A stretch of DNA of 64,000 nt. Origin: Naegleria gruberi (lineage: Eukaryota). The translations under genes were made by a program, and so were the position numbers. The notes beneath the pieces were generated by a model that was not told the origin of the DNA, searched no databases, and was given only the letters and a program-made list of their open reading frames with translations. The stretch lies in the NCBI GenBank assembly GCA_000004985.1, contig GG738897.1; one strand, 5' to 3'. This document shows, piece after piece, positions 1-64,000 of the stretch; within the stretch, counting starts at the first letter, position 1, and each line of letters begins with the position of its first letter.

Positions 1-726
1 ATTCTCCAATAAACTTTTCAATGTCAAATTTGGTTGGATTGTAATATCCTTTACAATAACTTGGTTCACACAATCAAAGTGATAAGTTTCTGATTTGGTT
101 GCTTCCAAACTAAACTCTTGGAAGGTTATTTGTTCAACTTCTTCAGCTTTGCATTTTCTAGACTGCAGTTCTGCAAAGTTTCGAACATAAAGTTTAGTCA
201 TTTGATTGTACCAAACTGCTGGTGGATCACTCTTTAAAATTTGAATATCCTGTAAATGAGGACGAATCTTTCTTATAAATTCATCACTTTCGACTAGTGG
301 AAATTCTAATTTCAGTACAATTACCTTCTTCAAATCGGTGTGGTCAAGAATATTGATATCTTTAAAAGCAGACTTGAAGAATTCAGTGTCTGATGTGAGA
401 ATATTGATCGATTCAAGATATGGAGAGAATGAAAACAGTTCACCACTCAAATCTAGGTTGTGTATGAAGCCACATCCATTAAATTCAATATTCTGAATTA
501 AACTATTCGAATCTAAAAGTTTCAACATTTCATACGGACTACCAAGAATGACATTCCCTAAAAATAACACTGATCCGAATCTTGTCAAGAAATCTACTTC
601 ATTAATGGTATAGGAATTCACCATAGAAAGTGAACAGTCTTGTAATTCAAAATTTGAATTATTAGAAACTAAACTCTCAAGTAATTGCAACTGTTCTTCG
701 TTTCTTATGAATCCTCCCTTGTTCAT
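1..726 (-). CDS. Hypothetical LRR-like protein, N-terminal part. The gene runs off the window start.
   Basis: An uninterrupted minus-strand reading frame runs from the ATG at 726..724 to coordinate 1. The translation is MNKGGFIRNEEQLQLLESLVSNNSNFELQDCSLSMVNSYTINEVDFLTRFGSVLFLGNVILGSPYEMLKLLDSN.... It has a leucine-rich periodicity resembling the other F-box/LRR genes in this window. The ORF track omits it because it is open at the window edge. Confidence 0.4.
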   Translation of the reverse strand, partial: MNKGGFIRNEEQLQLLESLVSNNSNFELQDCSLSMVNSYTINEVDFLTRFGSVLFLGNVILGSPYEMLKLLDSNSLIQNIEFNGCGFIHNLDLSGELFSFSPYLESINILTSDTEFFKSAFKDINILDHTDLKKVIVLKLEFPLVESDEFIRKIRPHLQDIQILKSDPPAVWYNQMTKLYVRNFAELQSRKCKAEEVEQITFQEFSLEATKSETYHFDCVNQVIVKDITIQPNLTLKSLLEN

Positions 727-1766
727 TTTGATCAATTGGAGAAGTCTCTTTTCGGGGAGTGACTTTGATAATGCCACAACAAGTCCCAAAAAATCTTCTC
801 CCAACAACTTTAAGATGATAAAAAAGTTGTCATTAGCAAGTTTTTCGAGTCTTGATTTTTGGTTTCTGTTGTACATGGTGTATTATGTGGATCAGGGAAG
901 GAAGGTGTGTGATGTTATTGAGTTTTGGTGTTTTTTTTGGGTTAATTTTGGAACAAGTTGAGTTGTTTGCTGTAAACCTCACCACAAAATTCACGTTCAG
1001 CAAAACTTTTTGTTTTGAACCTTCCATTACAATTTTTCCATGTTTGGTCGTTATGATGGAACAATTTAGCAATTAATTGAGTGATGGCCCAATAGGTTCT
1101 GCATTATTTTCCTGATCGAATTCAATACACCACTTTCTATATGATGGAAAATCATATTGGATAAGCTAATAGAAATTGACATGAAAATCAGTGGATGGTG
1201 TGAACTCCTAGAGAGTTGATATGACTAGCAGAACCAACAACTCATCATGATTCATATGATGATGAATTATTAGTAGCACTCGATGTTCTAATCACAATAG
1301 GTTCCAAAATACTATGATCTGTTAATGATTGAACCTGTTCATGGAAGAGTGTAACACTGTCCTTTCTTTTCTGTTTGTTTCCGACAATCACTTGGTCAAT
1401 ATTACTCAATAATTCATGATGAATTGATCAAAATAATGGAACACAAGAAAATATACCCAAGTATTCAAAGGATTCATCACAATTAAACAAATTTCATAGA
1501 AAACAGGAGAAATGTAATTAGGAATCATTTAGTTATAGTACTTTTCAACTTCCTCACGTTCTGGAAGTTCTTCAACAATTCTAATAGGATGAAGAAAAGT
1601 ATCCAAAGATGATAAATTCCTGTCTTCATCAGCAGTACTAATAAAATAGTAATGCAGACAACATGCGGGATAAAATATTCGCAATTTTTTCTGTGTGGAA
1701 TCTTGTGGAATCTTTGCAGAGCTTGCAGTTTTGATAGAACTATATTGGTAGGCAATCTTTTCTTTG

Positions 1767-3203
1767 TTAAAGGAGTGGTTTTGAAGTGTTGATTCGTTGG
1801 TTTTGTAAAAAAGTTTCAACACTATTTGAAAGATAAGGAAATAAAGTTGAAAAAGACTGTTTTCCAATACAAATGATGTTTGAGTACTTATTTCTTGATA
1901 ATCTTTCCACCTCCTTATTTGGATGTAAGCGAATTATTACATTAAGGGAAACACCTTTTTTAATTGACTCCCATACTTGACATCTTGAGCTTTCCCACCA
2001 TTCATTAAGCTTGCTATTATTGGCTTCTTTAATATTTTTCACAAACAAGTCAAATTCACTGTCTGTATCAAGCTCTTTAATCGATTCCAATTCATTGAAA
2101 GTGGATTCTACACTATTATCATTTTCGTTGATATTAGACTCAATTTCATTCACAGTGGTTGATTGGTTTTCATCACTTGATCCATTGCCAATTTGTATTT
2201 TCAATTCTTGTTTAGCTTTTGTAACTTCAATACCTTTGCTAAAATTATTAATAAAATTATTAAGGACACTTGTAGGTGTGTCATTCTTTCTTAATAAAGT
2301 TATTGTTTCTAAATCTATAGTGTTATATTCGTTTAAATACATTAGTTCAGGAGCCAATGATTTATATCCAATATCTAAATCATTTCCAGTAAGTGCTTTT
2401 ATACTTATTCGAAAATGAACTGGAGTATAATTGGCTAAATAGAATAAATAAATATCTGTATGATTATGATCTGATGGAAACAATGCTATTTGATCTATCT
2501 TTTGATAATCTTCTTTTTTAATAAACCGAAAGAATAATTGTTCACCTGAATATTTATCTGATTCACTATCAATCCAATTATTATCTTTACAATAATCATA
2601 AAAACTTGATGAATTGAATAATCTTTTACATCTAACCTTGCAATCCAATATTGGTATGACATCAGGTTGCAATACGTATTTCGTAGAAACTATCATACTT
2701 TTTAAGGTAATATCAAGCGATGTCAAGGCAATACCAATTACTGGTTCCATAATTTCTTCTCTATCAGAAAGTGTTAATAATTGGGAACTAATGGTTTGAG
2801 GAGTATCTGAATATGGAAAGTTCATATTACTTAAATATTGAACACAAAAACCATATCCAAGTGCATCAACAGCATAGAATTGTAGCTCGTTATCACTGGA
2901 AGGACCGGTTATTCCTGACATTACTAAATTTTTAGCAACTTGTCCATCTTTTACAATAAATGTTGATCCCAATATTTCTGGAAACTTGTGGTGCATGATA
3001 TATTTCATTAATACTAATTTAAATGATTCCATGTAAATCTGTCTAGACTTTTCCATACGTTCTTCGAATGATTTACATTTGCTTTTAATGTATTCTTTCA
3101 TTTTTGTTTCTGAATTCATAAATGCTCCTGTTACATCCTTTTTTTGATCCATCATATCAGATGTAAAATATAAAGAGCCTGTCTTCTTCTCATTGGAAAC
3201 CAT
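1767..3203 (-). CDS. Hypothetical protein of 478 aa. It may be the C-terminal exon(s) of a larger P-loop NTPase gene spanning 1767..4819.
   Basis: A long ORF with an ATG at 3203. It overlaps the 3152..3448 ORF in another frame. A GTAAAG...AGACAG micro-intron of about 32 nt would join the two in phase (...FGIDELNE-C-SLYFTSDMMDQ...). No recognisable domain. Confidence 0.45.
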   Translation of the reverse strand: MVSNEKKTGSLYFTSDMMDQKKDVTGAFMNSETKMKEYIKSKCKSFEERMEKSRQIYMESFKLVLMKYIMHHKFPEILGSTFIVKDGQVAKNLVMSGITGPSSDNELQFYAVDALGYGFCVQYLSNMNFPYSDTPQTISSQLLTLSDREEIMEPVIGIALTSLDITLKSMIVSTKYVLQPDVIPILDCKVRCKRLFNSSSFYDYCKDNNWIDSESDKYSGEQLFFRFIKKEDYQKIDQIALFPSDHNHTDIYLFYLANYTPVHFRISIKALTGNDLDIGYKSLAPELMYLNEYNTIDLETITLLRKNDTPTSVLNNFINNFSKGIEVTKAKQELKIQIGNGSSDENQSTTVNEIESNINENDNSVESTFNELESIKELDTDSEFDLFVKNIKEANNSKLNEWWESSRCQVWESIKKGVSLNVIIRLHPNKEVERLSRNKYSNIICIGKQSFSTLFPYLSNSVETFLQNQRINTSKPLL

Positions 3204-3448
3204 GCTTTACACTCATTCAATTCATCGATACCAAATTTAACATTATGCACAAGCATGAAATGAATAAATTGTTCCATATTTAAATATTGAAAACTGTATA
3301 ATTTACAACATTCTTGAGATAATTCTGTTTTTGCCATACCTGAACGAATCATGGAAGTGATATCTATATCAAATGATGTACCTGCAAACAGGGAAGCTGA
3401 TGATGCAACAATATTAATTTCAGTTGCAAGACACTCAATATACCACAA
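3152..3448 (-). CDS. Possible internal exon linking the 3518..4819 and 1767..3203 ORFs.
   Basis: A 98-aa ORF with a TTG 'start' in the track. It lies between a GTAAGT donor at the 3' end of the upstream ORF and the overlapping downstream ORF. I could not close the splice phases unambiguously. Confidence 0.2.
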   Translation of the reverse strand: MWYIECLATEINIVASSASLFAGTSFDIDITSMIRSGMAKTELSQECCKLYSFQYLNMEQFIHFMLVHNVKFGIDELNECKAWFPMRRRQALYILHLI

Positions 3449-3517
3449 TGACGTGGGTTAATAGAAAAAAATCTTTGAGAAGATCTGAAACATTTTCAAT
3501 GTATAATTTGCTGCAAC

Positions 3518-4819
3518 TTACGCTTCAAATAAATTTGCTTCATCAACACAAATAATAAACTTTTCTGAGTTGATCTTGACTTCTTTTAAATTAACCAATA
3601 TGGTTGACATTAGATCTTTACAAACTTTACGTAATACTGCAATATCACAATAATGATAATTTTTAGAAACCAAGATATCAAATATATTTCCCTCTATTTT
3701 GGTATTACCATTACATTGATTGAATGAAATTAAGGAGAGTAAACAACCCTCAAAACAATCAATTTGTTGTTGTGTGACACTTTTTAAAATTAATAAAATA
3801 TGTAACATTTTTGTAATTAACAATAATTGACATAATTGTCGAATTGTAACAAATCTATCTTGAGTCTTTTTAATATATGTCAGAAATGTTGTTGAGCCTT
3901 TATCTTGAGCATTTGCATTAACAAATTCGGCTTCATGTGCTCCACATATATAAATACCTGGATATCTTGAAAGTGATCTGATAATTAGACCTGTTTTTCC
4001 CATTCCACTAGGTGATATTATTATAACTGGTAACTTTGAATTTTCAATATTGTTTTCAATAATTTTATCATTCTCTTCACTGACTTGAAGACTTGGTAAA
4101 TGTGGAAATAAATGAAACGCTAATTCGTTACTGAGATTCCTTTTAAATGAAGGTAATTCTATATGCCCATCGTATTTCTTTTTCATAATAGTTCCAATTT
4201 CAATTGTACAATTTCTAATACAATGATTCAAATCATCAATACTAATAGTTGGTGGTATAATGTTATTTCTTGTTAAATATTCTAAATAGCACTTGTCATA
4301 ATAATCTACAACGTTAACTGATGAAGGTAGTTGAAGTAATTCTATTACCTTAGTATCTACAAAGGTTTTTATCAACCAACCAGCAATCATAATTGCCATT
4401 ACTTCACAAGTTACCTTATTAGATTTCATCAGATAATCTACCATTACTTGTTTAGCCTCTAATGGAGTATATGATGATTTGATGGCTGTTGTATATTCAT
4501 CAATGGCCGCTTCTAAATGCAATCCACGAAGAGCATCACCTAGTGGATAGATATCATTAATTTTATCTTTTTTCACTGATTGAATATCATTATCATCAAG
4601 GGCCAATTCTTCCATCAGAATTTGCAATACCTCCTCATGTTTAATGTACTTTAAGTTTTCCAACAACAACAAATAATTTGGCTTGGTTTTCTTTGATGAA
4701 GAAGAAAAAGCAGCGATCAATTTTCTCTTATGGCTATTAGTACTGTCCTCTAAGGTACTTTCTTGGGTGGTTGATTGTTCGGGTTGTGAAGGAGTGGCTG
4801 CAGGAGGTTGCTTTTGCAT
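3518..4819 (-). CDS. P-loop NTPase (Walker A/B; STAND- or AAA+-like). Probably the 5' exon of a longer gene.
   Basis: ATG at 4819. Walker A VIIISPSGMGKTGLI and Walker B FIICVDEAN lie at the extreme C-terminus of the ORF. The stop codon sits inside a canonical donor (TTTGAAGC|GTAAGTTGC at about 3526). The reading frame therefore most likely continues past an intron, because a functional ATPase needs sensor and arginine-finger regions after Walker B. Confidence 0.55.
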   Translation of the reverse strand: MQKQPPAATPSQPEQSTTQESTLEDSTNSHKRKLIAAFSSSSKKTKPNYLLLLENLKYIKHEEVLQILMEELALDDNDIQSVKKDKINDIYPLGDALRGLHLEAAIDEYTTAIKSSYTPLEAKQVMVDYLMKSNKVTCEVMAIMIAGWLIKTFVDTKVIELLQLPSSVNVVDYYDKCYLEYLTRNNIIPPTISIDDLNHCIRNCTIEIGTIMKKKYDGHIELPSFKRNLSNELAFHLFPHLPSLQVSEENDKIIENNIENSKLPVIIISPSGMGKTGLIIRSLSRYPGIYICGAHEAEFVNANAQDKGSTTFLTYIKKTQDRFVTIRQLCQLLLITKMLHILLILKSVTQQQIDCFEGCLLSLISFNQCNGNTKIEGNIFDILVSKNYHYCDIAVLRKVCKDLMSTILVNLKEVKINSEKFIICVDEANLFEA

Positions 4820-4893
4820 TTTTTTTATTCTATTAAGGACTGTTTCATAAAACTATAATCCACAACAATTTATTTAACAATATTGTTAAATAA

Positions 4894-6645
4894 TTAATTC
4901 AAAGTAAATCCATATAAATTTCCAATGTTTTTCCGATAATCAATAATGGTATTAATTGTTTGGGAGTCGATTGAATCGGTGCTTTGTTCTCTACGTTCCC
5001 TAACGAGTTCATTAAAGTTGGAAATCAAATCAGATTTTGAATTCTTATTGGATTTCCACATGGTGAGTGGAAGAAAGCTGTTCATATCAAAATAAATCAT
5101 CATGGAGTATCTGCACTCGGTATTTGAAATCCTCTCAATGTAAGACCCTCCAAATAGAGACCCCTTGGTGTGTCCTTTTGGTGGTTGAAATTTGGAGTTG
5201 TGAATTGGAAGTCTGGCTATCCAATAACTTGATTGTTTCGAATTGCAAATAGAACTAAAGGTTTCTTGATTCTTATTTTCCTTTCCAATGTGCCATTCGT
5301 GAAGAGTTTCATCTCTTGCTGAGAGACCAACATGGAAATATCTGGAAGTGAGTGGGAAATTCTTCTTTACACACAATTGACTAATAATACAGGAATAGAT
5401 ATCTCCCTGAACATAATCAATGTGCGAAGTTTCCTCAACTGCTTCTTTTGAAAAGTAGGAATCAAACATGATTCGGATAACTTCATCTGTGGATGCTTTC
5501 ACAATACCAGTTTCTTTGAAAATCTTGAATTTTTCCTTTTTTAACTTTCGTTTCGAATCTGAATTGTAATGTTTCAAATTAAGTTCGGTATAGTACGAAG
5601 TGGTTTCTCCATTCACTCCAGATTGATGCCAAATACCTTCATCTTGGTGAAGCATTTTAAAAAGTGTATAGTGCTTATCTTGGACTATTCCACTTCCGTC
5701 TAACATTACACTTTCTAATACCTCAAACACTTTGGATGAAGAAGGCATTACATGAAGTGAAGATTTAAAATCTGAGTCTCCATCATATGGGTAAGATTCT
5801 GTATCTTCTGAATTTGGTGAAAAAGCTCTGCTCGATTTTGGTGATGAACAAACTTTAGCTCCCTCAATTTCGAAACTTTCATTCGAAACCTGATTCGATT
5901 CTCGATCTTGAATAGCTTGCACCAACTTGTCTGACAATGATAAATTATCAGACATCTTTCTACAGCCCATCTGAATATAAAATCGTTCTAAAAAGTCACA
6001 AACTTGATTGATTGAAATTTTCGAAACCTTTCTAAATTCCATTGCCGATTGATCTAACACAAATTTTGCATACAGATCACTTCCAACAAATCTCATATAA
6101 TTATCAGTTCCCAAACTATAGTGAATATGTGAAAAAATCGGATCAAATATCGTAACTGGTGTTTCCTTAATCGAACACTTGGCAAATTCTTTCATAAAAT
6201 TTTCCTTCACATGATTCGGCAAGTTTAGTTGATTTGCAGAACAATCCTTTACATAAATATCAACCAATTCGTGTCCTAATTTAAATCTATTCTTTGCAGA
6301 TTTCAGCAATTTGAATTCATCCAATTTAAAGATAAACTTCAAAGTCATAACATTTTGCTCAAGTTCGAGAAATTCATGAAAAAGTTGGACGAACGAATCT
6401 TGAAAACCTCGATCGAGAAAATCATCAAATGGAAGGGTGAATGAGTGGGAAACATCCTTTAGAAAGTTTGATAGAATGATGGTTTGTAGTTCTCCTAGCG
6501 GGAGTTGAAATTTGTATTCGTTTAGAATATTGTTGGGTTTCGAAAAGTTTCGGGTATCAAAGGATCGTTGTTTTGTAGGTGATGATGGTTTGGTGATGAA
6601 TAGCAGAGAAGGTGAAGAAGCACCTTTGGGCGAGGTTTGTGTCAT
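4894..6645 (-). CDS. RGS (regulator of G-protein signalling) domain protein, 583 aa.
   Basis: ATG at 6645. The region FDDFLDRGFQDSFVQLFHEFLELEQNVM...LGHELVDIYVKDCSANQLNLPNHVKENFMKEFAK...DNYMRFVGSDLY follows the RGS-box pattern (F..FL..EfS.EN..F; IY..Yi...A...vNl; F..aq..i...m..d.y.RF..S.lY). The C-terminal half has no assigned domain. Confidence 0.55.
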   Translation of the reverse strand: MTQTSPKGASSPSLLFITKPSSPTKQRSFDTRNFSKPNNILNEYKFQLPLGELQTIILSNFLKDVSHSFTLPFDDFLDRGFQDSFVQLFHEFLELEQNVMTLKFIFKLDEFKLLKSAKNRFKLGHELVDIYVKDCSANQLNLPNHVKENFMKEFAKCSIKETPVTIFDPIFSHIHYSLGTDNYMRFVGSDLYAKFVLDQSAMEFRKVSKISINQVCDFLERFYIQMGCRKMSDNLSLSDKLVQAIQDRESNQVSNESFEIEGAKVCSSPKSSRAFSPNSEDTESYPYDGDSDFKSSLHVMPSSSKVFEVLESVMLDGSGIVQDKHYTLFKMLHQDEGIWHQSGVNGETTSYYTELNLKHYNSDSKRKLKKEKFKIFKETGIVKASTDEVIRIMFDSYFSKEAVEETSHIDYVQGDIYSCIISQLCVKKNFPLTSRYFHVGLSARDETLHEWHIGKENKNQETFSSICNSKQSSYWIARLPIHNSKFQPPKGHTKGSLFGGSYIERISNTECRYSMMIYFDMNSFLPLTMWKSNKNSKSDLISNFNELVRERREQSTDSIDSQTINTIIDYRKNIGNLYGFTLN

Positions 6646-6884
6646 TTTGTTTTCTTTTGAAAGTAGACGAAAGATCTATCTCTAATACAATGACAATTAA
6701 ATTCATCACTTAACCAAAGAGTATGTGCAAAATCTCAGAAAGGAAAGAATACCTGCCTTCGATCCAATAATTCACCGAATCTCTCTTCAACTTATTCGAA
6801 TCCACAGATTCGTATTTCAAATATTCCAAACATACTTACAATATTCTATCTAACACAATAATGGTCATGGATCTTTATTTTTAT

Positions 6885-8212
6885 TTATTTTCTAATAAAC
6901 TCATCAATCTCCTTAATGAACTTTTCTCCATAAAATTGGACCCAATGTGAGCTTTCTTTCACAATGAAAACCTTTGATTTCTTTTGAGCTTCCTCAGTCA
7001 ATGCTTCTCTCAATGCAAATTGTGAAGTTTCCTCAGTCAAATATCTATCATTCTCAGCATGTAAGAACAATACAGGGACATTCACCTTTTCCTTATCGAA
7101 ACTACGTTTAGATTGAGAACGGAAAGCTCCTCTGTAGAATGAGGTTGCTGTGGTAAAGCTGGATCTGATATTTTGCAACCAGAATTTTGCCTCTTCAGCA
7201 CTTAATCTTCCTTTACGACCTTCTTCGTCAAAAACTCCAAAGTTCAATAAGAATGCAAAATCATTCTTCCTAAAAAGGTAGTCACTCAATCCAAGAGCTT
7301 GAAGGAAAAAGACATACCAACTCTTGTACACTTGAGTTAGGAATGGTCCAAAGTTTTCCTTAATGTACTTTCCTTGATTAGCTCTGATGGCTACTCCAAG
7401 AACTGCCTTTTCAATAATTTCAGGATATTCTCTTTTTAAATTGGAAATTCAAGATGAAAAAGTTTCTGATACAACTTACCTCATTGTATAAGTTAATGTG
7501 GCTGCTCCCCAATCGTGCGAAATGAAAATTGCCTTTGTTCTCTTTGCATATTCAGTAACAAGGAGTTGATAATCCTTTGCCAATTTAACATCAATATATT
7601 CATTGGCAATTCCATTAAGATCTTGGAGATATTTCTTTAAAGATTCAAAGGTCAATTCAGATGGTAGACCATTATTGATTTGTTTCAAATCGACTCCTTC
7701 AGGAACTGGCTTTGAACTTGTATTGTATCCTCTATTTAAATTGTAATAAATTGTAATAAATATTTGATCAATTACAAAAATTATTCAATAAACAATAAAA
7801 CAAACCTCATATCAGGTGCAATTACCCAATATCCTTGTTGAATGAAATGGTCCAAATACCTTCCATAACAAAGCAAGGCACTCTCTGGATAGCCATGCAT
7901 AAAAATCAACAATTTCTGATTGGCATCTCCTTCCTTTCTTCCTCCTTCCAAAGCATTAAAAACAATTCCATTCGAAAGTGAAATCTTGACAAAGCTAGCC
8001 AATTTAGGTGGGAAATTCATGGTAACACCATTGGCTTTCATGATTGGACCCATCTTTTGATGGTATTCTTCAAGAGTTTGAATAGGCCAATCTTTACTCA
8101 ATTGATCAAGAGTTGGGAATGGATAAAAAGCAATATAACCAATCAATGCTGCAATGATCAAAAAGATGGTTAGAAAAATGGTCCGACAACAGGAAAAGAG
8201 CAATCTGAACAT
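6885..8212 (-). CDS. Epoxide hydrolase-like alpha/beta-hydrolase (EPHX3/4-like, N-terminal membrane anchor). Three exons.
   Basis: Exons are 8212..7806, 7731..7480 and 7431..6885. The introns are GTTTGT...AAATAG and GTAAGT...AAAAAG, both ending the exon in phase 2. The spliced product LLIFMHGYPESALLCYGRYLDHFIQQGYWVIAPDM-R-GYNTSSKPVPEG...AIFISHDWGAA...M-R-EYPEIIEKAVLGV...VPVLFLHAENDRYL matches the epoxide-hydrolase motifs HGxPE, YRVxAxDMxGYGxSSxP, HDWG and FYPERV. The track lists the start as TTG. The first ATG is at 8212. Confidence 0.8.
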
Positions 8213-8495
8213 TTTTTTCAATATTAATAAATTAATAAATAATTAATAAAGTGTTTCAAGTGTTTGAAAATTGATGCAAGTATTGGAATAGATGCGGAGG
8301 ATTATTGGTTGAGTCCTCTGTGGCCTTTAATGGAAATGATGGTGATGTAATCAATCCTCAAATGATCTTTGCTTGTTGGCTTACAAAATAGTTGCAGATG
8401 ATTGTTTCATCAATTTTCATTGAACAATTACAATTGTATTGATATTAAGGTATATTATTATTTTAATCTTTGTAAAATTTACAAATGAACATTAT

Positions 8496-9942
8496 TTACA
8501 ATTGATCAGCAGGCCAGTAATTTTGAATTTGTTGATATTTGGTTTGATCCTTTCTCTTCAAAACTGAAAATCTTCTCGAGAAGATTCTATAACCCAACAA
8601 TCCCATAAGAATGACACCAAACAACAATCCAACAATGGCAACTGCAAGAACAATGACAACGAGAATAATCAAAACACCTTCTCCTTTGCAATCTCCACCA
8701 CCACATCCTCCCATATCACAATTTCCACAATCTCCTCCACCACCATATCCACCTTGACAATTCATGCATCCTAAATAGCAGCAACTACCACCACCTCCAT
8801 AATTAGGACGACCATAAAGTGATGACCAGAAGCAATACCAGAAGAACATATCGGAGCAAGCATAGGTTGAGTAAGGTCTTGAATAGTAAGGATAAGTATC
8901 ATAGGTATAGAACTCTTCTGTAGTACAACAATTTCCAAAGAATGTTCCATTAATCATCTTATTCAAAAGAATGATACCACTACAACATAATCCAAACAAT
9001 CCTAAAAAGAAGAAGAACATGACCAATCCACAACTATTTGATATTTCACATCATTAATAATACAATTATCATCATCATTAATATATTAGTGAAATGAATA
9101 TAAATTAAAACTCACATATATGAAACCAGATAGATATTCATTTCAGTTCCGAATAATTTAGCTCTCAATCCATAATCATAATCACACAATGCAAAGAATC
9201 CAGCACAAGCCAAAACTAAAACTTGCCAAACAGCAAGAATGATAGCAAAATCGACAGTTACCAAAGCTCCAAACTTTGCCACAGTCTTTGGTTTGTATCC
9301 ACAACATCCGTCCTTCCCTACTACTTCTGTTCCATCGAGAACTCTGCCATTCTCATCCACATCTTTAATATCATATGTATGTGAGCAAATATCACAAGCA
9401 TAGAAAGAGGAAGCCTTTGGACTCACAGATCTCCATTGATCCTGTTATTATTATTATTATTAATTAATTAGTATTATCATCATTAATTTTACATTGTTGA
9501 TTTGTTATTGATTATTTAAATATATATTATCATCATACAAAATTAAATATATTTGAATTATTAATTATTAGATGAATAAACACTTACCAAACAATAACGA
9601 TGAACAAATTTCATCGATCCTGTACATTTGCACGGAGCAATATAATCATCATTGGCAGTTAAAACTCCATGACAACAACGACAAATCTTGTCCTCTGAAT
9701 CATCGTGATGATGGTGCAGAGAAACCTAACAACAAAATAATATTAGTTAATATCGTCCATCATACAAATATTAAAAAACATACATTTTCCAAACTGCTAT
9801 TATGTTGTTGATGTAAATAGTATGGATCCGATGAGTTGGCATAATAACTATTCGGTGTTGGATTATTGCTTGGCAATGATGGCTCACTCAATAGTTTATT
9901 CTTTGCGAGGGAATCATCATGAGGATGATTGTCAATGACCAT
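8496..9942 (-). CDS. MARCH-type RING-CH E3 ubiquitin ligase with C-terminal TM helices and a Gly/Cys-rich segment. Four exons.
   Basis: Exons are 9942..9763, 9725..9588, 9441..9116 and 9033..8496. The donors are GTATGT, GTAAGT and GTGAGT. The acceptors are TTGTTGTTAG, AATAACAG and AAATAG, and all phases close. The spliced sequence SLHHHHDDSEDKICRCCHGVLTANDDYIAPCKCTGSMKFVHRYCL|DQWRSVSPKASSFYACDICSHTY fits the C4HC3 RING-CH signature (C..C...C.C...H..CL..W.....C..C). The GGGGSCCYLGCMNCQGGYGGGGDCGNCDMGGCGGGDCKG segment lies between TM helices. The first in-frame ATG after the upstream stop is at 9942. The track start at 10071 is TTG. Confidence 0.7.
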
Positions 9943-10241
9943 TTCTTGTCTATCTACTGTATTATTTGAAGGTTTTTTATTGGAAGAAGTTGTAAGTTGA
10001 AGTTTATCGAAAAAACTGAAAATTGATTTTGGAGTGGAAATGAATTGGAAGATAAATAGACAGGCTAACAATTGTTGAACTAAAATAGAGTATTTGATTG
10101 TTTTACAATACTGTTTTTACATCCTGATGTGAAAAACATCTAGAGATTTTGATTCCAATAATAAAATCCTAAACCTTTCGTTTTTGTGCTGATTGGTTGG
10201 CTATCCCTTTTTAAATAACTGTACTAATGGTTGTAAATAGC

Positions 10242-11572
10242 TCAATAAATTTGAGTTTGTTCATCCATTTCTCTTGTCCAACCTTTCAGCCGCCCTGGGA
10301 GCTCTTTGGGATTTGAATCATTCAACTCGAGTCGTGTTGAATTTTCCTTCAATGTCCAATAGTTTCTCAATGTTCTTACAGTATTCGAATGGGCACTACA
10401 AACTCTATCAATTGTATTTTCCTTCTCAGTGATATACCCACCTCCCATCATACTAACCAATGGAATGGTAATTGCCCTATTCGTATCAGTGTGAAATAGT
10501 GGATCATGGAGAGCCATTCTCTCGGCAAATTCTGCAACCATTTGATCTCTTTTGAGAACTCCCTCGAGGGAAAGCGACAATCTTCCCAATCTATCACCTT
10601 GTAAAACATCCACACCAGATTGGAAAAAGATGAAATCAATCTTTCCCCTATGTTCCTGTTCGAGAGTATCCAAACAATCAGAAAGAATTCTCAAATAGGT
10701 CTCGTCTTTCATATTATCTTCTAATTCTACATCCCAATCACTTTTTTCCTTATGAATTGGAAAATTATGTTTACAATGCATGGAGAATGTGAAAGATTTT
10801 CCTGAATGCAATAATCTACATAAATTAGAAGTACCATCTCCTTGGTGAACATCCAAATCAATTACCAAATATTTCCTTCCCTCTCCAATAGCTCCAGAAT
10901 TAATTAAATATTGACCTGCTATAACAATATCATTCCAAATACAATAGCCAGATCCTCTATCATAAAAACTGTGATGTCCTCCACCTGCTAAATTGGAACT
11001 TCTCCTAGATTCGTTTAAATTGAGTGCATCCTTAGTGGCACATACTGTAAAATTAATATAACCATTGATAATATAAATGTGAAATTACTCATTCACAACA
11101 ATCCATAAATACAGAAAAACTTACAAGTAGCTCCAATTGTGTGAATAACTCTATTTCTGACTGCTTCATTCCATTCTCCAAATCCAATTCTCTTCATATC
11201 TTTCGGAGAGATGGTACCATCAAGAAATTTATCCACAAAATCATGATCATGAACTTGTTTAACTAAATCTATCGGAATGGGATCTGGTACTTTAATTTCA
11301 GTCTTTAAAACAGCATTAGATTCGGAGAGTGCCTTTGGTACTTGAATCCATTTTGCTTTAAGTGTGTGATGAGTGGGAAGAGTGAATTTTGCTGATGAGT
11401 AACATGAGAAGAATCCATTACTATTGTTATTATTTTCAATAAATTGATTGTTATTGATATTATTATTGGTAGTATTTAATTGGTGAGAGGAGTGATGATA
11501 ATATCTGAGAGGGATGCATGTTGATGATTTGAAAGTCCGAACAGGAAGTGAAAGAGTTTTCCCTCTTATCAT
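10242..11572 (-). CDS. Histone deacetylase, class IV (HDAC11-like), with an N-terminal mitochondrial-presequence-like extension. Two exons.
   Basis: Exons are 11572..11124 and 11044..10242 (GTAAGT...TTTTACAG). The spliced product ...RNRVIHTIGAT-L-CATKDALNLNESRRSSNLAGGGHHSFYDRGSGYCIWNDIVIAGQYL...VIDLDVHQGDGTS...GGGY aligns closely with human HDAC11 (GGGFHHCSSDRGGGFCAYADITLAI...IIDLDAHQGNG...SGGY). The N-terminus MIRGKTLSLPVRTFKSS... is basic, hydroxylated and free of acidic residues. Confidence 0.85.
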
Positions 11573-11660
11573 CTTCTAAACAATTTTTTCTGCATGCTAA
11601 TTAAAGTTTGTTACAATCTTATTCAAGTATGCAGAATTGAAGGCGTAATGCAAAGATATC

Positions 11661-12884
11661 TCAACATGTCACAGTAATGGAAATGTCAGAAATAAATCTA
11701 CTTTTTGGACGATTGAGAGCAGAATGCAATAATTGTTGCAAGACTTGGGCTCCCTTAGAATAAAATACAATTCCCTGAGGAAGAACTTGGAATTGGCAAT
11801 TTGGTGTTGGTATTTGGGAGTATCTAATTAAACATGGAGAGTCATTCATGATCATTAGCATTGAATTGTCCTTGTAGTGCATTACTTCAACATCTCTTTC
11901 TACGAATACTTCATCGTATGGAATAGTTCTGGATCGATCCTCTTCCACACATAGACTTTCTTTCAACTGTCTTTCAGTACCGTATTTTGATTTAGTTCTT
12001 CCAAATATATGATAATTTCCAGATTTTGATTTCAGTACGGAAAGACAGGAACCAAGACCTACTGATACCACTGGAAATCCCAAATTATCATTTACACAAA
12101 CATCTTTCACTGTTCTTGGTTGAGTCGTCTCATTATAACCGTTCGATCCACCTGAAACAATTCTACCATCTTTCAATACAGCTATGAAGAAGAAATTTCC
12201 TGATTTGAGAGAAATAACATCCTCAGGGCATCTGTACACTAAATTAGACCAATTGTGAGGAGTGGCATTTGAACTTGATGAATTCCAATTCTGACCACAA
12301 ATGTGAATATCTCTATTATCAATCACACAAACACTGTAAGAGAAACAGCATGAAATGTGAGTAATTCTACTCGAAGGTTTCAATTCTTTGTGAGGAATGA
12401 AAATAGGTTGACTTAAATCAGCATCATCCTTAAACCTTTGAAGTTCCTTAGATCCATGTCCGAATAAATATGTTTCTCCAGTTTTTACATCTTCCATCAA
12501 GATGATAGCATGATCAGTATAGGTTGCAATTTCAACAGCTCTCAATGCCTCATTAAATTTCTTCCCAATTTCCATCTCTTTTGGTTGTTCATCATCAGTT
12601 ATGGTATAAATTTTTCTACTCCAACGATCCATCACCCACAATGTGGACAATGACGATACAATACATCCAATTTCCCTCAGTGCTGGAATATTATACTCCC
12701 TTATCATCTTTTTCACGTTTACATCGACAATCTTCTTTCCAAAAGGCTCCGAACAACAAACTCTCACCTCTTCATTCTGATATTGGAATGGAAAACTCTG
12801 AATAAAATCAATTTGACCCTCCTTAAAATCATCCCATTTCAATTTTTGGGAGAGCAAACTTGTTGGTAAGAGGTAGAAAATCAT
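11661..12884 (-). CDS. RCC1-like repeat protein, 407 aa.
   Basis: ATG at 12884. It contains repeated Gly-rich beta-propeller-like units (HICGQNWNSS, RIVSGGSNGYNETTQP, SVGLGSCLSVLKSKSGNYHIFG). Length and architecture are similar to the 35001..36188 gene, so the two are probable paralogues. Confidence 0.45.
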   Translation of the reverse strand: MIFYLLPTSLLSQKLKWDDFKEGQIDFIQSFPFQYQNEEVRVCCSEPFGKKIVDVNVKKMIREYNIPALREIGCIVSSLSTLWVMDRWSRKIYTITDDEQPKEMEIGKKFNEALRAVEIATYTDHAIILMEDVKTGETYLFGHGSKELQRFKDDADLSQPIFIPHKELKPSSRITHISCCFSYSVCVIDNRDIHICGQNWNSSSSNATPHNWSNLVYRCPEDVISLKSGNFFFIAVLKDGRIVSGGSNGYNETTQPRTVKDVCVNDNLGFPVVSVGLGSCLSVLKSKSGNYHIFGRTKSKYGTERQLKESLCVEEDRSRTIPYDEVFVERDVEVMHYKDNSMLMIMNDSPCLIRYSQIPTPNCQFQVLPQGIVFYSKGAQVLQQLLHSALNRPKSRFISDISITVTC

Positions 12885-13134
12885 TTTTTTTTATTGTTGC
12901 TGGTGAGGAATACAAAAAGAATTCATTTCGGTGTTGGTCGGTGGAAATTAAGGAAATACAAAATATTGTAAAGTGTACTTTGAACTCCAATAGAATGTGA
13001 GCCTTTTTACAACATATGTTAAGATAAGTGAGTTGTCTATGGATCTTTGAAACATGGAGATTGTTTGAGGTGAACTATGCATATAGAGATGTGCTGTTTC
13101 GAATATTTTTATTAAAAAAACAACTATTAAAAAA

Positions 13135-14913
13135 ATGGTGAAGGATAAATCTCTGAAAAGCTTGAGAGAAGTTGCTTTGGAATATTCGGATGATATTTCA
13201 CCTAATAATTTTAAAGAAAGAATTTGGAGATTAACAATGCCAGTTTCTTTCAGCAAGATTCGACCAGATTTCTCCCAAGTTAATTTACAAAAATTGCCCT
13301 CTCACGATATTCTATTCAATTTATGCTTAAATTATTTGGAAATTTGGGAAATATTTAAACTTGTCAAGAGTTGCAAATTTTGTTATTGGAGTTTGCTTGA
13401 TGATGAAGAATTATTTTGGAGGCAAATTTCAAAACGAGATGGATTTATTGGAATGACTGATGAAACTACAACTGGAGAGGAATGTTCACGGATTTATTGT
13501 AATTTGTGGGCTTCTTGTTTGGAATTTGAAACTTTATCTAATTCTGCATTTGTTGAAAGTTCTTCGTTCAGTACGAAGGCAGTTTCTAATAATCCACAAT
13601 TATTTCTCAATTTCAAAAAGAGAATTAACGGAGATTTCAATCAATATTTGTATATTATGATGAGTGAAGGAAAGAAACGATTTTTTATTCAGAAATATTT
13701 AGTTGCTTTTGGATTTTTGAGACTTAACAGAGGTGAAGAGATGAAACTTTCATTCCAAAAGACTTTAACGAAACTGTTTCAAATTCTTTGTTGGAAGGAG
13801 GATGGAGCCACATTTGAGGTTGGGCTTGATTACGAGAAAACCATTGTGTGTAATCTTGTTGGATTGGCCTTTGAGACAAGATTTAAATATTTGGAGGAGG
13901 AATTCAAGAATGAAGTGGAAATTTTCTTTATCAAACATGCAGCCTTTAGGGTCTCATGTCCTAAAATCATTACTGTTGAATCTTTTTATGACAGAGCTAT
14001 CAAAATTATGGAAAGAAAATGTAGGGAGAATTATAATTGGAATAGTTGTTATGACTTGTTGGTTGAATTATTGAAAAATCCAAAATCCAAACTGAAAAGA
14101 TCAAATGATTACATTCTGATTGTAAGGTGTTTCATGTCTTGCACTATTAGGAGAGAGTATTCCATTAAATTGGTTGTGAATCTATTGAAAAATGATAACC
14201 TATTCGACCACTTACCAATCTATGAATTGGTTTGCAAAGGTTTGAAGTGGTTTGATCCAGTTATTTTTGACAAGTTGACACACGAAAAATTCTACTCACT
14301 TGGTTGTAAAGAATACTACATTGAAATATTGACCGATTACATTACTACTTGTGAGCCACTTGATTTGAGTATACGCCAAAGAGCTCTGGAACGTATATTA
14401 TTCATTTTCAATGATCCAACAGTTCAACTACTTGAACCAATACCCTACAAGTTACTAAAATCAATTGAACAGAGCTCATCTCGTTTGAATTTTGAAACAA
14501 AAGAGTTAGAGGATTGTTTTTTTAATAGTTGGAGGAAAATTAAACTTGTCCCAGAGTTACAAATGGCCAAGGATTTATATGGAAAAAACCACAAGAGAAT
14601 GGTGGATCAATTGTTCGAGTTGAAATTGAATCCAACAACTGATCCATCACTTGTGGGCGAAATGTTTGAAATACTCACAACCCATGGACAGACACTTGGT
14701 GAAACAGAGATGGAATCTCAATTATTTCATTGGAAGTTTACTGAATTTTTTGTTGATTATTGTTTACATGGAGAGTTCAAAGATACTTACAATATTCAAT
14801 TAGCTTACAGATACCTCTCTATGAAATATCCTACTGGAGTAACAGCAATGTTGGAGGCCATGCAACACGCTGAGAAGAAGAGTCAAACAAGGTCTCATAC
14901 TCTCAAAAAGTAA
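13135..14913 (+). CDS. F-box domain protein, 592 aa.
   Basis: ATG at 13135. The N-terminal LPSHDILFNLCLNYLEIWEIFKLVKSCKFCYWSLLDDEELFWRQI matches the F-box consensus (LP.eil..If..L.......VcK.W..l..d..lW). The rest is unassigned. Confidence 0.5.
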   Translation: MVKDKSLKSLREVALEYSDDISPNNFKERIWRLTMPVSFSKIRPDFSQVNLQKLPSHDILFNLCLNYLEIWEIFKLVKSCKFCYWSLLDDEELFWRQISKRDGFIGMTDETTTGEECSRIYCNLWASCLEFETLSNSAFVESSSFSTKAVSNNPQLFLNFKKRINGDFNQYLYIMMSEGKKRFFIQKYLVAFGFLRLNRGEEMKLSFQKTLTKLFQILCWKEDGATFEVGLDYEKTIVCNLVGLAFETRFKYLEEEFKNEVEIFFIKHAAFRVSCPKIITVESFYDRAIKIMERKCRENYNWNSCYDLLVELLKNPKSKLKRSNDYILIVRCFMSCTIRREYSIKLVVNLLKNDNLFDHLPIYELVCKGLKWFDPVIFDKLTHEKFYSLGCKEYYIEILTDYITTCEPLDLSIRQRALERILFIFNDPTVQLLEPIPYKLLKSIEQSSSRLNFETKELEDCFFNSWRKIKLVPELQMAKDLYGKNHKRMVDQLFELKLNPTTDPSLVGEMFEILTTHGQTLGETEMESQLFHWKFTEFFVDYCLHGEFKDTYNIQLAYRYLSMKYPTGVTAMLEAMQHAEKKSQTRSHTLKK

Positions 14914-15018
14914 ATATCTTTTGTAATGGATCTATATCTGGTTGAGTAATACATTTTGTAATGGTGGCCCAAAACAGGAACGAAAATACTAAACACTATT
15001 AATACAAAATACAAAAAA

Positions 15019-15684
15019 ATGGCGCCTCTAAATCTCTCCATTCTCATTACAGTGCTCTGTGAAGTTCTTTTCATATCGAGTTGTCTCTTCGCCATTCAAA
15101 AAACATTGCAATACAAACCAAAGAATTTTCATGCATTTATCATTCTATTCGGATCATTGGCAAGTGCTTCCGTGTTGGGTATTGTCAAGTTTGCTCATCT
15201 AAATGATCATTTGGCTTCTTATCATCAAGGAATGAGTGAAATTGTTGGGCATTATATCATGTCCATGATGTTGCCTCTTGGAGTTTTTCAATCATTGGAC
15301 TGTTTTCCAATTAGCATTTCAAGACAAGTTGGAAATTACATTATGGGAATAATGTTGGGTCTGATTGCCTTGTTGAGTTTGAATAGAGGATTCCTATTGG
15401 TCAACTTTGGAATTAAAGATGAAATTATTGTAATGGTTGGCATGTCCATTAGTATTCTCCTAGCCCTTTATGGATGGTTCGTATCCAACAGATCTACTGC
15501 CATTTACAAGAGTAAGAATTTAATCTATTGCATTGTTGCCATGTCTATTGCAGATATGATTCTAACCAAACACTTGTTAGATTCAGTGAATTTCACTCCT
15601 TTTACTAATATTGATTTATTTCATATTGCATTCTCCGTAGCTATTTTCTTTCTTTCTAACGTTTCTTCTGGAGTTTCCTTCTAA
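15019..15684 (+). CDS. Small multi-pass membrane protein, 221 aa.
   Basis: ATG at 15019. There are six hydrophobic segments. No conserved motif recognised. Confidence 0.45.
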   Translation: MAPLNLSILITVLCEVLFISSCLFAIQKTLQYKPKNFHAFIILFGSLASASVLGIVKFAHLNDHLASYHQGMSEIVGHYIMSMMLPLGVFQSLDCFPISISRQVGNYIMGIMLGLIALLSLNRGFLLVNFGIKDEIIVMVGMSISILLALYGWFVSNRSTAIYKSKNLIYCIVAMSIADMILTKHLLDSVNFTPFTNIDLFHIAFSVAIFFLSNVSSGVSF

Positions 15685-16238
15685 TTACATCATATCTATA
15701 TAATCAAATTATTAAGGGAAAATCCCAAAAGTCCTCACTGCAATTAATTTAATAAGATATTTAACCTTCCCAAAAAGGCAATACTACTCCTAAGATTTTC
15801 CAAAAATAAAATTTCCCTTTGAGCCTTTGACCCCTCTCCACAACACATCGTTTGCTTATTAAGCACAGGAGAGCAAGTGCTCATTGAATTTTACGGAGAG
15901 GTGTTGTTCAGTTTTTTTGCGCTCTAACCGTAGTTGAAAAGTTTATTATTATTGTTGCTTGACAACATGTTCTTCACCTAGTTGTGCGTAACAGACCATC
16001 AAGCAACATCAAAAAAAAGAGAAAAACAAGTTGTTTATTGTTCAGCTGCTCTCTTTCATAGGATTTCTTAAGAGTAAAAAAAAAGTTTACGACCTAACAA
16101 GTGCTCACTTGTTGTTTTTGCTTAGTGCCATCATTCCTTATTAAATATTGCGAGTAGTAGTGGTTTTTTTACTGCTGAAAGGTTTAATGATCATCATTGA
16201 GGAAATATTATAGAACAATATTATTCAAATTATTCGGA

Positions 16239-18318
16239 ATGCCTAACCTTCAAAATCCTCAATTACCTGACTTTTTAGAACCATTGTGGGTTCCTGCTCT
16301 CTTCAAAATTGAAGCAAAGGATGATTTGTGGGGAATCTTAAAGACTGAAGACGAATCGATTGATGAATCATCTCGTGCCCTTGATTCGACCACACCTCAC
16401 AGTGATGATTCGCTGTTCAATGTAAAGAGAGGAAAGAAGAAGCAATACACTCTTAATGAGCTGAGAGATAGATCTCATCAGAGTATGATATTGGTAAGTT
16501 CGGAGAGTAGATAATAATTCTTAACATTTATACTCTTAGAATAATTTTGGTGATGCTCTCTCGTTCTTTGAAAAGTATCTCATCAAGAAGGCCTCGTTGA
16601 AACAAACATCTCAAGAAGAATCTACTCGAGACCAAACATCATCAAGCTCGGAGGCAATCAATGGCCTCACATTCAATGGTCTTACTCTCAAAATTTATGT
16701 AATTATTGGTTGCAACCTTGCCTTTGAATATACAAATAAGGGAAATATTTCAACAGCTGTGGATGTTCTCCTGAACACATTCGATATTGTAAATGAAAAC
16801 TTGAAGAAAATTGTAAAGAGATCAAAAATACAGAGCGCCTCTAGAGCCTCCTCCTCTAATAGTACTTCCAGAGCAACATCTGCAACTGGATCTAGGTCTA
16901 AAAAGCTAAAAGAAGAAAAGGAACAGCTAAATTTTATGAAGGCAGTTTTGGCTTTCAACATTTCGAGTCTCATGATGAGGAGAAAAAAGTATAATTCATC
17001 TCTTAATTTTGCAAAAATTGCATTGAAGAAGTTTTCACATTATGGAAATTCCGAATATTCCTCCTTCTTCTACTTGAATGTAGCTACTGTATTGTGTCTG
17101 ATGAAGAATTATGCAGATGCTCAAGTAGTCCTTGTTGATTGCCTCATCATCATTCGGTATCTCAAATATCACAAAGGCAAGGAATTCATGACTGGTTCGG
17201 GACACTTTAAGCTGTCTCTTATTTGGACAGGTTCTCAAACACCTCAAGATTTATCAAAGAGTGTCGAGGAAGAATTGGTTCAACCAAAAGTGCAAGACGT
17301 CTACATTGATAATTGGACATTTATCATGAAAATAGTAGCCTATCACAACTTTTCTCTCTGTAAAGCACATTTCCAATCCTATACAAAGGCAGTGAAACTT
17401 TGTACCAAGGCCCTTGATATTGCAAAACCAATATTCAGTGTTTTGGAAAATAATGTAATTCCATCTCTGGCAAAAACCCTTAAATACGCAAAGAGAATGG
17501 GAGAGACAGCATCTGCATATGCAGGTAATATTCTCCTGAGGCCTTCTTTGGAACCAGAACAAATTTTGCAACAGCTCACAACAGTTGTGGAGGTGAAGAA
17601 AAAGCTAGTGGAACTTTTACCATTCCTTAGTAAAATGGAAGGATTTAAAGATCTCAATATTCTAACTGAAGAAGATGAAGATGAGTTCTTGAGAAAGACC
17701 ACTCAAAGCAGTCAATCAACCAGATCAGCTGCTGAGAGCACAGTTTCAGACACTGACAAGTTTTTACTCAAATCTTCACTGAAAAACACAATTATTGCTG
17801 CAAGAAATGAAACAGGAATATCATCTTCAGTTAAGAAGAAGACTCCCACAAAGAGTGGTACTGCCTCCAGAGTTGTTTTGCCACCAGTAAAGAAGAGACA
17901 AATTCAAACATCAAATACAGTGGGAAATATGTCACTCAACAATACTAGTAATAATGTAAATACAGATACACCTCCTCAACAGAAGGTTAAACCAAAATCT
18001 GCTCCAAAACCAAAGAAGGTACCTTCAGCAAAGAAAACCAAAAAGGCAGAGGAAATTGTTGCGGAGGTTGTCACCACATTGACAGAAAAAAAGGACGAGG
18101 AAAAGAAACTCATGGAAGAGAAACTTGAAATTGATCCACATGTTGTCCAAGCTGTTATTAAGGTTCAACAATTTTTCAGAAAGGTACTCGCCAGAAAGAG
18201 AGCAGCATCTGTTAAATCACAAAAGGAACAACAGTTACGGGACTTCCTTGCTGAGGAGAGAAAATGGTTCGAGCAAAATATGGATCAATTTGATACTCTT
18301 CTGAAAGAGGAAGAATAA
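16239..18318 (+). CDS. Lys/Ser-rich protein with a C-terminal IQ calmodulin-binding motif. Two exons.
   Basis: Exon 1 is 16239..16493, ending at TTG|GTAAGT. Exon 2 is 16540..18318, after the acceptor CTCTTAG. Both are in phase (...HQSMIL|NNFGDALSFFEKYLIKKASLKQTSQEE...). The IQ motif is IKVQQFFRKVLARKR near the C-terminus. The track start at 16197 is TTG. The first ATG is at 16239. Confidence 0.55.
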
Positions 18319-18354
18319 ACCAATAATTTCAACACTCAGCTGTACTTCTCCCTA

Positions 18355-19710
18355 TCAATAATCTTTTACAGTTGCCGAATCAATAACCAATGAGTGGTGG
18401 TCTTGTAAATTGGATCTAGCTAGTTTAGGAGCCATTAGCTTCAAGCTTTCCAATAGTGATTGTATCTTCTCTGTAGAAAAAAAGAAGTTTCCAATTTCCA
18501 AATGATAAAGGTTTGATAACATTCCACCACCAAACTTGAAATCATCGACTTGTCTGTATCTACTAATCCTTCGTTCCGCTCTAAAATACTCAATCTGAGT
18601 AAATTCACCTATTCTCGAGTAGAAATCTCCAGATATATGATGACAAACACCAAGGTCCAAATGTTTTAATTTAGGAAGAGCCTTCAAGAATCCATACAAT
18701 CCTTCATCATTAATAGAAACTCCAATAAATCCATATTGTTGATCAATTCTAATAGAAATTTTTTCAAGATTAGGACACATTCTAGTTATGTGCATCAATA
18801 TATTTGTATCACAATAGTTATGAAAAACTATTTCCAGATCCACCAAATTAGGTGTCACCTTGAGAATATCAATAACATGTTTTTGAGATGTTTCATAATC
18901 CAACAAGCAGTTAGATACAATTCTCAATTTTTTCAACGAGGTCAGTAGTGGACACTCATAGACATCTTCATAGTTGTCATCTGAAGCAGATAGACCAAAT
19001 AAAACCTCCAAATTCTCCACCAAATAACAAAATCTCAACACATAATACATGTCACTGAAAAAGCGCTCGAAATTCAATTTTAAATTCTTCATAAAGAAAC
19101 CAAGTGGAATTGTTATAATTTCAGTTTCCTTAACTATTCGTTTCTCCCCAATTGTTGACTCAAATTCATTTGCATTGCTAAATGTATCAAATCCAACAGC
19201 TGGTTGCAACACAACTAATGGAATTTTTCTTTTTTCATAAATGGAATCAACATTTCTAACCTCTATTTCGAAATACATCTTTTCCTCAGCAGAACTAAAG
19301 AAATTAAATTCCAATTTTTCAGAAAGAAGATTTAAATTTCCTCTATATTGTTCGGCTATTTTAGTGAATAATCCAAAATTAAATCCATCATGTTCAATAA
19401 CCACAGATTTGCAAATTCTCAATATTGTTGCAATTAACCAATGTTCATGTTGATTTTTTGCATATTCAACAGCCATCGGATACATGATCGAAATCCAATC
19501 ACGAATGATTGAATAATTTCTCTGGCACGTGATTGAATAATTTATCAATCCACCAAACGTCAGAAATTTAAACATGTAATTTAATTCATCACTCGCCAAT
19601 CGATCGAGAATTATCTCGGAATGATCATTTGAAATTTTTGTTTTTTTAGCCTTTTCCATATTTTCCAATGAAAAATCGGAGAGAGTTTCATTATGTGAAC
19701 GTTTAGACAT
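18355..19710 (-). CDS. F-box/LRR-repeat protein, 451 aa.
   Basis: ATG at 19710. It has an N-terminal F-box-like helix (IILDRLASDELNYMFKFLTFGGLINYSITCQRNYSIIRDWI). C-terminal cysteine-containing LRRs (LKKLRIVSNCLL, CPNLEKISIRID, LPKLKHLDLGVCHHISGD) are typical of FBXL proteins. Confidence 0.65.
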   Translation of the reverse strand: MSKRSHNETLSDFSLENMEKAKKTKISNDHSEIILDRLASDELNYMFKFLTFGGLINYSITCQRNYSIIRDWISIMYPMAVEYAKNQHEHWLIATILRICKSVVIEHDGFNFGLFTKIAEQYRGNLNLLSEKLEFNFFSSAEEKMYFEIEVRNVDSIYEKRKIPLVVLQPAVGFDTFSNANEFESTIGEKRIVKETEIITIPLGFFMKNLKLNFERFFSDMYYVLRFCYLVENLEVLFGLSASDDNYEDVYECPLLTSLKKLRIVSNCLLDYETSQKHVIDILKVTPNLVDLEIVFHNYCDTNILMHITRMCPNLEKISIRIDQQYGFIGVSINDEGLYGFLKALPKLKHLDLGVCHHISGDFYSRIGEFTQIEYFRAERRISRYRQVDDFKFGGGMLSNLYHLEIGNFFFSTEKIQSLLESLKLMAPKLARSNLQDHHSLVIDSATVKDY

Positions 19711-19813
19711 TTTTTTTAATTGATTTGTTTACAACGCTGAAATGCAGCAATTAAAGGTATTGAGCTAATGTCATATTTATATAATATCCTTATTTCTAGA
19801 TAACTTACAGAAA

Positions 19814-19885
19814 TCCCGTGTGGTCCAATGGCTAAGATACCTGGCTCTCACCCAGGAGATCCGGGTTCAATTCCCGGCACGGGAG
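19814..19885 (+). tRNA. tRNA-Glu (anticodon CUC)
   Basis: The sequence TCCCGTGTGGTCCAATGGCTAAGATACCTGGCTCTCACCCAGGAGATCCGGGTTCAATTCCCGGCACGGGAG folds as a cloverleaf. The acceptor stem is TCCCGTG/CACGGGA. The anticodon stem is CCTGG/CCAGG with loop CTCTCAC (anticodon CTC). The T-arm is CCGGG-TTCAATT-CCCGG. It closely resembles eukaryotic cytosolic tRNA-Glu. Confidence 0.85.
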
Positions 19886-20033
19886 GATTAATTTTAAACT
19901 TTCACGATTTTTCTTTCTATTTTCCAAATAACACTTTTTAATTTCTTTTTAATGATGAACTCTCTATTTTCATACACATTCAAATTTTCAATCTCCAGAA
20001 ATAACATAATCTCATTACAAAAAAAATGAAAAG

Positions 20034-21389
20034 ATGAGAAGGGGAAGAAAAATAATTCACAGCCATTCATCATCTGACGACGAGGACTATGAAGAAAACG
20101 AACCACAACAAAAACACTATTCAGAATCATCATCAGCTTCCGAATATTCATCCTCCGATGATGATGAATCAAACAATTCAAAAAACAAGAGAAAATCAAG
20201 AGTTTCATCATCCCGATCAAAACCTTCCCTATCACTAACTACATCAGCATCATCATCATCAACAAGAAAACAACAACAACAAACAAAGCAATCTAATTCT
20301 TCCTCTTCTACTTCATCATCATCATCAAGAATAATACGTAGAATTTCAAATCATCATGTAAAAAAACATCAAGCTGTTGATTGGGAGGTTTTAAAACAAA
20401 TTCTTGTCAAACGAAGACAAATCTATGATTTAGAATTGAAAAAGGCACAATTGGAGAGGGAAGCTTCTCGGAAGGCCATGTCTCTGGAAGGATCTGTGAA
20501 TAATCAGGATGAAGTTTCACCCTATTTGAAATATCCATCTTCAGTATTGTTGATGCTTTTGCAACATCAGGAATCGGAAGAACAACATTGTGCTGAGGAA
20601 GAGGAAAAGAAAAAGAAGGAAAAACGTAAGAAATCATCATCGAGTAAATCATCAAATAGTGTTGATAAAAGGTCAGCAGAATTTTCATCGTCATCCACAT
20701 TGAATGATGGTGATTCAGAATTGGATTCTACTGCACTTCCATCGGAACCAATCATGTTAACAGAATCAACAATTCCAAAACATTGTGTTCCAATAAGGAC
20801 CGATGTGAGAAATATGAATTGGAAAGCATTGGCAAGAGTGGCTCAATTTGATGTCATCTTAATGGATCCACCTTGGCAATTGGCAACTTCAAATCCATTG
20901 AGAGGTGTTGCAATTAGTTATAAACCACTCTCTGATAAGCACATTCAGAGTATGGACATTTCATCACTGCAGGAAAAGAATGGTGGATTTCTGTTTGTGT
21001 GGGTGATCAATGCCAAGTATGTAAAAACTTTGGAAATGATTGAAAAGTGGGGATATAAATTTGTAGATGAGATTACCTGGGTCAAACAAACGAAACACAG
21101 ACGTCTAGCCAAAGGCCATGGCTATTACTTGCAACATGCTAAGGAAAATTGTATCATTGCCATTAAGAATACCACTCCAGAGAGGGAAAAGGAAATGATG
21201 GAAGCTGCTCGACAGAAAGTGACCAGTCTCTGTGATGTCATTCTCAGTGATAGAAGAGGTCAATCTCAAAAACCTGAAGATTTGTATCATTTTATTGAGC
21301 AAATGGTACCTGATGGAAAGTATTTGGAAATATTTGGAAGAAGAAACAATTTAAGAGATTATTGGGTAACTATTGGCAATGAGTTATAA
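20034..21389 (+). CDS. N6-adenosine (m6A) RNA methyltransferase of the MT-A70 family, catalytic METTL3/IME4-like.
   Basis: ATG at 20034. The catalytic DPPW motif appears in DVILMDPPWQLATSNP. The downstream sequence GGFLFVWVINAKYVKTLEMIEKWGYKFVDEITWVKQTKHRRLAKGHGYYLQHAKENCIIAIKN...YLEIFGRRNNLRDYWVTIGNEL aligns with METTL3 (DPPWDI...[38 protein letters not shown]...IELFGRPHNVQPNWITLGNQL). The N-terminus is Ser/Asp-rich and low-complexity. Confidence 0.85.
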   Translation: MRRGRKIIHSHSSSDDEDYEENEPQQKHYSESSSASEYSSSDDDESNNSKNKRKSRVSSSRSKPSLSLTTSASSSSTRKQQQQTKQSNSSSSTSSSSSRIIRRISNHHVKKHQAVDWEVLKQILVKRRQIYDLELKKAQLEREASRKAMSLEGSVNNQDEVSPYLKYPSSVLLMLLQHQESEEQHCAEEEEKKKKEKRKKSSSSKSSNSVDKRSAEFSSSSTLNDGDSELDSTALPSEPIMLTESTIPKHCVPIRTDVRNMNWKALARVAQFDVILMDPPWQLATSNPLRGVAISYKPLSDKHIQSMDISSLQEKNGGFLFVWVINAKYVKTLEMIEKWGYKFVDEITWVKQTKHRRLAKGHGYYLQHAKENCIIAIKNTTPEREKEMMEAARQKVTSLCDVILSDRRGQSQKPEDLYHFIEQMVPDGKYLEIFGRRNNLRDYWVTIGNEL

Positions 21390-21404
21390 ATTATTACACG
21401 ATTA

Positions 21405-22356
21405 TTATTGAACTATCCTAGCAGACTCTTCGTCCTTATTCCTCTCAAAGACATTAGCTAAACGCTTAATTACTGGAATCTTTTTGTAAAAACTGGCAAA
21501 TAATCCACATCCAACACCTATCAAAATAATGACCACACTCACAACAACGAGAATAATAATAAATGTATCATTTGTTGGAACACATGTTGTAAAATCGTAA
21601 ATAGATGGAAATCTAACAGATGGATCAAAAGTTGAGGTTGAACTCACTTCACTCACACTAAATGTCACAACATTTCCATTCACAACGCCAGAAGTCAAAC
21701 CTGGACTTAATGAACTTCCATTTAATCCATTTGTAAAGGTAAAATTACAAGTCAAGTGTTCAATTTTAGCATATTCTTCAAATGATTGTTTTACAATACT
21801 CGTATCAACAGCCTAATGATTCGAATAATTTCAACAAATTATTTCAAAATTGGTAAATAGGATAAATAACTAATTTTAAATAGAAATAGACAACAACACA
21901 TACCTGATCATATTTTCTAACTGGTCCACTCACTAAAAATTGTCTTTTTAACCTAATTTCCAAATACGATTGTTCGGAAGAAAGTTGAATTTTCGGTGTT
22001 AATGCAGAAACAATGATATAAGCACTAGATCCAATTTGCAATGTTGTGGAAGAAATGCTAATCAGGTCCAAATTTAACGAATTCGTCTGATTTTTAATTT
22101 CTAATATTTCTACCGAAACTTGTTGTGTAGAAATTTGATTAGCAATTGTGAAGGGAATGTTTCTTGATAACTGAGTATAGTTTCCAGATGTACCCGAAAA
22201 TACATAAGTTAATTCTTCAGTAATTTTAACTTGACAAGAATTTGATATTTCCATGTTGGATGCCAAGTTTCGAATAACATAATCTGCACGAATAATTGAT
22301 ACCATCATAAAGATGATGAAAAACATAAAAATGTTGGTGCTCCTTGATGATTGCAT
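21405..22356 (-). CDS. Hypothetical type-I membrane glycoprotein (signal peptide, Ser/Thr/N-glyc-rich ectodomain, one TM, short basic tail). Two exons.
   Basis: Exons are 22356..21904 (ATG; the exon ends YDQ|GTATGTG) and 21811..21405 (acceptor CATTAG, in phase: AVDTSIVKQSFEEYAKIEHLTCNFT...). The TM helix is FIIILVVVSVVIILIGVGCGLFASF. Confidence 0.5.
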
Positions 22357-22643
22357 TGATGGCCTTTCTTATGTTTTTTTATGTTTTCTGTTGCTTTATT
22401 TAACAGAAAACTGCCTTTCGAATAGAATCTTTTCCCATCATTAAAATATATTGAAGGAGACATTACCATTAGCGCGGCCATCCATTTTCAGTAAGCACCC
22501 ATTATTATTATTATTAAATAATATTCGAATCACAATTTAACAATTTAACATTTAAAATCATCATTAACAATTTGTTTGTATTCTATTCAAACAATTTTAT
22601 TATATATCTTTCTAATATACAATTCTTTAAACTTTCTGAAAGC

Positions 22644-23528
22644 TTATTTCTTTTCCCACAATGAAGCTCTATCTTTCATCTTTAGTCTACCTTCTTCCAA
22701 TTTCTTCTTTTCCTCATCTTCTTGTTGTTTCTTCTTTTGTGCCAACAATTGTTCTCCACTTGGATTTTTCAATGCCTTTCTCTTTGCAGCATTAAGTGTC
22801 ATTTCTAATTTGTTCATTTCAGTTTGATCTTGAGATTGCATTTGTGCCAATTCATTCTTTGCTTGTAAACCCTTAACACCAACCAAATCTGATTTTTCTT
22901 CCAAATCTTTTAAACGATTTTCACGAGCACGTTTTTGTGCATAAAATTCAGAAATGGCATTTTCTAATTCTTCGGATAAACCTGCTGGCATTTCGAATAA
23001 TTCTTCCAAGAGAGCATAACCAACTCCTGTGATACCAATGGATTGATTGTCGAGGTAACCAGCTGGTACAGATAATTCAGTGTGTCTCTTGTAATATTCG
23101 GAGAGAATTAAATGTTTGTAGTGGAGTAATAAATATTCAATGAAAGCAATGAGTTTGTTAAAATCCAAGTCAATATCACGAATTTCATCACGTCTTTGGG
23201 TGGCTGTACGTGTTTTACCATTCTTTTGTAAGAAATCGGCAGCTTGGGCTATTTAGCATCACATTACAAATAGTTTAATATATTCGAAAGTGTTAAAAAT
23301 ATTATTAGAAACTAAACACTTACCTTCATCCAATTCATTTTGAGAACCTTCTCTATTAGAATCAGCCAAATACTTTTTAAAAGTTGTGGAAAGTTTAACA
23401 ACTTCTGGCCAATCATCACCCAAAGCAAAGATGAAACTCTTCAAGAAGAATTCACATTGTTCATCGATGGATTTAGCAACGAGATCTTGGAATCTGAGGG
23501 CAAGTTTTGGATCGACTTGGTTTGACAT
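22644..23528 (-). CDS. Hypothetical coiled-coil protein. Two exons.
   Basis: Exons are 23528..23324 (donor GAAG|GTAAGT) and 23248..22644 (acceptor GCTAAATAG). The spliced product is ...QNELDE-A-QAADFLQKNGKTRTATQRRDEIRDIDLDFNKLIAF.... The C-terminus is Lys/Glu-rich and coiled-coil. No family assigned. Confidence 0.5.
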
Positions 23529-23867
23529 TTTGTTATTGTGTAAATTTTTTGTGTTGTGTTTAAAAAAATAATTTCAACTTGACAAGAGACTTTTGACGGT
23601 CGATGGTTGTGGGATTGAAATTGATGATTGGTGAGTTGATGAGAGTGACGTGGAAGAAATTGATAGACAAGCGAATGGTCAACTTTACAGAAAAAGAAAG
23701 CATTTGACTTGCCTTTTCAATGAGTATTGTAAACGAAAGATTGTTCGAAAGATCTGTAAAGAAAAAAAGTGATTTTTTGTAAAATTGTTTTATACAACTT
23801 GGTGTCATCAGAAAAGTATTCATTCTTTCATGAATTCTTCTCCTATTCGAAATTAAACTAAACTCAA

Positions 23868-24785
23868 TTAAGGATAAAAATAATTTCGATCCATACTAAC
23901 TTGTTTCAACTCTTTTTTCTCCTCAAATGAATAAATAGTCACAAATCCAGCTCCAGAACAAGGTAGCCAAGATCTCTCCCATCCATAATCTCTGTCATCT
24001 GTCCATCTCGTGTCTGTGGAATTTGTCATGGAATTGAAATACGAAACTACTCCTTCTTCAGATACATTTGTTGGATTTGGACTGGAAACACTGAGAACTA
24101 AATCAGCACCATCTTTAGTTTCGTCTGGTAACTGTTTCATTAGTAACGTTTCGACTAATTTAATCTTTTCACTCTGATTTGGTGAGAGAATCATTAAGCA
24201 AAAGGCGCCAAAAGGTAAATTATGAAAGATTATTTCAGAATTCACATCTACTAGTAGTGATTCTTCGTCTGATTTATCATCATAACTTTGAAAATCTCTA
24301 TAAAATGAATTCACATTTTCCAAATGTCCGTAAAAATTATTTCTAAATTTGGTTAATGAAAATACATTCAATAAAATAACCAATTGAGTCAAATGTTTAG
24401 TGGCATATCTTGTTGGGTCATATCTTTCGAATATACTTCTTTCATGCTCAGATCCACAATTGTTATTCGACAAAATAGGCAATCTTCCAACTTTCAGAAT
24501 TCTTGGAATGGATTTTGACCATGCAACAAATAATTTATAATGAAAACTTGAAAATTCATCACATTTTTCCACTTGAAATGGCAAATCTTCTTCCCATTTG
24601 AAAAATCCCGAATTGAAATATTTTTCGCAACACATTTTCCAATAATTTTCATGTGTTTCAATGACGAGTTGAAAATTCTTGGACACAAGTTGGATATTGA
24701 TGAGAAGAACACACGGGTGCATGAAGGAGGTAATTATTGAAAGTTCATCATTGTTAAATTGGTGGTTGTGTGGGCAAGACGACAT
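23868..24785 (-). CDS. F-box-like hypothetical protein, 305 aa.
   Basis: ATG at 24785. The N-terminal LSIITSFMHPCVLLINIQLVSKNFQLVIETHENYWKMCCEKYF resembles an F-box. The rest is unassigned. Confidence 0.4.
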   Translation of the reverse strand: MSSCPHNHQFNNDELSIITSFMHPCVLLINIQLVSKNFQLVIETHENYWKMCCEKYFNSGFFKWEEDLPFQVEKCDEFSSFHYKLFVAWSKSIPRILKVGRLPILSNNNCGSEHERSIFERYDPTRYATKHLTQLVILLNVFSLTKFRNNFYGHLENVNSFYRDFQSYDDKSDEESLLVDVNSEIIFHNLPFGAFCLMILSPNQSEKIKLVETLLMKQLPDETKDGADLVLSVSSPNPTNVSEEGVVSYFNSMTNSTDTRWTDDRDYGWERSWLPCSGAGFVTIYSFEEKKELKQVSMDRNYFYP

Positions 24786-24964
24786 GGAGGTATTTTTTTG
24801 AAACTTGATTTTTGAGAATCTTCTTCAGGTTCATGTTTTGTAAATAAAAGTTCATTCCAATGCAAGACATTGGCATTAATGAAGGTGTCAGTCTTAAACA
24901 ACTTTTTGTTATTCGAAACTCAAGCTAAGGTTAACGAATAGTGAACTCGCAATAATTAAAAAAA

Positions 24965-27133
24965 ATGTCAAAAGTTGAATCTGTTGTTTGTATTACACTC
25001 ACAGATTTCCTAGAGAATGAATTGTATCATCAATTAAAAAACAAATTCTCATCACAAACGAAAGGTTTCGTATTGTGGGAATTAAACAAGGAAATTAGTT
25101 TGAAAGAAAAACAATTTCTTCCGATAGAATATTCTAAAGACAAGGAATACATTCAGAAATGTGCAAAAATTTGTGCTTCTCTCGATTATAGAAACAATCA
25201 ATTTTATAGCACATATCTTGTTAGCTCAATTTATCCGAAATTATTATTGGAAAGTTCAGACGAATTACAGAAATACAAATTGAGTGGTATTAAAAAATAT
25301 GCTGATCACCATTCGAATATTAAAAAAACAATGATTTACAATACGAATCCAGAAACTAGAGAGCTAGTTTTGCAAGCTGTCAAGAAAAATGGAAATGATT
25401 TGATGAAATATCAAAAATTTAATTCGGATAGAGAAATTGTTATTGCAGCAATTAGACAGAATGGAAATGGATTATTCTATGCTGGAGTGGAATTGAGAAA
25501 TGACAGAGAGGTAGTGAGAGAATCAATGAAGGTCAACCAGCATACTTTCTATTACATGTCTGATGAGTTGAAGAAGGATAGATCACTAGCTCTGGAAGCT
25601 GTCAAGGAAATTCCAGGATCTATCAGATATGCTCCTGGTGAAATCAAGAATGATAGATCGTTTATAGTGGAAGCTGCTTTATTGAATGGAAAAGTGTTGC
25701 AATTTCTAGATGGAGAATTTTTGAAGGACAGAGAAATTGTGGAGAATGCTGTATCTCAATACGGGTATGCTATTAAATATGCGCCAGAGGAATTTCAAAG
25801 AGATGAATCATTAATGCTAGGTGTTATTAGAAAGGCACTCAGTTTGGATTCAACAGTAGAAGTTTCTGACGATTTGATTTTGAAATATGTTAAAGAGCAT
25901 AATGGTGGATATTTGGCAATTAAATTGGAAAGATGTTGTAATGTAAAAGAAGTTATATTGGGAGCATTGGAGAATAATGGATCTAGATTGAATGAAAATA
26001 ACAAGAGAGAAAGAGAATTCATCTTGGACATGTTGAAAGAAAATTGGGAAATATTCGAAAAGGCAGACGAAAATATCAAGAATGAAAAGCAAGTCTATAC
26101 AAAAGCATTTGGTTTAAATTGTACATTTCTTGAAGATTCCTATAATTCCGAGCTATTCAATGAAATTTTAAATTACAGAAAGAAGATTCTTGACAGCTCT
26201 CCAGTTGGTAAGATCGACAAGGAAATTGCAAGCAAAATTGTGCACCAGAATTTTAATATTTTGAAAGAATGGAATATCACCAGATTAGATGATCAAATTC
26301 ATGAATACTTACACCATTTCAGCAGTGACAGAGATTTCGTGCTACAAGCAGTTTATCTAGATGAGAAATATCTTTCATTTGCTAGTGATTCATTGAAAGA
26401 TGATTTTGATTTCATGGTGACAATTGCACAACATACCCGTAACATGAGAGATGCATCTCCTCGTTTGAAATCAGATCCTCAATTTATCTTACGAGCATTG
26501 GATTATCTTTATGAATTGAAAGCTCCAAAGGAATTGAGAGCTGATAGAGATTTCATGATGAAAGCAGTTCAGAAAGGAACACATCTCTATCACGCCTCTG
26601 ATGATTTAAAGAACGATAAGGAGTTAGTACTCACAGCCATTAAAGGCAGCTACTCGAACATTTCACATGCTAGTAAGGGTCTTCAAAAGGACAGAGAATT
26701 TATTATTGAAGTTTTGAAAATTGATGGAAATTGTTTGAAATATTTGTCAAAGTCTTTCAAAAATGATAGAGAGCTAATTTTGACAGCTGCTCAATCTATC
26801 AATCCTTACATTGATTATGAGTTGTGTTATGAGCTATTTCCAACGGACAGAGAAGTAATGATGGAGTGTACCAAACAATATGGATACGAAATGATTCCTT
26901 ACAATAGCTATCTTAGTGATGAGTTTCGTTTTGATAAGGAATTCATGTTTCAAATTGCTGCTTCAAATAATTCAGCAACTTTGGATGTGTTTGATATATT
27001 TGGAAATGATAAGGATTTAATAATGAGATTGGCACTTGTTTATGGGCTTGTTCAAAAGTTTGATGAAGATATTTATCGAAAGAGAATAGAATTGGTCTTC
27101 AATGGAGTCAAATTACCAACAGATAAATACTAA
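24965..27133 (+). CDS. DUF4116-like repeat protein, 722 aa.
   Basis: ATG at 24965. There are more than 12 tandem units of about 37 aa with the pattern [NK]DRE[IVL]V..A[VI]..NG..L.[YF]A...L (for example NDREVVRESMKVNQHTFYYMSDELKKDRSLALEAVKEIPGSIRYAPGEIKNDRSFIVEAALLNGKVLQFLDGEFLKDREIVENAVSQYGYAIKYAPEEFQRDESLM). This matches the DUF4116 repeat I remember. Confidence 0.6.
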   Translation: MSKVESVVCITLTDFLENELYHQLKNKFSSQTKGFVLWELNKEISLKEKQFLPIEYSKDKEYIQKCAKICASLDYRNNQFYSTYLVSSIYPKLLLESSDELQKYKLSGIKKYADHHSNIKKTMIYNTNPETRELVLQAVKKNGNDLMKYQKFNSDREIVIAAIRQNGNGLFYAGVELRNDREVVRESMKVNQHTFYYMSDELKKDRSLALEAVKEIPGSIRYAPGEIKNDRSFIVEAALLNGKVLQFLDGEFLKDREIVENAVSQYGYAIKYAPEEFQRDESLMLGVIRKALSLDSTVEVSDDLILKYVKEHNGGYLAIKLERCCNVKEVILGALENNGSRLNENNKREREFILDMLKENWEIFEKADENIKNEKQVYTKAFGLNCTFLEDSYNSELFNEILNYRKKILDSSPVGKIDKEIASKIVHQNFNILKEWNITRLDDQIHEYLHHFSSDRDFVLQAVYLDEKYLSFASDSLKDDFDFMVTIAQHTRNMRDASPRLKSDPQFILRALDYLYELKAPKELRADRDFMMKAVQKGTHLYHASDDLKNDKELVLTAIKGSYSNISHASKGLQKDREFIIEVLKIDGNCLKYLSKSFKNDRELILTAAQSINPYIDYELCYELFPTDREVMMECTKQYGYEMIPYNSYLSDEFRFDKEFMFQIAASNNSATLDVFDIFGNDKDLIMRLALVYGLVQKFDEDIYRKRIELVFNGVKLPTDKY

Positions 27134-27193
27134 GGCAAGTTACTTCCTCAATCTACATTAAGAAACGTAATTATTGAGTTAGATTTTTATGGA

Positions 27194-27502
27194 TTGAATG
27201 AAATTAAGCTAATGGCAGTGAAATTTGAAAAGCAAATGGCAATATTTGCATTTAGAAAAATTACCCTTGGGTGGCGTTTATTCTACGATGAGACAAGGAC
27301 CAAGAAAATATATCCGAAAACCTTAATATTGAAAGAATTCCCTCTATTGAGAAGTGTTAGTGGATTAGTTTTTATTGCAAGTGATTGGTTAGTAGATAAG
27401 ATGCAAAATAAGGAACTTGAGAATTTATTGTTAGAAAAAGAAATGGCAGTGGAAAAGATTGAAGATTTTGGTAAAGAAAAATTAATTCTCATGGTTTATT
27501 AG
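27194..27502 (+). CDS. Small hypothetical ORF of 102 aa, possibly spurious.
   Basis: ORF only. No motif recognised. Confidence 0.2.
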   Translation: MNEIKLMAVKFEKQMAIFAFRKITLGWRLFYDETRTKKIYPKTLILKEFPLLRSVSGLVFIASDWLVDKMQNKELENLLLEKEMAVEKIEDFGKEKLILMVY

Positions 27503-27599
27503 TAACACTAATGCTCAATATCAATAAACTTTGAGATTAACAAGAACAAACAACACAAAGACTATTGTGCTTAATTTCTAAAAACTTTATTTTACCTTT

Positions 27600-27829
27600 A
27601 TTCTTCAAAGGCATTTGCCAAGTCTTTCTTTATTTGCTCTTTATCAAATCCATATATACAACCACAACCAACGCAAACCTTCATGCTAATATCTTCAAAA
27701 TGTGAAATACCAGAAAGTTTAGGCAAGTAACCGTCCTTCGTTTCACCCTTATAGGTTAAGCAACTACCATCCCTTGGACAAGAGTCTACCTCAAAAAAGT
27801 CCTTTCCCTTACAATTGGCACAACTAACC
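27600..27829 (-). CDS. Yippee/Moh1-like zinc-binding protein. This is the 3' exon. The 5' exon with the ATG was not located.
   Basis: The minus-strand frame KEKKVSCANCKGKDFFEVDSCPRDGSCLTYKGETKDGYLPKLSGISHFEDISMKVCVGCGCIYGFDKEQIKKDLANAFEE* has two CxxC pairs about 50 aa apart. Its local similarity to YPEL5 is FSCANCDTIL...VSCKNCNSKLGWIYE. The frame opens directly after a TGTAG acceptor-like site and contains no ATG before the first CxxC. This implies a short upstream exon encoding roughly MG...F. Confidence 0.45.
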
Positions 27830-27951
27830 TTCTTCTCTTTCTACATTTTTTTAATTTTTGAATCTCGATAAATTTCTTTGGCCAACAAACAATGAAAGAA
27901 ATTATGTAATGTTTGTTCACGTTTCGCTTAACAAAATGATATGAACATGAA

Positions 27952-28022
27952 AGGGAGATAGTTCAGTGGTAGAACATGGGATTGTGGTTCCTAAGATCAG
28001 GGTTCGATTCCCTGTCTTCCTA
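27952..28022 (+). tRNA. tRNA-His (anticodon GUG), copy 1
   Basis: The sequence AGGGAGATAGTTCAGTGGTAGAACATGGGATTGTGGTTCCTAAGATCAGGGTTCGATTCCCTGTCTTCCTA folds as a cloverleaf. The acceptor stem is AGGGAGA/TCTTCCT with one G-U pair. The D-arm is GTTC-AGTGGTA-GAAC. The anticodon stem is TGGGA/TCCTA with loop TTGTGGT (anticodon GTG). The T-arm is CAGGG-TTCGATT-CCCTG and the discriminator is A. Confidence 0.8.
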
Positions 28023-28341
28023 CTTCTTTTTATAACTATTTGTACAAAGCTTGAATTTAATCTGCACTGTATAATGTTAATTTTGAATTTATATTAAGGT
28101 TCAACCAAATCTTGATACTTCCACACTCAACATTTCCAATATTACTTGGTGATTTTCAATTCTCTGTTTATGGTGCTCTGCATATTGGTTCATTTGTATG
28201 ATATTATTTGATTGATCACTTAAATATTACTTTATTAAGCTCATCAATCAAATCGAATATAGTATCAATTCTGTTTCATCATGATCGTGTTGTAATCATG
28301 CTAATTTTCAACAATTAATCAAACATGACAGCATTCTTCAA

Positions 28342-29972
28342 TTAAACCATGATATCTCCCTCCCTACGTTTCTTAACTTGTTCAATTGAATTTTCATTTG
28401 GGTCTTTTTTAATGAGTTCAGTAGTGTCCTCCATTTCAGTCTCGTCATCATCTTCATCTTCCTCCTGGATTGGGAAATGGGTAGAACTCACTTGTTGAAC
28501 TGTTACAGTCTTCATTTCTTGTTCAGATTCAGTGTACATGAAATAGGTCACACTCAACAAGACAATAATGCAACCCAATAATTGCCAAATTGACTTTAGC
28601 GATTCTTGCAAAATGAGACTACTGAAAACAATTGTTGAGATTAATCTCAAGGCAATTATAGAGCCAACTTTTGTAGATCCAAGCAAACCAATTGCAAGAA
28701 TATTTAAACCATTGGCCATCATGTATACTAAAATAGTAAATCCAAAGAACATGCCCCAATCCTTAGAATTCAATCGAGCCCACAAAGTCCAATCATCAAA
28801 TATTGCACTTGGCACAGCAAATATAAAGACAAGAATTAATAATTGATAAATGAATAGTTTCTCTCCAGTAACACTAATGGTATTTCCCTGAGATTCTTCC
28901 TGTTTCATATATCTCAAAGAGAGCATGTACCAAACAAGACAACAACTTGAAACTATACTTGATGAGATACCTAATACATCCCATGGTGTAATATTTTCAG
29001 AAATGGTATTAAAATCAATCTCAATTGTGATTTCAGTACATACACACCATCAGTTTTTGGAACAATACTTCCAATAATTATAATAGCCCCTCCTATAAAT
29101 GTAGCAATCATTGACAAGATTGCTTTCAATCCAAATGTTTCCTTAGTATGTGAATCTCTAATAAACCATCTGTTATAAACAAATACTGTTACAAAAGCCA
29201 GAGTAAATGGACTTGACAATGCAAACAATTGAACAAATAGTGGAATTGTAAATTTGGAGGCAACAACATTGGTAAATGATCTCCCCAACAATGCACAAAA
29301 GAAGCTAATGAGAGGTAATGAGAATTTAATCCACTTCTTAATCCTCTCGAATATAGACAATTTCATTACAACATGATGTTGAGTATTAACATTCATTCCT
29401 TCCTTGTTATTCTTCCTATTCTTCCACTTATTCCTCAAATAAACAATTAACAAGAAGAGAATTCTGGGAGAGTATAATAGAAGGGCAGCCATATGACAGC
29501 TAGTAACCAATAGCATGGGAGGAAACTTATTTGGAGATTGAGATTGCAGATACCTCGAAAAGATTGGATGTGTACCATAAAGTGTATGTACTGAAATACA
29601 TGCTAACCAACCCAACATTGATTTGAGTATGGGCATTGAATCTATTAGATTTGAAACTCTAGAAGTGAGAGATTGCTTCTCCCTCTCTTGATCTCCGTAA
29701 GAAGAAGAATTAGTGGATGTTATAATATTATCTTGTTCATCTTGCTTATGATGATAATGATGAACATAATCAATTGTATCATGATTCTCCTCCGATGATG
29801 AATTATTTAAAGCTTCATGTCCATTCTCCTTGCCTAATTCATACTGTTGTTGTGAAGGTGGTTTTCTTACTTGCAGCACCGACACTTCATCATTTTCAAC
29901 AACTGTTGTTGTGCTTATTAATAGTGATGATGATTCTTCGAGTGAATGTTCTAACAGTTGTTGCTTCGACAT
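28342..29972 (-). CDS. Multi-pass membrane protein, probable DMT-superfamily (EamA/SLC35-like) transporter. Two exons.
   Basis: Exons are 29972..29044 (ATG at 29972; ends at donor GTATGT) and 28957..28342 (acceptor CTCATCAAG). This gives an 86-nt intron with closing phase (...PKTDG-V-IVSSCCLVWYMLSLRYMKQ...). There are about 10 predicted TM helices in two halves, plus hydrophilic termini rich in acidic residues. The family assignment is tentative. Confidence 0.45.
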
Positions 29973-30133
29973 TTTCTTTGTAGATGATCGATACAGACCA
30001 CACTACAGATCTTTTACAGCTTTGTTAAATTATTGATGGTTCTTGAACTGTATAACCTGTAATTTTCTACTGCCTAATCGAGTCATTATGGGATATGAGG
30101 ATGTTGAAATTCTGTACAAGTTCTACTGATTGT

Positions 30134-31861
30134 TTATTTCTTTTGCATAAGCATGTTATTTGACTTGATAAAGAAATCACCCTTATCGAATAACTTTAAA
30201 AGAATGACCAGAGTTTCCTTATCAATTTCGAAATTTCTCTCTGCCTCATCATTCATCATATTGGCACCATGATAATTTTCAGTGGCAAAGATGGAATCAA
30301 TATTGACATTGAGCAATGTTGAAACTTGCTCAATAACTTGTTTTTTGGTTTCTTGTTCTCTCACTTCATCCATCTTGGTAACAATCACCAATGGTTGATA
30401 TCCATATCCAAGAGATTCTTGATACATCTTCTTGAGCTTTTCAATGAGCTCTTTATCACCACGATCACCCTGAGCAAGGAAAAACAAGATACAGTGTACT
30501 TGATTTTCATCACACTTTTCAATTTGCTTTGTCATGATGGATTCACTCATCTCAAATGATTCTCCGAGAAGTCCACGTAACCAACTTAGGAACAGGGTTG
30601 GCTCAGTGAAGGTCTTTTCTGAAATTCCAAAAGAATCACCCAATAGGAAAAACAAATTGCACAATGTTTCATCTTCAGGAAAGATCTTGGAGAAGCATAC
30701 CTTTTCAAGACGTTTGGTAACATGATCACCTCCAGGAGCTGTAATTGCGAATGATGTGTGCTTGTTTTGTATAAAGGTTAATCCATGTACTAATGTGACA
30801 ATACGGTTGAAAAAGGATGATTTTCCAGATCCAATAATACCAAATGAGAAGATGTACAATTTTGAAACCTTACTTGATTTAGGTGGTCTATATTCTAGCA
30901 CTTTATAGCCAAAATCACTTGCCCAAAACTCAACATGACCCTTTTCGATAATACTAGAAGAGGGAGTTGTGATGGAATATTCTAATTCCTTGCAAATATC
31001 CCTAACAGTTGCACCATCTTTTGGATATAGCTCAATTTCAAAAGTTGCACTCGATTCAGGGTCAACACCAGACTTGGTTTTGAAAGTCTTACTATCGAAA
31101 TACGAGTTTCTATTAAATTTGATTACGGTCCCTGCTGGGATTTCCTTATCTGAATCATTTATGATTGTAACCATGATTTTTACATTCTCACCAATATGAT
31201 AGGGTCTGTTTTTGAGTGTAAACTTGATTCTAACAAAATCCTCATACTCTTTAGAAACAATTTCAGCTAAAGTTTCATTCAATTTGGACCATTCTTGGAT
31301 GTGGTAACCCTTTTGTGGTGAGATGGTTTGGATAAATGATTTGTCTATACCAGAGCCAACACCGATACAGCAAATGTCAACGTTGGCCAGCTTTAAATCA
31401 TTGGCGCGATTAATAGCTTCAATCTTGTCATCTGGAAAACCGTCAGTAAAGACGAAGAGGAACTTTCTTCTCTTATCTGTCATTTCATTCTTGATAATGA
31501 TCAGAGCTTCATTGAAGGCACCACCTAAATTGGTTCCTCCTCCAAGATTAGCAGTTCTAACCTTTGGCACTTTCTCAAGGATTGTATCCAAGTCAGAACA
31601 AACTCTTGCATGAACTGCACACTTGGAACTGAATTCAATAATGGTGAATTGATTGTCTTTGTTTTGTTCATGTAATTGTTTTACAACACCTCTGGTAGTG
31701 GAAAACATTTGACAGCAACTATCATCCTTCATAGAAGGAGAAGTATCCCCTAATATACCAACATGAACTGCTTCATGAGTCTTATCTGTTTTCTTTTTCA
31801 TTGGTCTGTCCCTCTTGGTTGAATCATTTTCTGAATATTCCACACGGTCTTTAGTATACAT
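30134..31861 (-). CDS. Fusion protein: N-terminal vWA domain with a complete MIDAS plus a C-terminal IRG/dynamin-like P-loop GTPase. 575 aa.
   Basis: ATG at 31861. The vWA domain shows VHVGILGDTSPSMKDD (DxSxS), GGGTNLGGAF (MIDAS Thr) and FVFTDGFPDD (MIDAS Asp). The GTPase domain shows G1 FSFGIIGSGKSSFFNRIVTL (compare IRG GETGSGKSSFIN), G3 LLGDSFG (DxxG) and G4 VIVTKMDEV ([NT]KxD). It is a single exon. Confidence 0.7.
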   Translation of the reverse strand: MYTKDRVEYSENDSTKRDRPMKKKTDKTHEAVHVGILGDTSPSMKDDSCCQMFSTTRGVVKQLHEQNKDNQFTIIEFSSKCAVHARVCSDLDTILEKVPKVRTANLGGGTNLGGAFNEALIIIKNEMTDKRRKFLFVFTDGFPDDKIEAINRANDLKLANVDICCIGVGSGIDKSFIQTISPQKGYHIQEWSKLNETLAEIVSKEYEDFVRIKFTLKNRPYHIGENVKIMVTIINDSDKEIPAGTVIKFNRNSYFDSKTFKTKSGVDPESSATFEIELYPKDGATVRDICKELEYSITTPSSSIIEKGHVEFWASDFGYKVLEYRPPKSSKVSKLYIFSFGIIGSGKSSFFNRIVTLVHGLTFIQNKHTSFAITAPGGDHVTKRLEKVCFSKIFPEDETLCNLFFLLGDSFGISEKTFTEPTLFLSWLRGLLGESFEMSESIMTKQIEKCDENQVHCILFFLAQGDRGDKELIEKLKKMYQESLGYGYQPLVIVTKMDEVREQETKKQVIEQVSTLLNVNIDSIFATENYHGANMMNDEAERNFEIDKETLVILLKLFDKGDFFIKSNNMLMQKK

Positions 31862-31916
31862 TTTTTTGCTTTGAATCAGTTTCTGAAAGGATCTTGTGGA
31901 GCTAATAATTATTTTC

Positions 31917-32046
31917 GAAACGTGCTAAAGCAACTTGATTGGTTACCCTTAAACGTGATTTTGTAATCAGATAATTTCAAATTGAAACGTGCCAATCTTA
32001 ATAACGTGATTGAATTATTCAGATTAAAATTATATTTCGAAACGTG
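31917..32046. promoter_or_regulatory. Cluster of five (A)AACGTG motifs in the divergent promoter between the vWA-GTPase gene (-) and the coiled-coil gene (+).
   Basis: The motifs are GAAACGTGCT at 31917, AAACGTGATT at 31951, GAAACGTGCC at 31984, TAACGTGATT at 32001 and GAAACGTGATT at 32037. All fall inside the 213-bp intergenic space 31862..32074. Three sit in the longer TTCGAAACGTG context. Confidence 0.3.
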
Positions 32047-32074
32047 ATTAAAATTTTCAATTATAAAAAATTGT

Positions 32075-33304
32075 ATGGAAAGTGTTTCTTCAATAATTTC
32101 ACATATATTTTGCTGTTCAAGAATGAAAAACAGATTCAAATCCTTTGAAGTGACAACAAACAACAATGGTACCCTTCCAAAGAACAAGACAAAACCTGTT
32201 AGGAACAATGCATATGAATCACCACACTACACAACAGTGCAATCAAAGCCAGTACCAATTATTTCAACATCTAACTATGGGGATAATAACATAGATCATG
32301 ATTACTATCCTTATAATCAATACAAAGAGAATAGAGATCAATCCATCGTAACGCCTAATCTGGTGGAAGAAATGGTTGAGAAAACAGTCAAATCACTCAT
32401 GAGAGAGATGATGTTAATTTTAAGTGATCAATCAGATAATATCAAGATAATGAATCAACATGCAGAGCACCATAAGCAGAGAATTGAAAAATTGGAGGAT
32501 CAACAAGTAATATTGGAAATGTTGAGTCAAGATAAGCTTCACTTGTCTAATCTTATTGCTGGTACATCAAAGGACATATTAGAAAAAATAATTGAAATTA
32601 AAAAAGATCAATCTGAGGAAGTAAGAAAGTTGCAACACTCAAATGAAACTGAAACAAAAGCGTTAGATACCAAACTTGACAAGATGCAAAAGTCATTGGA
32701 TGATGTTGTTGATGAAGTTAGGAAATTGGATGAAAAGATGAATAATCTCCACGTGCTTTACAGTGAATTGAAATTCAAAGGAAATCCATCCAAACCCTCA
32801 ATGCTTTCTACTTTTTTAGGGAGGGGAAAAGAGCCAGTTCAAAAAGAAACCAAGTTGGTAGCTTCTCAACCTTTCTACTCTACTGTTTCATTCTCTGTAT
32901 TCCCAAATTCTGGTTATGAAAAAGCAACTGATCAATTAATCAATTTGATAGGTGAACAATGTAATTCTAACCAGACCTATATCAATTTTAAAACCAAGAC
33001 CAAAATTGAAGAGTATGAGAATGGTGAAAAGGTTCTCTTCATTAGATATTGTGGAAGTACCAGATTTGAAAGTCCAGACGCAAGTGCCCTCTTGGAAAAG
33101 GGATGTAAAATTGTTTTCATCTTGTTGACTTATGGAGATAAGACCATTGATATCAAATTACCATCACAATTCCAAAGTTGTGCATTTATGCAAATTCAAA
33201 TCAATGGAATGTATTATCACAACACTCAAGATTTGGTTGGAATGCATGATCAAAAGCAATGCAAATTATTCCAATTAATTACTAGCCAATTTACAGAGCA
33301 ATAA
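32075..33304 (+). CDS. Hypothetical protein of 409 aa with a central coiled-coil and a C-terminal globular domain of about 150 aa.
   Basis: ATG at 32075. The heptad-rich segment runs roughly IEKLEDQQVILEMLSQ...VRKLDEKMNNLHVLYSELK. The C-terminal region (FYSTVSFSVFPNSGYEKATDQLINLIGEQ...KIVFILLTYGDKTIDIKL) is unassigned. Confidence 0.5.
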   Translation: MESVSSIISHIFCCSRMKNRFKSFEVTTNNNGTLPKNKTKPVRNNAYESPHYTTVQSKPVPIISTSNYGDNNIDHDYYPYNQYKENRDQSIVTPNLVEEMVEKTVKSLMREMMLILSDQSDNIKIMNQHAEHHKQRIEKLEDQQVILEMLSQDKLHLSNLIAGTSKDILEKIIEIKKDQSEEVRKLQHSNETETKALDTKLDKMQKSLDDVVDEVRKLDEKMNNLHVLYSELKFKGNPSKPSMLSTFLGRGKEPVQKETKLVASQPFYSTVSFSVFPNSGYEKATDQLINLIGEQCNSNQTYINFKTKTKIEEYENGEKVLFIRYCGSTRFESPDASALLEKGCKIVFILLTYGDKTIDIKLPSQFQSCAFMQIQINGMYYHNTQDLVGMHDQKQCKLFQLITSQFTEQ

Positions 33305-33375
33305 CCCTAATAAAATGTGATCTTAAATTCAAACTATATAGTGTAGATTAAACTTTTGCTTAATACATATAGTTA

Positions 33376-33446
33376 TAAAAAGAAGTAGGAAGACAGGGAA
33401 TCGAACCCTGATCTTAGGAACCACAATCCCATGTTCTACCACTGAA
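33376..33446 (-). tRNA. tRNA-His (anticodon GUG), copy 2. Identical to copy 1 but in inverted orientation.
   Basis: The reverse complement of 33376..33446 is identical over all 71 nt to 27952..28022. About 12 nt of 5' flank (AACATGAA) and about 85 nt of 3' flank (CTTCTTTTTATAACTAT..TTTAATCT.CACT.TATA) are also recognisably conserved but diverged. Confidence 0.8.
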
Positions 33447-33540
33447 CTATCTCCCTTTCATGTTATCTGAATCATTAAGGGATTATCTGTGAAAACAACG
33501 AATTTGTAATAGTGTTAAGGGCACATATATTACAGTCCGT

Positions 33541-34852
33541 TCATTTCACGAATTCGTGTCGAATATTGTAACCAGAAACCTCTTTCATAAATTCATCCAA
33601 AGAGAATAATCCTGCGCAAGGAATGGCTCCTTTTTGTTCAACATATCCCCTTGCAAGTTTTTTAGCAATGCATATGGACGGAATGGCTGGTATCATTGGC
33701 CCATCTCCTCCTTTTGCAATTAAATTCCAAGTAATAGTCTTTTCTTTACCATTCTTGTCCAATCCATTGATTATCATTTGCATACCACCTCTATCAGATC
33801 CAAAATTATAGAACCACCCACTCATGGTCTTGAATAATGGAGAGTAAACGGACCAATCTTTTACAATCCCAGCTTGTGCAAGATATGACATTCCCACAAC
33901 AGAAAATTGGAACATGTTCAACTCTACACCAGCTCTAAACTCCAAGTTTTTGAGAGTAGGATAAATCTTTGGAAAAATCTCAACCTCAGGAGTTTCACAA
34001 AAAGCAACATATCTAGTTCCTATTCCATCTGGAAATTGTGCCCTTTTCACTCCTTGCCATCCAATGACATTTTCCAATTTACCATTCAAGAACATTGGTA
34101 TTGGCTTTCCACAATAACTCAATATGGATCTCATTGTTGATTCTCCAATATGAGCTCTATTACCAGGAGAAAGACAACTATCAATGCTTGTAATTTCTGA
34201 AAGATCATGTTTTAACACCTCGTTTAAAACAGCAGAGGACAATCCAGGAACAGTACTGGCTATTTAATGATAAGAGAAGACAAATTATCAATAACACAAA
34301 CTTACCTCCACAAACAGCAAGCACATCATTCTTCACTGCCTTGTCGTGTAACTTGTCAGAAAAGTTTGCAACAAACTCTCTAGAATCCGATAAATCTATA
34401 TAATTAATTCCTCTATCAATACATTGCTCTGCCACATGAAAATTCTGTCCTTGAAATGGTCCACAAGTATGAATGACCAGGTTAGGCTTTGTTTGTTGTA
34501 GACAATCCTTCAAACTTCTCTCATCATTCACATCAACCAGAGAGGTTTGTACTCTAAAAGATGACGATGATGAAGTATTCTGTATTAATTCATCTCGAAA
34601 TTGATTGGCACTTGCTAAATTCCTTCCAGCAATAACAATTTCCTGTGGAGTATTAACATCATTGTCTTTGAATAATTGGGAGGTAATTCTCTTGCCGAAT
34701 GAGCCATAGCCTCCGAGCACAAGCACTCTGAAGGAGGCTTTTTGATGATGGAGAGAAAAGGATTTTGATAAAGTACTCTTTCTAATTAATAATGTACGGG
34801 TGGTGGCTTTGAACATTTTTTTGATTATGAAGATAGATGGAAAGGAGGACAT
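33541..34852 (-). CDS. Saccharopine-dehydrogenase-like NAD(P)-binding oxidoreductase. Two exons.
   Basis: Exons are 34852..34306 (ATG at 34852; ends GGAG|GTAAGT) and 34259..33541 (acceptor CATTAAATAG; phase closes: ...VCGG-A-STVPGLSSAVLNEVLKHD...). There is a Rossmann GxGxxG motif at VLVLGGYGSFGKRITSQL. Overall length and layout match the Sccpdh family. The N-terminus MSSFPSIFIIKKMFKATTRTLLIRKST is presequence-like. Confidence 0.65.
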
Positions 34853-35000
34853 TTGTTTGATGAGACATTTTGATTGAATTCAAGCACACAATATTAATAT
34901 TTCTTCTCTGAAGATTTTTATTTTTTTAATATTTTTCATAAATATTTCATATTTGTAACGGCTAGTTAATTTGATTTTGATCTGGAATTTATTTAAAAAA

Positions 35001-36188
35001 ATGAATGAAAAATACAAACTCTACTGCGAAGGTACTCGTAATGGAGCCAATTTACAAGAGGCCTTCACCTCGCAACGATTTCCCTCCGTTGCATTGCGAA
35101 AGAATTCCTTTTTTTCTCAGGCTTTGGATGATGATCAGATCGGAGATGATGAATTATTACCTCTTTCTATGGTTTGTTCGGGTGGTGAATCAAAATCCTA
35201 TTCATTGTACTTTTTTGAAGGAAGTGAATCGAGGTGGTTTTTCAAGGAAAAGAAATATGTTTTTGAAGTATTGTTCAATCAGATGAGACCGAGAGCAGAA
35301 TCTCATTGGTCACGATTGATGAATAGAGTAGTCTTGCTGCATGATAATGGACCATTGTTTGAAATGATGGATGGAAGATTATTTCTGTTCGATATCCATA
35401 CTGGATTGTTGTCTTGTTTCTTTATTGAGAGATCGTCACAAATTAGAGTGATTGGAAGTGGACTAATGTCGAATATAATAATGGTTCAAACCACTGAGGG
35501 GAAAATTATTAAGAAACATTTTAATAGAGAGCCTAAAGAAGTTGTAATTGATGATCCATCACCAGTTAAGCTATTTTCATGTTTTTGCAGAGATTTGCAA
35601 ATTATTGTTTTGGAGAATAACAAATTCTACATTATTAAGGATGGTTCCTCAAAGGAATCCCATTATGGATTTGCATCTTATGGATTTGACGTTCCTGTTG
35701 AGGTTGCTACTCCACTCTTTAACAGTGGAATCAAAAAGGTTTCATCAGGTTATAGACATTGTGTAGTTCTATTGGAAAACGGACAGGTGTTTACGAGAGG
35801 ATTCAACTATCACAATCAATGTGCAAATGGAGATGATACAGATATAGAAGGTACCTTTTGGGAAGTCAAAGTAACAGGAGTTCTTGATATTGAATGTGGA
35901 AGTATTTGTACTGCTCTCAGAACAAAAACTCATTTTATATTTTACGGATCTTTAATATATGGGTTCGATAAGGCAGGATATTATCATAAGGTTGAATATG
36001 AGGATCAACAATTTTCACTTGGTCCTTGGCATGCCTTAATATTTAGAAACAAGTTCATCAAACACGTTGGAAAGAGTGAGATTTACTATATCAACAATCT
36101 CAGATCAATTTCACTAGTGAATGCTTCTCCATTTTCTGATGCTTTATTTTCATTCAAGGACCATTTTGCTGCATCTCAAAGTGATTAA
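35001..36188 (+). CDS. RCC1-like repeat protein. Probable paralogue of 11661..12884.
   Basis: The first ATG is at 35001. The track start at 34971 is TTG. The RCC1-type unit KKVSSGYRHCVVLLENGQVFTRGFNYHNQCANGD and further Gly-rich blades are present. The size and the motifs (IIKKHFN, FYIIKDG versus FFFIAVLKDG) are similar to the 11661 gene. Confidence 0.5.
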   Translation: MNEKYKLYCEGTRNGANLQEAFTSQRFPSVALRKNSFFSQALDDDQIGDDELLPLSMVCSGGESKSYSLYFFEGSESRWFFKEKKYVFEVLFNQMRPRAESHWSRLMNRVVLLHDNGPLFEMMDGRLFLFDIHTGLLSCFFIERSSQIRVIGSGLMSNIIMVQTTEGKIIKKHFNREPKEVVIDDPSPVKLFSCFCRDLQIIVLENNKFYIIKDGSSKESHYGFASYGFDVPVEVATPLFNSGIKKVSSGYRHCVVLLENGQVFTRGFNYHNQCANGDDTDIEGTFWEVKVTGVLDIECGSICTALRTKTHFIFYGSLIYGFDKAGYYHKVEYEDQQFSLGPWHALIFRNKFIKHVGKSEIYYINNLRSISLVNASPFSDALFSFKDHFAASQSD

Positions 36189-36691
36189 AGAGATTACAGA
36201 AATTTGATTAAATTTGATAGTGAAATAGTGAATGGTTTAGAATTGAATTGAAGAATCAATTTTAGTGACCATTAGATTTTATCTGCAAATATTTGGGAGA
36301 ATCATTCAGTTTTTTAGTGAGAATCGAATGAGGTTATTCTTCTTCCTTATTGGAAATCTGAGTTACAGTCGAGTTGACTTTCACAAACAAATTAACACAT
36401 TCTAATATTAATGAAACACGCTATTATTAAAATATGTCGGAATTTTAAAGGTCATGATGCACTTATGGAAAACAGAGTTGCATTAAAGGAACCTTTCGTA
36501 TAGATTTTGGTGACATATTATTAACAAAAGAGACACAAAAAAAACTCCTTACTTTCATTCTGCTAGTATTCTGGTCTTTCTCACCAATCAAATACGAGCT
36601 ACCCTTCTTCATCAATTGTTTGCTATTCCAAAGCAAATATCTAGCAGAGAAAAAAAACAACAATTTTGAAAAGACCAGATAACAACACACG

Positions 36692-38119
36692 ATGAAAGCA
36701 AATGTCGGTTCTTCATCATTATTATTGCTGTTCATATTAGTACTTGGACTTTCGGATAACTATTTCTATTCGAAACAAATAGTACATGCTGCGGAGACTT
36801 TAACCGTCTCTGTTGAAACTCTCTCCATTTCAGAATATTTTAAGCTTGGATTCCAAAATCTTGATTATAATCCCAATACTAATGTAAATACTTTCTCCCA
36901 AAATGCCTATACGAAATATCATATAGTTCACATCCAATCTCATCAGATAGCTGCTGTTCCATTCACCACTCTGAATACTACTGGAGTACTTGCTGAGGAC
37001 GAAACTTTATTGAATGAGCTCTCACAAATATACGAAACTAAAGTACTCAGTAATTTCATCAAGAAAAACACTCTATTACAAGAAGTAGCTTCACTTTCGT
37101 CCGACGAAGAATTGGATTACATGTATGCATGTTGTTCAGATGATGATTTAGTAATGATGACTGCTTGGAATGAATCCAATTTTTTACTAGACGAAACTGC
37201 AAGACGAAAGAGGAGAATTGATTCAAAACTTGCCTCAACTGTTTCCATTTCTACCAATCAAAAGAAATCAGTTTCTTTCTATTCAAAACTCGAGGATGAA
37301 CATTGGTTATTAGATCAGCTATGGAGTGACATTCCAATAATTGCTATCCCAATCGAATATTTAGATCATTTATTTTTGAATATTAAGAATAATATTTATA
37401 TGGGAAGTTTTAAAGAAAATGGAATTAGGAAGGAGGTGAATGATTATGAATTGGAAGATTTATTTCATTTGGTTGGAACAGAGGGAGTTTTGACAATGAC
37501 TGTTGTGAAAACTTCTCCACAAGTTTCGTCCAGTGAGGAATTGATGAATTTGTTGACTATGGAGCAGAAAGATGAAATTGTTCAAGCAATTAAGAAGAAT
37601 ATTCAGGTGGAAATCTTGGATAAGTTGCTGAGATTTGAAAAATCATGTAACGTGACAAATTCAACTGCCATTAGTCAAATGAGAGATTATCACAATGCCT
37701 TATTCAGGAAATCAATGGGATTTGGTTATTTTACAGAAGAACAAAGTCAAGCACTTTCTTATTATCTATACATGAATGCATATGTTACAAAGAATTTGGA
37801 ATTACAACAATTACCAATACTTTCCTATACGAATGATTTATTCTGGACAGCAATGCAAATTTTATATAACGAATCGACTGATTTGAGAACTGTTCTGGAA
37901 AATGAGGGATACATGAATGATGAGAATCAGACTTTTCAATCTTACATGTTAAATGCATTTTCTGGATTCAAACAGAATTTGAATCAATACATTACCTCAA
38001 ACTTTTATCAAGCTCAATGCTATAGTGGATTTAATGATTACTTGGGGATGTTTCACTATTATTCATACTCTTCCTACGAATTCTTCATGTTTAAGGATGG
38101 AATTTTATCTCTGCCTTGA
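36692..38119 (+). CDS. Hypothetical secreted protein, 475 aa.
   Basis: ATG at 36692. There is an N-terminal signal peptide MKANVGSSSLLLLFILVLGLS. No conserved domain recognised. Confidence 0.45.
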   Translation: MKANVGSSSLLLLFILVLGLSDNYFYSKQIVHAAETLTVSVETLSISEYFKLGFQNLDYNPNTNVNTFSQNAYTKYHIVHIQSHQIAAVPFTTLNTTGVLAEDETLLNELSQIYETKVLSNFIKKNTLLQEVASLSSDEELDYMYACCSDDDLVMMTAWNESNFLLDETARRKRRIDSKLASTVSISTNQKKSVSFYSKLEDEHWLLDQLWSDIPIIAIPIEYLDHLFLNIKNNIYMGSFKENGIRKEVNDYELEDLFHLVGTEGVLTMTVVKTSPQVSSSEELMNLLTMEQKDEIVQAIKKNIQVEILDKLLRFEKSCNVTNSTAISQMRDYHNALFRKSMGFGYFTEEQSQALSYYLYMNAYVTKNLELQQLPILSYTNDLFWTAMQILYNESTDLRTVLENEGYMNDENQTFQSYMLNAFSGFKQNLNQYITSNFYQAQCYSGFNDYLGMFHYYSYSSYEFFMFKDGILSLP

Positions 38120-38291
38120 GTTCCATTTCAGTTTTCTGGAAGGAAAATGATTGAAGTAAATCTCTAATCATTGGTATTGGAGCTCTGAATAACTTCAATA
38201 CTTGCATAACATTGTAAATATTGAGAATTGAGTTTGAATCAGCTCTGTTTGGTTTTCCTGTTAGCAATTTCATAAATCCACTATTTCCCTT

Positions 38292-39593
38292 TTGCATTTT
38301 CATATCGTAGGCAGAACCATCTCTTCATTGGCAATTGTTTTTTACATTTGTTTGGGAATTACCATGATTTTAAATAGAAAGAGTAAGAATATTCCAATCA
38401 GAAGAAGATTCCTCCTTCCATTTGTTGGACCTTTCTGTCTCTTTATCATTCCAATTTACTTTTTAGAGCCGGTGTGGAATAGACAATACATTTCAGTTTT
38501 TACACAAACAGATTTGAGATTTTCAGTAACTGCCATTTATCCAAATTTATTCATTTCACTTTTCTTCTCCACTTACATTGTTACAGTGTTGAGATTCTAC
38601 CACTTGAAGAATTTGTATTGGTTTATGAATTTGGTTGCCTCCAAGAAGAAAACTATCAGTCAAAGATCATTGAAATTTCAAAGAATTCTCACTTCAAAAA
38701 TCATGGCCACAATCTTTACCATCCTTTTGACCATTTGCGTCTTTTTGATATGGCTCTCTTACTATACCACTTGGTATGATACTCCAAAAGCTTACGAAGT
38801 TTCTGCTTATAATATGCAAGTTGAATTGTTATTCCTGGTTCCGTTTGCAACACTCTGTCTCATTTCCTCAATTGTTTGCTTTATTTGCTTGGTTGTTGAT
38901 TTGATTCTCAATAGGAAAAAGCTGAAACAGAGAGGAGTATTGTACTTTTTCTTTTTTGATGATCCATTCTTTTTAAGAATTGATCTAATCATTATGATAT
39001 TGAGCTTGGTGATTTCTGCTTTGATTTTCATGTCTCTTTCTGGAACTACCAACATAGCTGGTAAGGTATTGCTCCTGGTCTTGTTCATATTGTGTTATCT
39101 CGTTGTTGGAGGAACTACCATGATTATAGAATCTATTCGATTCTTACTTAAACTCTGCAGAAGAGAACACTATCAATCTCTGGCATCAGAAGAAAATTCC
39201 ATTCAAAAACTTCTCAAAGAGACTGAATTTAGAGAAATGCTTCGAGTCTACTCTCGAAACGAACATTCCATTGAGAATCTAGCTCTCTACGAAGTATTGG
39301 AACAAATCAGAAAGAGTGGAGTTGTCACTCACAAGAATTTATTGGAAATTCATCATAATTACATTCAAATGTTTGCCCCATTTGAGATTAATTTATCATC
39401 GGATGGAAGATTTAAATTTATGGAATTGTTGGAACGTGAGGCGAATGTTCCCTACTCGGATTTGGATGAAATAATAATGAGAGAATTGTTGATTAATTTG
39501 ACAGATACCATTTCGAGATTGGAAACGACATCTGAATATGAGGATTGGTTAGAAACAAAGAAATTAAAGAAGGATATTGAATTAAATGTTTAA
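38292..39593 (+). CDS. Seven-transmembrane receptor-like protein with a C-terminal RGS domain (7TM-RGS architecture).
   Basis: Six or seven hydrophobic helices are followed by the RGS box LLKETEFREMLRVYSRNEHSIENLALYEVLEQIRKSG...LLEIHHNYIQMFAPFEINLSSDGRFKFMEL. The track start at 38292 is TTG. The first ATG in frame is at about 38364, inside the TM1 region. The true 5' end is therefore probably an upstream mini-exon, and a TCGTAG acceptor lies at 38305..38310. Confidence 0.6.
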   Translation: MHFHIVGRTISSLAIVFYICLGITMILNRKSKNIPIRRRFLLPFVGPFCLFIIPIYFLEPVWNRQYISVFTQTDLRFSVTAIYPNLFISLFFSTYIVTVLRFYHLKNLYWFMNLVASKKKTISQRSLKFQRILTSKIMATIFTILLTICVFLIWLSYYTTWYDTPKAYEVSAYNMQVELLFLVPFATLCLISSIVCFICLVVDLILNRKKLKQRGVLYFFFFDDPFFLRIDLIIMILSLVISALIFMSLSGTTNIAGKVLLLVLFILCYLVVGGTTMIIESIRFLLKLCRREHYQSLASEENSIQKLLKETEFREMLRVYSRNEHSIENLALYEVLEQIRKSGVVTHKNLLEIHHNYIQMFAPFEINLSSDGRFKFMELLEREANVPYSDLDEIIMRELLINLTDTISRLETTSEYEDWLETKKLKKDIELNV

Positions 39594-39673
39594 AAAGATT
39601 AAAATTTCCTCCAGTTAATGATTGTACGAAACTAAAGAACAATGAACTTGAAATAATTAAAAATCAAAAAAAA

Positions 39674-40621
39674 ATGTCAAAACAGCAAACTGCTTTTTAT
39701 GAGATAATATTTTGTGATGATGTTATTGATACGATACTATCGTTCTGCAATCCTAACAAGATCATTTCGTTTGCTTTAGTTTCGAAACAATTCTTTCAAG
39801 CAATTTCACAAAAAATCAACACTGTAGAATTTATCAAACATGAAAATGCCATCCAATACTTGAAAACAACCAATTCAGTATTTATTATTACTAAACTCAA
39901 GATTAGTTTAGTTTCGGATGCAAAGAAAATGGTGAAACTTTTATTAAAAAACAAAAAGTCAAGAAATTTAACATATCTAGATTTGAGGAATAATGAATTG
40001 AAAGATTCTCAAGTCAAGGACATTGCCAATTGTTCCAATTTGACAAATTTAACACATTTAGATCTAGGATGCAATCAATTTGGACTAAATGGACTAAATG
40101 CCATTGTAAAAAGTCCTAAATTACAAAAATTAACACATTTGAGTGTTTCCAGAAATCAAATTCCTTTTGGTTTTGATTTTTCCATATTGAATCAATATTT
40201 ACCTGCATTGAAATCTTTGGATTTGAGTGCAAACAAATTTATTGAAAAAGATATCAAACCAATTTTCACAATTTCTCGATTGACAAGTTTGAATTTGAGG
40301 GAATTACCAAATGTGATATGGTTTCTCATTGATATAGTGCCACAATTCGAATCTCTAACTAGTTTAAAGCTTGGAAAGAATTCTTCTATCAATGAATTTG
40401 TTCATACAAAACTGCTATTATGGGAAAATTATCAGAGTTTGACTGAATTGGATTTGGGACACAATAATTTCACAACAGATGAAATCAAGGAAGTTATGAT
40501 GCGCTTTGTGAATTTGAGAAAATTAAATCTAATTGGAAATAGCAAGATTTCACTCCAAAATAGTTTGGAAGAATTTTTAAAACTGAACGACAAGATTGAA
40601 GCATTTTCTTACTGTTGTTAA
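39674..40621 (+). CDS. F-box-like/LRR protein, 315 aa.
   Basis: ATG at 39674. There is an N-terminal F-box-like helix (IIFCDDVIDTILSFCNPNKIISFALVSKQFFQAI). LRRs of the LxxLxLxxNxL type follow (LTYLDLRNNELKDSQVKDIANCSNLTNLTHLDLGCNQF...). Confidence 0.6.
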   Translation: MSKQQTAFYEIIFCDDVIDTILSFCNPNKIISFALVSKQFFQAISQKINTVEFIKHENAIQYLKTTNSVFIITKLKISLVSDAKKMVKLLLKNKKSRNLTYLDLRNNELKDSQVKDIANCSNLTNLTHLDLGCNQFGLNGLNAIVKSPKLQKLTHLSVSRNQIPFGFDFSILNQYLPALKSLDLSANKFIEKDIKPIFTISRLTSLNLRELPNVIWFLIDIVPQFESLTSLKLGKNSSINEFVHTKLLLWENYQSLTELDLGHNNFTTDEIKEVMMRFVNLRKLNLIGNSKISLQNSLEEFLKLNDKIEAFSYCC

Positions 40622-40705
40622 ATTATTGATTTCTTGACTCTATTTCAGTAGTACATGATGGAGATATGATATGAATTTATTAAAATATGGAACAGATTGA
40701 GATTT

Positions 40706-41911
40706 TTACAAAGAATCATCAATTAGATTAGGTAATTGTTTCAAAATATTTCTGGCACCATTGTCTCCAATATTGAAACGAATTTTGAGGTAAGTCAATT
40801 GGTTCATTTCAGCAATATAATTGGCTCCTTTCTTATTAATATTATTAGAATTAATATTAAGACTAGTCAACTGCTTCATTTCGCTAATGCATTTAGCTCC
40901 TTCGTCTTGAATACTGTTACAACTAATATCCAGACAAGTTAATTTTTTCATTTGACTGATAAATTTAGCTCCTTCTTTACCAATATTATTGTGTCCAATA
41001 TTAAGATTGACCAATCGATTCATTTCACTGATAAATTTTGCGCCTTTTGCACTAATACCATTATTAGCAACATTCAGATCAGTTAACAATTCAAGTCTAC
41101 TTAAATATCTTACGTCATCTCCTAATATATTATACTTGGCATTAAGATAGGTCAATTCTTTCAATTCACCCAAATATTTAGCTCCTCCATTAATATTATT
41201 GCATTCAACATCGAGGTGAGTTAATTGCTTCATTTCACTCAAATATTTCGCCCCCACTTCACCAATATAACAGTAAACCATGTCGAGAGTACGTAATTCT
41301 TTCAATTCCTTTAAAAATTTGACTCCTTCACTTCCAATATGATTACTATTAATATTAAGACAAGTCAACTGTTTCATTTTTCCAATATACTGAGCTCCTT
41401 TCTCCCCAATCATGTTGTTACTTATATTTAAATTAGTCAATTGCTTCAATTTCCTCAAATATCCAACACCTTCATCTCCAATCAAATTAATACTAATATC
41501 CAAATTAGTTAAATGTTTCAGTTGACCAATATATTTGCAATGACCATTTTCAAAAGTGTTTTCACTGACATTCAGTGTACTTATATCTTTCATTAAATTA
41601 AATAACTGGCAATCGAATGCAATTATCCTATTCCTTCTATTCACTGTCAAACTTTGAATATTTTGTAAAAATTGACCTTTTAATTTCATGTCATTTTCAC
41701 AATACAAGGAAAGTTTTAATTTTTTCGAAATGTTTGCAAATTGTGAAGAAACTAAAGTGCAAGTCGTGACAATAAATTTAAAATCATCGAGGAAGGAAAG
41801 AATTTCATAGAGCACATCATTAGAAAAGACGGAATTGGAAAGTTTCTTCCTTCTTGTATCCGAAAGTTGGACGAATCCTTCGGTTATTGCATCTAATTTT
41901 CGTTTACTCAT
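40706..41911 (-). CDS. Ribonuclease-inhibitor-like LRR protein with an N-terminal F-box-like region, 401 aa.
   Basis: ATG at 41911. About 11 tandem 24-aa units of the form LT.L.I..N.IG.EGAKYL (for example LTNLNISNNMIGEKGAQYIGKMKQLTCLNINSNHIGSEGVKFLKELKELRTLDM) are characteristic of the RNI/LRR_RI class. Confidence 0.7.
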   Translation of the reverse strand: MSKRKLDAITEGFVQLSDTRRKKLSNSVFSNDVLYEILSFLDDFKFIVTTCTLVSSQFANISKKLKLSLYCENDMKLKGQFLQNIQSLTVNRRNRIIAFDCQLFNLMKDISTLNVSENTFENGHCKYIGQLKHLTNLDISINLIGDEGVGYLRKLKQLTNLNISNNMIGEKGAQYIGKMKQLTCLNINSNHIGSEGVKFLKELKELRTLDMVYCYIGEVGAKYLSEMKQLTHLDVECNNINGGAKYLGELKELTYLNAKYNILGDDVRYLSRLELLTDLNVANNGISAKGAKFISEMNRLVNLNIGHNNIGKEGAKFISQMKKLTCLDISCNSIQDEGAKCISEMKQLTSLNINSNNINKKGANYIAEMNQLTYLKIRFNIGDNGARNILKQLPNLIDDSL

Positions 41912-42207
41912 TTTTTTTGTTTTATTTTTAATTAAAAATCAATTTCCGTTTACAATCTTTTAATTAAAATATTATTAAACAAGAAAATTAAAGAAAATTG
42001 AAATTTCACATCGGAGAATCTTCGGAATTTCAAAAAACACGTTTTCACAATTTTCAAAAACCTTCACAATAGCTATTTTTGATCTTTTTCAATATTGCAC
42101 TTTACAAATCCTAAATTCAATTCAAAATTGTTGACCAATTAAAAATTTCTCCGCTTACAATAAAAAAAAATTCAAAAAAAAATAGAAAAACACAAACTGT
42201 ATGAAAA

Positions 42208-43611
42208 ATGCACCTTTTCAAAAGCAAGAATCCATCCAGAATTGTCCCGACCATTGTTTTGTTGGCACTACTACTATTCATCATCATTATTTGTTTTTCT
42301 GCATCTGTCTCTTGTGAAAAGTTGTTTCCCGCCAAATTGTTAAATATTGCCAAATTGCAACATGAGAATAGTTTAACAATTATGCTCGATAATTCTACTA
42401 TTATTATTGAAGCAAATAATACGACAGGTGTGAATGGAACTGCAGATTCAGTCCTTTCTCAGATAATTACTTCAACCTATTTCACAGCATTTGTTTCGTC
42501 CACTTTCGCATCCATTATTGCCATTCTAATAACCTTGGTCATTGAAAAATTTGGTGCTCAAATAGGTGGAATTATTGGCAGTTTACCAACGACTGTTTGC
42601 TTTGCAAGTGTTGGATTTGCATTCCAATTAGATAACCGAAAGGAAAGTGAAATTTTATCAAATGACGAAAGGACACATATATTACTGCAACAATTATTTG
42701 TAATTCCATTGGCGATTTTTTGTAGTTTTTCGTTTTTGGTGGTGTGGAAGTTTGTGCCTGATTTGTTGAATCGTTTCGGATATTTTAAAAAGATTGAGGA
42801 AATTGAAATTAAGGGAAATGAAGAATTGGAAGAATTGGAAAGGCAAGAGAATGTGGATAATGAAATTCAATCATCGAGTATGAATAGTTTGAATTCGGTG
42901 GATGAGCAAGGAGAGGAAAATTTGGAAATGAATGTTCATTTAAACGAAACTATTCAAGAAACCATTGCTGTGGAAAATAACCATGTCAATAATGAAGAAA
43001 ATTCAAAACTGGAAAGAAAAAAGCATTATTTAAAGCTTTTCATTATTTCAGTATGTTCAGTATTAGTCTGGTTTAGTTTGGCTTCAATTGTTGTACTTGT
43101 TACAAAGCTAGTCAACGTTCCTGATCCTGTCTTGATTGGAGTGAGTTGTGCATCTGTTGTAATGGTAGTGTTATCAAGTATTATTTTCAATTGGAAAGTT
43201 AAGGTTCAGTCAGGAACATCTACCAAAAAGGGAATTTCACTTGTCTTACTTGCCTTACGAGGAATTTTCACATTTTCAATTGTTTTCATTTCCATTGTTT
43301 TGAGTGGCTTTAAATTCATTGTAGTTTCTGGATTATTGAGTGTATTTCCAATCATTTTCCTTTCCACTCTAATTTCCCTTTGGCTCTCAAGTGAAGAATT
43401 GACCACAAGCTCTGCCTCCTCAATGATGATGGGAACTTCATCTATTTCTCTATTTGCAATGATCTTTTGTTCGTGTGTCATTTATCATCTCAATATTTTC
43501 TTGGCACTCCTTATTGGATTTGTTACAAGTGTAGCTCTCTACAGTATTCCTTCGTATTTTTATGTGAGATGGAGAAAGAGTGTTGCCATGATGCAAATTG
43601 GTTCAAAATAA
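42208..43611 (+). CDS. Multi-pass membrane protein, 467 aa. Hypothetical transporter-like.
   Basis: ATG at 42208. There is an N-terminal signal or anchor, then about 10 TM helices in two blocks. The blocks are separated by an acidic coiled loop (EEIEIKGNEELEELERQENVDNEIQSS). Confidence 0.5.
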   Translation: MHLFKSKNPSRIVPTIVLLALLLFIIIICFSASVSCEKLFPAKLLNIAKLQHENSLTIMLDNSTIIIEANNTTGVNGTADSVLSQIITSTYFTAFVSSTFASIIAILITLVIEKFGAQIGGIIGSLPTTVCFASVGFAFQLDNRKESEILSNDERTHILLQQLFVIPLAIFCSFSFLVVWKFVPDLLNRFGYFKKIEEIEIKGNEELEELERQENVDNEIQSSSMNSLNSVDEQGEENLEMNVHLNETIQETIAVENNHVNNEENSKLERKKHYLKLFIISVCSVLVWFSLASIVVLVTKLVNVPDPVLIGVSCASVVMVVLSSIIFNWKVKVQSGTSTKKGISLVLLALRGIFTFSIVFISIVLSGFKFIVVSGLLSVFPIIFLSTLISLWLSSEELTTSSASSMMMGTSSISLFAMIFCSCVIYHLNIFLALLIGFVTSVALYSIPSYFYVRWRKSVAMMQIGSK

Positions 43612-43644
43612 GATCTTTCCCTACAACATTCACCTATTTAACAT

Positions 43645-46600
43645 TTATTGATAATTCATAATTTGATACTTGTTGAGGAATAAACCAATTCTTTCAACAG
43701 TACTCTTGTATTTGTCCATAACAACTGGATACTTGTTTGTAATGACAGCAACAAATTTGTGAACAATGGAAAGTGAGGCCAATTGTTTGTGGAAAATATC
43801 ATTATTGTGGAGTGAGAAACCTTTAGAAATGGCTTGATTTTCAATTTCTTCCAATTGTTTAAAGTACATTACCAACAAGTATAAAATTCCCAAATACATA
43901 TATGATACATCGATGGATTCTGTTGGAATTTGGGAGATGATATCCTTCATTTGATCAGCATATTGGAACATGACTGAAGTGTACTGTAATTGATCTGTTG
44001 TTGAGCTTTGATAAAGTCCTTGATTACACATAGTCTCGTGCAACATTAAAATACTGCAGGAAAGAGAGAATAAATCAATGAGTAAAGATAATGGTGATGC
44101 CAAAACAGCTTCTTGATTTCCAGTGTACATTTGCATTCTTGCCTTTGTTTGTCCCTTAATCTTCTTTCTGAGAAGGAGTGAAAGTGTGAGATAAATCTTG
44201 ATATTTTCTGAAGACAATGGTTGTGTGGTGATGGTAATAATTTCATTCGGTATAGTACCAGTGGCATGCAAGTAACTTGTGAGCATGGTCATACCAACAA
44301 AAGATCTGAATGAAATTGTACAATCATCAGGAAGACAAACAGAGTTCAAAGGTTGATTTCTAGCTTGAACAGGTTGAGTAAAATTGACCAAACCATTAAC
44401 GTAATCCAATCCTCTATCCATAATAAATTGAATTTCATCATATTTGAATCCAACATAAACTCTATACTTCATCAATAACATGATTTGATTTGGAACCTTT
44501 GCAAAGACTGAATTTTCATGAGTGAGACCACCAGCATCTTCCTCATCTGAAGAAGCCATACAATTAATATAGGTTTGACTCATGTAATTTGGTGAATATT
44601 TTGTGAGAACACCATCAGCCAATCTCAAATACCTCTTTGAACCTGCCAAGTTTCCAACCGACAATAAATAATGAGCAAGAACAAGATTTCTAGCAACAGA
44701 GTTGGTAGAGTTGATGGTAAGAGATCCATTATTCAAAAGGGATGTCAAGGAATTATCTGGTAAAGGTGGCAATAACAGTTCAGATTTGTGATAAGCCATA
44801 TCAGCTTCAACACTATTGCCCATCACGAGTGCAGTAATGGCATGAATAGCATAGAGAAGTGACATGATATCATTGCCAAAGACTGAACTCATGGCTTCAG
44901 TGCCAAATAATACAGAATCAAAAACTTCTTGTGGAACCCAAGAATAACCAAGTGAAATGTATCTAAAATAGAAATCAAAATATGCTTTTCTAAAGATTGA
45001 AGCATTCATAACAATATTTTGAGTTGAAGCGAATGACATGTTTTGATTTCCAAATAACATATTATTATCCAAATTCATCAACATTGTTGGTACATTTGGA
45101 TTGGAAGTTCCAAGAATATTAATGTGATCTTGAGTAATTTCCTTCTGTTGATTCATCAATAGACCTTGTGAAATGATGGAACTGATGGAAGAGTTGATAG
45201 CATCCATATTGTTTTGATTATTGTTGAAGAAAATAGTTTGATTATCTGGATGGAAAGTATTGTTAGTTTGATTGTCCATCATTTGATGTTGTTGATGCTG
45301 TTGATGATGTTGCTGGATGACAGATTTTGTAGGAGTAGATTTCTTGTTCGATTTCTTTGCCTTCCTTGGGAATGAATAATTTTCAAATGAGCTATCTTGA
45401 TTTTGTTGCATTGAAGAGTCGGCTTGTCCCATGTGAGACTTGGAAGGAGATGTTAATTTTGAAACGGAATTTCTTTTTTGTACATTGGATGTTTCACATG
45501 AACTCTTTCTCTTCTTTTCTGTTTTGGTGTTTTGAGAATTGGATCCACCTGCTTGCCATCTGAAGGTGAAAATTTCAAAAGCGTTAGCTGTTTCCATTTC
45601 ATTTCCACTGGATCCACTAGTTGTACCAGCTGTTGAGCTTGTTGTTGAAATACCTCCACTAGTGGCTGTTGAAATGTTGGAAAAGGTTGAATCGACTGAA
45701 CCTCTCCTAGCTAGTAAATTGAGAGTTCCTGGATTCGTAATTGGTGTCCTCGAGGATGTGAAAAAACTACCTGTTGAACCACCTCCAGTGACCATAGTAA
45801 TACTGGAAACATCATTTCCTGCAGGTACAGGAACAGCTCTCTGATAAACTCTTCTCTGCTTCTTTGGAGTTGTGTAAACACATTGTAAACCTTGCTTTTC
45901 ACAATAGCTGCATTGAGGTAACTTTCTGTCGCTAAAGATAACATCAATGGACAAATAAGGAGTAATAATTTCCAATCAAGATTAATCGTTTGGTTGCAAA
46001 ATATGAAACTTACCATCGTTTGTGTCTTTCTCTGCAACGAGTGCATGCAATTGGGTGCAAGTTTGAACCTGGATTTTCATCGGAGGTTTGTTGACTTGCA
46101 GAATTATCATTCTCCATTTGAGAAGTATTATTGTTACATGTAGTTGTAGTATTATTATTATTGCTATCAGTATTACTAGAATTTTGTTGTTGCTGTGATG
46201 ATGATGATGGTTGGCTACTACCATTAGCAGCAGCAGTCATCAAGTATGCTTGCAAACTTGAATCACCAGCAGCAGTAGCTGTTTGAGAAGCTCCAACACT
46301 TCCAATTAAATTATTAGTATTATTATTTGGTGGGAGTGAATGCAAATTGGAGTCTTTTTTAGTAGTGTTGGTGTTTGTGGTTGTGGAAGACAAACCCGTT
46401 GGCACCTGTGGATGACTCGAGGAGGTTTGAAAGGATTCTGAAATTATCATGGCATCGGAAAGATTCATAGCCGTTACATGTTGATTGTTGTTGGTGTTGG
46501 TATTGGGCAGCAAACCTTGTGGAAGAATCGCCGAGTTTGATGGTTGTTGATGGTGTTGTTGTTGTTCCGAAAGTAATTGTTGTTGTTGGTGATGATTATT

Positions 46601-47077
46601 ATTATTATTATTTGTATTATTATTAACATTGTTTGGAGGTGGTGTTGAAGTTTGGGAGGAAAAAGACAAGAGGAATGAATCAAAATTAGAAGACATGTCA
46701 TTGCTCTGGCCGAATATTTGATTACCTGTTGTTGTTGTTGTTGCATTATTTGCTGATGAGGAAGTTATTGTTGTATTTGCTGTTGTTGTTGGAGTAAAGA
46801 AACAATCATGAAGCATGTGATGATTGCCACTTCCACTACTAACGTTATCGGATATGAGGTGTTCAAACTTTGGTTGATTTGATTGAGAAATATTGGAAGC
46901 TTGTTGGAAAAGTGCCGCCTGTTGAAAGATTAGTTTGGAAAGCATTTCATCATTCGTGTTCTGATTGATTGTCGAGGAAGAGGAGGAGGTTGAATTCATG
47001 AGTGAGGATACAACAATTGATGATGCATCAAATTCTTCTTCTGGTGAGGAGGAGGTCATTCTATCTGAACCAAGCAT
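43645..47077 (-). CDS. GAL4-type Zn(II)2Cys6 binuclear-cluster transcription factor, about 1130 aa. Two exons.
   Basis: Exon 1 is 47077..46014 (ATG; long S/T/N/Q-rich low-complexity N-terminus; ends CGATG|GTAAGT). Exon 2 is 45931..43645 (acceptor TATCTTTAG). The intron splits the zinc cluster. The spliced sequence HPIACTRCRERHKR-C-DRKLPQCSYCEKQGLQCVY gives the canonical C-x2-C-x6-C-x6-C-x2-C-x6-C spacing. The C-terminal region of about 700 aa is unassigned (possibly a fungal_trans-like middle homology region). Confidence 0.7.
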
Positions 47078-47405
47078 AGTATGATGATAGTATTCTCTTT
47101 ACAGATAGGTAAGTTGTTGAGTGATTGAGTGATGGTGCTTACTCAGAGTATGAAGTTTGAATCTTTTTTTTCAAAGATACCAAGAAGAATATTTCACTTA
47201 CTCACTCTCTAGTTGAATCTCAAGTATGAAGAAGAGCGAAAAAGAGTCTTACTTTGAATTTAAAAAAAACCCAAAAGAATTGGTTGAGATAATAATAAGG
47301 CTCTTAAAGTCCTGTGATAGGAGGAGTTTTCTCAAAAGCACTTTGAGATGTTATTGTTGTAATGGTCTTATTCAATGACACAATAAAGAAAATTCTATTG
47401 TATCA

Positions 47406-47445
47406 GAATATTCTCGAATATTCAATTGAATATTCACTTGAATAC
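47406..47445. promoter_or_regulatory. Heat-shock-element-like GAAnnTTC array, about 330 bp upstream of the Zn2Cys6 gene.
   Basis: The sequence is GAAtaTTCtcGAAtaTTCaattGAAtaTTCacttGAAtac. The first 18 nt form a perfect four-unit nGAAnnTTCnnGAAnnTTC array. Two further GAAtaTTC palindromes follow at 4-nt spacings. Confidence 0.25.
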
Positions 47446-49354
47446 TAAATGAGGACAGTAACAAGATCAGAGACCTTAATGGTCATAGTATAAAGATGGA
47501 ACGACGATATCGTCGGTTGGCAAGGAATTATGACATTTTTTTCAAAGAATATTTGACAAATTCATTGTCGTATGACATTTCAATAATAATTTAAATTATT
47601 ATTGTGATAATTACAATAACAGTTGATGAGCATGACGAGAATATGAAAAACAAACCTGAATAGATAAAAAAACAGTGAGTGTAATATTTAGATGGATTGC
47701 AAAATGAATACACTCGAGTGAATTGTTGGATAATAAAAATTCGTGATGGCCAACAAGTAGGAGTTGCTGTTGCTGTTGCAGAGATGAGTCTTGCAGGGTT
47801 ATTGTTGTTTTTTTAGAAGAAGAAATTCGCTATTATCTGTTTGCTACATCCTTTGATGAATCTCGAGTTAATCTGTGGTGAATGGTCGTGCACAAACCGA
47901 GAATGTACAGTCCACCTTTGGTTCGGACAAGTGCGTTAAAACTATAAATGGGGACAAATGCGCTAAATGTAAAAAAAGTGATTATGCTGGGAAACAACAT
48001 TATGAAAACAAATGACTTGAAACCAATATCAGAGAGGGTTCTTAAATGAAAGTTAACATGATCATGAACTGGTTCTATAATTCTTCTTCTATCAATGGTT
48101 GAAACTATTGATTCTATTCAACAGAATACACTGAGAATCTTTGTAAATCCATCACGCAATTCCATTCTTATACCAACAATAACAGGTGTTGACAAGGAAA
48201 CCTGTTATTTAGGTCAAGATTACAGTTGGCAAATCGAGCTTATTTCCAAACTTTTTCAAGGATCATTAGTAGCTGTTCGGAAATTAAATCTCAATGTTCA
48301 GATTATTGGCGTTGGGTTTATTTAGCTATTCGTAAGATTGTGCCTTAAATGATACACAGAAAAAATGTCGTTTTAAAGCTTCAATTAAGGAATTAAGATG
48401 AGAATCTTGCCGTCCCATAAAAGTTGGTTAATTTTAAAGATGGTATTATGAAACTTACCTTGAGGTGATCATGCCGATATTATTGAGTGAGTTGATGAGC
48501 AATTTATAGCACATTAGCTTCTCCAAACATATCTCCTTAATGCATTGCAATGGAAAGGCTTCTGGTGTACAAAACCCTTTTCAAAAGGTTTTTTTGAGGA
48601 GGAGGTAATCTAATTGGTGTAATTTGTCATTTAAGGGTTCGAACCGAACTTGACCATGCAAGTCGTATAGTTGAAGGAATGATTAAGGCGAATTGGAGGT
48701 TTTACACTCAAAACTTACACGTTGTATCGAATTGTTGTAAAGTTTAAGAGGAATGGAAATGAGGAGAACCTTCAGCACTTCTTAATGTACGAATCCTTCC
48801 ATTGTGGTGATGACACTGATGTTTAATAGTGATTAGTATTGACAATATTGTTATTGAGGAAGAGTATAGAATGACTACAGCTGGATCCAATTTAAAATAT
48901 TGGGATTCTCTTCTTTCGTGCATTTTCCACTACAACTATTAAAGATTTAATGTCCATTGACAAGTGTTTAATTGATTGTAATCGAATAAATACTATTGAT
49001 TGACACTTACTGATGTTCCAAAAGTACAACTTTGGTTTGACAGTTGTCATGTTGGGAATATTGCAAGATACAACAAATTCAGAAAGAGAACCGGCACTCG
49101 AATCTTTACAAAACTGTTTGGCAATTTACGATTTTTGTAACCCATTTACTCTATCTATTGAGGATCTTCATTTATTTGTAAATTACAGACTTGTCATTTT
49201 GAATATTTTGAATATTTACATGATTTTGCATCTCTAGATATAAAATAACGACATAGAGGTGATGACCTAGATGTTTCTGCACAGTTGAGTTTCATTTTCT
49301 TCCACTTTCTTCCACATTCCTTCTCCTTCTCGTTGAGGAAGTTGTACTCGACCA

Positions 49355-49396
49355 GAGGGTTTTCGTCGTAATTGTTATAACACAACGAAAACCCTC
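49355..49396. other. Perfect 12-bp inverted repeat (hairpin GAGGGTTTTCGT / ACGAAAACCCTC with an 18-nt loop).
   Basis: Read directly from the sequence. The hairpin lies about 310 bp upstream of the NDH-2 start in an ORF-poor region. Confidence 0.4.
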
Positions 49397-49706
49397 AAGG
49401 TTTCAAAACAACTTTACAAAGTGTTGAAATTTCTTACTAATTTTCTGATTTTTTCAAAATTCAATCAACAATAAGATCCTCAACAATATAAAGAATCCAA
49501 TACTCCCCGACCAATCAAAAACAAAACCTCAATTCCCTCTCACTTTTATTAATAATCTCATCTTAGGCAATTTTGGAAATAATCCGGCGCGGTAGAAAAA
49601 CGCAAAAGAATGAACTTTAATTTTCAAATATAAAAAAAAATTTAAAAGCAAAGTGTAATTAGCAAAATCATTCCCGATCGTTTATCTATAGAGAATTATA
49701 AAGAAA

Positions 49707-51256
49707 ATGATCATCGGAAAGAGTAGTAGTAGTTTGATGCAAAAGAAGAGTTTGATCTTGATGATGGTCAATTCATTCTCTCGAACAAGTTTGAAATACA
49801 ATAAGAAGCAATTTTCTGCTAATTTATTGTCATTGACCACAACAAGTAATCAATCAGTGAGCAATTCAACATCCTCATCAGTTGAAAATACATTGAGTAA
49901 GGAAATTAGAGAGAAAATTATGGAAAATCAAAAGGTGATTGCTTCTCAATCTGCAAATAAGAAGAAACAAAATCTTGTCATTTTGGGTTCTGGATGGGCT
50001 GGCTTTCGTTTGATTAAAAAGATTGATTTGGAAAAGTATAATGTTAATGTAGTGACTCCGAGAAATCATTTCCTTTTCACTCCATTATTGCCTGGGTCTG
50101 CTTGTGGTACAGTTGAATTGAGATCAATTATTGAACCTGTGAGAAGAGCAGTTCATCACGAAGATTATCATTACTATGAGGGAAAGGCAGTTGCTGTTGA
50201 TACTGAAAATCAAAGAGTTATTTGCAAGCCAAATTATGAAAATGATCCAAATTTCACACTTCCATACGACAAGTTGGTGGTTGCAGTTGGATGTGACGTG
50301 AATGATTTTGGAATTAAGGGAGTAAAGGACTATACCTTCCCATTGAAAGAAATTTCACACGCCAGAACTATCAGACAACAAATTACTCAATGTTTTGAAA
50401 GAGCTTCCAATCCATCCACTCCAGTTCACTTACGTGAAACTCTATTGCAGTAAGTTTTTAAATAACTTTCGATTTTACAAAATTATTTAATTGAAAATGT
50501 AGTTTTGTCATTGTTGGTGCTGGTGCAACTGGTGTAGAGTTTGCTGCTGAATGTCACGATTTGATTAGAGATTTGTCAAGAAACTTCCCTCCAGAAATCA
50601 TGGAGGAGGTCAGTATGACAGTAATTGAGGCAGGAAGTACTGTCTTGTCTGCATTTGATTCTTCCCTTCAAAAGTATACTCAAAAATTCTTCCGTAGAAA
50701 TCACATCAAGATTAGAACCAATCAACAAGTTAAGGAGGTACTATCTCCAAACTCACTCAAACTTCAAGATGGATCCATTATTGAGTGTGGAATGATTGTT
50801 TGGAGTGCTGGTATTAAACCAAGATAAATAGAAATTTCCCAAGGAAGACAACTTCCAATCGATCCAAAAACTAAAAAGATTATTGTGGATGATCATTTAC
50901 ACGTGAAGGGATTTGATAATATTTGGGCCTTGGGTGATATTTCGCTCATTGAAACTGTTCCACTTGCAGCCACTGCACAAGTAGCCCAACAGCAAGGACT
51001 CTATGTGGCTCGTCATTTGAATGGTGAAATTGAGGAGAGTAAGCCATTTGTTTACCATCACATGGGTCAATTGGCCTATATTGGTAATTATAGAGCTATT
51101 AGTCAAGTTGGTGCAGTCAAGAGTGGAGGTTTCTTGAGTTGGCTCTTTTGGAGATCTGCCTACATGACAAGATTAGTCTCAATCAGAAACAAATTCAATG
51201 TCTTACTCAATTGGACCTCAACCTTTTGGTTTGGAAGAGACATTAGTAGATTTTAA
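49707..51256 (+). CDS. Type II NADH dehydrogenase (NDH-2, NDI1-like alternative NADH:quinone oxidoreductase). One intron plus one in-frame TAA.
   Basis: Exon 1 is 49707..50449 (ATG at 49707) and ends at a GTAAGT donor at 50450. The acceptor is AAATGTAG, and exon 2 starts at 50503. The spliced sequence reads ...RETLL-H-FVIVGAGATGVEFAAE. The first dinucleotide-binding motif is LVILGSGWAGF...VVTPRNHFLFTPLLPGSACGTVELRSIIEPVRR. The second is FVIVGAGATGVEFAAE. The ALGD motif is DNIWALGD. An in-frame TAA at 50825..50827 lies between WSAGIKPR and IEISQGRQLPIDPKTKKIIVDDHLHV. This is a region co-linear with yeast Ndi1 [36 protein letters not shown]. Confidence 0.75.
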
Positions 51257-51616
51257 CTTCAATCATGACAGATTTCAATCAATAGGGACTTTTCATTTTG
51301 ATTGAATCTCTAGATAATAATTGAATTGTTCAATAAACAATTCTTATTTTTCAATACACTTCTCAATTAGTTAATATTCCAAATATTCCACTTTATTTAC
51401 CTTAACACCAATATTAAAAGGATTCTCGCTATCCACCTGTATCTTTTGATCTATTCTTCTATTACCTTTTTGGTAATCTTATCCAATCGAATCTGAAGAT
51501 CCACATTCTAAAATTCCATTCACCACTTTAGTCCGAATAGATCCGATTTTAACCATGTGGTTTCATAATTTTATTTGGATCAAATCTTCATTGTTTGATT
51601 GGAATGAAGTTTCAAA

Positions 51617-51662
51617 GTATTAAATATTAATATTATTTAATATTTAAATATTAATATTTAAA
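51617..51662. repeat. AT-only low-complexity palindromic tract (ATTAATATTTAA-like units) just upstream of the Nudix gene.
   Basis: The tract aatattaatattatttaatatttaaatattaatatttaaa was read directly. Confidence 0.4.
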
Positions 51663-51700
51663 CTGCAATTGATTGAAATTTTAATAATTTTTAAATAAAA

Positions 51701-52573
51701 ATGCAGCACTTGAAAAACAGCCATAAATTCATCACGATCAGAATTGATCAACACATTAATCCAATGATGAAGAGAATGATGAAGAATTTGGATCATCATC
51801 ACCATAATAACAATCAATTATTATTACTCTCGGAGAAGGCTTCAAATTATCTTCGAAATTTCTCATCATCAAGAATTAAATTATCATCTTCGGAAGAAAA
51901 GAAAATTGAAGATTTGATTAATATTTCCCAAATTAATATTGATGATGAACCAATTACTAGTAAATGGATTAAATTGAGGAGAATGAAGTATATTCAGAAT
52001 GGTGTTTCTAAAACATGGGATATTGCCATGGTCAATGATTCAGTTTCTTGCTTGATTTATCAAAAGACAAGACAGGAATTTATCATTATTAGACAATTTA
52101 GACCATCAATACTTGCTAGACAATTATTTAAGGAAAATCCAATTGTACAAAATGTGAATATTTCATCAGATAAAATTGAATATACTTTCGAGTTGTGTGC
52201 TGGATTGAAGGATAAGAATCTTCCACCCAATGAAACAATTCAGGCAGAAGTGGAGGAAGAATGTGGATATAGAGTACCAATTTCGAATATTCAACATGTG
52301 AATACCTATTATACATCTACTGCTTCAAGTGCTTCAATGCAACATTTGTATTATATTGAAATGGATGATGAGAGTGAATTGAAATGGAAAGTGAGTGAGG
52401 GCGGAGGTTTAGAGAGTGAGGGTGAAATTCTTTTACCTTTCAGATTACCACTCAGTAAGGTTTCCAGTTTCCTTAAGGATGGCCCAAAACCTTCAACACT
52501 GATTTATGCAATAACTTGGTGGTTTTTGGAGAAGGCCACTAAAGAACAACGAGATTTATTCTATTTCAAGTGA
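51701..52573 (+). CDS. Nudix hydrolase (NUDT14-like nucleotide-sugar/ADP-ribose pyrophosphatase), 290 aa.
   Basis: ATG at 51701. The Nudix box is CAGLKDKNLPPNETIQAEVEEECGYRV (Gx5Ex7REUxEExGU). There is an N-terminal extension with a His/Asn run. Confidence 0.65.
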   Translation: MQHLKNSHKFITIRIDQHINPMMKRMMKNLDHHHHNNNQLLLLSEKASNYLRNFSSSRIKLSSSEEKKIEDLINISQINIDDEPITSKWIKLRRMKYIQNGVSKTWDIAMVNDSVSCLIYQKTRQEFIIIRQFRPSILARQLFKENPIVQNVNISSDKIEYTFELCAGLKDKNLPPNETIQAEVEEECGYRVPISNIQHVNTYYTSTASSASMQHLYYIEMDDESELKWKVSEGGGLESEGEILLPFRLPLSKVSSFLKDGPKPSTLIYAITWWFLEKATKEQRDLFYFK

Positions 52574-52793
52574 TAATTTTGTTCACACATCTGGACTTTC
52601 AAAACTAGCACTTCCACAATATTTAATGAAGAGAACCTTTTTACCATTCTCATACTCTTCGATTTTACTCTTGGTTTCATTCGAATTATTGACCTTAGTA
52701 GAAAAACTCTTTTTATGTTAAGCCAGAAGACTCTTAATAACACTAGTAGTATGGAAAGCTTTTTCTTGCCTGTGGCTTTCAACGCCTAAAAAA

Positions 52794-53954
52794 ATGTGCA
52801 TACATACTACTAACGAAGAAAAGCAACCGCTTATTAGTAATCACTACATAGAACAACAACTAGACTTACATTGTGTTGGAGTCATGTTTGGAAAATATGC
52901 AACCGAAAAAGAAACCATGACTCTACAAACTTTTCACAGAAAAGGAACTCTTTACTTTGTTAATAATTCACACGGAAAAAAAGATAGGTGGAAGATTAGA
53001 ATGTTCATTCCTAAACATAGTACCTCTCTTGACCCTGTACCTAAACTATGCTTTGCATCAAACAAAACCATTTCAGAGCTCGGTATGGATTCCACTTCAA
53101 AATTAACCATTAACGATGATGACTTTATTATTATTGAATTTATTTATTCAAATCCAAAGAAAACTACAAAGAAATCCTCCCCCAAACCACATGAATTATT
53201 TCTAGTACAAAATAAGCAAAAACATTTTCTATTTCCTTTATATATATTTTCAAAACAATGTTTTGATAATATTTATCTTCCAGATTTTTGGGAAATTTTA
53301 GTGATTGAAACATTTTTTATTTATTTACTTAAGGAAGGTGATATTAATGATATTTTACTTTTATGGAGTGCTGTCTTTAAATTTATTGGAAATGATTCAT
53401 TGGATAAGGTTTATTTTGATTTGTATAATTCTAAAAATAATGTTAATGGATTCCTTTCTATTTGCAGAGAAATTTTGAAAAATGATTATGTAGAAAATTA
53501 CTGGAAATATTTATTTGAATCTCCATTTTTTTTATTAATTTATGTGTTGACAATTCCAAATTTAATTGAAAATTTTTCAAATAATTATACTGAACTATTT
53601 CAAACAACATTTCACAAGACTATTGTTTCATTTATTATGCAAGAGGCTTGTAATGCGAAATTAATTACAAATGCTTTAAACGAAATGTCAAATGAATTTG
53701 ATTTTGTGAAAAAATTTAATGATGAAAAACTGAAATATTTTGAAATGTTAAATAACACAGCAATGGGAACAGTTTCACATATTGCTTCAATTAGTGCTCA
53801 TTGTGAACATATTGAAATGTTTAGATGTGTACTTCATCTTCTTCAAAATATTGGACCGTATTTGGAAAAATACCAAGTTGTGACGGAATGTTCAACTCCA
53901 GAAACAAAAACTAAAACTGTTTCACTCCTTGACAAAATCAGAAATTTATTCTAA
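52794..53954 (+). CDS. Hypothetical protein, 386 aa.
   Basis: ATG at 52794. Long ORF. No motif recognised. Confidence 0.4.
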   Translation: MCIHTTNEEKQPLISNHYIEQQLDLHCVGVMFGKYATEKETMTLQTFHRKGTLYFVNNSHGKKDRWKIRMFIPKHSTSLDPVPKLCFASNKTISELGMDSTSKLTINDDDFIIIEFIYSNPKKTTKKSSPKPHELFLVQNKQKHFLFPLYIFSKQCFDNIYLPDFWEILVIETFFIYLLKEGDINDILLLWSAVFKFIGNDSLDKVYFDLYNSKNNVNGFLSICREILKNDYVENYWKYLFESPFFLLIYVLTIPNLIENFSNNYTELFQTTFHKTIVSFIMQEACNAKLITNALNEMSNEFDFVKKFNDEKLKYFEMLNNTAMGTVSHIASISAHCEHIEMFRCVLHLLQNIGPYLEKYQVVTECSTPETKTKTVSLLDKIRNLF

Positions 53955-54553
53955 TATTATTAAATTATCCTTATCTTAGTAAATTATGAAATAACACAAC
54001 TCTTCCAAAACACCATTCCATTGTACAAATGTAAGGATTGTAATCGAAAAAACATATATTTATTGTACAATCAAACAATTTAGTACATTGTTGATGCAAT
54101 TAATTGCCAAGGTATATTTGGATGGAAGCAACAGGAGTAAGTATTGATTAATGTGGTAGTGGAAAGAACTTGGCAAAATTCATATTCCTCACTATGTCAA
54201 ACCTCTTCTGTGGCTCCCCTAACAGGAAGGGACCAACGATGGGGTGAACCAAATGAAAGAGCAAGCCAATTCCCCATTTTTTACATTCCTTGATGAAGGT
54301 CTAAACATACTATTTGGCTCTCCTTTAATTCCAACACCCAGTATTAATTGGCTAGAGAAAAAGATGTATCGCAAGAGCTTTGGGTTCCTCTAAAGGACTA
54401 TCTCACTTGATCCAAATATTGGTAATGCCTTCCTGTGAAGATATCCTAAAGACTTTTCTACCTTAGACATATTAAGGAGAAAGATTCCCATTCTTATTTT
54501 TTCTTTTGTTGATAATGATTATCCTTTGCTTTGGTTGTGAAATAGAAACTATT

Positions 54554-55291
54554 TCACAATATTACTTCTAATATTTCATTGATGAATTTTCCAATAGTAG
54601 CCAATACAAATGGAATGGTAAGTGGTAACATTGTGTAAAATGAATAGAATTTCACACACAACATTAAGGCACTCAGACAACCTCCAAGTGGAACCAATTG
54701 TAAAAATCCATTCGCACGTACAATTCCATAATTCAGAGCCCTCACTGCCTGTATTGTTAAATAGATTGAAAATGGTAGCATACAATAAACACTTCTACTT
54801 AGTAAAAATAGAGATATTGATGCCCATTGGAAACATGATTCGAATTTCACTGGCGGAATAGTGCACCAATAGATTGAAAATACACTGATAGTAACTGTTG
54901 AAATGGCATACATTATAGAATTCAGAGCTGAATGAACGGTGCTTAATTCCTGGCCTGCCCAATTCAAGAAAATAGACGAAACTCCACGTAGCACTCCAAA
55001 ATAAATTCCCAATCCTAAACTCAAAAAGAAATACAGGATAAAATTATCAGTCGCATGTCCAAAATGTTGATCATACTTTTCTGAAACTCTCTTATTAATC
55101 ATGAATTTTCTCCAATAATAGAACAATAATAAAATGGCAGAAATCGAAATTGAAACTAATCCAATGTAGAATAATATATAAAATGGAAGGAAACTATATG
55201 GAAGCCACCACAATCCTCGACTCAGAGTTCGATCATTTTCCTCCAATTGAGACATTAATCCAATACTTATTGTTGCATCTATTAAAATCAA
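54554..55291 (-). CDS. Multi-pass membrane protein (about 7 TM). Hypothetical.
   Basis: A hydrophobic ORF. The track start is TTG, and the first ATG is about 36 nt downstream (MSQLEENDR...). A TTTTTTTAG acceptor lies just upstream at about 55300. It may therefore be spliced to the F-box-like ORF at 55388..55783, but the phases did not close with that acceptor. Confidence 0.4.
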   Translation of the reverse strand: MILIDATISIGLMSQLEENDRTLSRGLWWLPYSFLPFYILFYIGLVSISISAILLLFYYWRKFMINKRVSEKYDQHFGHATDNFILYFFLSLGLGIYFGVLRGVSSIFLNWAGQELSTVHSALNSIMYAISTVTISVFSIYWCTIPPVKFESCFQWASISLFLLSRSVYCMLPFSIYLTIQAVRALNYGIVRANGFLQLVPLGGCLSALMLCVKFYSFYTMLPLTIPFVLATIGKFINEILEVIL

Positions 55292-55387
55292 TGATAAAAC
55301 TCCTAAAAAAAGAATCGGCCAATTTACAAGAAACTGATACCTATTTAAATTCGAATATCAATTTCTTTCATTCCTTTCAAAAAAAAC

Positions 55388-55783
55388 TTACAATAAATGG
55401 CCTAATGATAAAAATTTCTTTAAATATTTATCCCTCCTATAATATTTCATCCATTTACAATACTCTTTCATATTGACATTCTCCCTAATTTCAGATAAAA
55501 GTGAAACACCTTTCGAATCTGCATATCCTCCTTTCAATCTATCAAAAAATCCATTCATCGTATCCAACACCCTATCAATCGGATTAGAAATCAACTGAGA
55601 CCACCTAAATCCAACCCTCAATCTCGACACATTTTCCAATTTTACATTTTCCCACATTTTTGTATTTTCCAAAATTTCATAAAATTGTTTGCAAACGCGA
55701 GAATGAGAAAGAATTTCTTGCGGAATTTCAATTCCGAACTCGAAAATTTGTTCAATAATTTCGTTGGGCAACGAGTCGAGCAT
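55388..55783 (-). CDS. F-box-like small protein, 131 aa. Possibly the 5' exon of the downstream membrane-protein gene.
   Basis: ATG at 55783. The N-terminus is LPNEIIEQIFEFGIEIPQEILSHSRVCKQFYEIL. The ORF's stop overlaps a GTAAGT donor (CATTTATTG|TAAGTTTTTT). Confidence 0.4.
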   Translation of the reverse strand: MLDSLPNEIIEQIFEFGIEIPQEILSHSRVCKQFYEILENTKMWENVKLENVSRLRVGFRWSQLISNPIDRVLDTMNGFFDRLKGGYADSKGVSLLSEIRENVNMKEYCKWMKYYRRDKYLKKFLSLGHLL

Positions 55784-56824
55784 TTTTTTTTAAAGTTTAC
55801 AATTTGGAATTTTTGAAAATTATTGTTCGAATGAGATTTTTTATTGGAAATAGAAAGTTAGGGAATAATCGAATAGATTTTTCAAGAAGAAACTTTAAAT
55901 GAACTTTGGATTAATTGATTTGTGAATTAAATATTTAATTTTTTTGTAACAATTAATAAAATATGGAAATTTTCAATCAATTTAATAATAGTTTGTAAAA
56001 ATTATTCGAATCTTTTAAAGCTTTAATAATCGTAGTTGTAATATTTACAGTATTTATAAATAGTTTACAATAAATAGATTCACAATTAAATTGAAGATTC
56101 TTTCCCAATGCCGCAAACCAAGTCCATGCTTCCGGTCAAACCTCAAACAATTTAAGCAATTCGTTTTATTGACATTGTTTCGAATAAACAAAGATAAATG
56201 AGTAATTTGCCAATATTGTATCATTTGTTATTATCTGAAACCAAATTTGATGATTATGTCGTGTCATTTATTTTCTTTTCGCGGATTTTTTAAGAGCCAC
56301 CTCTCAATTTAACCAACGGGTTTCGAATCTTGTTTCGAATACAGTTTATGTCTAATCCTTTCCCTGATTCACAGTCAATGTATGGTTGAAATCCATTCTT
56401 TCACAATTCTTAATACAAAAAACAAATACTCTTTACGACAGCTCTTTCCTCACATTGTTCGAAACTATCTGATTCTTCCAAAAGAAAGCTGTTTCCATAA
56501 AAAATAAAAAAATCAGATCGATCTTAGTTGCTCACGTCAGGATTGGGTCACATAATTCAAAATTATTCAGAGACTTGCCTTTGTTTTTAATTGTTCCCCG
56601 CTCAACTGAAGGTCTCTTTTGACTTGTGACAGTTACACATCAGGTTTTTGGTTTCTCGTTTACCAAACACATTCAAAAAACAGGACACTTTATTCTGGAA
56701 TCATCTCTTCTAATAATATTACAAAAAACAATTATTCGAAACTTGTATTCCGCGCACTTGGCCAATTTTCAAGCACACAATATTTCAAACAACAAAGAGA
56801 TAAAAAGAAACACACACCAACCTG

Positions 56825-59800
56825 ATGGTACAAGAGAAACATTATCTTTTGCCACTTTCTAATAATATTTCGAATAAGAATATCCAGCAGCCAATTCATG
56901 AAGGAATGAATCGACAGCAGCTTCCCTTCACTCCGCCATCCTCGTCATCATCACTGCCGGTGGACACACATGAACAGTCATCAACAGGATTCGACAAAAC
57001 TTGTGAGAATGTGCACGAAACTGTTCCACATCACCAACATTCTTTAAAAGAAATGGGTGAAAATGAAATTTCTCACTTTGAAAACATGATAGGGTCTCTT
57101 TCACCTGAGAAGAAACAATCTCTCATCTATTCGATTCTTCAACATCAATTTCAAGATCAGAATCAAATAGTCAGTATGTTGATGGAAGAATTACCACTCC
57201 CCACCACATCAACAGATGTGAATAATTTGGCATCATCATCACCACCACTTTCTTCATCTCTAGATTCTAATAATTTAATGATGATGAATTCGGAATCTAA
57301 TCATCATCATCATTCTAATGTACTATTGATGAGCAATAACAGTAATAATAGTAATGGTAATCGTGGTGCTGAATTTCAATCAATAACTCCTCTTGAAGAA
57401 TTGTGGTTTCGATCCATGAATAATTGTTCATCATCACCTCCTATTAATTATAATAATAATTATAATAATAATTGGATGTTTGATGGTAGTAGCGGAAAAG
57501 TATCTTGTTCATTGCCTAATAATTATCAAATTGGTGGTGGTTTGATATTTTCCAATATTGATGACAATGAACCTCAACAACAACAATTTAATAATCGTCA
57601 TCATTACGAACATAATAATATCAAACAACAACAAGAAGAATACATGATGATCGGAAAATCATTTCCGCCATCAAACGCCTCATCGGTTCATTTGCAAAAA
57701 CTAATGCAAGTCTATCATCAACAAAAACAACAAGAATTGAATCAACAACAAGCACCTTGGACGAACAATCAAATTATACTAGGTGGTGCCGTTGGAGAGC
57801 AACACAATATTGTCAACACCCTTAACAAGTCTCAATTGCTGCCAAATCCAACTACAACAAACTGTAATGAAAAAGCAAATCCAGAAAAAGGCTTGTTGGC
57901 TAATGAGGCTCATTTAGGATTTGATATTGCTCCTTCGCAAAACATCACTTCAACCACTTACCAAAGAGGTTCTAGTTCATTACTCTCACAACATTTGAAA
58001 GATTCCATGAGCAATAATGGAACAACAACATGTTTAAATGAATCTTTCACAAACAATGTTCATGGTGGTGTACAACATGGTTGCATTGTTGGTGGTACAA
58101 GGGATGCCAATGGTAGCAGTTTGCTTCTTGCTTCCAACTTGCCAAGGGAGAAATTAATGAATCAACAACAACCACCAATATTCAGCCAAACTCATTTGCC
58201 TCAATATGAAAATATGGTAACGGATTTAATCCAACACCAATTATCCTCTTCTCCATCAACTACACCACCAAGCGGACATGAATTTAATGCTACAACAAGT
58301 CGCACTATGGATTGTGTTGGGAACGAATCTTTTTCCTTCAACAACAAGTCGACTGGTGAATTAATCATCCCATCTTGTCAACCTTATGTCTCATCTTTTT
58401 CCTCATTTACCAAGGTGGCCAGGCCAACAAAAGATGCAGAGGCGAATCTCAGCAAATCTAATTCTGGACCAAACAACGTTCCAAACAACAAAAAAGAGAC
58501 ACAACCTCCCTCCTTTTTTACTTCGAGCAACACTATAATTGGAGCCGTGTCAACGAGAATATCAAACTCTCCTCCAATACTTACACCATCATCATCATTA
58601 GCAAGTAGTGCATTGATAACTGGTGATTCAAAGATTTATAATAGTAATACGCTCAATAGTTCCAACGTGCCTTCCATAAATTCCTCTCAATTAATATCAT
58701 CTTCATCTGTTGGTAGTACAACAAACATACAACAAGAACAACAACAGAATAATCTGAGTGGCCTTCATTTAAATAGGAATAGCCAACAAGAAGAACAGTC
58801 ATATAACAATATTACCACCTCTGGAAACAGTCAAATCAATAGAAATCCTCCTCACCATGCTGCTGTAATGAATAACAATCCTTCATTGCCAACTTCCAAT
58901 AGTACGAGTTATCAACAAACATCACCAACATCTTCTCAAATTCAACACCAACAAAATTATCTTCTCCCCCAACAACACCTTCATCAATCCCTCCCTCAAA
59001 ACAATCTTCAACAATCCTCATTCATTAATGGAGCTTCAGTGATGAATGGATTTCCGAACTATCAACCAAACAATTTACAAACATCTGGCCATATAGATGC
59101 ACCACAGCAGCCATCAAGTACATTTACCAGTCAACAACAACAATTCCAAACAATGAGAAGTTCAACCCGAGAGTCCCAGGCAAAAGAATCAGATGATGAA
59201 CCTTATCTTCCAAAACAATTTTCTGTTCTCCCTCCATCATCTAAACGTCGTATGAAAAGAAAGACTGACCAAACATCCAGGAGTACTACTGTTGCAAATG
59301 TGCCATCCAACACAATTAGCAGCTTGAATTCAACTCTCCTAAAGAAAATGACTGTAGATATGTATTATGATATAACGAGTGCTGGACATCCATTCTTACC
59401 GAGAGAAGATTTGGAAAATCTTTCTGTAAATGATGACCAAAGAACAAATCTTGCTTTCATGTTTTCCCTGCAGACCTTATGTTATCAACGTTTTGGTCTG
59501 ACAAAGCAAGCACATGACTCTTTTGAAAAGGCAAAGAATCTTGTCCTGTTTAACCCTAGCGATCCTAATTTATTTAATACGGCTTGTACATATGTTAATT
59601 TAGCTCTATACTGTAATTCATCAGGAGATCCTGAAAATGCAAACAAATTTTCAAGAATTCTAGATTACAATATTTTAAGAGACGACTCATTTAGAGACTC
59701 TCAAAATCCTGAACAATTGAAGGCACTAACTCAAATGAAAAAGATTTCGGATATTTCTGGTGGATCTGGTTATTATGGAGATGATAGAGGACTGAATGAT

Positions 59801-60724
59801 GTTTCTAAGTTTATTCTCTCCATTTACCAATATTCAACTGGTGGTGAACGTCCTGTTCCCACTGAAATGATGCAAATAGCTAGGCAACCTCTTAATATGG
59901 ACACATTACCTGAATATTTAAGTTTATTGGACTGTGTCATGAAAATGATGTTAATTTATGAATCTAAAGGTTTACACTTTTCAGAATCTCAAAAAAAGAT
60001 GACCAAATATTTGTACTATGGACTTTCATATGGTATGAAGATTCTTCTCCTCAAATTGTGTGGTTTCAAGGGTCCAGAATTGGAAGAAGCAGCTGAAAAG
60101 ATTACTCTTCTATGTAGAACTCCAACTTTTACATTTGCACCAACATTTTTGATCCAACCTGTTGGTTTGGCACTTGATGTTCACTGTGAAATGTTAAAAG
60201 AAATTGACCAGGGCGAGAGAAGTAATGTTGAAGAATTCAAAATTGCCAAATTACTAAGAAATGATATCGAGTCTCTAAGATTTTTAACCTCTCGATATCC
60301 AGAGCTGTGTGCCAACTTTAATCCATCTCTCGATCTAGCAGAATCACTTTTGGAAAAGAAGGGAAGAAGTTTGTCAAGATTTTTGGATGCTGATATTTAT
60401 TCATCGAATAGTGGAGGAGTTACTATTATTGAGGATGAGCTCAAAGTTATTGAAGGACAAATCAAGGAATCTGCCAAAACGAAGAGAAAATCTAGAGAAG
60501 ATGAAAGTACCAATGATAACTTTGGAAATACACCTAATACCACAACATCCACCGATCTGAACTCAAATCCTCACAATATGCAACCTCCAAATTCCTTTAT
60601 TCCAATTATTTCGGAAGAGTTCCCTAAAAATTATGGCTTTGATCCTCTGGCATTCCTTTCTGAAGAAGATTATGAATTGTTATTTGGAGAAGATCAAAAA
60701 AGTGTTACCACTGATTATTATTAA
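56825..60724 (+). CDS. Large protein of 1299 aa with a Q/N/S/T-rich low-complexity N-terminus. Hypothetical, possibly a transcriptional regulator.
   Basis: ATG at 56825. About 800 aa are low-complexity (poly-Q/N, Ser/Thr/Pro runs). A structured C-terminal region of about 450 aa follows (LPREDLENLSVNDDQRTNLAFMFSLQTLCYQRFGL...). It is loosely reminiscent of the C-terminal regulatory region of the Zn2Cys6 factor at 43645..45931. No DNA-binding motif found. Confidence 0.5.
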   Translation: MVQEKHYLLPLSNNISNKNIQQPIHEGMNRQQLPFTPPSSSSSLPVDTHEQSSTGFDKTCENVHETVPHHQHSLKEMGENEISHFENMIGSLSPEKKQSLIYSILQHQFQDQNQIVSMLMEELPLPTTSTDVNNLASSSPPLSSSLDSNNLMMMNSESNHHHHSNVLLMSNNSNNSNGNRGAEFQSITPLEELWFRSMNNCSSSPPINYNNNYNNNWMFDGSSGKVSCSLPNNYQIGGGLIFSNIDDNEPQQQQFNNRHHYEHNNIKQQQEEYMMIGKSFPPSNASSVHLQKLMQVYHQQKQQELNQQQAPWTNNQIILGGAVGEQHNIVNTLNKSQLLPNPTTTNCNEKANPEKGLLANEAHLGFDIAPSQNITSTTYQRGSSSLLSQHLKDSMSNNGTTTCLNESFTNNVHGGVQHGCIVGGTRDANGSSLLLASNLPREKLMNQQQPPIFSQTHLPQYENMVTDLIQHQLSSSPSTTPPSGHEFNATTSRTMDCVGNESFSFNNKSTGELIIPSCQPYVSSFSSFTKVARPTKDAEANLSKSNSGPNNVPNNKKETQPPSFFTSSNTIIGAVSTRISNSPPILTPSSSLASSALITGDSKIYNSNTLNSSNVPSINSSQLISSSSVGSTTNIQQEQQQNNLSGLHLNRNSQQEEQSYNNITTSGNSQINRNPPHHAAVMNNNPSLPTSNSTSYQQTSPTSSQIQHQQNYLLPQQHLHQSLPQNNLQQSSFINGASVMNGFPNYQPNNLQTSGHIDAPQQPSSTFTSQQQQFQTMRSSTRESQAKESDDEPYLPKQFSVLPPSSKRRMKRKTDQTSRSTTVANVPSNTISSLNSTLLKKMTVDMYYDITSAGHPFLPREDLENLSVNDDQRTNLAFMFSLQTLCYQRFGLTKQAHDSFEKAKNLVLFNPSDPNLFNTACTYVNLALYCNSSGDPENANKFSRILDYNILRDDSFRDSQNPEQLKALTQMKKISDISGGSGYYGDDRGLNDVSKFILSIYQYSTGGERPVPTEMMQIARQPLNMDTLPEYLSLLDCVMKMMLIYESKGLHFSESQKKMTKYLYYGLSYGMKILLLKLCGFKGPELEEAAEKITLLCRTPTFTFAPTFLIQPVGLALDVHCEMLKEIDQGERSNVEEFKIAKLLRNDIESLRFLTSRYPELCANFNPSLDLAESLLEKKGRSLSRFLDADIYSSNSGGVTIIEDELKVIEGQIKESAKTKRKSREDESTNDNFGNTPNTTTSTDLNSNPHNMQPPNSFIPIISEEFPKNYGFDPLAFLSEEDYELLFGEDQKSVTTDYY

Positions 60725-60825
60725 TTCTTTTTGAAAGATACCAACAAGATTAAATAAAGTTGTTATCAAGATTATCAAAAATGTTCAAAAATGTGGCGCC
60801 AAATTTTTAAACTAGAACAAAAAAA

Positions 60826-62442
60826 ATGTCGACAACCAATACGAACGAATCTGCTGCTGATGGATCATCTTCTAATAGTAATGGTGGTAGCAATAATCAT
60901 GGTTTGTCAATAAGACATGTTGATTCCACATTTAAAAGTAACACCGTTCCAATCCATCGTTCATCTACTAGTAGATTAGGATCAATCACTAATAGTACAA
61001 CAACTAATCACAATGTTTCATCTGCATCACCATCACCATCAAGACCAATTTCCATTCCATCAAATCCTAGTGATATCTTTCTCTTTAAAGGGTTTTTACC
61101 TCTCGATAAAAATTCCTTTCCATCACACTATATGTTTAATTGTAATACATTGGAAGGGATTGGCTTTCTTCCCGATCAAATGTTTCAATTATTTGCACAA
61201 ATTTTAGCCTATGAATATATAAGAAAAGGACAAACCATTCCTAATAGTGTTATGTGTGGTTTAACATATTTTCAAGAAATTTGTACTCTAAGAAAAAGAA
61301 GAATTATTCCAAATGAAATTTTACCAAGAGAACGACAAATTACAACAACTATGGGAGCTCCACTTCACACTATTGGATCAACCAATAATTTGACCTTTAT
61401 TCAACACGTATCGAGTTCTAAACATCCTGGAGTTGTTTCTGCTAAACCAATTAGTGAATCTCCTGTAAATTCCAATGTTTCTACTAGTAATATTCCACCT
61501 CCTCAACCACAAGAAAAGACCTCTTCATCATCATCAACAACATCCCAAACACCAGCAAGTACTGCATCAAATAATCCACCAATAGAAAGTAATGCTGGTC
61601 AATCTGAAAAATCCTCAACTACCACCACTGAAACCAATCTTGTAAATTCAACCACACCTCCACCAAACAATGACGAAAACTCAAATTCCAACCTTGTAAC
61701 AATCGATCGAGCACAACAATTAACATATAGAGTTGTTAAGCCACAACCAAATTTATTGGAGACTAATTTAACACTTATTGGATTGGAGGCGTGTTCGTAT
61801 TTATGTGACTCTTTCCCTGAAGGAAATGCAAAATTTAAAGAATTACTTGTCACACCAATAGTTAATCCTCATCTCCCAATTACAAATTCTTCCAATAATA
61901 CTAGTAGTAGTGATACAACAAGCTCTTCATCAACAATATCTGAGAAACAACCAGAGAAAGCCAAAGAAAACTCTCCTAAAATTCAAAAACCAATTGAGGT
62001 AATAACAGTCGATGATGAAACACCTAAAAAACCTCTTCCAACCACTAAGAAAACCAATAATATCACTACTACAAATGTTACAAGACCATCTAGATCCAAA
62101 ATTATTACAACCCCAATCAGGCAATTAGAGCTTTCCTCCTCAGATGAAGAATCTCCAGAAGTTGTGGCAGAAGAAAACAAAAAGAGGAAAAGGAAAACAA
62201 TAACCACTAAAAGAAAGAAAAAGGAAAAGAAAACTAAGAAGAATCACCTAGGTAATGATATTTATACTGTTGAAAAAGTATTGCGTAAGAAAATAAGAGA
62301 ATCCTCTGAGCCTGAATATCTAGTCAAATGGCAAGGATATGGCGAAGAAGATAACTCGTGGGTAAAAGAGTCAGATATGTTGGATAAAGCTCTTATCCAG
62401 AATTTTCGAGGAACAGTCGAATATGAAAAGAAATCCAAATAA
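60826..62442 (+). CDS. Chromodomain protein (HP1/Polycomb-type chromo domain at the C-terminus), 538 aa.
   Basis: ATG at 60826. The C-terminal DIYTVEKVLRKKIRESSEPEYLVKWQGYGEEDNSWVKESDMLDKALIQNF matches the chromodomain consensus (EyvVEkIL.rR.....veYLvKWkGy.e..nTWEPe.nl). It is preceded by a Lys-rich NLS-like block (KKRKRKTITTKRKKKEKKTKK) and a long Ser/Thr/Asn-rich region. Confidence 0.7.
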   Translation: MSTTNTNESAADGSSSNSNGGSNNHGLSIRHVDSTFKSNTVPIHRSSTSRLGSITNSTTTNHNVSSASPSPSRPISIPSNPSDIFLFKGFLPLDKNSFPSHYMFNCNTLEGIGFLPDQMFQLFAQILAYEYIRKGQTIPNSVMCGLTYFQEICTLRKRRIIPNEILPRERQITTTMGAPLHTIGSTNNLTFIQHVSSSKHPGVVSAKPISESPVNSNVSTSNIPPPQPQEKTSSSSSTTSQTPASTASNNPPIESNAGQSEKSSTTTTETNLVNSTTPPPNNDENSNSNLVTIDRAQQLTYRVVKPQPNLLETNLTLIGLEACSYLCDSFPEGNAKFKELLVTPIVNPHLPITNSSNNTSSSDTTSSSSTISEKQPEKAKENSPKIQKPIEVITVDDETPKKPLPTTKKTNNITTTNVTRPSRSKIITTPIRQLELSSSDEESPEVVAEENKKRKRKTITTKRKKKEKKTKKNHLGNDIYTVEKVLRKKIRESSEPEYLVKWQGYGEEDNSWVKESDMLDKALIQNFRGTVEYEKKSK

Positions 62443-62458
62443 ACTCTTCACAATAATC

Positions 62459-63500
62459 TCAGTAATCATAATCATCTTCATCTTTGAATGTTTTGGATTG
62501 TGGTTGTTGAATTTCATTCAATTCTTTCATCACATCCAATCCTTCTCCTCCATACATCATGTAACACATCATCATATCCTCTTTAGTGAGTTGACCAATA
62601 TCTTCTGGCATTTGATAATCTGATGCAACTCCAAAACCTAATAGCCCATAATTTGAGTTATCAAAGGTATCCATTCCATACATGCTATTATACTGGTCTT
62701 CCAACAATTTGGCTTGGGTTGCTTGAGAGGTTGTGTTATCACTCTTCTTTTTCAAGACATCCTTCTTTACAAAACTAACCAACTCACTCATTGAATTTCT
62801 AAAATGATAAATAATTGACCACAATTCATTTGCATATGGTGCCACTCTTTTCATTATAATATCCTCAATAATCTGCTCTTCTAATTCATTAGGTTTGTGA
62901 TTTTCATCCTTTTCCAAATCAATTTCATCTTTATCATTCGTATACTCGGCAAAACAATTAGCCAAAATATGTGAAATATTTCCCTCGTCATATAATTTAC
63001 ATTTCCTATCAAAATAATGATTATCCTCCTCATCCCAATATTCTATATCCACTCTATCACCAGTTTTAATTCTAGCCTTTCCATTCTTTGTTTCCACCAT
63101 TTCTTCATCTTCATTCGCCAATACATCAAAGTAATAATTAGAAGTCTCACTTTCCTATATCATACAATTCATACATCATATTCATCAATTCCAAATAAAT
63201 TTAATAATGCCATTCCGAACATAATAATTAATATTCAATAATTAAATATGTTAAATATAATAATAATTAAATCATCATCACAAGAAATACAAAATATAAC
63301 AATAACAAAACAATAGAAGAAATTACGATAATAATACATCAATGATTCCTTACATGACTAGTCTTTACAAATCTATAACGTTGTTGTTTGGCTGCTTGGA
63401 ATCTTGTTCTGGCTTCGGAAGAGCAATCAGGACAGCCATCCTTCTCGAAAGGAGGTTCAAAGAAGGAACCATGTTTACATCCACATTTAATTTGATTCAT
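62459..63500 (-). CDS. Hypothetical acidic protein. Two exons, with an N-terminal Cys-containing mini-domain.
   Basis: Exon 1 is 63500..63354 (ATG; MNQIKCGCKHGSFFEPPFEKDGCPDCSSEARTRFQAAKQQRYRFVKTSH; ends CAT|GTAAGG). Exon 2 is 63154..62459 (acceptor GATATAG; phase 0: ESETSNYYFDVLANEDEEMVETKNGK...). The antisense ORF 63342..63536 listed in the track is therefore an artefact. Confidence 0.5.
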
Positions 63501-63720
63501 TTTTTTAAATATACTTTACAAGAATTTTCCCGCTAAATTGAAAAAAATAAAAAAAAATGTACCTTGGTGAACCTGGAATGTAATTCTGATAGGCACTTTC
63601 AATTGGAGAAGGCTTTGTTCTTGGACAAATTAATTGAAGAAAATAGGCTAGATGGGCTAGGTACTATTATTGAATTTTGTTTGCCCTTCCGATTGGTCAT
63701 GATCAAATAGTTACCTTTAG

Positions 63721-64000
63721 ATTATGAGGATAAACTAGTATTGTTGGAATGTGTCAGGAATTGTAGAAGTGAGTTTGATTTTTTACCTGAAAAGTTCAAG
63801 AATGATAGAGAAATACTTCTTGCTTTCAAGTCTTCTATTGTTGGTTGTTTGGTGCAATATATTACTCCAACATATTCGAATCATGAGGAGGATTTTCCTG
63901 GTTGTGTGAAATTGAATGATTTCATTAATTCCATCAATGTAACCTGCCAATATAGCAAATATCCTTATCCTTCAATAGCTCTGAATCTGCAATTTGACAT
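63721..64000 (+). CDS. DUF4116-like repeat protein, partial. It continues beyond the window end.
   Basis: The frame after a CCTTTAG acceptor reads LDYEDKLVLLECVRNCRSEFDFLPEKFKNDREILLAFKSSIVGCLVQYITP.... It carries the same [KN]DREI[LV]LxA motif as the 24965 gene. The 5' exon or exons were not resolved. Confidence 0.3.

Follow-up and report, generated by a model that had tools for sequence, protein, structure and literature searches.

Why should a small group of genes in the amoeba Naegleria gruberi lie between two identical, inward-facing histidine tRNA genes? We analysed the pair within a window of 64,000 nucleotides (the whole stretch of contig GG738897.1, assembly GCA_000004985.1, considered here). 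Such an arrangement could record a duplication, an insertion aimed at a tRNA gene, or a function of the pair itself. tRNA genes are plentiful in this organism, for which 924 tRNA genes and pseudogenes are reported (PMC2888827), and two further studies describe tRNA families that spawn local and non-local copies and evolve in concert (PMC4981973, PMC5745555).

Results

The tRNA-His pair

ARAGORN and Rfam (RF00005) agree on a tRNA-His(GTG) gene on each strand, at 27952-28022/23 (+) and 33385/6-33456 (-), and each copy scores 69.2 bits in Rfam against a gathering score of 29. The earlier note had described two 71-nt tRNA-His genes, 100% identical and on opposite strands; our re-reading gives 71 of 71 identical positions, one gene on the + and one on the - strand. 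The position given there for copy 1 (27952..28022) was right, but that for copy 2 (33376..33446) was off by 10 nt (Table 1).

Copy 1, read directly from the sequence, is 71 nt long, with A1-U72 and the discriminator base A73. Position -1 is an A in both copies and CTTC follows the gene directly; neither G-1 nor CCA is encoded. Scored against the A-box (TRGCNNAGTGG) and B-box consensus sequences, both copies fit at 10 of 11 positions in the A box (TAGTTCAGTGG) and at all 11 in the B box (GGTTCGATTCC), and a T5 run begins 5 nt past each gene. The two genes converge, their 3′ ends facing inward across 5.4 kb. On these sequence features, we take both elements to be eukaryotic nuclear tRNA-His genes of the Pol III type, ordinary members of a multi-copy class of genes.

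Table 1. Positions of the tRNA-His pair, its repeated flanks, the enclosed genes and the coiled-coil (cc) gene relics in the window
Feature	Position	Strand	Basis or remark
tRNA-His(GUG) copy 1	27952..28022	+	ARAGORN, Rfam, sequence read
tRNA-His(GUG) copy 2	33386..33456	-	ARAGORN, Rfam; 71/71 identical to copy 1
Left arm of 96-nt perfect inverted repeat	27944..28039	+	Trailer holds T5 Pol III terminator, 28027-28031
Right arm of 96-nt perfect inverted repeat	33369..33464	-	T5 run, 33377-33381
Diverged 3′ flank of copy 1	28040..28101	+	Homologous to 33303-33368; ~74% over ungapped 43 nt
cc relic, ~35 codons (LSDQSNNIIQMNQYAEHHKQRIENHQVILEMLS)	28125..28244	-	Homologous to cc 32399-32527
EamA/DMT transporter paralogue	28342..29972	-	Pfam EamA
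vWA protein with C-terminal P-loop region	30134..31861	-	Pfam VWA; GTPase-like G1/G3/G4 motifs
Coiled-coil (cc) gene	32075..33304	+	Divergent from vWA gene
Second cc-derived relic (ending …KIEEYENGKKVLFIKYCGSASFESPDV, then stop)	52589..52687	-	91% nucleotide identity to cc 32991-33078; intergenic

Two such genes are not expected to lie so close together by chance. Assuming 10-30 tRNA-His copies in a genome of ~41 Mb, we would expect only 0.01-0.12 tRNA-His pairs less than 5.5 kb apart genome-wide. Moreover, this block and two fragments derived from cc are all the dispersed repeats that self-BLAST of the 64 kb detects. Taken together, these two results exclude a chance origin of the pair.

The shared sequence extends beyond the genes. 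The perfect inverted repeat of 96 nt consists of an 8-nt leader (AACATGAA), tRNA-His and a 17-nt trailer, and lies within a longer gapped homology (27944-28101 versus 33464-33303; 87% over 162 columns, E ~1e-44). Upstream of the genes the homology extends at most ~20 nt, and then only if a 3-nt indel is allowed. Downstream, the two copies have ~79 nt in common, close to the ~85 nt of co-duplicated 3′ flank claimed previously. Copy 2 ends, on its 3′ side, 81 nt short of the cc stop codon, and the earlier observation that the 3′ flank of copy 2 meets this stop at 33304 agrees with our alignment: the homology reaches the stop codon itself (33302-33304), and the diverged 3′ flank of copy 1 extends to the equivalent site.

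The 25 flanking bases within the perfect repeat stand out against their surroundings. Had they diverged like the adjacent flank (74% identity), all 25 would have remained identical with a probability of ~6e-4. Nevertheless, gene conversion is not thereby demonstrated, because selection alone could explain the identity over 96 nt and because a second strain (L002) already carries two SNPs in the copy-2 trailer, at +13 and +20. In a related species (L001, described below) the two trailers agree with each other at 16 of 21 positions; this was considered as evidence of conversion and rejected as not significant, since the sequence is T-rich and of low complexity. A shared upstream motif was considered as the reason for the identical 5′ leader: the upstream region of an N. 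gruberi tRNA-Glu gene weakly resembles that of copy 2 (AGATAAC…GAAA); those of two N. lovaniensis tRNA genes show no resemblance.

The enclosed genes

The earlier note counted exactly three genes between the tRNA copies. The open reading frames are as described there, but the segment also holds a fourth element—the cc relic at 28125-28244—and the transporter frame is broken. The transporter is 64% identical to an N. gruberi paralogue (P0006) and 48% identical to an N. lovaniensis protein (P0007); near 29029-29042 it has 14 nt in place of 9 codons in the paralogues. A 26-nt intron would restore the frame. We consider this unlikely, as the intron would remove the conserved PWY.F..TY motif and the N. 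lovaniensis gene is intronless.

The vWA open reading frame is 100% identical to an NCBI entry, 'predicted protein [Naegleria gruberi]', on a 327-kb scaffold. This identity, with a GC content of ~33% throughout, places the window in the nuclear DNA of N. gruberi. The GTPase-like motifs of its C-terminal region were read by eye, and a structural search with this half returned no significant match, a septin (E ~0.3) being the only candidate. The cc open reading frame has no credible family match in Pfam. Both genes are lineage-restricted: in a set of 5.8 billion proteins they have no more than 2-3 relatives. The vWA gene occurs once in N. gruberi and has a single orthologue in the related species. 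The open reading frames flanking the bracket match DUF4116, Sacchrp_dh and RCC1 in Pfam. Exact-protein look-ups gave no record for the vWA protein, P0006, the transporter C-terminal open reading frame or the DUF4116 open reading frame.

Two points concern the reference annotation: within the set that we searched, no N. gruberi protein corresponds to the cc gene or to this copy of the transporter, and the transporter appears to be frameshifted.

Relics of the cc gene

The element beside copy 1 is a piece of the gene beside copy 2. The relic is 85% identical to the cc gene at aligned sites, with a 9-nt in-frame gap; it reads in frame as cc residues ~116-151 and is bounded by stop codons. It stands to copy 1 as the cc gene stands to copy 2, in the same order and the same orientation, so that the two ends of the bracket share two collinear blocks (27944-28101 versus 33464-33303 and 28125-28244 versus 32527-32399). 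Between the relic and the copy-1 trailer, ~0.78 kb of cc sequence is missing. That the segment might be the footprint of a segmental duplication had already been suggested, and this part of the earlier note is borne out. Indeed, the evidence is stronger than was first noted, since the homology does not stop at the trailer but runs on, collinear and in the same orientation, into a relic of cc.

The relic aligns with the cc genes of N. gruberi and L002 and lacks the 12-nt insertion and many of the substitutions of the L001 cc gene. It thus groups with the N. gruberi cc gene, and the copying event would therefore be specific to the N. gruberi lineage. A further cc fragment lies at 52.6 kb (Table 1), which indicates that pieces of this gene have been copied more than once. 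Both relics have the cc gene as their donor.

The bracket in related species and strains

A comparable arrangement is found in a second species. L001 is a 3444-nt Logan contig (SRR25266757) from a Naegleria-like species whose proteins are 54-63% identical to those of N. gruberi. It carries the vWA-GTPase and cc genes, without the transporter gene and without the relic, and a single 30-nt sequence (AGATCAGGGTTCGATTCCCTGTCTTCCTAC) stands at both of its ends, in opposite orientations. This sequence consists of the 29 nt that close the N. gruberi tRNA-His gene and one more base; the assignment to tRNA-His rests on this 29/29 match, as 29-30 nt of each tRNA are visible. One end is separated from the cc stop by 57 nt, the other from the vWA stop by 47 nt. 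A contig from a short-read graph would be expected to end in this way, just inside a repeated tRNA gene.

Because the gene pair is framed likewise in L001, the tRNA-His bracket is probably ancestral rather than a recent insertion, and the inverted pair around the vWA and cc genes is probably old. By the earlier note's own measure, an ancestral bracket that is syntenic across distant relatives would count against its reading, and this is in part what we find: L001 frames the vWA-GTPase and cc genes with inverted tRNA-His 3′ ends. This apparent conservation across two species differs from the usual behaviour of tRNA genes, whose synteny is reported to be poor in general (PMC2888827).

The L002 strain is 99.05% identical to N. 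gruberi (~1% divergent) and agrees with the window in orientation where it crosses the copy-2 junction. The transporter locus of N. lovaniensis (L003) was considered and set aside, as it is not syntenic with the window. A joint query with the transporter and saccharopine dehydrogenase returned only transporter paralogues and nothing for the dehydrogenase half. Exact scans of JGI metagenome contigs with the whole tRNA-His gene and with its 3′ 28 nt gave 0 matches each.

Discussion

We think it reasonably probable that this locus reflects an ordinary local inverted duplication, or an ectopic repair event, at a multi-copy tRNA gene, in a pair that is itself probably ancestral. A convergent tRNA-His pair probably framed the divergent vWA-GTPase and cc genes already in the ancestor of N. 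gruberi and the L001 species. In the line leading to N. gruberi, sequence from the side of copy 2 would later have been copied, inverted, onto the side of copy 1. The copied tract would have comprised tRNA-His, its trailer and at least 1.07 kb reaching into the cc gene, either by plain inverted segmental duplication or by repair synthesis that may have run from the shared tRNA sequence into neighbouring DNA. At its new site the copied cc sequence would have been functionless and would have decayed, losing ~0.78 kb and leaving the 35-codon relic. What remains of the copied sequence shows 15-26% observed differences, or 0.17-0.31 substitutions per site after JC correction. The tRNA-His body, by contrast, would have been kept identical by purifying selection on a component of translation. 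The 25 additional identical flanking bases may owe their preservation to selection on leader and terminator, to occasional gene conversion, or to both. This simple two-step history does not predict the second cc fragment at 52.6 kb.

The same observations could be arranged differently, with copy 1 as a new gene. A single inverted segmental duplication of copy 2 and the cc gene would then have landed upstream of the transporter in the N. gruberi lineage, and either the ancestral tRNA-His gene on the vWA side, as seen in L001, was lost independently or the L001 pair had an origin of its own. The relic and trailer beside copy 1 are indeed specific to the N. gruberi lineage, and a duplication breakpoint would account for the end of the homology 8-20 nt before the tRNA. 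Moreover, because copy 1 is separated from the vWA gene by the transporter gene and the relic, neither of which lies in the L001 bracket, and because no tRNA remnant adjoins the vWA stop codon (between the transporter start and the vWA stop, the alignment score is at the shuffle mean), copy 1 could be a new duplicate that replaced a lost gene. Such a history requires that an inverted tRNA-His gene next to this gene pair was either both gained and lost, or gained independently in the two lineages. A single retained pair, with a repair or duplication event after it, is the more economical account. The data fit both histories, and on grounds of economy we hold a new copy 1 to be a serious but rather unlikely alternative.

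Could the pair instead be maintained for what it does? tRNA genes act as insulators in yeast and mammals, and a perfect inverted repeat of 96 nt could in principle mediate inversion. On this reading the pair would either serve recombination that inverts a 5.3-kb segment or form a chromatin boundary insulating the vWA-GTPase and cc genes. The bracket around these genes is kept in two species, whereas the synteny of tRNA genes is otherwise poor in the source cited above. However, the one other strain available, L002, which covers the copy-2 junction, shows no orientation variant; Pfam finds no recombinase among the enclosed or flanking open reading frames; and homologous recombination has little to work with in 96 nt. 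The presence of the transporter gene and a relic within the bracket is also tolerated in N. gruberi. In a gene-dense genome with a tRNA gene roughly every 44 kb, the retention of two tRNA genes needs no functional explanation, and we regard a functional pair as very improbable. A related proposal, which we judge improbable, is that the tRNA-His pair belongs to a vWA-GTPase/cc architecture conserved in the N. gruberi clade—as insulator or inversion substrate—in which the tRNA genes may also serve as homology anchors for break-repair copying of adjacent DNA to ectopic sites. Anchoring of this kind would explain why cc fragments are the only dispersed repeats in the 64 kb besides the tRNA block. 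Nothing points to a function of the bracket itself.

The suggestion of an insertion targeted at a tRNA gene, also made in the earlier note, has fared badly. tRNA genes are known integration targets, and the enclosed vWA and cc genes are lineage-restricted, so that a retroelement, a genomic island or a giant-virus fragment might be imagined to have created the second tRNA gene on integration. Yet the three enclosed open reading frames contain no reverse transcriptase, integrase or transposase family in Pfam, and the GC content is flat at ~33% throughout the window (0.32-0.36 across the region). The repeats are complete inverted tRNA genes rather than direct partial repeats of a tRNA 3′ end, and self-BLAST of the window reveals no terminal repeats apart from the tRNA block. 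Neither the 3′ half of the tRNA nor the vWA protein has a match in viral contigs, and the vWA gene is single-copy with its one orthologue in the related species. A mobile or foreign origin is, in our estimate, hardly credible. The tRNA-targeted elements of Dictyostelium (TRE and DGLT-A), yeast Ty3 and genomic islands resemble this locus in that lineage-restricted genes adjoin a tRNA gene; they differ in that the present locus lacks both element genes and target-site or direct repeats, has a native composition and is a single-copy block.

Returning to the preferred reading of local duplication or repair, we find that the locus matters little beyond annotation. In a tRNA-rich eukaryote, identical tRNA genes with partly shared flanks are to be read as a local duplication and not as the footprint of a mobile element. 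The locus does offer a small, datable case of tRNA-linked duplication in Naegleria that includes the relic of a neighbouring gene. Multi-copy nuclear tRNA families likewise show identical bodies, diverging flanks and local duplicates a few kilobases away in tRNA-rich genomes; what differs here is that the tract can be traced into a protein-coding neighbour and that a datable relic is left.

Two further comparisons are instructive. Serine tRNA genes of S. pombe undergo intergenic conversion among dispersed copies, and as in that system the perfect tract here consists of the tRNA and a few flanking bases, beside flanks that are 74-85% identical. By contrast with S. pombe, purifying selection on tRNA, leader and terminator could give the same pattern at this locus. 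The two relics, at 28125-28244 and 52589-52687, also resemble fragments of processed or unprocessed pseudogenes or templated insertions from double-strand-break repair, being intergenic in-frame pieces of ~90-130 nt. They depart from such insertions in that one fragment is physically linked to a co-duplicated tRNA gene and its trailer, possibly through repair.

Structure of the duplicated segment

An inverted duplication at the DNA level has reached past a tRNA-His gene of this locus into the neighbouring coiled-coil (cc) gene, and the non-functional part of the duplicated copy has decayed. The two identical tRNA-His genes proposed in the earlier note were confirmed by ARAGORN and Rfam, although copy 2 had been placed 10 nt too low. 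This pair makes up two of the three tRNA genes that ARAGORN predicts in the 64-kb window. Each lies within one arm of a perfect inverted repeat whose arms consist of a leader of 8 nt (AACATGAA), the 71-nt tRNA and 17 nt of trailer, a match far beyond chance. Gapped homology continues to 28101 beside copy 1 and to 33303 beside copy 2, the latter being the stop codon of the cc ORF. Apart from the copy-2 coordinates, the description given in the earlier note is correct.

Both genes are intact and have the appearance of ordinary Pol III genes. They carry an A box (TAGTTCAGTGG) and a B box (GGTTCGATTCC), and a T5 run begins 5 nt past the gene end in both copies. The discriminator is A73, and neither CCA nor G-1 is encoded. 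In both genes (27951-28023 and 33385-33457) the first pair is A1-U72, followed by A73, and an A occupies position -1; G-1 would thus be added post-transcriptionally or be absent.

Features of the tRNA-His locus and related fragments
Feature	Coordinates	Strand	Evidence
tRNA-His(GTG) copy 1	27952-28023 (ARAGORN); 27952-28022 (Rfam tRNA model)	+	69.2 bits; gathering score 29
tRNA-His(GTG) copy 2	33385-33456 (ARAGORN); 33386-33456 (Rfam tRNA model)	-	69.2 bits; gathering score 29
Perfect inverted repeat	27944-28039 vs 33464-33369		96 nt
cc relic beside copy 1	28125-28244	-	matches 32527-32399 in reverse complement; 79% over 129 columns, E ~1e-25
EamA/DMT transporter	28342-29972	-	frame broken near 29029-29042
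Divergent vWA/P-loop and cc gene pair	30134-31861 and 32075-33304; contig L001 88-1362 and 1650-3368	- and + in the window	conserved in second Naegleria-like species
Second cc relic, ending …KIEEYENGKKVLFIKYCGSASFESPDV and a stop codon	52589-52687	-	91% nucleotide identity to cc 32991-33078

The decayed fragment of cc beside copy 1 begins 23 nt past the shared trailer, is bounded by stop codons and corresponds to the interior of the cc gene; its minus-strand translation reads LSDQSNNIIQMNQYAEHHKQRIENHQVILEMLS against LSDQSDNIKIMNQHAEHHKQRIEKLEDQQVILEMLS at the corresponding place in the cc protein. The succession of tRNA, trailer, cc stop region and cc interior has the same order and orientation at both copies. 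The copied unit therefore took in the tRNA with its trailer and no less than 1.07 kb of cc, and ∼0.78 kb has been lost since on the copy-1 side. The segmental-duplication footprint suggested in the earlier note is supported by this relic, and is longer than had been supposed.

The copying of cc and trailer was not recent: the relic shows 15% observed differences (Jukes–Cantor-corrected 0.17) and the ungapped trailer 26% (corrected 0.31), whereas a second strain and the window are just ∼1% apart.

Comparison with a second strain and a second species

The second strain is represented by an ENA metagenome contig (L002, ERZ929261, 5705 nt), 99.05% identical to window 29132-34826. It carries the transporter, vWA, cc, tRNA copy 2 and a saccharopine-dehydrogenase-like gene in the order and orientation of the window, with no inversion at the copy-2 junction and two SNPs in the copy-2 trailer (+13 and +20).

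A Logan contig (L001, run SRR25266757, 3444 nt) from a second Naegleria-like species encodes orthologues of the vWA-GTPase (63% identity) and cc (54% identity) proteins, divergently arranged as in the window; a protein search found no homologue of this pair in N. lovaniensis or N. fowleri. Its two ends carry one 30-nt sequence in opposite orientations, made up of the 29 nt at the 3′ end of the N. gruberi tRNA-His and one further base, as would be expected of a short-read graph contig that stops just inside a repeated tRNA gene. These tRNA 3′ ends point inward, 57 nt past the cc stop and 47 nt past the vWA stop. The second species thus has a comparable bracket, in which the inverted tRNA-His pair encloses vWA and cc alone, with neither transporter gene nor relic.

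When aligned with the three cc genes, the relic groups with those of the window and L002, away from that of L001, whose 12-nt insertion and many substitutions it lacks. Trailer and cc were therefore copied to the copy-1 side once the two species had split, on the N. gruberi branch, and the relic is specific to that lineage. Most simply, the tRNA-His pair itself is older than this copying. Its apparent retention in two species is mildly unusual. Copy 1 is either the ancestral gene itself or a gene that has taken its place.

Origin of the bracket

Purifying selection would keep the tRNA body identical. The 25 further identical flanking bases, for which the chance of complete identity is ∼6e-4 given 74% identity in the adjacent flank, may reflect leader and terminator constraint, occasional gene conversion, or both. 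The homology crosses the T5 terminator and enters cc, which argues for a DNA-level event and against an origin by retroposition from an ordinary Pol III transcript. Repair synthesis primed from tRNA homology, rather than classical segmental duplication, may have done the copying.

The earlier note had also raised insertion at a tRNA gene and recombinational inversion, and neither is supported. A mobile or tRNA-targeted element sits poorly with repeats that are full-length and inverted, with flat base composition and with a single-copy vWA gene; reverse transcriptase, integrase and transposase families were unmatched, and there were no matches in viral contigs. The inverted repeat that an invertible segment needs does exist, but no recombinase is present and the second orientation was not seen at the copy-2 junction in L002. 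A further rival is a possible insulator role for the tRNA-His pair.

DNA-level duplication fits what is described of eukaryotic tRNA genes, as multi-copy families with fast turnover, local copies and concerted evolution (PMC2888827; PMC4981973; PMC5745555). The bracketed pair is an ordinary feature, a fresh instance of known biology. Identical dispersed copies are expected, since 924 tRNA genes and pseudogenes are reported for N. gruberi (PMC2888827). The 5.4-kb spacing is not expected by chance: assuming 10–30 tRNA-His copies in a ∼41 Mb genome, 0.01–0.12 pairs no more than 5.5 kb apart are expected genome-wide.

Genes within and around the bracket

The vWA ORF shows 100% identity with an NCBI 'predicted protein [Naegleria gruberi]' encoded on a 326,913-bp scaffold, and GC is ∼33% across the whole window, which can thus be assigned to the nuclear DNA of a eukaryote. 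The vWA protein owes its GTPase label to G1, G3 and G4-like motifs; Pfam matches the vWA domain alone, and the best solved structure, a septin, is a non-significant match.

The bracketed transporter is a diverged paralogue, 64% identical to an N. gruberi protein from another scaffold (P0006) and 48% to one from N. lovaniensis (P0007), which are 56% identical to each other. At the break in its frame, 14 nt stand against nine codons (SLPWYSFIF) conserved in both paralogues. The shift might reflect recent pseudogenization, an error of assembly or a tiny intron; in N. lovaniensis the gene is intronless. The N. lovaniensis locus shows no synteny with the window, and the interval that separates the start of the transporter from the vWA stop codon contains no tRNA remnant. 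Either N. gruberi gained the transporter by insertion or the L001 relative lost it. A set of 5.8 billion proteins contains no NCBI N. gruberi protein that corresponds to the transporter copy or to cc, and the sole matches to cc are a metagenome ORF and the Logan orthologue; the reference annotation seems to lack both the transporter copy and cc.

The saccharopine-dehydrogenase-like gene (33541-34852, -) consists of two ORFs in different frames with a 38-nt overlap, is split likewise in L002 and probably contains an intron.

By self-BLAST, the only dispersed repeats in all 64 kb are the tRNA block and two cc-derived fragments. An internal tandem repeat at 40706-41604 (∼60–66% identity, offsets roughly 140–560 nt) is probably a repeat-containing coding region. 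The second cc fragment, whose existence is mildly unusual, follows the stop codon of ORF 51701-52573 at a distance of 16 nt. It is nearer to the N. gruberi cc than to its L001 orthologue, and maps inside the cc portion that is absent beside tRNA copy 1.

Follow-up and report, generated by a model that had tools for sequence, protein, structure and literature searches.

A single gene of the free-living amoeboflagellate Naegleria gruberi, lying within a 64,000-nucleotide stretch of contig GG738897.1 (hereafter the window), encodes an N-terminal von Willebrand A (vWA) domain with a complete MIDAS, an Ig-like beta-sandwich and a C-terminal G domain, which on sequence comparison belongs to the IFI44/IFI44L family. 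The GTPase family is thus a known and poorly understood one, while its vWA/beta-sandwich architecture is new. The explanation that we favour combines this anatomy and family assignment with descent within the Heterolobosea and with a role as a ligand-gated assembly switch, and taken as a whole we consider it moderately probable.

Anatomy of the gene and its product

The gene, its domains and its motifs are arranged as follows, with amino acid (aa) positions referring to the encoded protein.

30134..31861, minus strand: vWA / beta-sandwich / IFI44-type GTPase gene, 575 aa, intronless, stop codon included (from the list of open reading frames)
31247..31768, minus strand: vWA domain, aa 32-205
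31733-31747, minus strand: MIDAS residues D39, S41 and S43
31520-31543, minus strand: segment containing MIDAS residue T110
31427-31450, minus strand: segment containing MIDAS residue D140
30902..31246, minus strand: Ig-like beta-sandwich of seven strands, aa 206-320
30272..30859, minus strand: IFI44-family G domain core, aa 335-530
30806-30841, minus strand: G1, GIIGSGKSSFFN
30710-30730, minus strand: G2, GDHVTKR
30620-30640, minus strand: G3, GDSFGIS
30365-30385, minus strand: G4, IVTKMDE
30269-30286, minus strand: G5-position, ATENYH, passing the core boundary at 30272 by 3 bases
30140..30232, minus strand: long C-terminal helix, aa 544-574 (AlphaFold model)

The predicted N. gruberi protein recovered by homology search corresponds to the 575-aa reading frame at 100% identity and coverage, and an orthologue (P0002) is 63% identical, the vWA domain, beta-sandwich and G domain being equally conserved between the two (63-67%). 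The AlphaFold model of the full protein, built on a 150-sequence alignment, has a pLDDT of 90.6 and a pTM of 0.79; with a 2-sequence alignment the pLDDT was 33. No signal peptide or transmembrane segment was detected in the protein, which is probably soluble and cytosolic, whereas several relatives carry a transmembrane helix after the G domain, following the region of the C-terminal helix. This helix opens with a family-conserved 'ID' motif (I546, D547), of which D547 is kept in 23 of 24 relatives.

The N-terminal domain has a Rossmann-like vWA fold and over aa 36-196 scores 62.3 bits (E=8.9e-17) with the Pfam vWA profile (PF00092), whose curated cut-off is 23.8. All five residues of the MIDAS signature (D-x-S-x-S, Thr, Asp) are present, namely D39, S41, S43, T110 and D140; they are invariant in the orthologue and conserved in 20-23 of the 23-24 relatives compared, such that the domain is, as judged from its sequence, MIDAS-competent and has a predicted metal site. 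The original prediction of a vWA domain with complete MIDAS is therefore borne out by the Pfam search and by residue conservation alike, and the fusion of this domain to a GTPase is real, as the reading frame, the vWA match, the conserved G motifs and the confident model all indicate.

The two domains are separated by the Ig-like beta-sandwich, an element overlooked in the earlier description. In the AlphaFold model its strands occupy residues 210-216, 227-235, 246-249, 258-261, 270-278, 292-298 and 304-311, all with pLDDT >90. The sandwich aligns throughout the family, with conserved N, IP.G and YF positions, and in protist relatives always lies immediately upstream of the G domain; in Pfam it matches the ASH family faintly (E=0.062). 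The best Foldseek match of the model is ANTXR2, over 302 aligned columns, a protein in which a vWA domain is likewise followed by an Ig-like domain.

The G domain and its family

The G motifs follow one another in the canonical G1-G5 order, with G1 at aa 341-348, the switch-I Thr at 382, DxxG at 409-412 and TKxD at 495-498, and the modelled domain has the canonical b1-a1-b2-b3-a2-b4-a3-b5-a4-b6-a5 topology, with b5 preceding G4 and b6 preceding the G5 position. Across the family G341, G344, K347, T382, D409, G412 and G430 are near-invariant, and among these K347, T382, D409 and G412 are each kept by at least 23 of 24 three-domain relatives. The Lys of the TKxD motif is variable among relatives, which may therefore differ in nucleotide specificity, and the Asp of the same motif is lost in 5 of 24; the Ras-type catalytic Gln following DxxG is absent. 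By motifs and modelled fold this is a TRAFAC-class GTPase, predicted to bind nucleotide, and the claim that the C-terminal domain is a P-loop GTPase is sustained by the agreement of profile matches, motif order and model.

The family became visible only with a sufficiently sensitive method. In single-sequence searches of Pfam and NCBIfam the C-terminal part gave GTPase matches below threshold only, a 2-sequence profile of it matched nothing in the PDB, and a word-indexed homology search was insensitive here, returning 3 matches even with a 20-sequence profile. Exhaustive HMMER searching, by comparison, revealed 242 cluster representatives at E<=1e-3, with matches named 'interferon-induced protein 44-like' and one that is a TLDc-domain protein. 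Run against 1.84 billion proteins, the Naegleria profile matched P0046, which represents a fish IFI44-like cluster, at E=5e-13; in the reverse direction, an HMM made from animal IFI44-like sequences alone scored 63 bits on the Naegleria protein over aa 321-541. A protist-only version of the family profile (A5), with E-values set to the same database size, gave about 122 bits on fish IFI44-like G domains and on a mussel TLDc-G protein (P0155, P0148), compared with 37 bits for the family profile on the best septin (septin-9) and at most 19 bits on IIGP1 and GIMAP4. When 58 long members of the family were scanned, the Pfam matches comprised MMR_HSR1 in 18 (best 2e-14), Septin in 10, IIGP in 5 and AIG1 in 4.

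On these sequence comparisons the G domain belongs to the IFI44/IFI44L family, and by profile bits no other GTPase family comes as near to it as IFI44 does. The septins we read, on profile evidence, as its closest relatives of solved structure and not as the family of membership. Since its N-terminus consists of vWA and beta-sandwich with no TLDc match, the protein should be regarded as a member of the G-domain family and not as an IFI44 orthologue. The suggested kinship of the GTPase with animal innate immunity thus holds, albeit through IFI44-like proteins, whose profiles match in both directions. A literature search on IFI44 together with vWA, septins or protists found nothing relevant. We also considered the label 'paraseptin' for IFI44 and rejected it, the term having been found applied to Toc34/159 and AIG1/GIMAP with no mention of IFI44.

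Distribution and descent

The order vWA, Ig-like beta-sandwich and G domain is shared by no fewer than 22 sequence clusters. Among 160 sequences there are 25, including the N. gruberi protein, in which a near-complete vWA domain immediately precedes the beta-sandwich and G domain, and among the 58 long sequences the N-terminal modules are vWA in 25, EF-hand in 3 and zinc ribbon in 3, with TLDc in animals. Named three-domain clusters, all 'hypothetical', come from Heterolobosea, Amoebozoa, Aphelida and Glaucophyta, the named carriers being Pharyngomonas, Phalansterium, Amoeboaphelidium, Pelomyxa and Cyanophora together with an N. fowleri paralogue. The fusion was originally described as unusual; in the sense of unique this no longer applies, given its spread across eukaryotic supergroups, but the accompanying remark, that no characterised vWA-N/IRG-C fusion was known, is borne out to the extent that no member of the family has been characterised. 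Database labels for the relatives read only 'VWFA domain-containing' or 'hypothetical'. At least one gene model, from N. fowleri, appears to splice out the P-loop.

In a distance (neighbour-joining) tree, which is star-like and carries no support values, the Naegleria proteins lie next to those of Pharyngomonas and the animal sequences form one cluster amid protist sequences. The grouping of Naegleria with another heterolobosean fits vertical descent, and the sequence data as a whole fit a protein vertically inherited within Heterolobosea and belonging to a patchily spread, uncharacterised eukaryotic family. No prokaryotic relative was found in a scan of 185,579 species genomes with a single protein, which sees close relatives only; likewise, a scan of viral contigs and a tblastn search of phages yielded no relatives, and PADLOC returned only a marginal PDC-M38B match (E=1e-3). 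With no prokaryotic, viral or phage relatives found, the proposed lateral origin is unsupported, and no MoxR-type AAA+ partner was found such as a counterpart of the prokaryotic vWA-NTPase systems would possess.

The shared promoter and the partner gene

The gene is one half of a divergent pair.

31862..32074, strand not assigned: divergent promoter region common to both genes, holding five copies of (A/T)AACGTG
31919, 31952, 31986, 32003 and 32041, all plus strand: the (A/T)AACGTG copies
32075..33304, plus strand: partner gene, 409 aa, coiled coil in the centre, conserved domain at the C-terminus (aa ~265-409)
27944..28083, plus strand: left arm of an inverted duplication, with tRNA-His(GTG) at 27952-28023 (ARAGORN)
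33325..33464, minus strand: right arm of the inverted duplication, with tRNA-His(GTG) at 33385-33456 (ARAGORN)

Of the 16 AACGTG copies in the whole window, 5 fall within a span of 130 bp in the shared promoter. The orthologous intergenic region of another Naegleria species (contig L001) has 6 copies within 130 bp, and over its full 3.4 kb this contig carries 8 where 0.47 would be expected; none of 200 shuffles reached 8. On the same contig the orthologue of the partner gene (54% identity, E=7e-130) is again head-to-head with that of the vWA-GTPase gene, such that both the gene pair and the AACGTG cluster are conserved in another Naegleria species, and the bidirectional AACGTG-rich promoter that had been proposed is real. 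A public 393-aa version of the partner (P0166) covers 96% of its reading frame. The partner protein, its C-terminal domain included, matched no Pfam family, and the only relatives found were from Naegleria; it is probably co-expressed with the vWA-GTPase, of which it may be a co-factor or a client. The arms of the inverted repeat are 140 nt long and 91% complementary.

A proposed ligand-gated assembly switch and its alternatives

By analogy with integrin I-domains, ANTXR and TRAP, the MIDAS of the vWA domain would hold a divalent cation and capture an acidic side chain of a protein ligand. The G domain would bind GTP by means of its intact P-loop, switch-I Thr, DxxG and TKxD motifs and, as in septins, GIMAPs and Toc34, would probably cycle through homodimers or oligomers formed across the G interface in a nucleotide-dependent manner, a mode of cycling that the lack of a Ras-type catalytic Gln also makes probable. 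Ligand capture and GTP-driven assembly could then be coupled through the rigid beta-sandwich spacer, the whole acting as a ligand-gated assembly switch. The antiviral effect of human IFI44 is, however, reportedly independent of its GTP-binding motif, and catalysis by the G domain may consequently not be central in this family.

The domain had originally been read as an IRG/IIGP- or dynamin-like immunity GTPase joined to a vWA domain, possibly as a laterally acquired counterpart of prokaryotic vWA-NTPase conflict systems. Its G1 (GxxGSGKSSFxN) and G4 (TKxD) do resemble the motifs of IIGP1, the IIGP matches of five relatives are of the same tenor, if weak, and the family profile reaches IIGP1 and Irgb10 at E=3e-3 to 1e-2. 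These alignments, however, involve profile positions ~100-151 only (to 212 for Irgb10), that is, the P-loop region in the case of IIGP1, whereas the alignment with septins runs from G1 to beyond G4 and that with IFI44-like proteins spans the entire domain; moreover, the protein itself matches neither Pfam IIGP (PF05049) nor Dynamin_N (PF00350) at E<=10, and no dynamin occurs among the best 60 of 244 PDB matches at E<=10. Together with the negative scans for prokaryotic, phage and viral relatives, the occurrence of relatives in several eukaryotic supergroups and the position beside Pharyngomonas, these results largely refute this reading already, and we regard it as extremely improbable. It is very doubtful, too, that the G domain is an inert nucleotide-binding pseudo-GTPase, or an ATP-specific one, serving as a structural module only: the degeneracy of G4 in many relatives and the missing catalytic Gln are what such a module might display, but the N. 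gruberi protein and its orthologue share intact, unchanged G1, G2 and G3 motifs and a canonical TKMD, and the near-universal conservation of Lys347, Thr382, Asp409 and Gly412 noted above implies that nucleotide and Mg2+ binding, as well as the switches, are under selection.

Two further readings concern the role of the assembly. The protein could be a constitutive, septin-like scaffold of membranes, the cytoskeleton or trafficking, unrelated to conflict, in which the vWA domain assembles a stable complex; this we think somewhat unlikely, as the patchy phyletic distribution argues against a core housekeeping role and the protein itself has no Pfam Septin match at E<=10. Alternatively, it could serve cell-autonomous defence as a representative of the pre-metazoan ancestral type of IFI44, the vWA, EF-hand or TLDc module acting as sensor or adaptor and G-domain assembly as the response to viral or bacterial attack. 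Such a role would accord with the homology of the G domain to interferon-induced IFI44/IFI44L, with the exchange of N-terminal modules on a constant G module, with a patchy distribution that includes lineage-specific paralogues, with the transmembrane anchoring of some relatives after the G domain (GIMAPs, which are tail-anchored, and Toc34 have a similar anchor) and with the repeated promoter cis-element, which suggests inducible control. Against it, the neighbours are ordinary eukaryotic genes with no immune-gene cluster, the gene is single-copy within the window, the two orthologues are evenly conserved across domains with no hypervariable sensor, and the mechanism of IFI44 itself is unresolved (PMC6712396); we therefore regard a defence role as unlikely.

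Significance

Few interferon-stimulated genes are induced as consistently as IFI44 and IFI44L, and both serve widely as clinical biomarkers, yet their biochemistry is obscure. The Naegleria protein and its relatives show the IFI44 G domain to be a genuine member of the TRAFAC GTPases, to which septins come closest by sequence profile among proteins of solved structure. It has deep relatives across eukaryotic supergroups, and in protists it is as a rule fused to a MIDAS vWA domain via a conserved beta-sandwich. The function of the IFI44 G domain can thereby be approached within an evolutionary setting and in tractable systems outside the animals, and the findings suggest a testable logic for the family, in which a ligand-binding adaptor module is combined with an assembling GTPase. 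A more extended scenario would derive IFI44/IFI44L from ancient pan-eukaryotic sensor-coupled GTPases, with vWA(MIDAS)/beta-sandwich/G maybe the older layout; the protist forms would be cell-autonomous defence or stress switches, in which MIDAS capture of a foreign or damage-derived ligand leads to GTP-dependent assembly, co-induced with the lineage-specific coiled-coil partner via the ACGTG-core element. In its entirety we judge this scenario decidedly unlikely.

Comparison with known systems

The prokaryotic vWA-MoxR ternary conflict systems are multi-gene operons in which a MoxR AAA+ ATPase is accompanied by vWA and effector proteins as separate products (Kaur et al. 2020, PMC7159879), whereas the Naegleria protein is a single polypeptide with no AAA+ domain, and the scan of prokaryotic genomes for close relatives found no homologue of its beta-sandwich-plus-G module. 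Another parallel is cpRAS-VWA, a eukaryotic fusion of GTPase and vWA of unknown function and highly scattered distribution, N. gruberi included (Elias and Novotny 2008, PMC2430557). These proteins, of 840-970 aa, have an N-terminal Ras-type GTPase that is circularly permuted (G3-G4-G5-G1-G2) and a C-terminal vWA domain of the Sec23/24-trunk type (PMC2430557). The present protein has the vWA domain first and then an IFI44-type G domain with canonical G1-G5. Identity with cpRAS-VWA is thus ruled out by the C-terminal location of the G domain and its unpermuted motif order.

The likeness to IRG/IIGP1 and dynamin is at the level of motifs only (P-loop G1 and TKxD G4). Helical domain, middle domain and GED serve as criteria for these families, the last two for dynamins. 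No stretch of the Naegleria protein is matched by a dynamin-family or IIGP model, and its G domain of ~200 aa is followed by a single helix.

With IFI44 and IFI44L the homology extends over the whole length of the G domain and includes GxxGxGKSSFxN, the switch-I Thr, D-x-x-G, an L-x-G loop, (V/I)HC(I/V), a TKxD-type G4 and NY. The difference lies at the N-terminus, which in IFI44 and IFI44L is TLDc, and the animal IFI44-like matches cover the G part of the profile only, from position ~115; Naegleria, moreover, has no interferon system. Among proteins of solved structure the best profile matches are SEPT9 (E=9.7e-9), SEPT3 and SEPT12, and Toc34 and GIMAP4 are matched by the family profile at ~1e-3 to 5e-3. 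The Naegleria protein itself matches neither Pfam Septin (PF00735) nor AIG1 at E<=10, and the family-specific motifs HVT, WDTWG, LxGxxPxG, IHxV, NY and ID are not septin motifs. What septins, GIMAPs and Toc34 likely have in common with the vWA-GTPase family, by analogy, is nucleotide-dependent dimerisation.

The gene and its product

The gene that the original prediction described as a von Willebrand A (vWA) domain fused to an IRG/dynamin-like GTPase lies exactly where it had been placed, in a window with a GC content of about 33%, and its translation contains all the motifs that had been quoted.

Gene and sequence motifs of the vWA-GTPase protein
30134..31861, minus strand: vWA-GTPase gene from the ORF list, ATG start, 575 aa
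aa 39-43: DTSPS (MIDAS)
aa 107-114: GGGTNLGG (MIDAS Thr)
aa 138-145: FTDGFPDD (MIDAS Asp)
aa 341-352: GIIGSGKSSFFN (G1)
aa 495-498: TKMD (G4)

Since the ORF matches the NCBI/UniRef 'predicted protein [Naegleria gruberi]' (P0001) with 100% identity over the full length, the deposited gene model is this same uninterrupted ORF and the window is nuclear DNA of N. gruberi. In the 572-aa orthologue P0002, which comes from a Naegleria-like sample (Logan run SRR25266757) and is 63% identical, all five motifs are invariant, as are 'APGGDHVTKR' (switch I) and 'GDSxG' (G3), and conservation is even across the three domains, at 63-67%. Neither a signal peptide nor a transmembrane (TM) segment was found in the vWA-GTPase protein.

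The vWA domain and an adjoining beta-sandwich

The N-terminal vWA assignment is solid: the match to Pfam VWA (E=8.9e-17) clears the gathering score by a wide margin, VWA_2 and VWA_3 match too, and the AlphaFold2 model, built from a 150-sequence alignment, is confident (mean pLDDT 90.6, pTM 0.79), packing three domains together with disorder limited to aa 1-27 and 533-535. Conservation of the MIDAS residues extends to 24 relatives with all three domains (D39 and S41 each 23/23, S43 22/23, T110 20/24, D140 21/24), such that selection on the predicted metal site is visible family-wide. The middle domain, which had been overlooked, is modelled as a seven-stranded beta-sandwich (aa 206-320, pLDDT >90), alignable throughout the family via conserved N, IP.G and YF positions, its lone known-family signal in Pfam being a faint ASH match (E=0.062). 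The top Foldseek match is ANTXR2, with 302 aligned columns, a protein in which an Ig-like domain likewise follows the vWA domain.

A G domain of the IFI44 family

As a single sequence, the C-terminal domain gives sub-threshold matches only (RsgA 0.11, EF-Tu 0.25, Era 0.005), with no Pfam match to IIGP or Dynamin_N at E<=10. When a profile of aa 200-575, made from the two Naegleria sequences, was run exhaustively with HMMER against 1.84 billion cluster representatives, 242 proteins were retrieved at E<=1e-3, 74 of them at E<=1e-10. Near-invariant in 150 relatives are G341, G344 and K347 of the P-loop, T382 of switch I, D409 and G412 of DxxG, and G430, while Pfam applied to 58 long sequences (57 relatives and the vWA-GTPase protein) recovers MMR_HSR1 in 18 (best 2e-14), Septin in 10, IIGP in five and AIG1 in four. 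Strands and helices of the model follow the canonical order b1-P-loop-a1-b2-b3-a2-b4-a3-b5-a4-b6-a5, in which TKMD follows b5 and 'ATENY' follows b6. The near-invariant G motifs, the Pfam matches of the relatives and this order together identify the domain, by sequence and predicted fold, as a TRAFAC-type G domain. A marginal PADLOC match to the defence-candidate model PDC-M38B (E=1e-3; aa ~470-553, 30203-30454), over the G4/G5 region, is too weak to interpret.

Several of the relatives are animal proteins: the P0046 cluster bears the name 'interferon-induced protein 44-like' (Scleropages); P0148, from a mussel, contains a TLDc domain and thus has the IFI44 architecture; and P0057 and P0115, from fish and lizard, are uncharacterised and have G domains in tandem. 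An HMM made from animal IFI44-like G domains only scores 63 bits against the vWA-GTPase protein (aa 321-541), the two having in common the P-loop, the switch-I Thr, DxxG, an L-x-G loop, a (V/I)HC(I/V) strand, a TKxD-type G4 and NY; reciprocally, a protist-only profile scores ~122 bits over the whole of single G domains in the fish IFI44-like protein P0155 and in P0148. When a 20-sequence form of the latter profile was run against all PDB sequences, septins matched best, SEPT9 (37 bits, E=9.7e-9) being followed by SEPT3 and SEPT12, aligned from G1 to beyond G4. RsgA/EngC matched in the P-loop only, Toc34 at ~1e-3, IIGP1 at ~3e-3 (P-loop only) and GIMAP4 at ~5e-3, and no dynamin was among the 60 best of 244 matches. 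The two-way profile scores and the PDB matches thus place the G domain, at the level of sequence, in the IFI44/IFI44L family, with septins as its nearest solved relatives, and give no support to an IRG or dynamin assignment.

Distribution and domain architectures

We examined 160 sequences: the vWA-GTPase protein itself, the top hits and further members of their clusters. In 25, the query included, a near-complete vWA domain directly precedes the beta-sandwich and G domain, and the spacing is the same; nine further sequences carry a partial vWA and are probably fragments. Named three-domain members, all annotated 'hypothetical', occur in Pharyngomonas kirbyi (Heterolobosea, two paralogues), Phalansterium solitarium and Pelomyxa schiedti (Amoebozoa), Amoeboaphelidium protococcarum (Aphelida) and Cyanophora paradoxa (Glaucophyta), a spread which removes the supposed uniqueness of the fusion. 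A 442-aa N. fowleri paralogue, P0167 (KAF0984064.1 / XP_044568777.1; 31% identity), is annotated just 'VWFA domain-containing protein'. The N-terminal half of the vWA is missing from its gene model and a gap of 34 aa falls precisely on the P-loop; the model is probably a mis-prediction that hides the GTPase.

In other family members the Pfam scan found EF-hands or zinc ribbons in place of the vWA. Nine members (P0007, P0092, P0097, P0042, P0068, P0125, P0129, P0080 and P0138) have a TM-like hydrophobic helix 20-40 aa past the G domain, and part of the family would therefore be membrane-anchored. Some of these nine also have signal-peptide-like N-termini, a topology that would, oddly, leave the G domain lumenal or extracellular. 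A neighbour-joining tree of G domains, star-like and without support values, gathers the animal IFI44-like sequences into one cluster amid protist sequences, disperses the vWA-bearing forms throughout and sets the Naegleria proteins beside Pharyngomonas. Close-relative scans of prokaryotic species genomes, viral contigs and phage records found no relatives, and the suggested lateral origin is not upheld. As a side observation, P0003 (Logan contig, 686 aa), a distant vWA match (E=1.5e-6), joins Hsp70 (PF00012) to a C-terminal vWA and is another unusual NTPase-vWA fusion.

The divergent partner and its neighbourhood

Features around the vWA-GTPase gene
24965-27133, plus strand: DUF4116-repeat protein, 722 aa, 12 repeats (Pfam E=2e-106)
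27944-28083 and 33325-33464: arms of a tRNA-His(GTG) inverted duplication, 140 nt, 91% complementary
31862-32074: shared bidirectional promoter, 213 bp, between the vWA-GTPase and partner genes
32075-33304, plus strand: coiled-coil partner gene, 409 aa, head-to-head with the vWA-GTPase gene

The partner combines a coiled coil with a strongly conserved C-terminal domain of ~145 aa (VLFIRYCGSTRFESPDASALLEKGCKIVFIL...) that has no Pfam family, and relatives of it are detectable in Naegleria only; 96% of the ORF is covered by a public version of 393 aa (P0166, ENA). Of the 16 (A/T)AACGTG copies in the 64-kb window, five, all in one orientation, fall in the intergenic region, rightly predicted to be an AACGTG-rich bidirectional promoter, and TTCGAAACGTG contains two of these five. 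On L001, the 3.4-kb contig that carries the orthologue in another Naegleria species, the pair recurs in head-to-head arrangement with 54% identity between the partners (E=7e-130), and six AACGTG copies lie in the intergenic region (L001 1454-1580); the contig total of eight, against 0.47 expected, was reached in 0/200 shuffles. Conservation of both the gene pair and the repeated element points to co-regulation; the AACGTG cluster, with its ACGTG core, may be a conserved binding site for a transcription factor.

Each tRNA-His arm consists of the tRNA and ~60 nt of flank, and between the arms lie the coiled-coil gene, the vWA-GTPase gene and the transporter. Of a second and weaker inverted repeat (28153-28244 / 32399-32490; 92 nt at 82%), one arm falls within the coiled-coil gene. 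Two adjacent minus-strand ORFs ~44 nt apart, 28342-28926 (the downstream one, an EamA transporter match) and 28971-29972 (upstream, hydrophobic), probably belong to a single transporter gene interrupted by a short intron. Besides this transporter and the DUF4116-repeat protein, the neighbours are equally ordinary (saccharopine-dehydrogenase-like, MT-A70, RCC1-like and LRR proteins), and the 64-kb window holds no second family member.

A possible mode of action

With the MIDAS and G1, G2 and G3 intact and conserved, and a canonical TKMD in the vWA-GTPase protein, a mechanism can be proposed by analogy. The MIDAS cation could be completed by a protein ligand offering an acidic side chain, in the manner of integrin I-domains, ANTXR and TRAP. 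Septins, GIMAPs and Toc34 are GTPases activated by nucleotide-dependent dimerisation; because these are the nearest relatives, and because the G domain lacks a Ras-type catalytic Gln after DxxG, it probably cycles via GTP-dependent homodimerisation or oligomerisation. The fusion would then couple ligand capture to assembly, and the exchange of vWA, EF-hand and TLDc modules at the N-terminus of an otherwise constant G module is in keeping with such adaptor and assembling-GTPase logic.

As to the process served, the candidates are defence, which is rated unlikely, a conditional stress response, and constitutive organisation of membranes or the cytoskeleton, also rated unlikely but slightly less so.

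Relation to known systems

Overall, the original prediction was right in its observation, in the reality of an uncharacterised fusion and in a link to an animal immunity gene, and wrong as to GTPase family, uniqueness and, as far as the close-relative scans reach, lateral origin. Within a known but poorly understood GTPase family the protein stands as a new architectural variant or a subfamily, with the corollary that G domains of the IFI44 type are old and occur widely among eukaryotes. This deep connection should be useful to specialists in ISGs or GTPase evolution, and makes IFI44 biochemistry approachable in new systems.

The animal IFI44-like proteins P0014, P0046, P0057 and P0115 (mussel, fish, lizard) carry two to four tandem G domains per polypeptide, reminiscent of multi-G-domain GIMAP8 (PMC4201521). 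No description of the vWA, beta-sandwich and IFI44-type G architecture was found in the literature searched, and the cpRAS-VWA proteins of Naegleria, in which a permuted Ras domain is N-terminal and a Sec23-type vWA C-terminal, represent a different fusion (PMC2430557).

What the first reader, a model, noticed from the sequence alone, without database searches (positions are those of the whole stretch)
50825..50827. In-frame TAA stop interrupts an otherwise intact, conserved NDH-2 (NDI1-like) coding sequence
After a bona fide GTAAGT...TAG intron, the NDH-2 frame runs ...IVWSAGIKPR-TAA-IEISQGRQLPIDPKTKKIIVDDHLHVKGFDNIWALGD... with no frame change. The segment is co-linear with yeast Ndi1 ([17 protein letters not shown]...). 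The downstream 123 codons are clearly conserved, for example the ALGD motif. The only GT..AG pairs that could splice out the stop give 21-39-nt micro-introns. These would also delete the conserved Gly of the WxxG motif. Possible explanations are programmed stop-codon readthrough, a very recent pseudogenising mutation, a sequencing error or an editing event.
Basis: seen in the sequence. Interest (0 to 1): 0.6.

Follow-up and report, generated by a model that had tools for sequence, protein, structure and literature searches.

The report
One-base nonsense change in Naegleria NDH-2
An otherwise intact and evolutionarily constrained alternative NADH dehydrogenase gene in the Naegleria gruberi reference genome has one Gln codon (CAA) changed to a stop (TAA), which looks like a very young null allele or a base-call error, not a special recoding signal.

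Summary
The window comes from Naegleria gruberi NEG-M. A two-exon NDH-2 gene (49707..50449 and 50503..51256, with a 53-nt intron) has one in-frame TAA at 50825..50827. This is codon 356 of 498.

The closest relative I found, an environmental Naegleria-like contig about 86% identical in protein, has CAA (Gln) at that codon. Three more distant relatives have AAA, CAC and GAA. So the stop is not conserved and lies one C>T step from a sense codon.

dN/dS against that relative is 0.06 upstream of the stop and 0.05 downstream, so the 142 downstream codons were under purifying selection until very recently.

Nothing supports recoding:
- The context is TAA-A, the commonest genuine terminator in this window.
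- The downstream RNA shows no unusual structure.
- The same gene ends in TAA directly after the conserved C-terminus.
- No other homology-supported in-frame stop occurs in the 64 kb.
- Every frame-preserving GT..AG excision would delete invariant residues.

A truncated product would lose the FAD-binding GD motif and the NDH2_C membrane domain.

Verdict: an ordinary nonsense substitution, either a real young or heterozygous null allele or a consensus error. These tools cannot tell the two apart. Low interest.

The parts
49707..50449 (+). NDH-2 exon 1 (codons 1-247 plus the first two bases of codon 248). It includes the first dinucleotide-binding motif GSGWAG at 49986..50003.
   Evidence: translation; Pyr_redox_2 from residue 89; homologues.
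50450..50502 (+). 53-nt spliceosomal intron, GTAAGT...TAG, phase 2.
   Evidence: An intron sits at the same position in Willaertia magna L002 and in L004, where it is 46 nt.
50503..51256 (+). NDH-2 exon 2 (codons 248-498 plus the terminator). It includes the second motif GAGATG at 50516..50533, the GD motif at 50933..50938 and the NDH2_C domain at about 51059..51241.
50825..50827 (+). In-frame TAA at codon 356. The orthologous codon is CAA in L004, AAA in L005, CAC in Willaertia and GAA in L001.
51254..51256 (+). Genuine TAA terminator directly after the conserved C-terminal GRDISRF. L004 also has TAA here.

Best explanation
The TAA is a real, evolutionarily very young nonsense substitution (CAA Gln to TAA, one C>T transition) in the NDH-2 gene of N. 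gruberi NEG-M. It is most plausibly one allele of this heterozygous, mitotically propagated laboratory strain, or a mutation fixed recently in it. The codon acts as an ordinary terminator. Translation would stop after residue 355. The fragment would lack the last ~57 residues of the FAD/NAD(P)-binding domain, including the invariant GD motif, and the whole C-terminal membrane-anchoring NDH2_C domain, so it would be inactive. The cell tolerates this because it has complex I and a second, expressed NDH-2 paralogue, and possibly an intact second allele. Shown here: the stop, its one-step distance from the Gln codon of the closest relative, the absence of other lesions, past purifying selection on both sides of the stop, and the ordinary terminator context. 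Inferred: that the base is real and not a consensus error, the zygosity, and the loss of function.
For:: the window is N. gruberi NEG-M; there is a single in-frame stop and no other lesion; the closest relative has CCA AGA CAA where NEG-M has CCA AGA TAA, and the other relatives have AAA, CAC and GAA; dN/dS is 0.060 upstream and 0.047 downstream, with dS of 1.0-1.5, and the last 45 residues are identical in protein despite many synonymous differences. The lesion must therefore be very recent. Pyr_redox_2 spans residues 89-413 and NDH2_C spans 434-494, so truncation at 355 removes essential parts. G392 and D393 are invariant. TAA ends 21 of 28 long ORFs, and TAA-A (10 of 28) is the commonest stop context; no N. 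gruberi protein model exists for this locus, and no N. fowleri or N. lovaniensis protein appears among the 120 best of 2,233 hits listed, which suggests the gene is dispensable in the genus. PMC9035749: N. gruberi expresses another NDH-2, XP_002672148.1. [quoted passage not shown]
Against: I could not obtain any independent read or assembly of N. gruberi across this base. A consensus error in the Sanger draft therefore produces the same picture. The perfect integrity of the rest of the gene fits an error equally well.
Confidence: 0.55

Rival explanations
1. A base-call or consensus error in the N. gruberi NEG-M draft assembly. The true codon is CAA (Gln) and the gene is simply intact and functional.
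For: The change is a single base, one step from the CAA of the closest relative. There is no other defect. Constraint downstream is undiminished. This is the only homology-supported in-frame stop in 64 kb.
Against: Substitution errors that happen to create a stop are rare in multi-fold Sanger consensus. Real heterozygous nonsense alleles are expected to be at least as common in a heterozygous clonal diploid. That comparison is my own order-of-magnitude reasoning, not a computation. Nothing here tests it directly.
Confidence: 0.33
2. Programmed or functionally significant stop-codon readthrough. The ribosome decodes UAA with a near-cognate tRNA (Gln, Lys or Tyr) and makes full-length NDH-2, possibly alongside a truncated isoform.
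For: The downstream 142 codons are intact and conserved. Near-cognate decoding of UAA by tRNA-Gln would restore the ancestral residue (general knowledge).
Against: The context is UAA-A, the commonest genuine terminator in this window, and generally the least leaky kind (general knowledge). The 100 nt from the stop onward fold no better than shuffles (z = -0.68). The stop is absent from all four relatives, whereas programmed readthrough sites are conserved. No suppressor tRNA lies in the window. Downstream conservation is explained by ancestry from an uninterrupted gene.
Confidence: 0.04
3. The stop is removed from the mRNA, either by splicing of a small or non-canonical intron or by RNA editing. 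A further variant is that TAA is a sense codon in this organism.
For: Eleven frame-preserving GT..AG pairs of 21-180 nt span the stop and give an open frame.
Against: None has the GTAAGT donor of the real introns of this gene. All delete residues that are invariant or conserved, including W348 and G351. The segment is co-linear and coding in L004, with third-position differences. The real introns seen here are 46-53 nt. The gene itself, and 21 of 28 long ORFs, terminate in TAA, and CAA is used freely for Gln, so TAA is not a sense codon. To my knowledge, nuclear mRNA editing is not known in Heterolobosea.
Confidence: 0.02
4. An old, decaying unitary pseudogene.
For: The locus has no protein model. 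No ortholog from N. fowleri or N. lovaniensis appears among the 120 best hits listed.
Against: There is only one lesion in 498 codons. dN/dS downstream is 0.047, as low as upstream. The intron boundaries, start codon and terminator are all intact.
Confidence: 0.03

Closest known systems
Young nonsense (null) alleles and unitary pseudogenes in heterozygous clonal diploids and laboratory-adapted strains
   Same: A single point mutation turns a sense codon into a stop in a gene that is otherwise intact and was recently under constraint. A paralogue and possibly a second allele provide redundancy.
   Different: Zygosity and even the reality of the base are unverified here, because no read data were available.
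Type II NADH:quinone oxidoreductase (NDH-2; yeast Ndi1, PDB 4G6G; bacterial NDH-2)
   Same: It has the Pyr_redox_2, Pyr_redox and NDH2_C domains, two GxGxxG motifs and a GD motif. It aligns end to end with Ndi1 and with bacterial NDH-2.
   Different: The reading frame is interrupted at codon 356. By sequence it is nearer bacterial (Bacteroidota/Ignavibacteriota-type) enzymes at about 48-50% identity than Ndi1. It is a different locus from the expressed N. gruberi NDH-2 XP_002672148.1.
Programmed stop-codon readthrough (e.g. UAG-CARYYA in tobamoviruses, UGA-CUA in metazoan and fungal MDH/LDH peroxisomal isoforms)
   Same: An in-frame stop is followed by conserved coding sequence.
   Different: The stop is UAA-A and not a leaky context. 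There is no downstream structure. The stop is not conserved in orthologues. The downstream part is the indispensable core of the enzyme and not an optional extension.
Variant nuclear genetic codes with UAA/UAG = Gln (many ciliates, some green algae, diplomonads, aphelids)
   Same: TAA sits where the closest relative has Gln.
   Different: There is one occurrence in 64 kb. TAA is the main genuine terminator, including in this gene. Gln is otherwise encoded by CAA and CAG.

Membership tests
NDH-2 (type II NADH:quinone oxidoreductase) | Pyr_redox_2 two-Rossmann-fold core plus the NDH2_C membrane-anchoring domain | tested here: met
   PF07992 at residues 89-413 (E = 3e-48), PF00070 at 248-328, PF22366 at 434-494 (E = 2e-17), on the conceptual translation with the stop read as Gln.
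NDH-2 (type II NADH:quinone oxidoreductase) | Two GxGxxG dinucleotide-binding motifs and the FAD-binding GD motif | tested here: met
   Read from the sequence: GSGWAG (residues 94-99), GAGATG (253-258), G392-D393 invariant. The GD motif lies downstream of the stop.
NDH-2 (type II NADH:quinone oxidoreductase) | Sequence homology to experimentally characterised NDH-2 structures | tested here: met
   Ndi1 4G6G, E = 1.5e-67; Plasmodium NDH2 5JWA, E = 1e-55; bacterial NDH-2 4NWZ, E = 1.6e-33.
NDH-2 (type II NADH:quinone oxidoreductase) | Uninterrupted reading frame that can encode the whole enzyme | tested here: not met
   TAA at codon 356 in the reference sequence.
Programmed stop-codon readthrough site | Leaky stop context (UGA-C, UAG-CARYYA or similar) | tested here: not met
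   the context is AGA-TAA-ATA. TAA-A is the most frequent genuine terminator tetranucleotide in the window (10 of 28).
Programmed stop-codon readthrough site | Stimulatory RNA structure just downstream | tested here: not met
   MFE -15.4 kcal/mol against a shuffle mean of -13.4, z = -0.68; 46 of 200 shuffles fold at least as well.
Programmed stop-codon readthrough site | The stop codon is conserved in orthologues | tested here: not met
   CAA, AAA, CAC and GAA in the four relatives; sense residues in all 14 homologues.
Programmed stop-codon readthrough site | Full-length protein actually produced | not testable with these tools
   Needs proteomics or ribosome profiling of NEG-M.
Variant genetic code (TAA = Gln) | In-frame TAA recurs in many conserved genes, and TAA is not used as a terminator | tested here: not met
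   only one homology-supported case in 64 kb. TAA terminates this gene at its conserved C-terminus and ends 21 of 28 long ORFs.
Spliceosomal (micro-)intron covering the stop | Canonical boundaries, and removal leaves the conserved protein intact | tested here: not met
   eleven frame-preserving GT..AG pairs, none with a GTAAGT donor. All remove conserved residues. The segment is coding in L004.
Long-standing pseudogene | Multiple disabling lesions and relaxed constraint (dN/dS approaching 1) | tested here: not met
   a single lesion; dN/dS is 0.047 downstream and 0.060 upstream.
Young nonsense allele or consensus error | One-step distance from the ancestral sense codon in an otherwise intact gene | tested here: met
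   CAA in the closest relative, TAA in NEG-M.
Young nonsense allele or consensus error | Base confirmed, or contradicted, by independent reads of the same strain | not testable with these tools
   No N. gruberi contig covering the locus could be retrieved.

The most novel reading that the evidence does not exclude
The TAA is real and homozygous, and N. gruberi still makes functional full-length NDH-2 by efficient readthrough of a UAA-A stop, inserting Gln by near-cognate decoding. That would be context-independent readthrough in a heterolobosean, and a possible early step towards stop-codon reassignment.
Probability: 0.03. Interest if true: 0.6.

Novelty: already known. Interest (0 to 1): 0.1.

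Why it matters
It matters very little beyond annotation. If the base is real, N. gruberi NEG-M carries a null allele of a bacterial-type NDH-2 that Willaertia, Acrasis and other Naegleria-like amoebae keep intact. That is worth knowing for anyone modelling the branched respiratory chain of this model amoeba, or using NEG-M as a proxy for N. fowleri drug targets. If the base is an error, the reference lacks a valid gene model for a respiratory enzyme, and a model should be added. Neither case touches an open question about the genetic code or recoding.

Tried and rejected
1. Independent N. gruberi sequence across the stop. Exact-product look-ups for the exon-1 ORF and for the two downstream neighbour genes found nothing. 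The look-up for the chromodomain gene also found nothing. An ENA metagenome contig 98.7% identical to the window exists (L003), but it covers 57181..63414 only. A protein search with the 142 C-terminal residues found no near-identical fragment. A degenerate DNA pattern and a protein-guided scan of JGI metagenomes found no close relative.
2. Variant code. Rejected on the window-wide scan for stops flanked by open frames and on terminator usage.
3. Micro-intron. Rejected.
4. Readthrough-stimulating structure. None found.
5. Suppressor tRNA or other RNA gene nearby. Only tRNA-Glu and two tRNA-His.
6. Old pseudogene. Rejected by dN/dS.
7. The other stops flanked by long open frames (27131, 36680, 45711, 54795). 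The flanking translations look non-coding or are the normal ends of genes.

Full report
**What is there.** The region reads as a two-exon gene on the + strand. Exon 1 is 49707..50449. A 53-nt GTAAGT...TAG intron follows at 50450..50502. Exon 2 is 50503..51256. The spliced CDS is 1497 nt. It has one internal stop, TAA at 50825..50827, which is codon 356 of 498, and it ends in TAA at 51254..51256. Two details need correcting. The open frame after the stop is 142 codons; 123 is only the GTG-started sub-ORF. And frame-preserving GT..AG pairs exist up to 180 nt, not only 21-39 nt.

**Whose genome it is.** Six long ORFs from the window are exact matches to GenBank proteins of Naegleria gruberi strain NEG-M (EFC39705, EFC39708, EFC39715, EFC39716, EFC39775, EFC39784) on a 326,913-bp contig. 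No N. gruberi protein corresponds to the NDH-2 locus, neither in a full-length search nor in a search with the C-terminal 142 residues. The locus therefore appears to be unannotated.

**What the gene is.**
- With the stop read as Gln, the conceptual protein has Pyr_redox_2 (residues 89-413), Pyr_redox (248-328) and NDH2_C (434-494).
- It aligns with yeast Ndi1 (4G6G, E = 1.5e-67), Plasmodium NDH2 and bacterial NDH-2 structures.
- Its best database relatives are Willaertia magna (69% identity), an unnamed Logan contig (61%) and Acrasis kona (54%). After those come hundreds of bacterial NDH-2 at about 48-50%.
- It has both GxGxxG motifs and an invariant GD motif at G392-D393.
- The intron position is shared with Willaertia and with the contig L004.

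**The orthologous codon.** A search with the C-terminal part recovered two ORF fragments from ENA metagenome assemblies that span the site.
- L004 is 78% identical in DNA and about 86% in protein to the NEG-M gene, so it is a fairly close Naegleria-like relative.
- At the site, NEG-M reads CCA AGA TAA ATA GAA and L004 reads CCA AGA CAA TTG GAA.
- L005 has AAA, Willaertia has CAC and L001 has GAA. All 14 aligned homologues have a sense residue there: K, E, H, S, T, R, D or L.
- The stop is therefore not conserved. It lies one C>T transition from the Gln codon of the nearest relative.

**How old it is.** I computed Nei-Gojobori estimates between NEG-M and L004 with my own script.
- Upstream of the stop (223 codons): dN = 0.062, dS = 1.03, dN/dS = 0.060.
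- Downstream of the stop (142 codons): dN = 0.070, dS = 1.50, dN/dS = 0.047.
- The last 45 residues are identical in protein despite many synonymous differences.
- dS is near saturation, so the ratios are rough. Even so, the downstream part shows no relaxation at all, and the gene has no second lesion. The stop must be extremely recent compared with the divergence of these taxa, or it is not real.

**Tests of the more interesting readings.**
1. Variant code. In 64 kb, five stops are flanked by at least 70 open codons on both sides. Of these, only the NDH-2 stop has homology support on both sides. TAA ends 21 of 28 ORFs of at least 250 codons. It ends this very gene directly after the conserved GRDISRF, as it does in L004.
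2. Programmed readthrough.
   - The tetranucleotide is TAA-A, the commonest genuine terminator context in the window, at 10 of 28.
   - The 100 nt from the stop onward fold no better than shuffles (z = -0.68).
   - The stop is absent from all relatives.
   - The window holds only tRNA-Glu(CTC) and two tRNA-His(GTG).
3. Micro-intron.
   - Eleven GT..AG pairs restore an open frame.
   - None has the GTAAGT donor of the real introns.
   - All delete invariant or conserved residues, including W348 and G351.
   - The segment is co-linear and coding in L004.
4. Old pseudogene. Excluded.

**Consequence if the stop is real.** Termination at codon 356 removes residues 356-413 of the FAD/NAD-binding fold, including the GD motif, and the whole NDH2_C domain. 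I infer that the product would be inactive. N. gruberi has complex I and another NDH-2, XP_002672148.1, which is detected in proteomes (PMC9035749). Its accession number is about 300 below those of this contig's proteins, which suggests a different scaffold, and it did not appear as a near-identical hit. No N. fowleri or N. lovaniensis protein appears among the 120 best of 2,233 hits listed. That suggests this paralogue is dispensable in the genus. The inference is indirect, since only annotated proteins were searchable.

**Real mutation or error.** This is the one question I could not settle. No independent N. gruberi sequence across the base could be retrieved. A second N. gruberi-like genome does exist in ENA metagenome ERZ929261 (L003, 98.7% identical over 6.2 kb), but the contig found lies 6 kb downstream of the gene. 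Naegleria is described as mainly a heterozygous diploid propagating mitotically (PMC9928731), and NEG-M is a long-kept axenic laboratory strain (my own knowledge). In such genomes, heterozygous nonsense alleles are expected to be at least as common as stop-creating substitution errors in a multi-fold Sanger consensus. That is my own order-of-magnitude reasoning and not a measurement. I therefore put about 0.55 on a real young or heterozygous null allele, about 0.33 on a consensus error, and about 0.1 on everything else combined.

**Verdict.** The event is an ordinary single-base nonsense change, CAA to TAA. Nothing supports recoding, editing, unusual splicing or a variant code. Interest is low. 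The useful outcome is an annotation note: a valid bacterial-type NDH-2 gene or allele at 49707..51256 is missing from the N. gruberi protein set.

Noticed in passing
window ~51121 (between codons K454 and S455); L004 1017-1064; L005 ~1900-1940: The Naegleria-like relatives L004 and L005 have an extra short intron (48 nt, GTAAGT..ACAG in L004) after ...GAVK|S. N. gruberi NEG-M and Willaertia lack it. This is a precise intron presence/absence difference within one gene.
   Followed up: partly
window 47100..49700: About 2.6 kb directly upstream of the NDH-2 gene has no ORF of 120 aa or more, in an otherwise gene-dense window. GC skew is unusually high (+0.30) at 46-48 kb. No Rfam family matches. 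It could be a multi-intron gene, a degenerate element or a long intergenic region.
   Followed up: partly
window 49707..51256: The NDH-2 locus has no corresponding N. gruberi protein in the 5.8-billion-protein collection. It therefore seems to be missing from the public annotation, presumably because of the in-frame stop.
   Followed up: partly
window 49707..51256 versus one search hits: This NDH-2 is shared by Heterolobosea (Willaertia, Acrasis, Naegleria-like contigs). Its next-best relatives are bacterial (Bacteroidota, Ignavibacteriota, Hydrogenedentota) at about 48-50% identity, well above yeast Ndi1. That is compatible with a bacterial-type NDH-2 lineage or an old lateral transfer. No phylogeny was made.
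   Followed up: no
L003 (ENA ERZ929261, run ERR1078381, project PRJEB11402) versus window 57181..63414: An environmental metagenome contig is 98.7% identical (31 mismatches, 17 gap openings over 6.2 kb) to the NEG-M sequence. A very close N. gruberi strain is therefore present in that sample, and it could serve as a sister-strain check if its NDH-2 locus can be assembled.
   Followed up: partly
window 24965..27133 (+) and 27134..27502: A 722-aa protein is made of 11 DUF4116 repeats. Its plain ORF is not an exact match to any database protein, so the public gene model differs. Its TAA is followed by 122 open codons in the same frame, with no Pfam match; these look non-coding.
   Followed up: partly
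window 27952..28023 (+) and 33385..33456 (-); 19814..19885 (+): Two tRNA-His(GTG) genes with the same Rfam score lie in opposite orientation 5.4 kb apart. There is also one tRNA-Glu(CTC).
   Followed up: no
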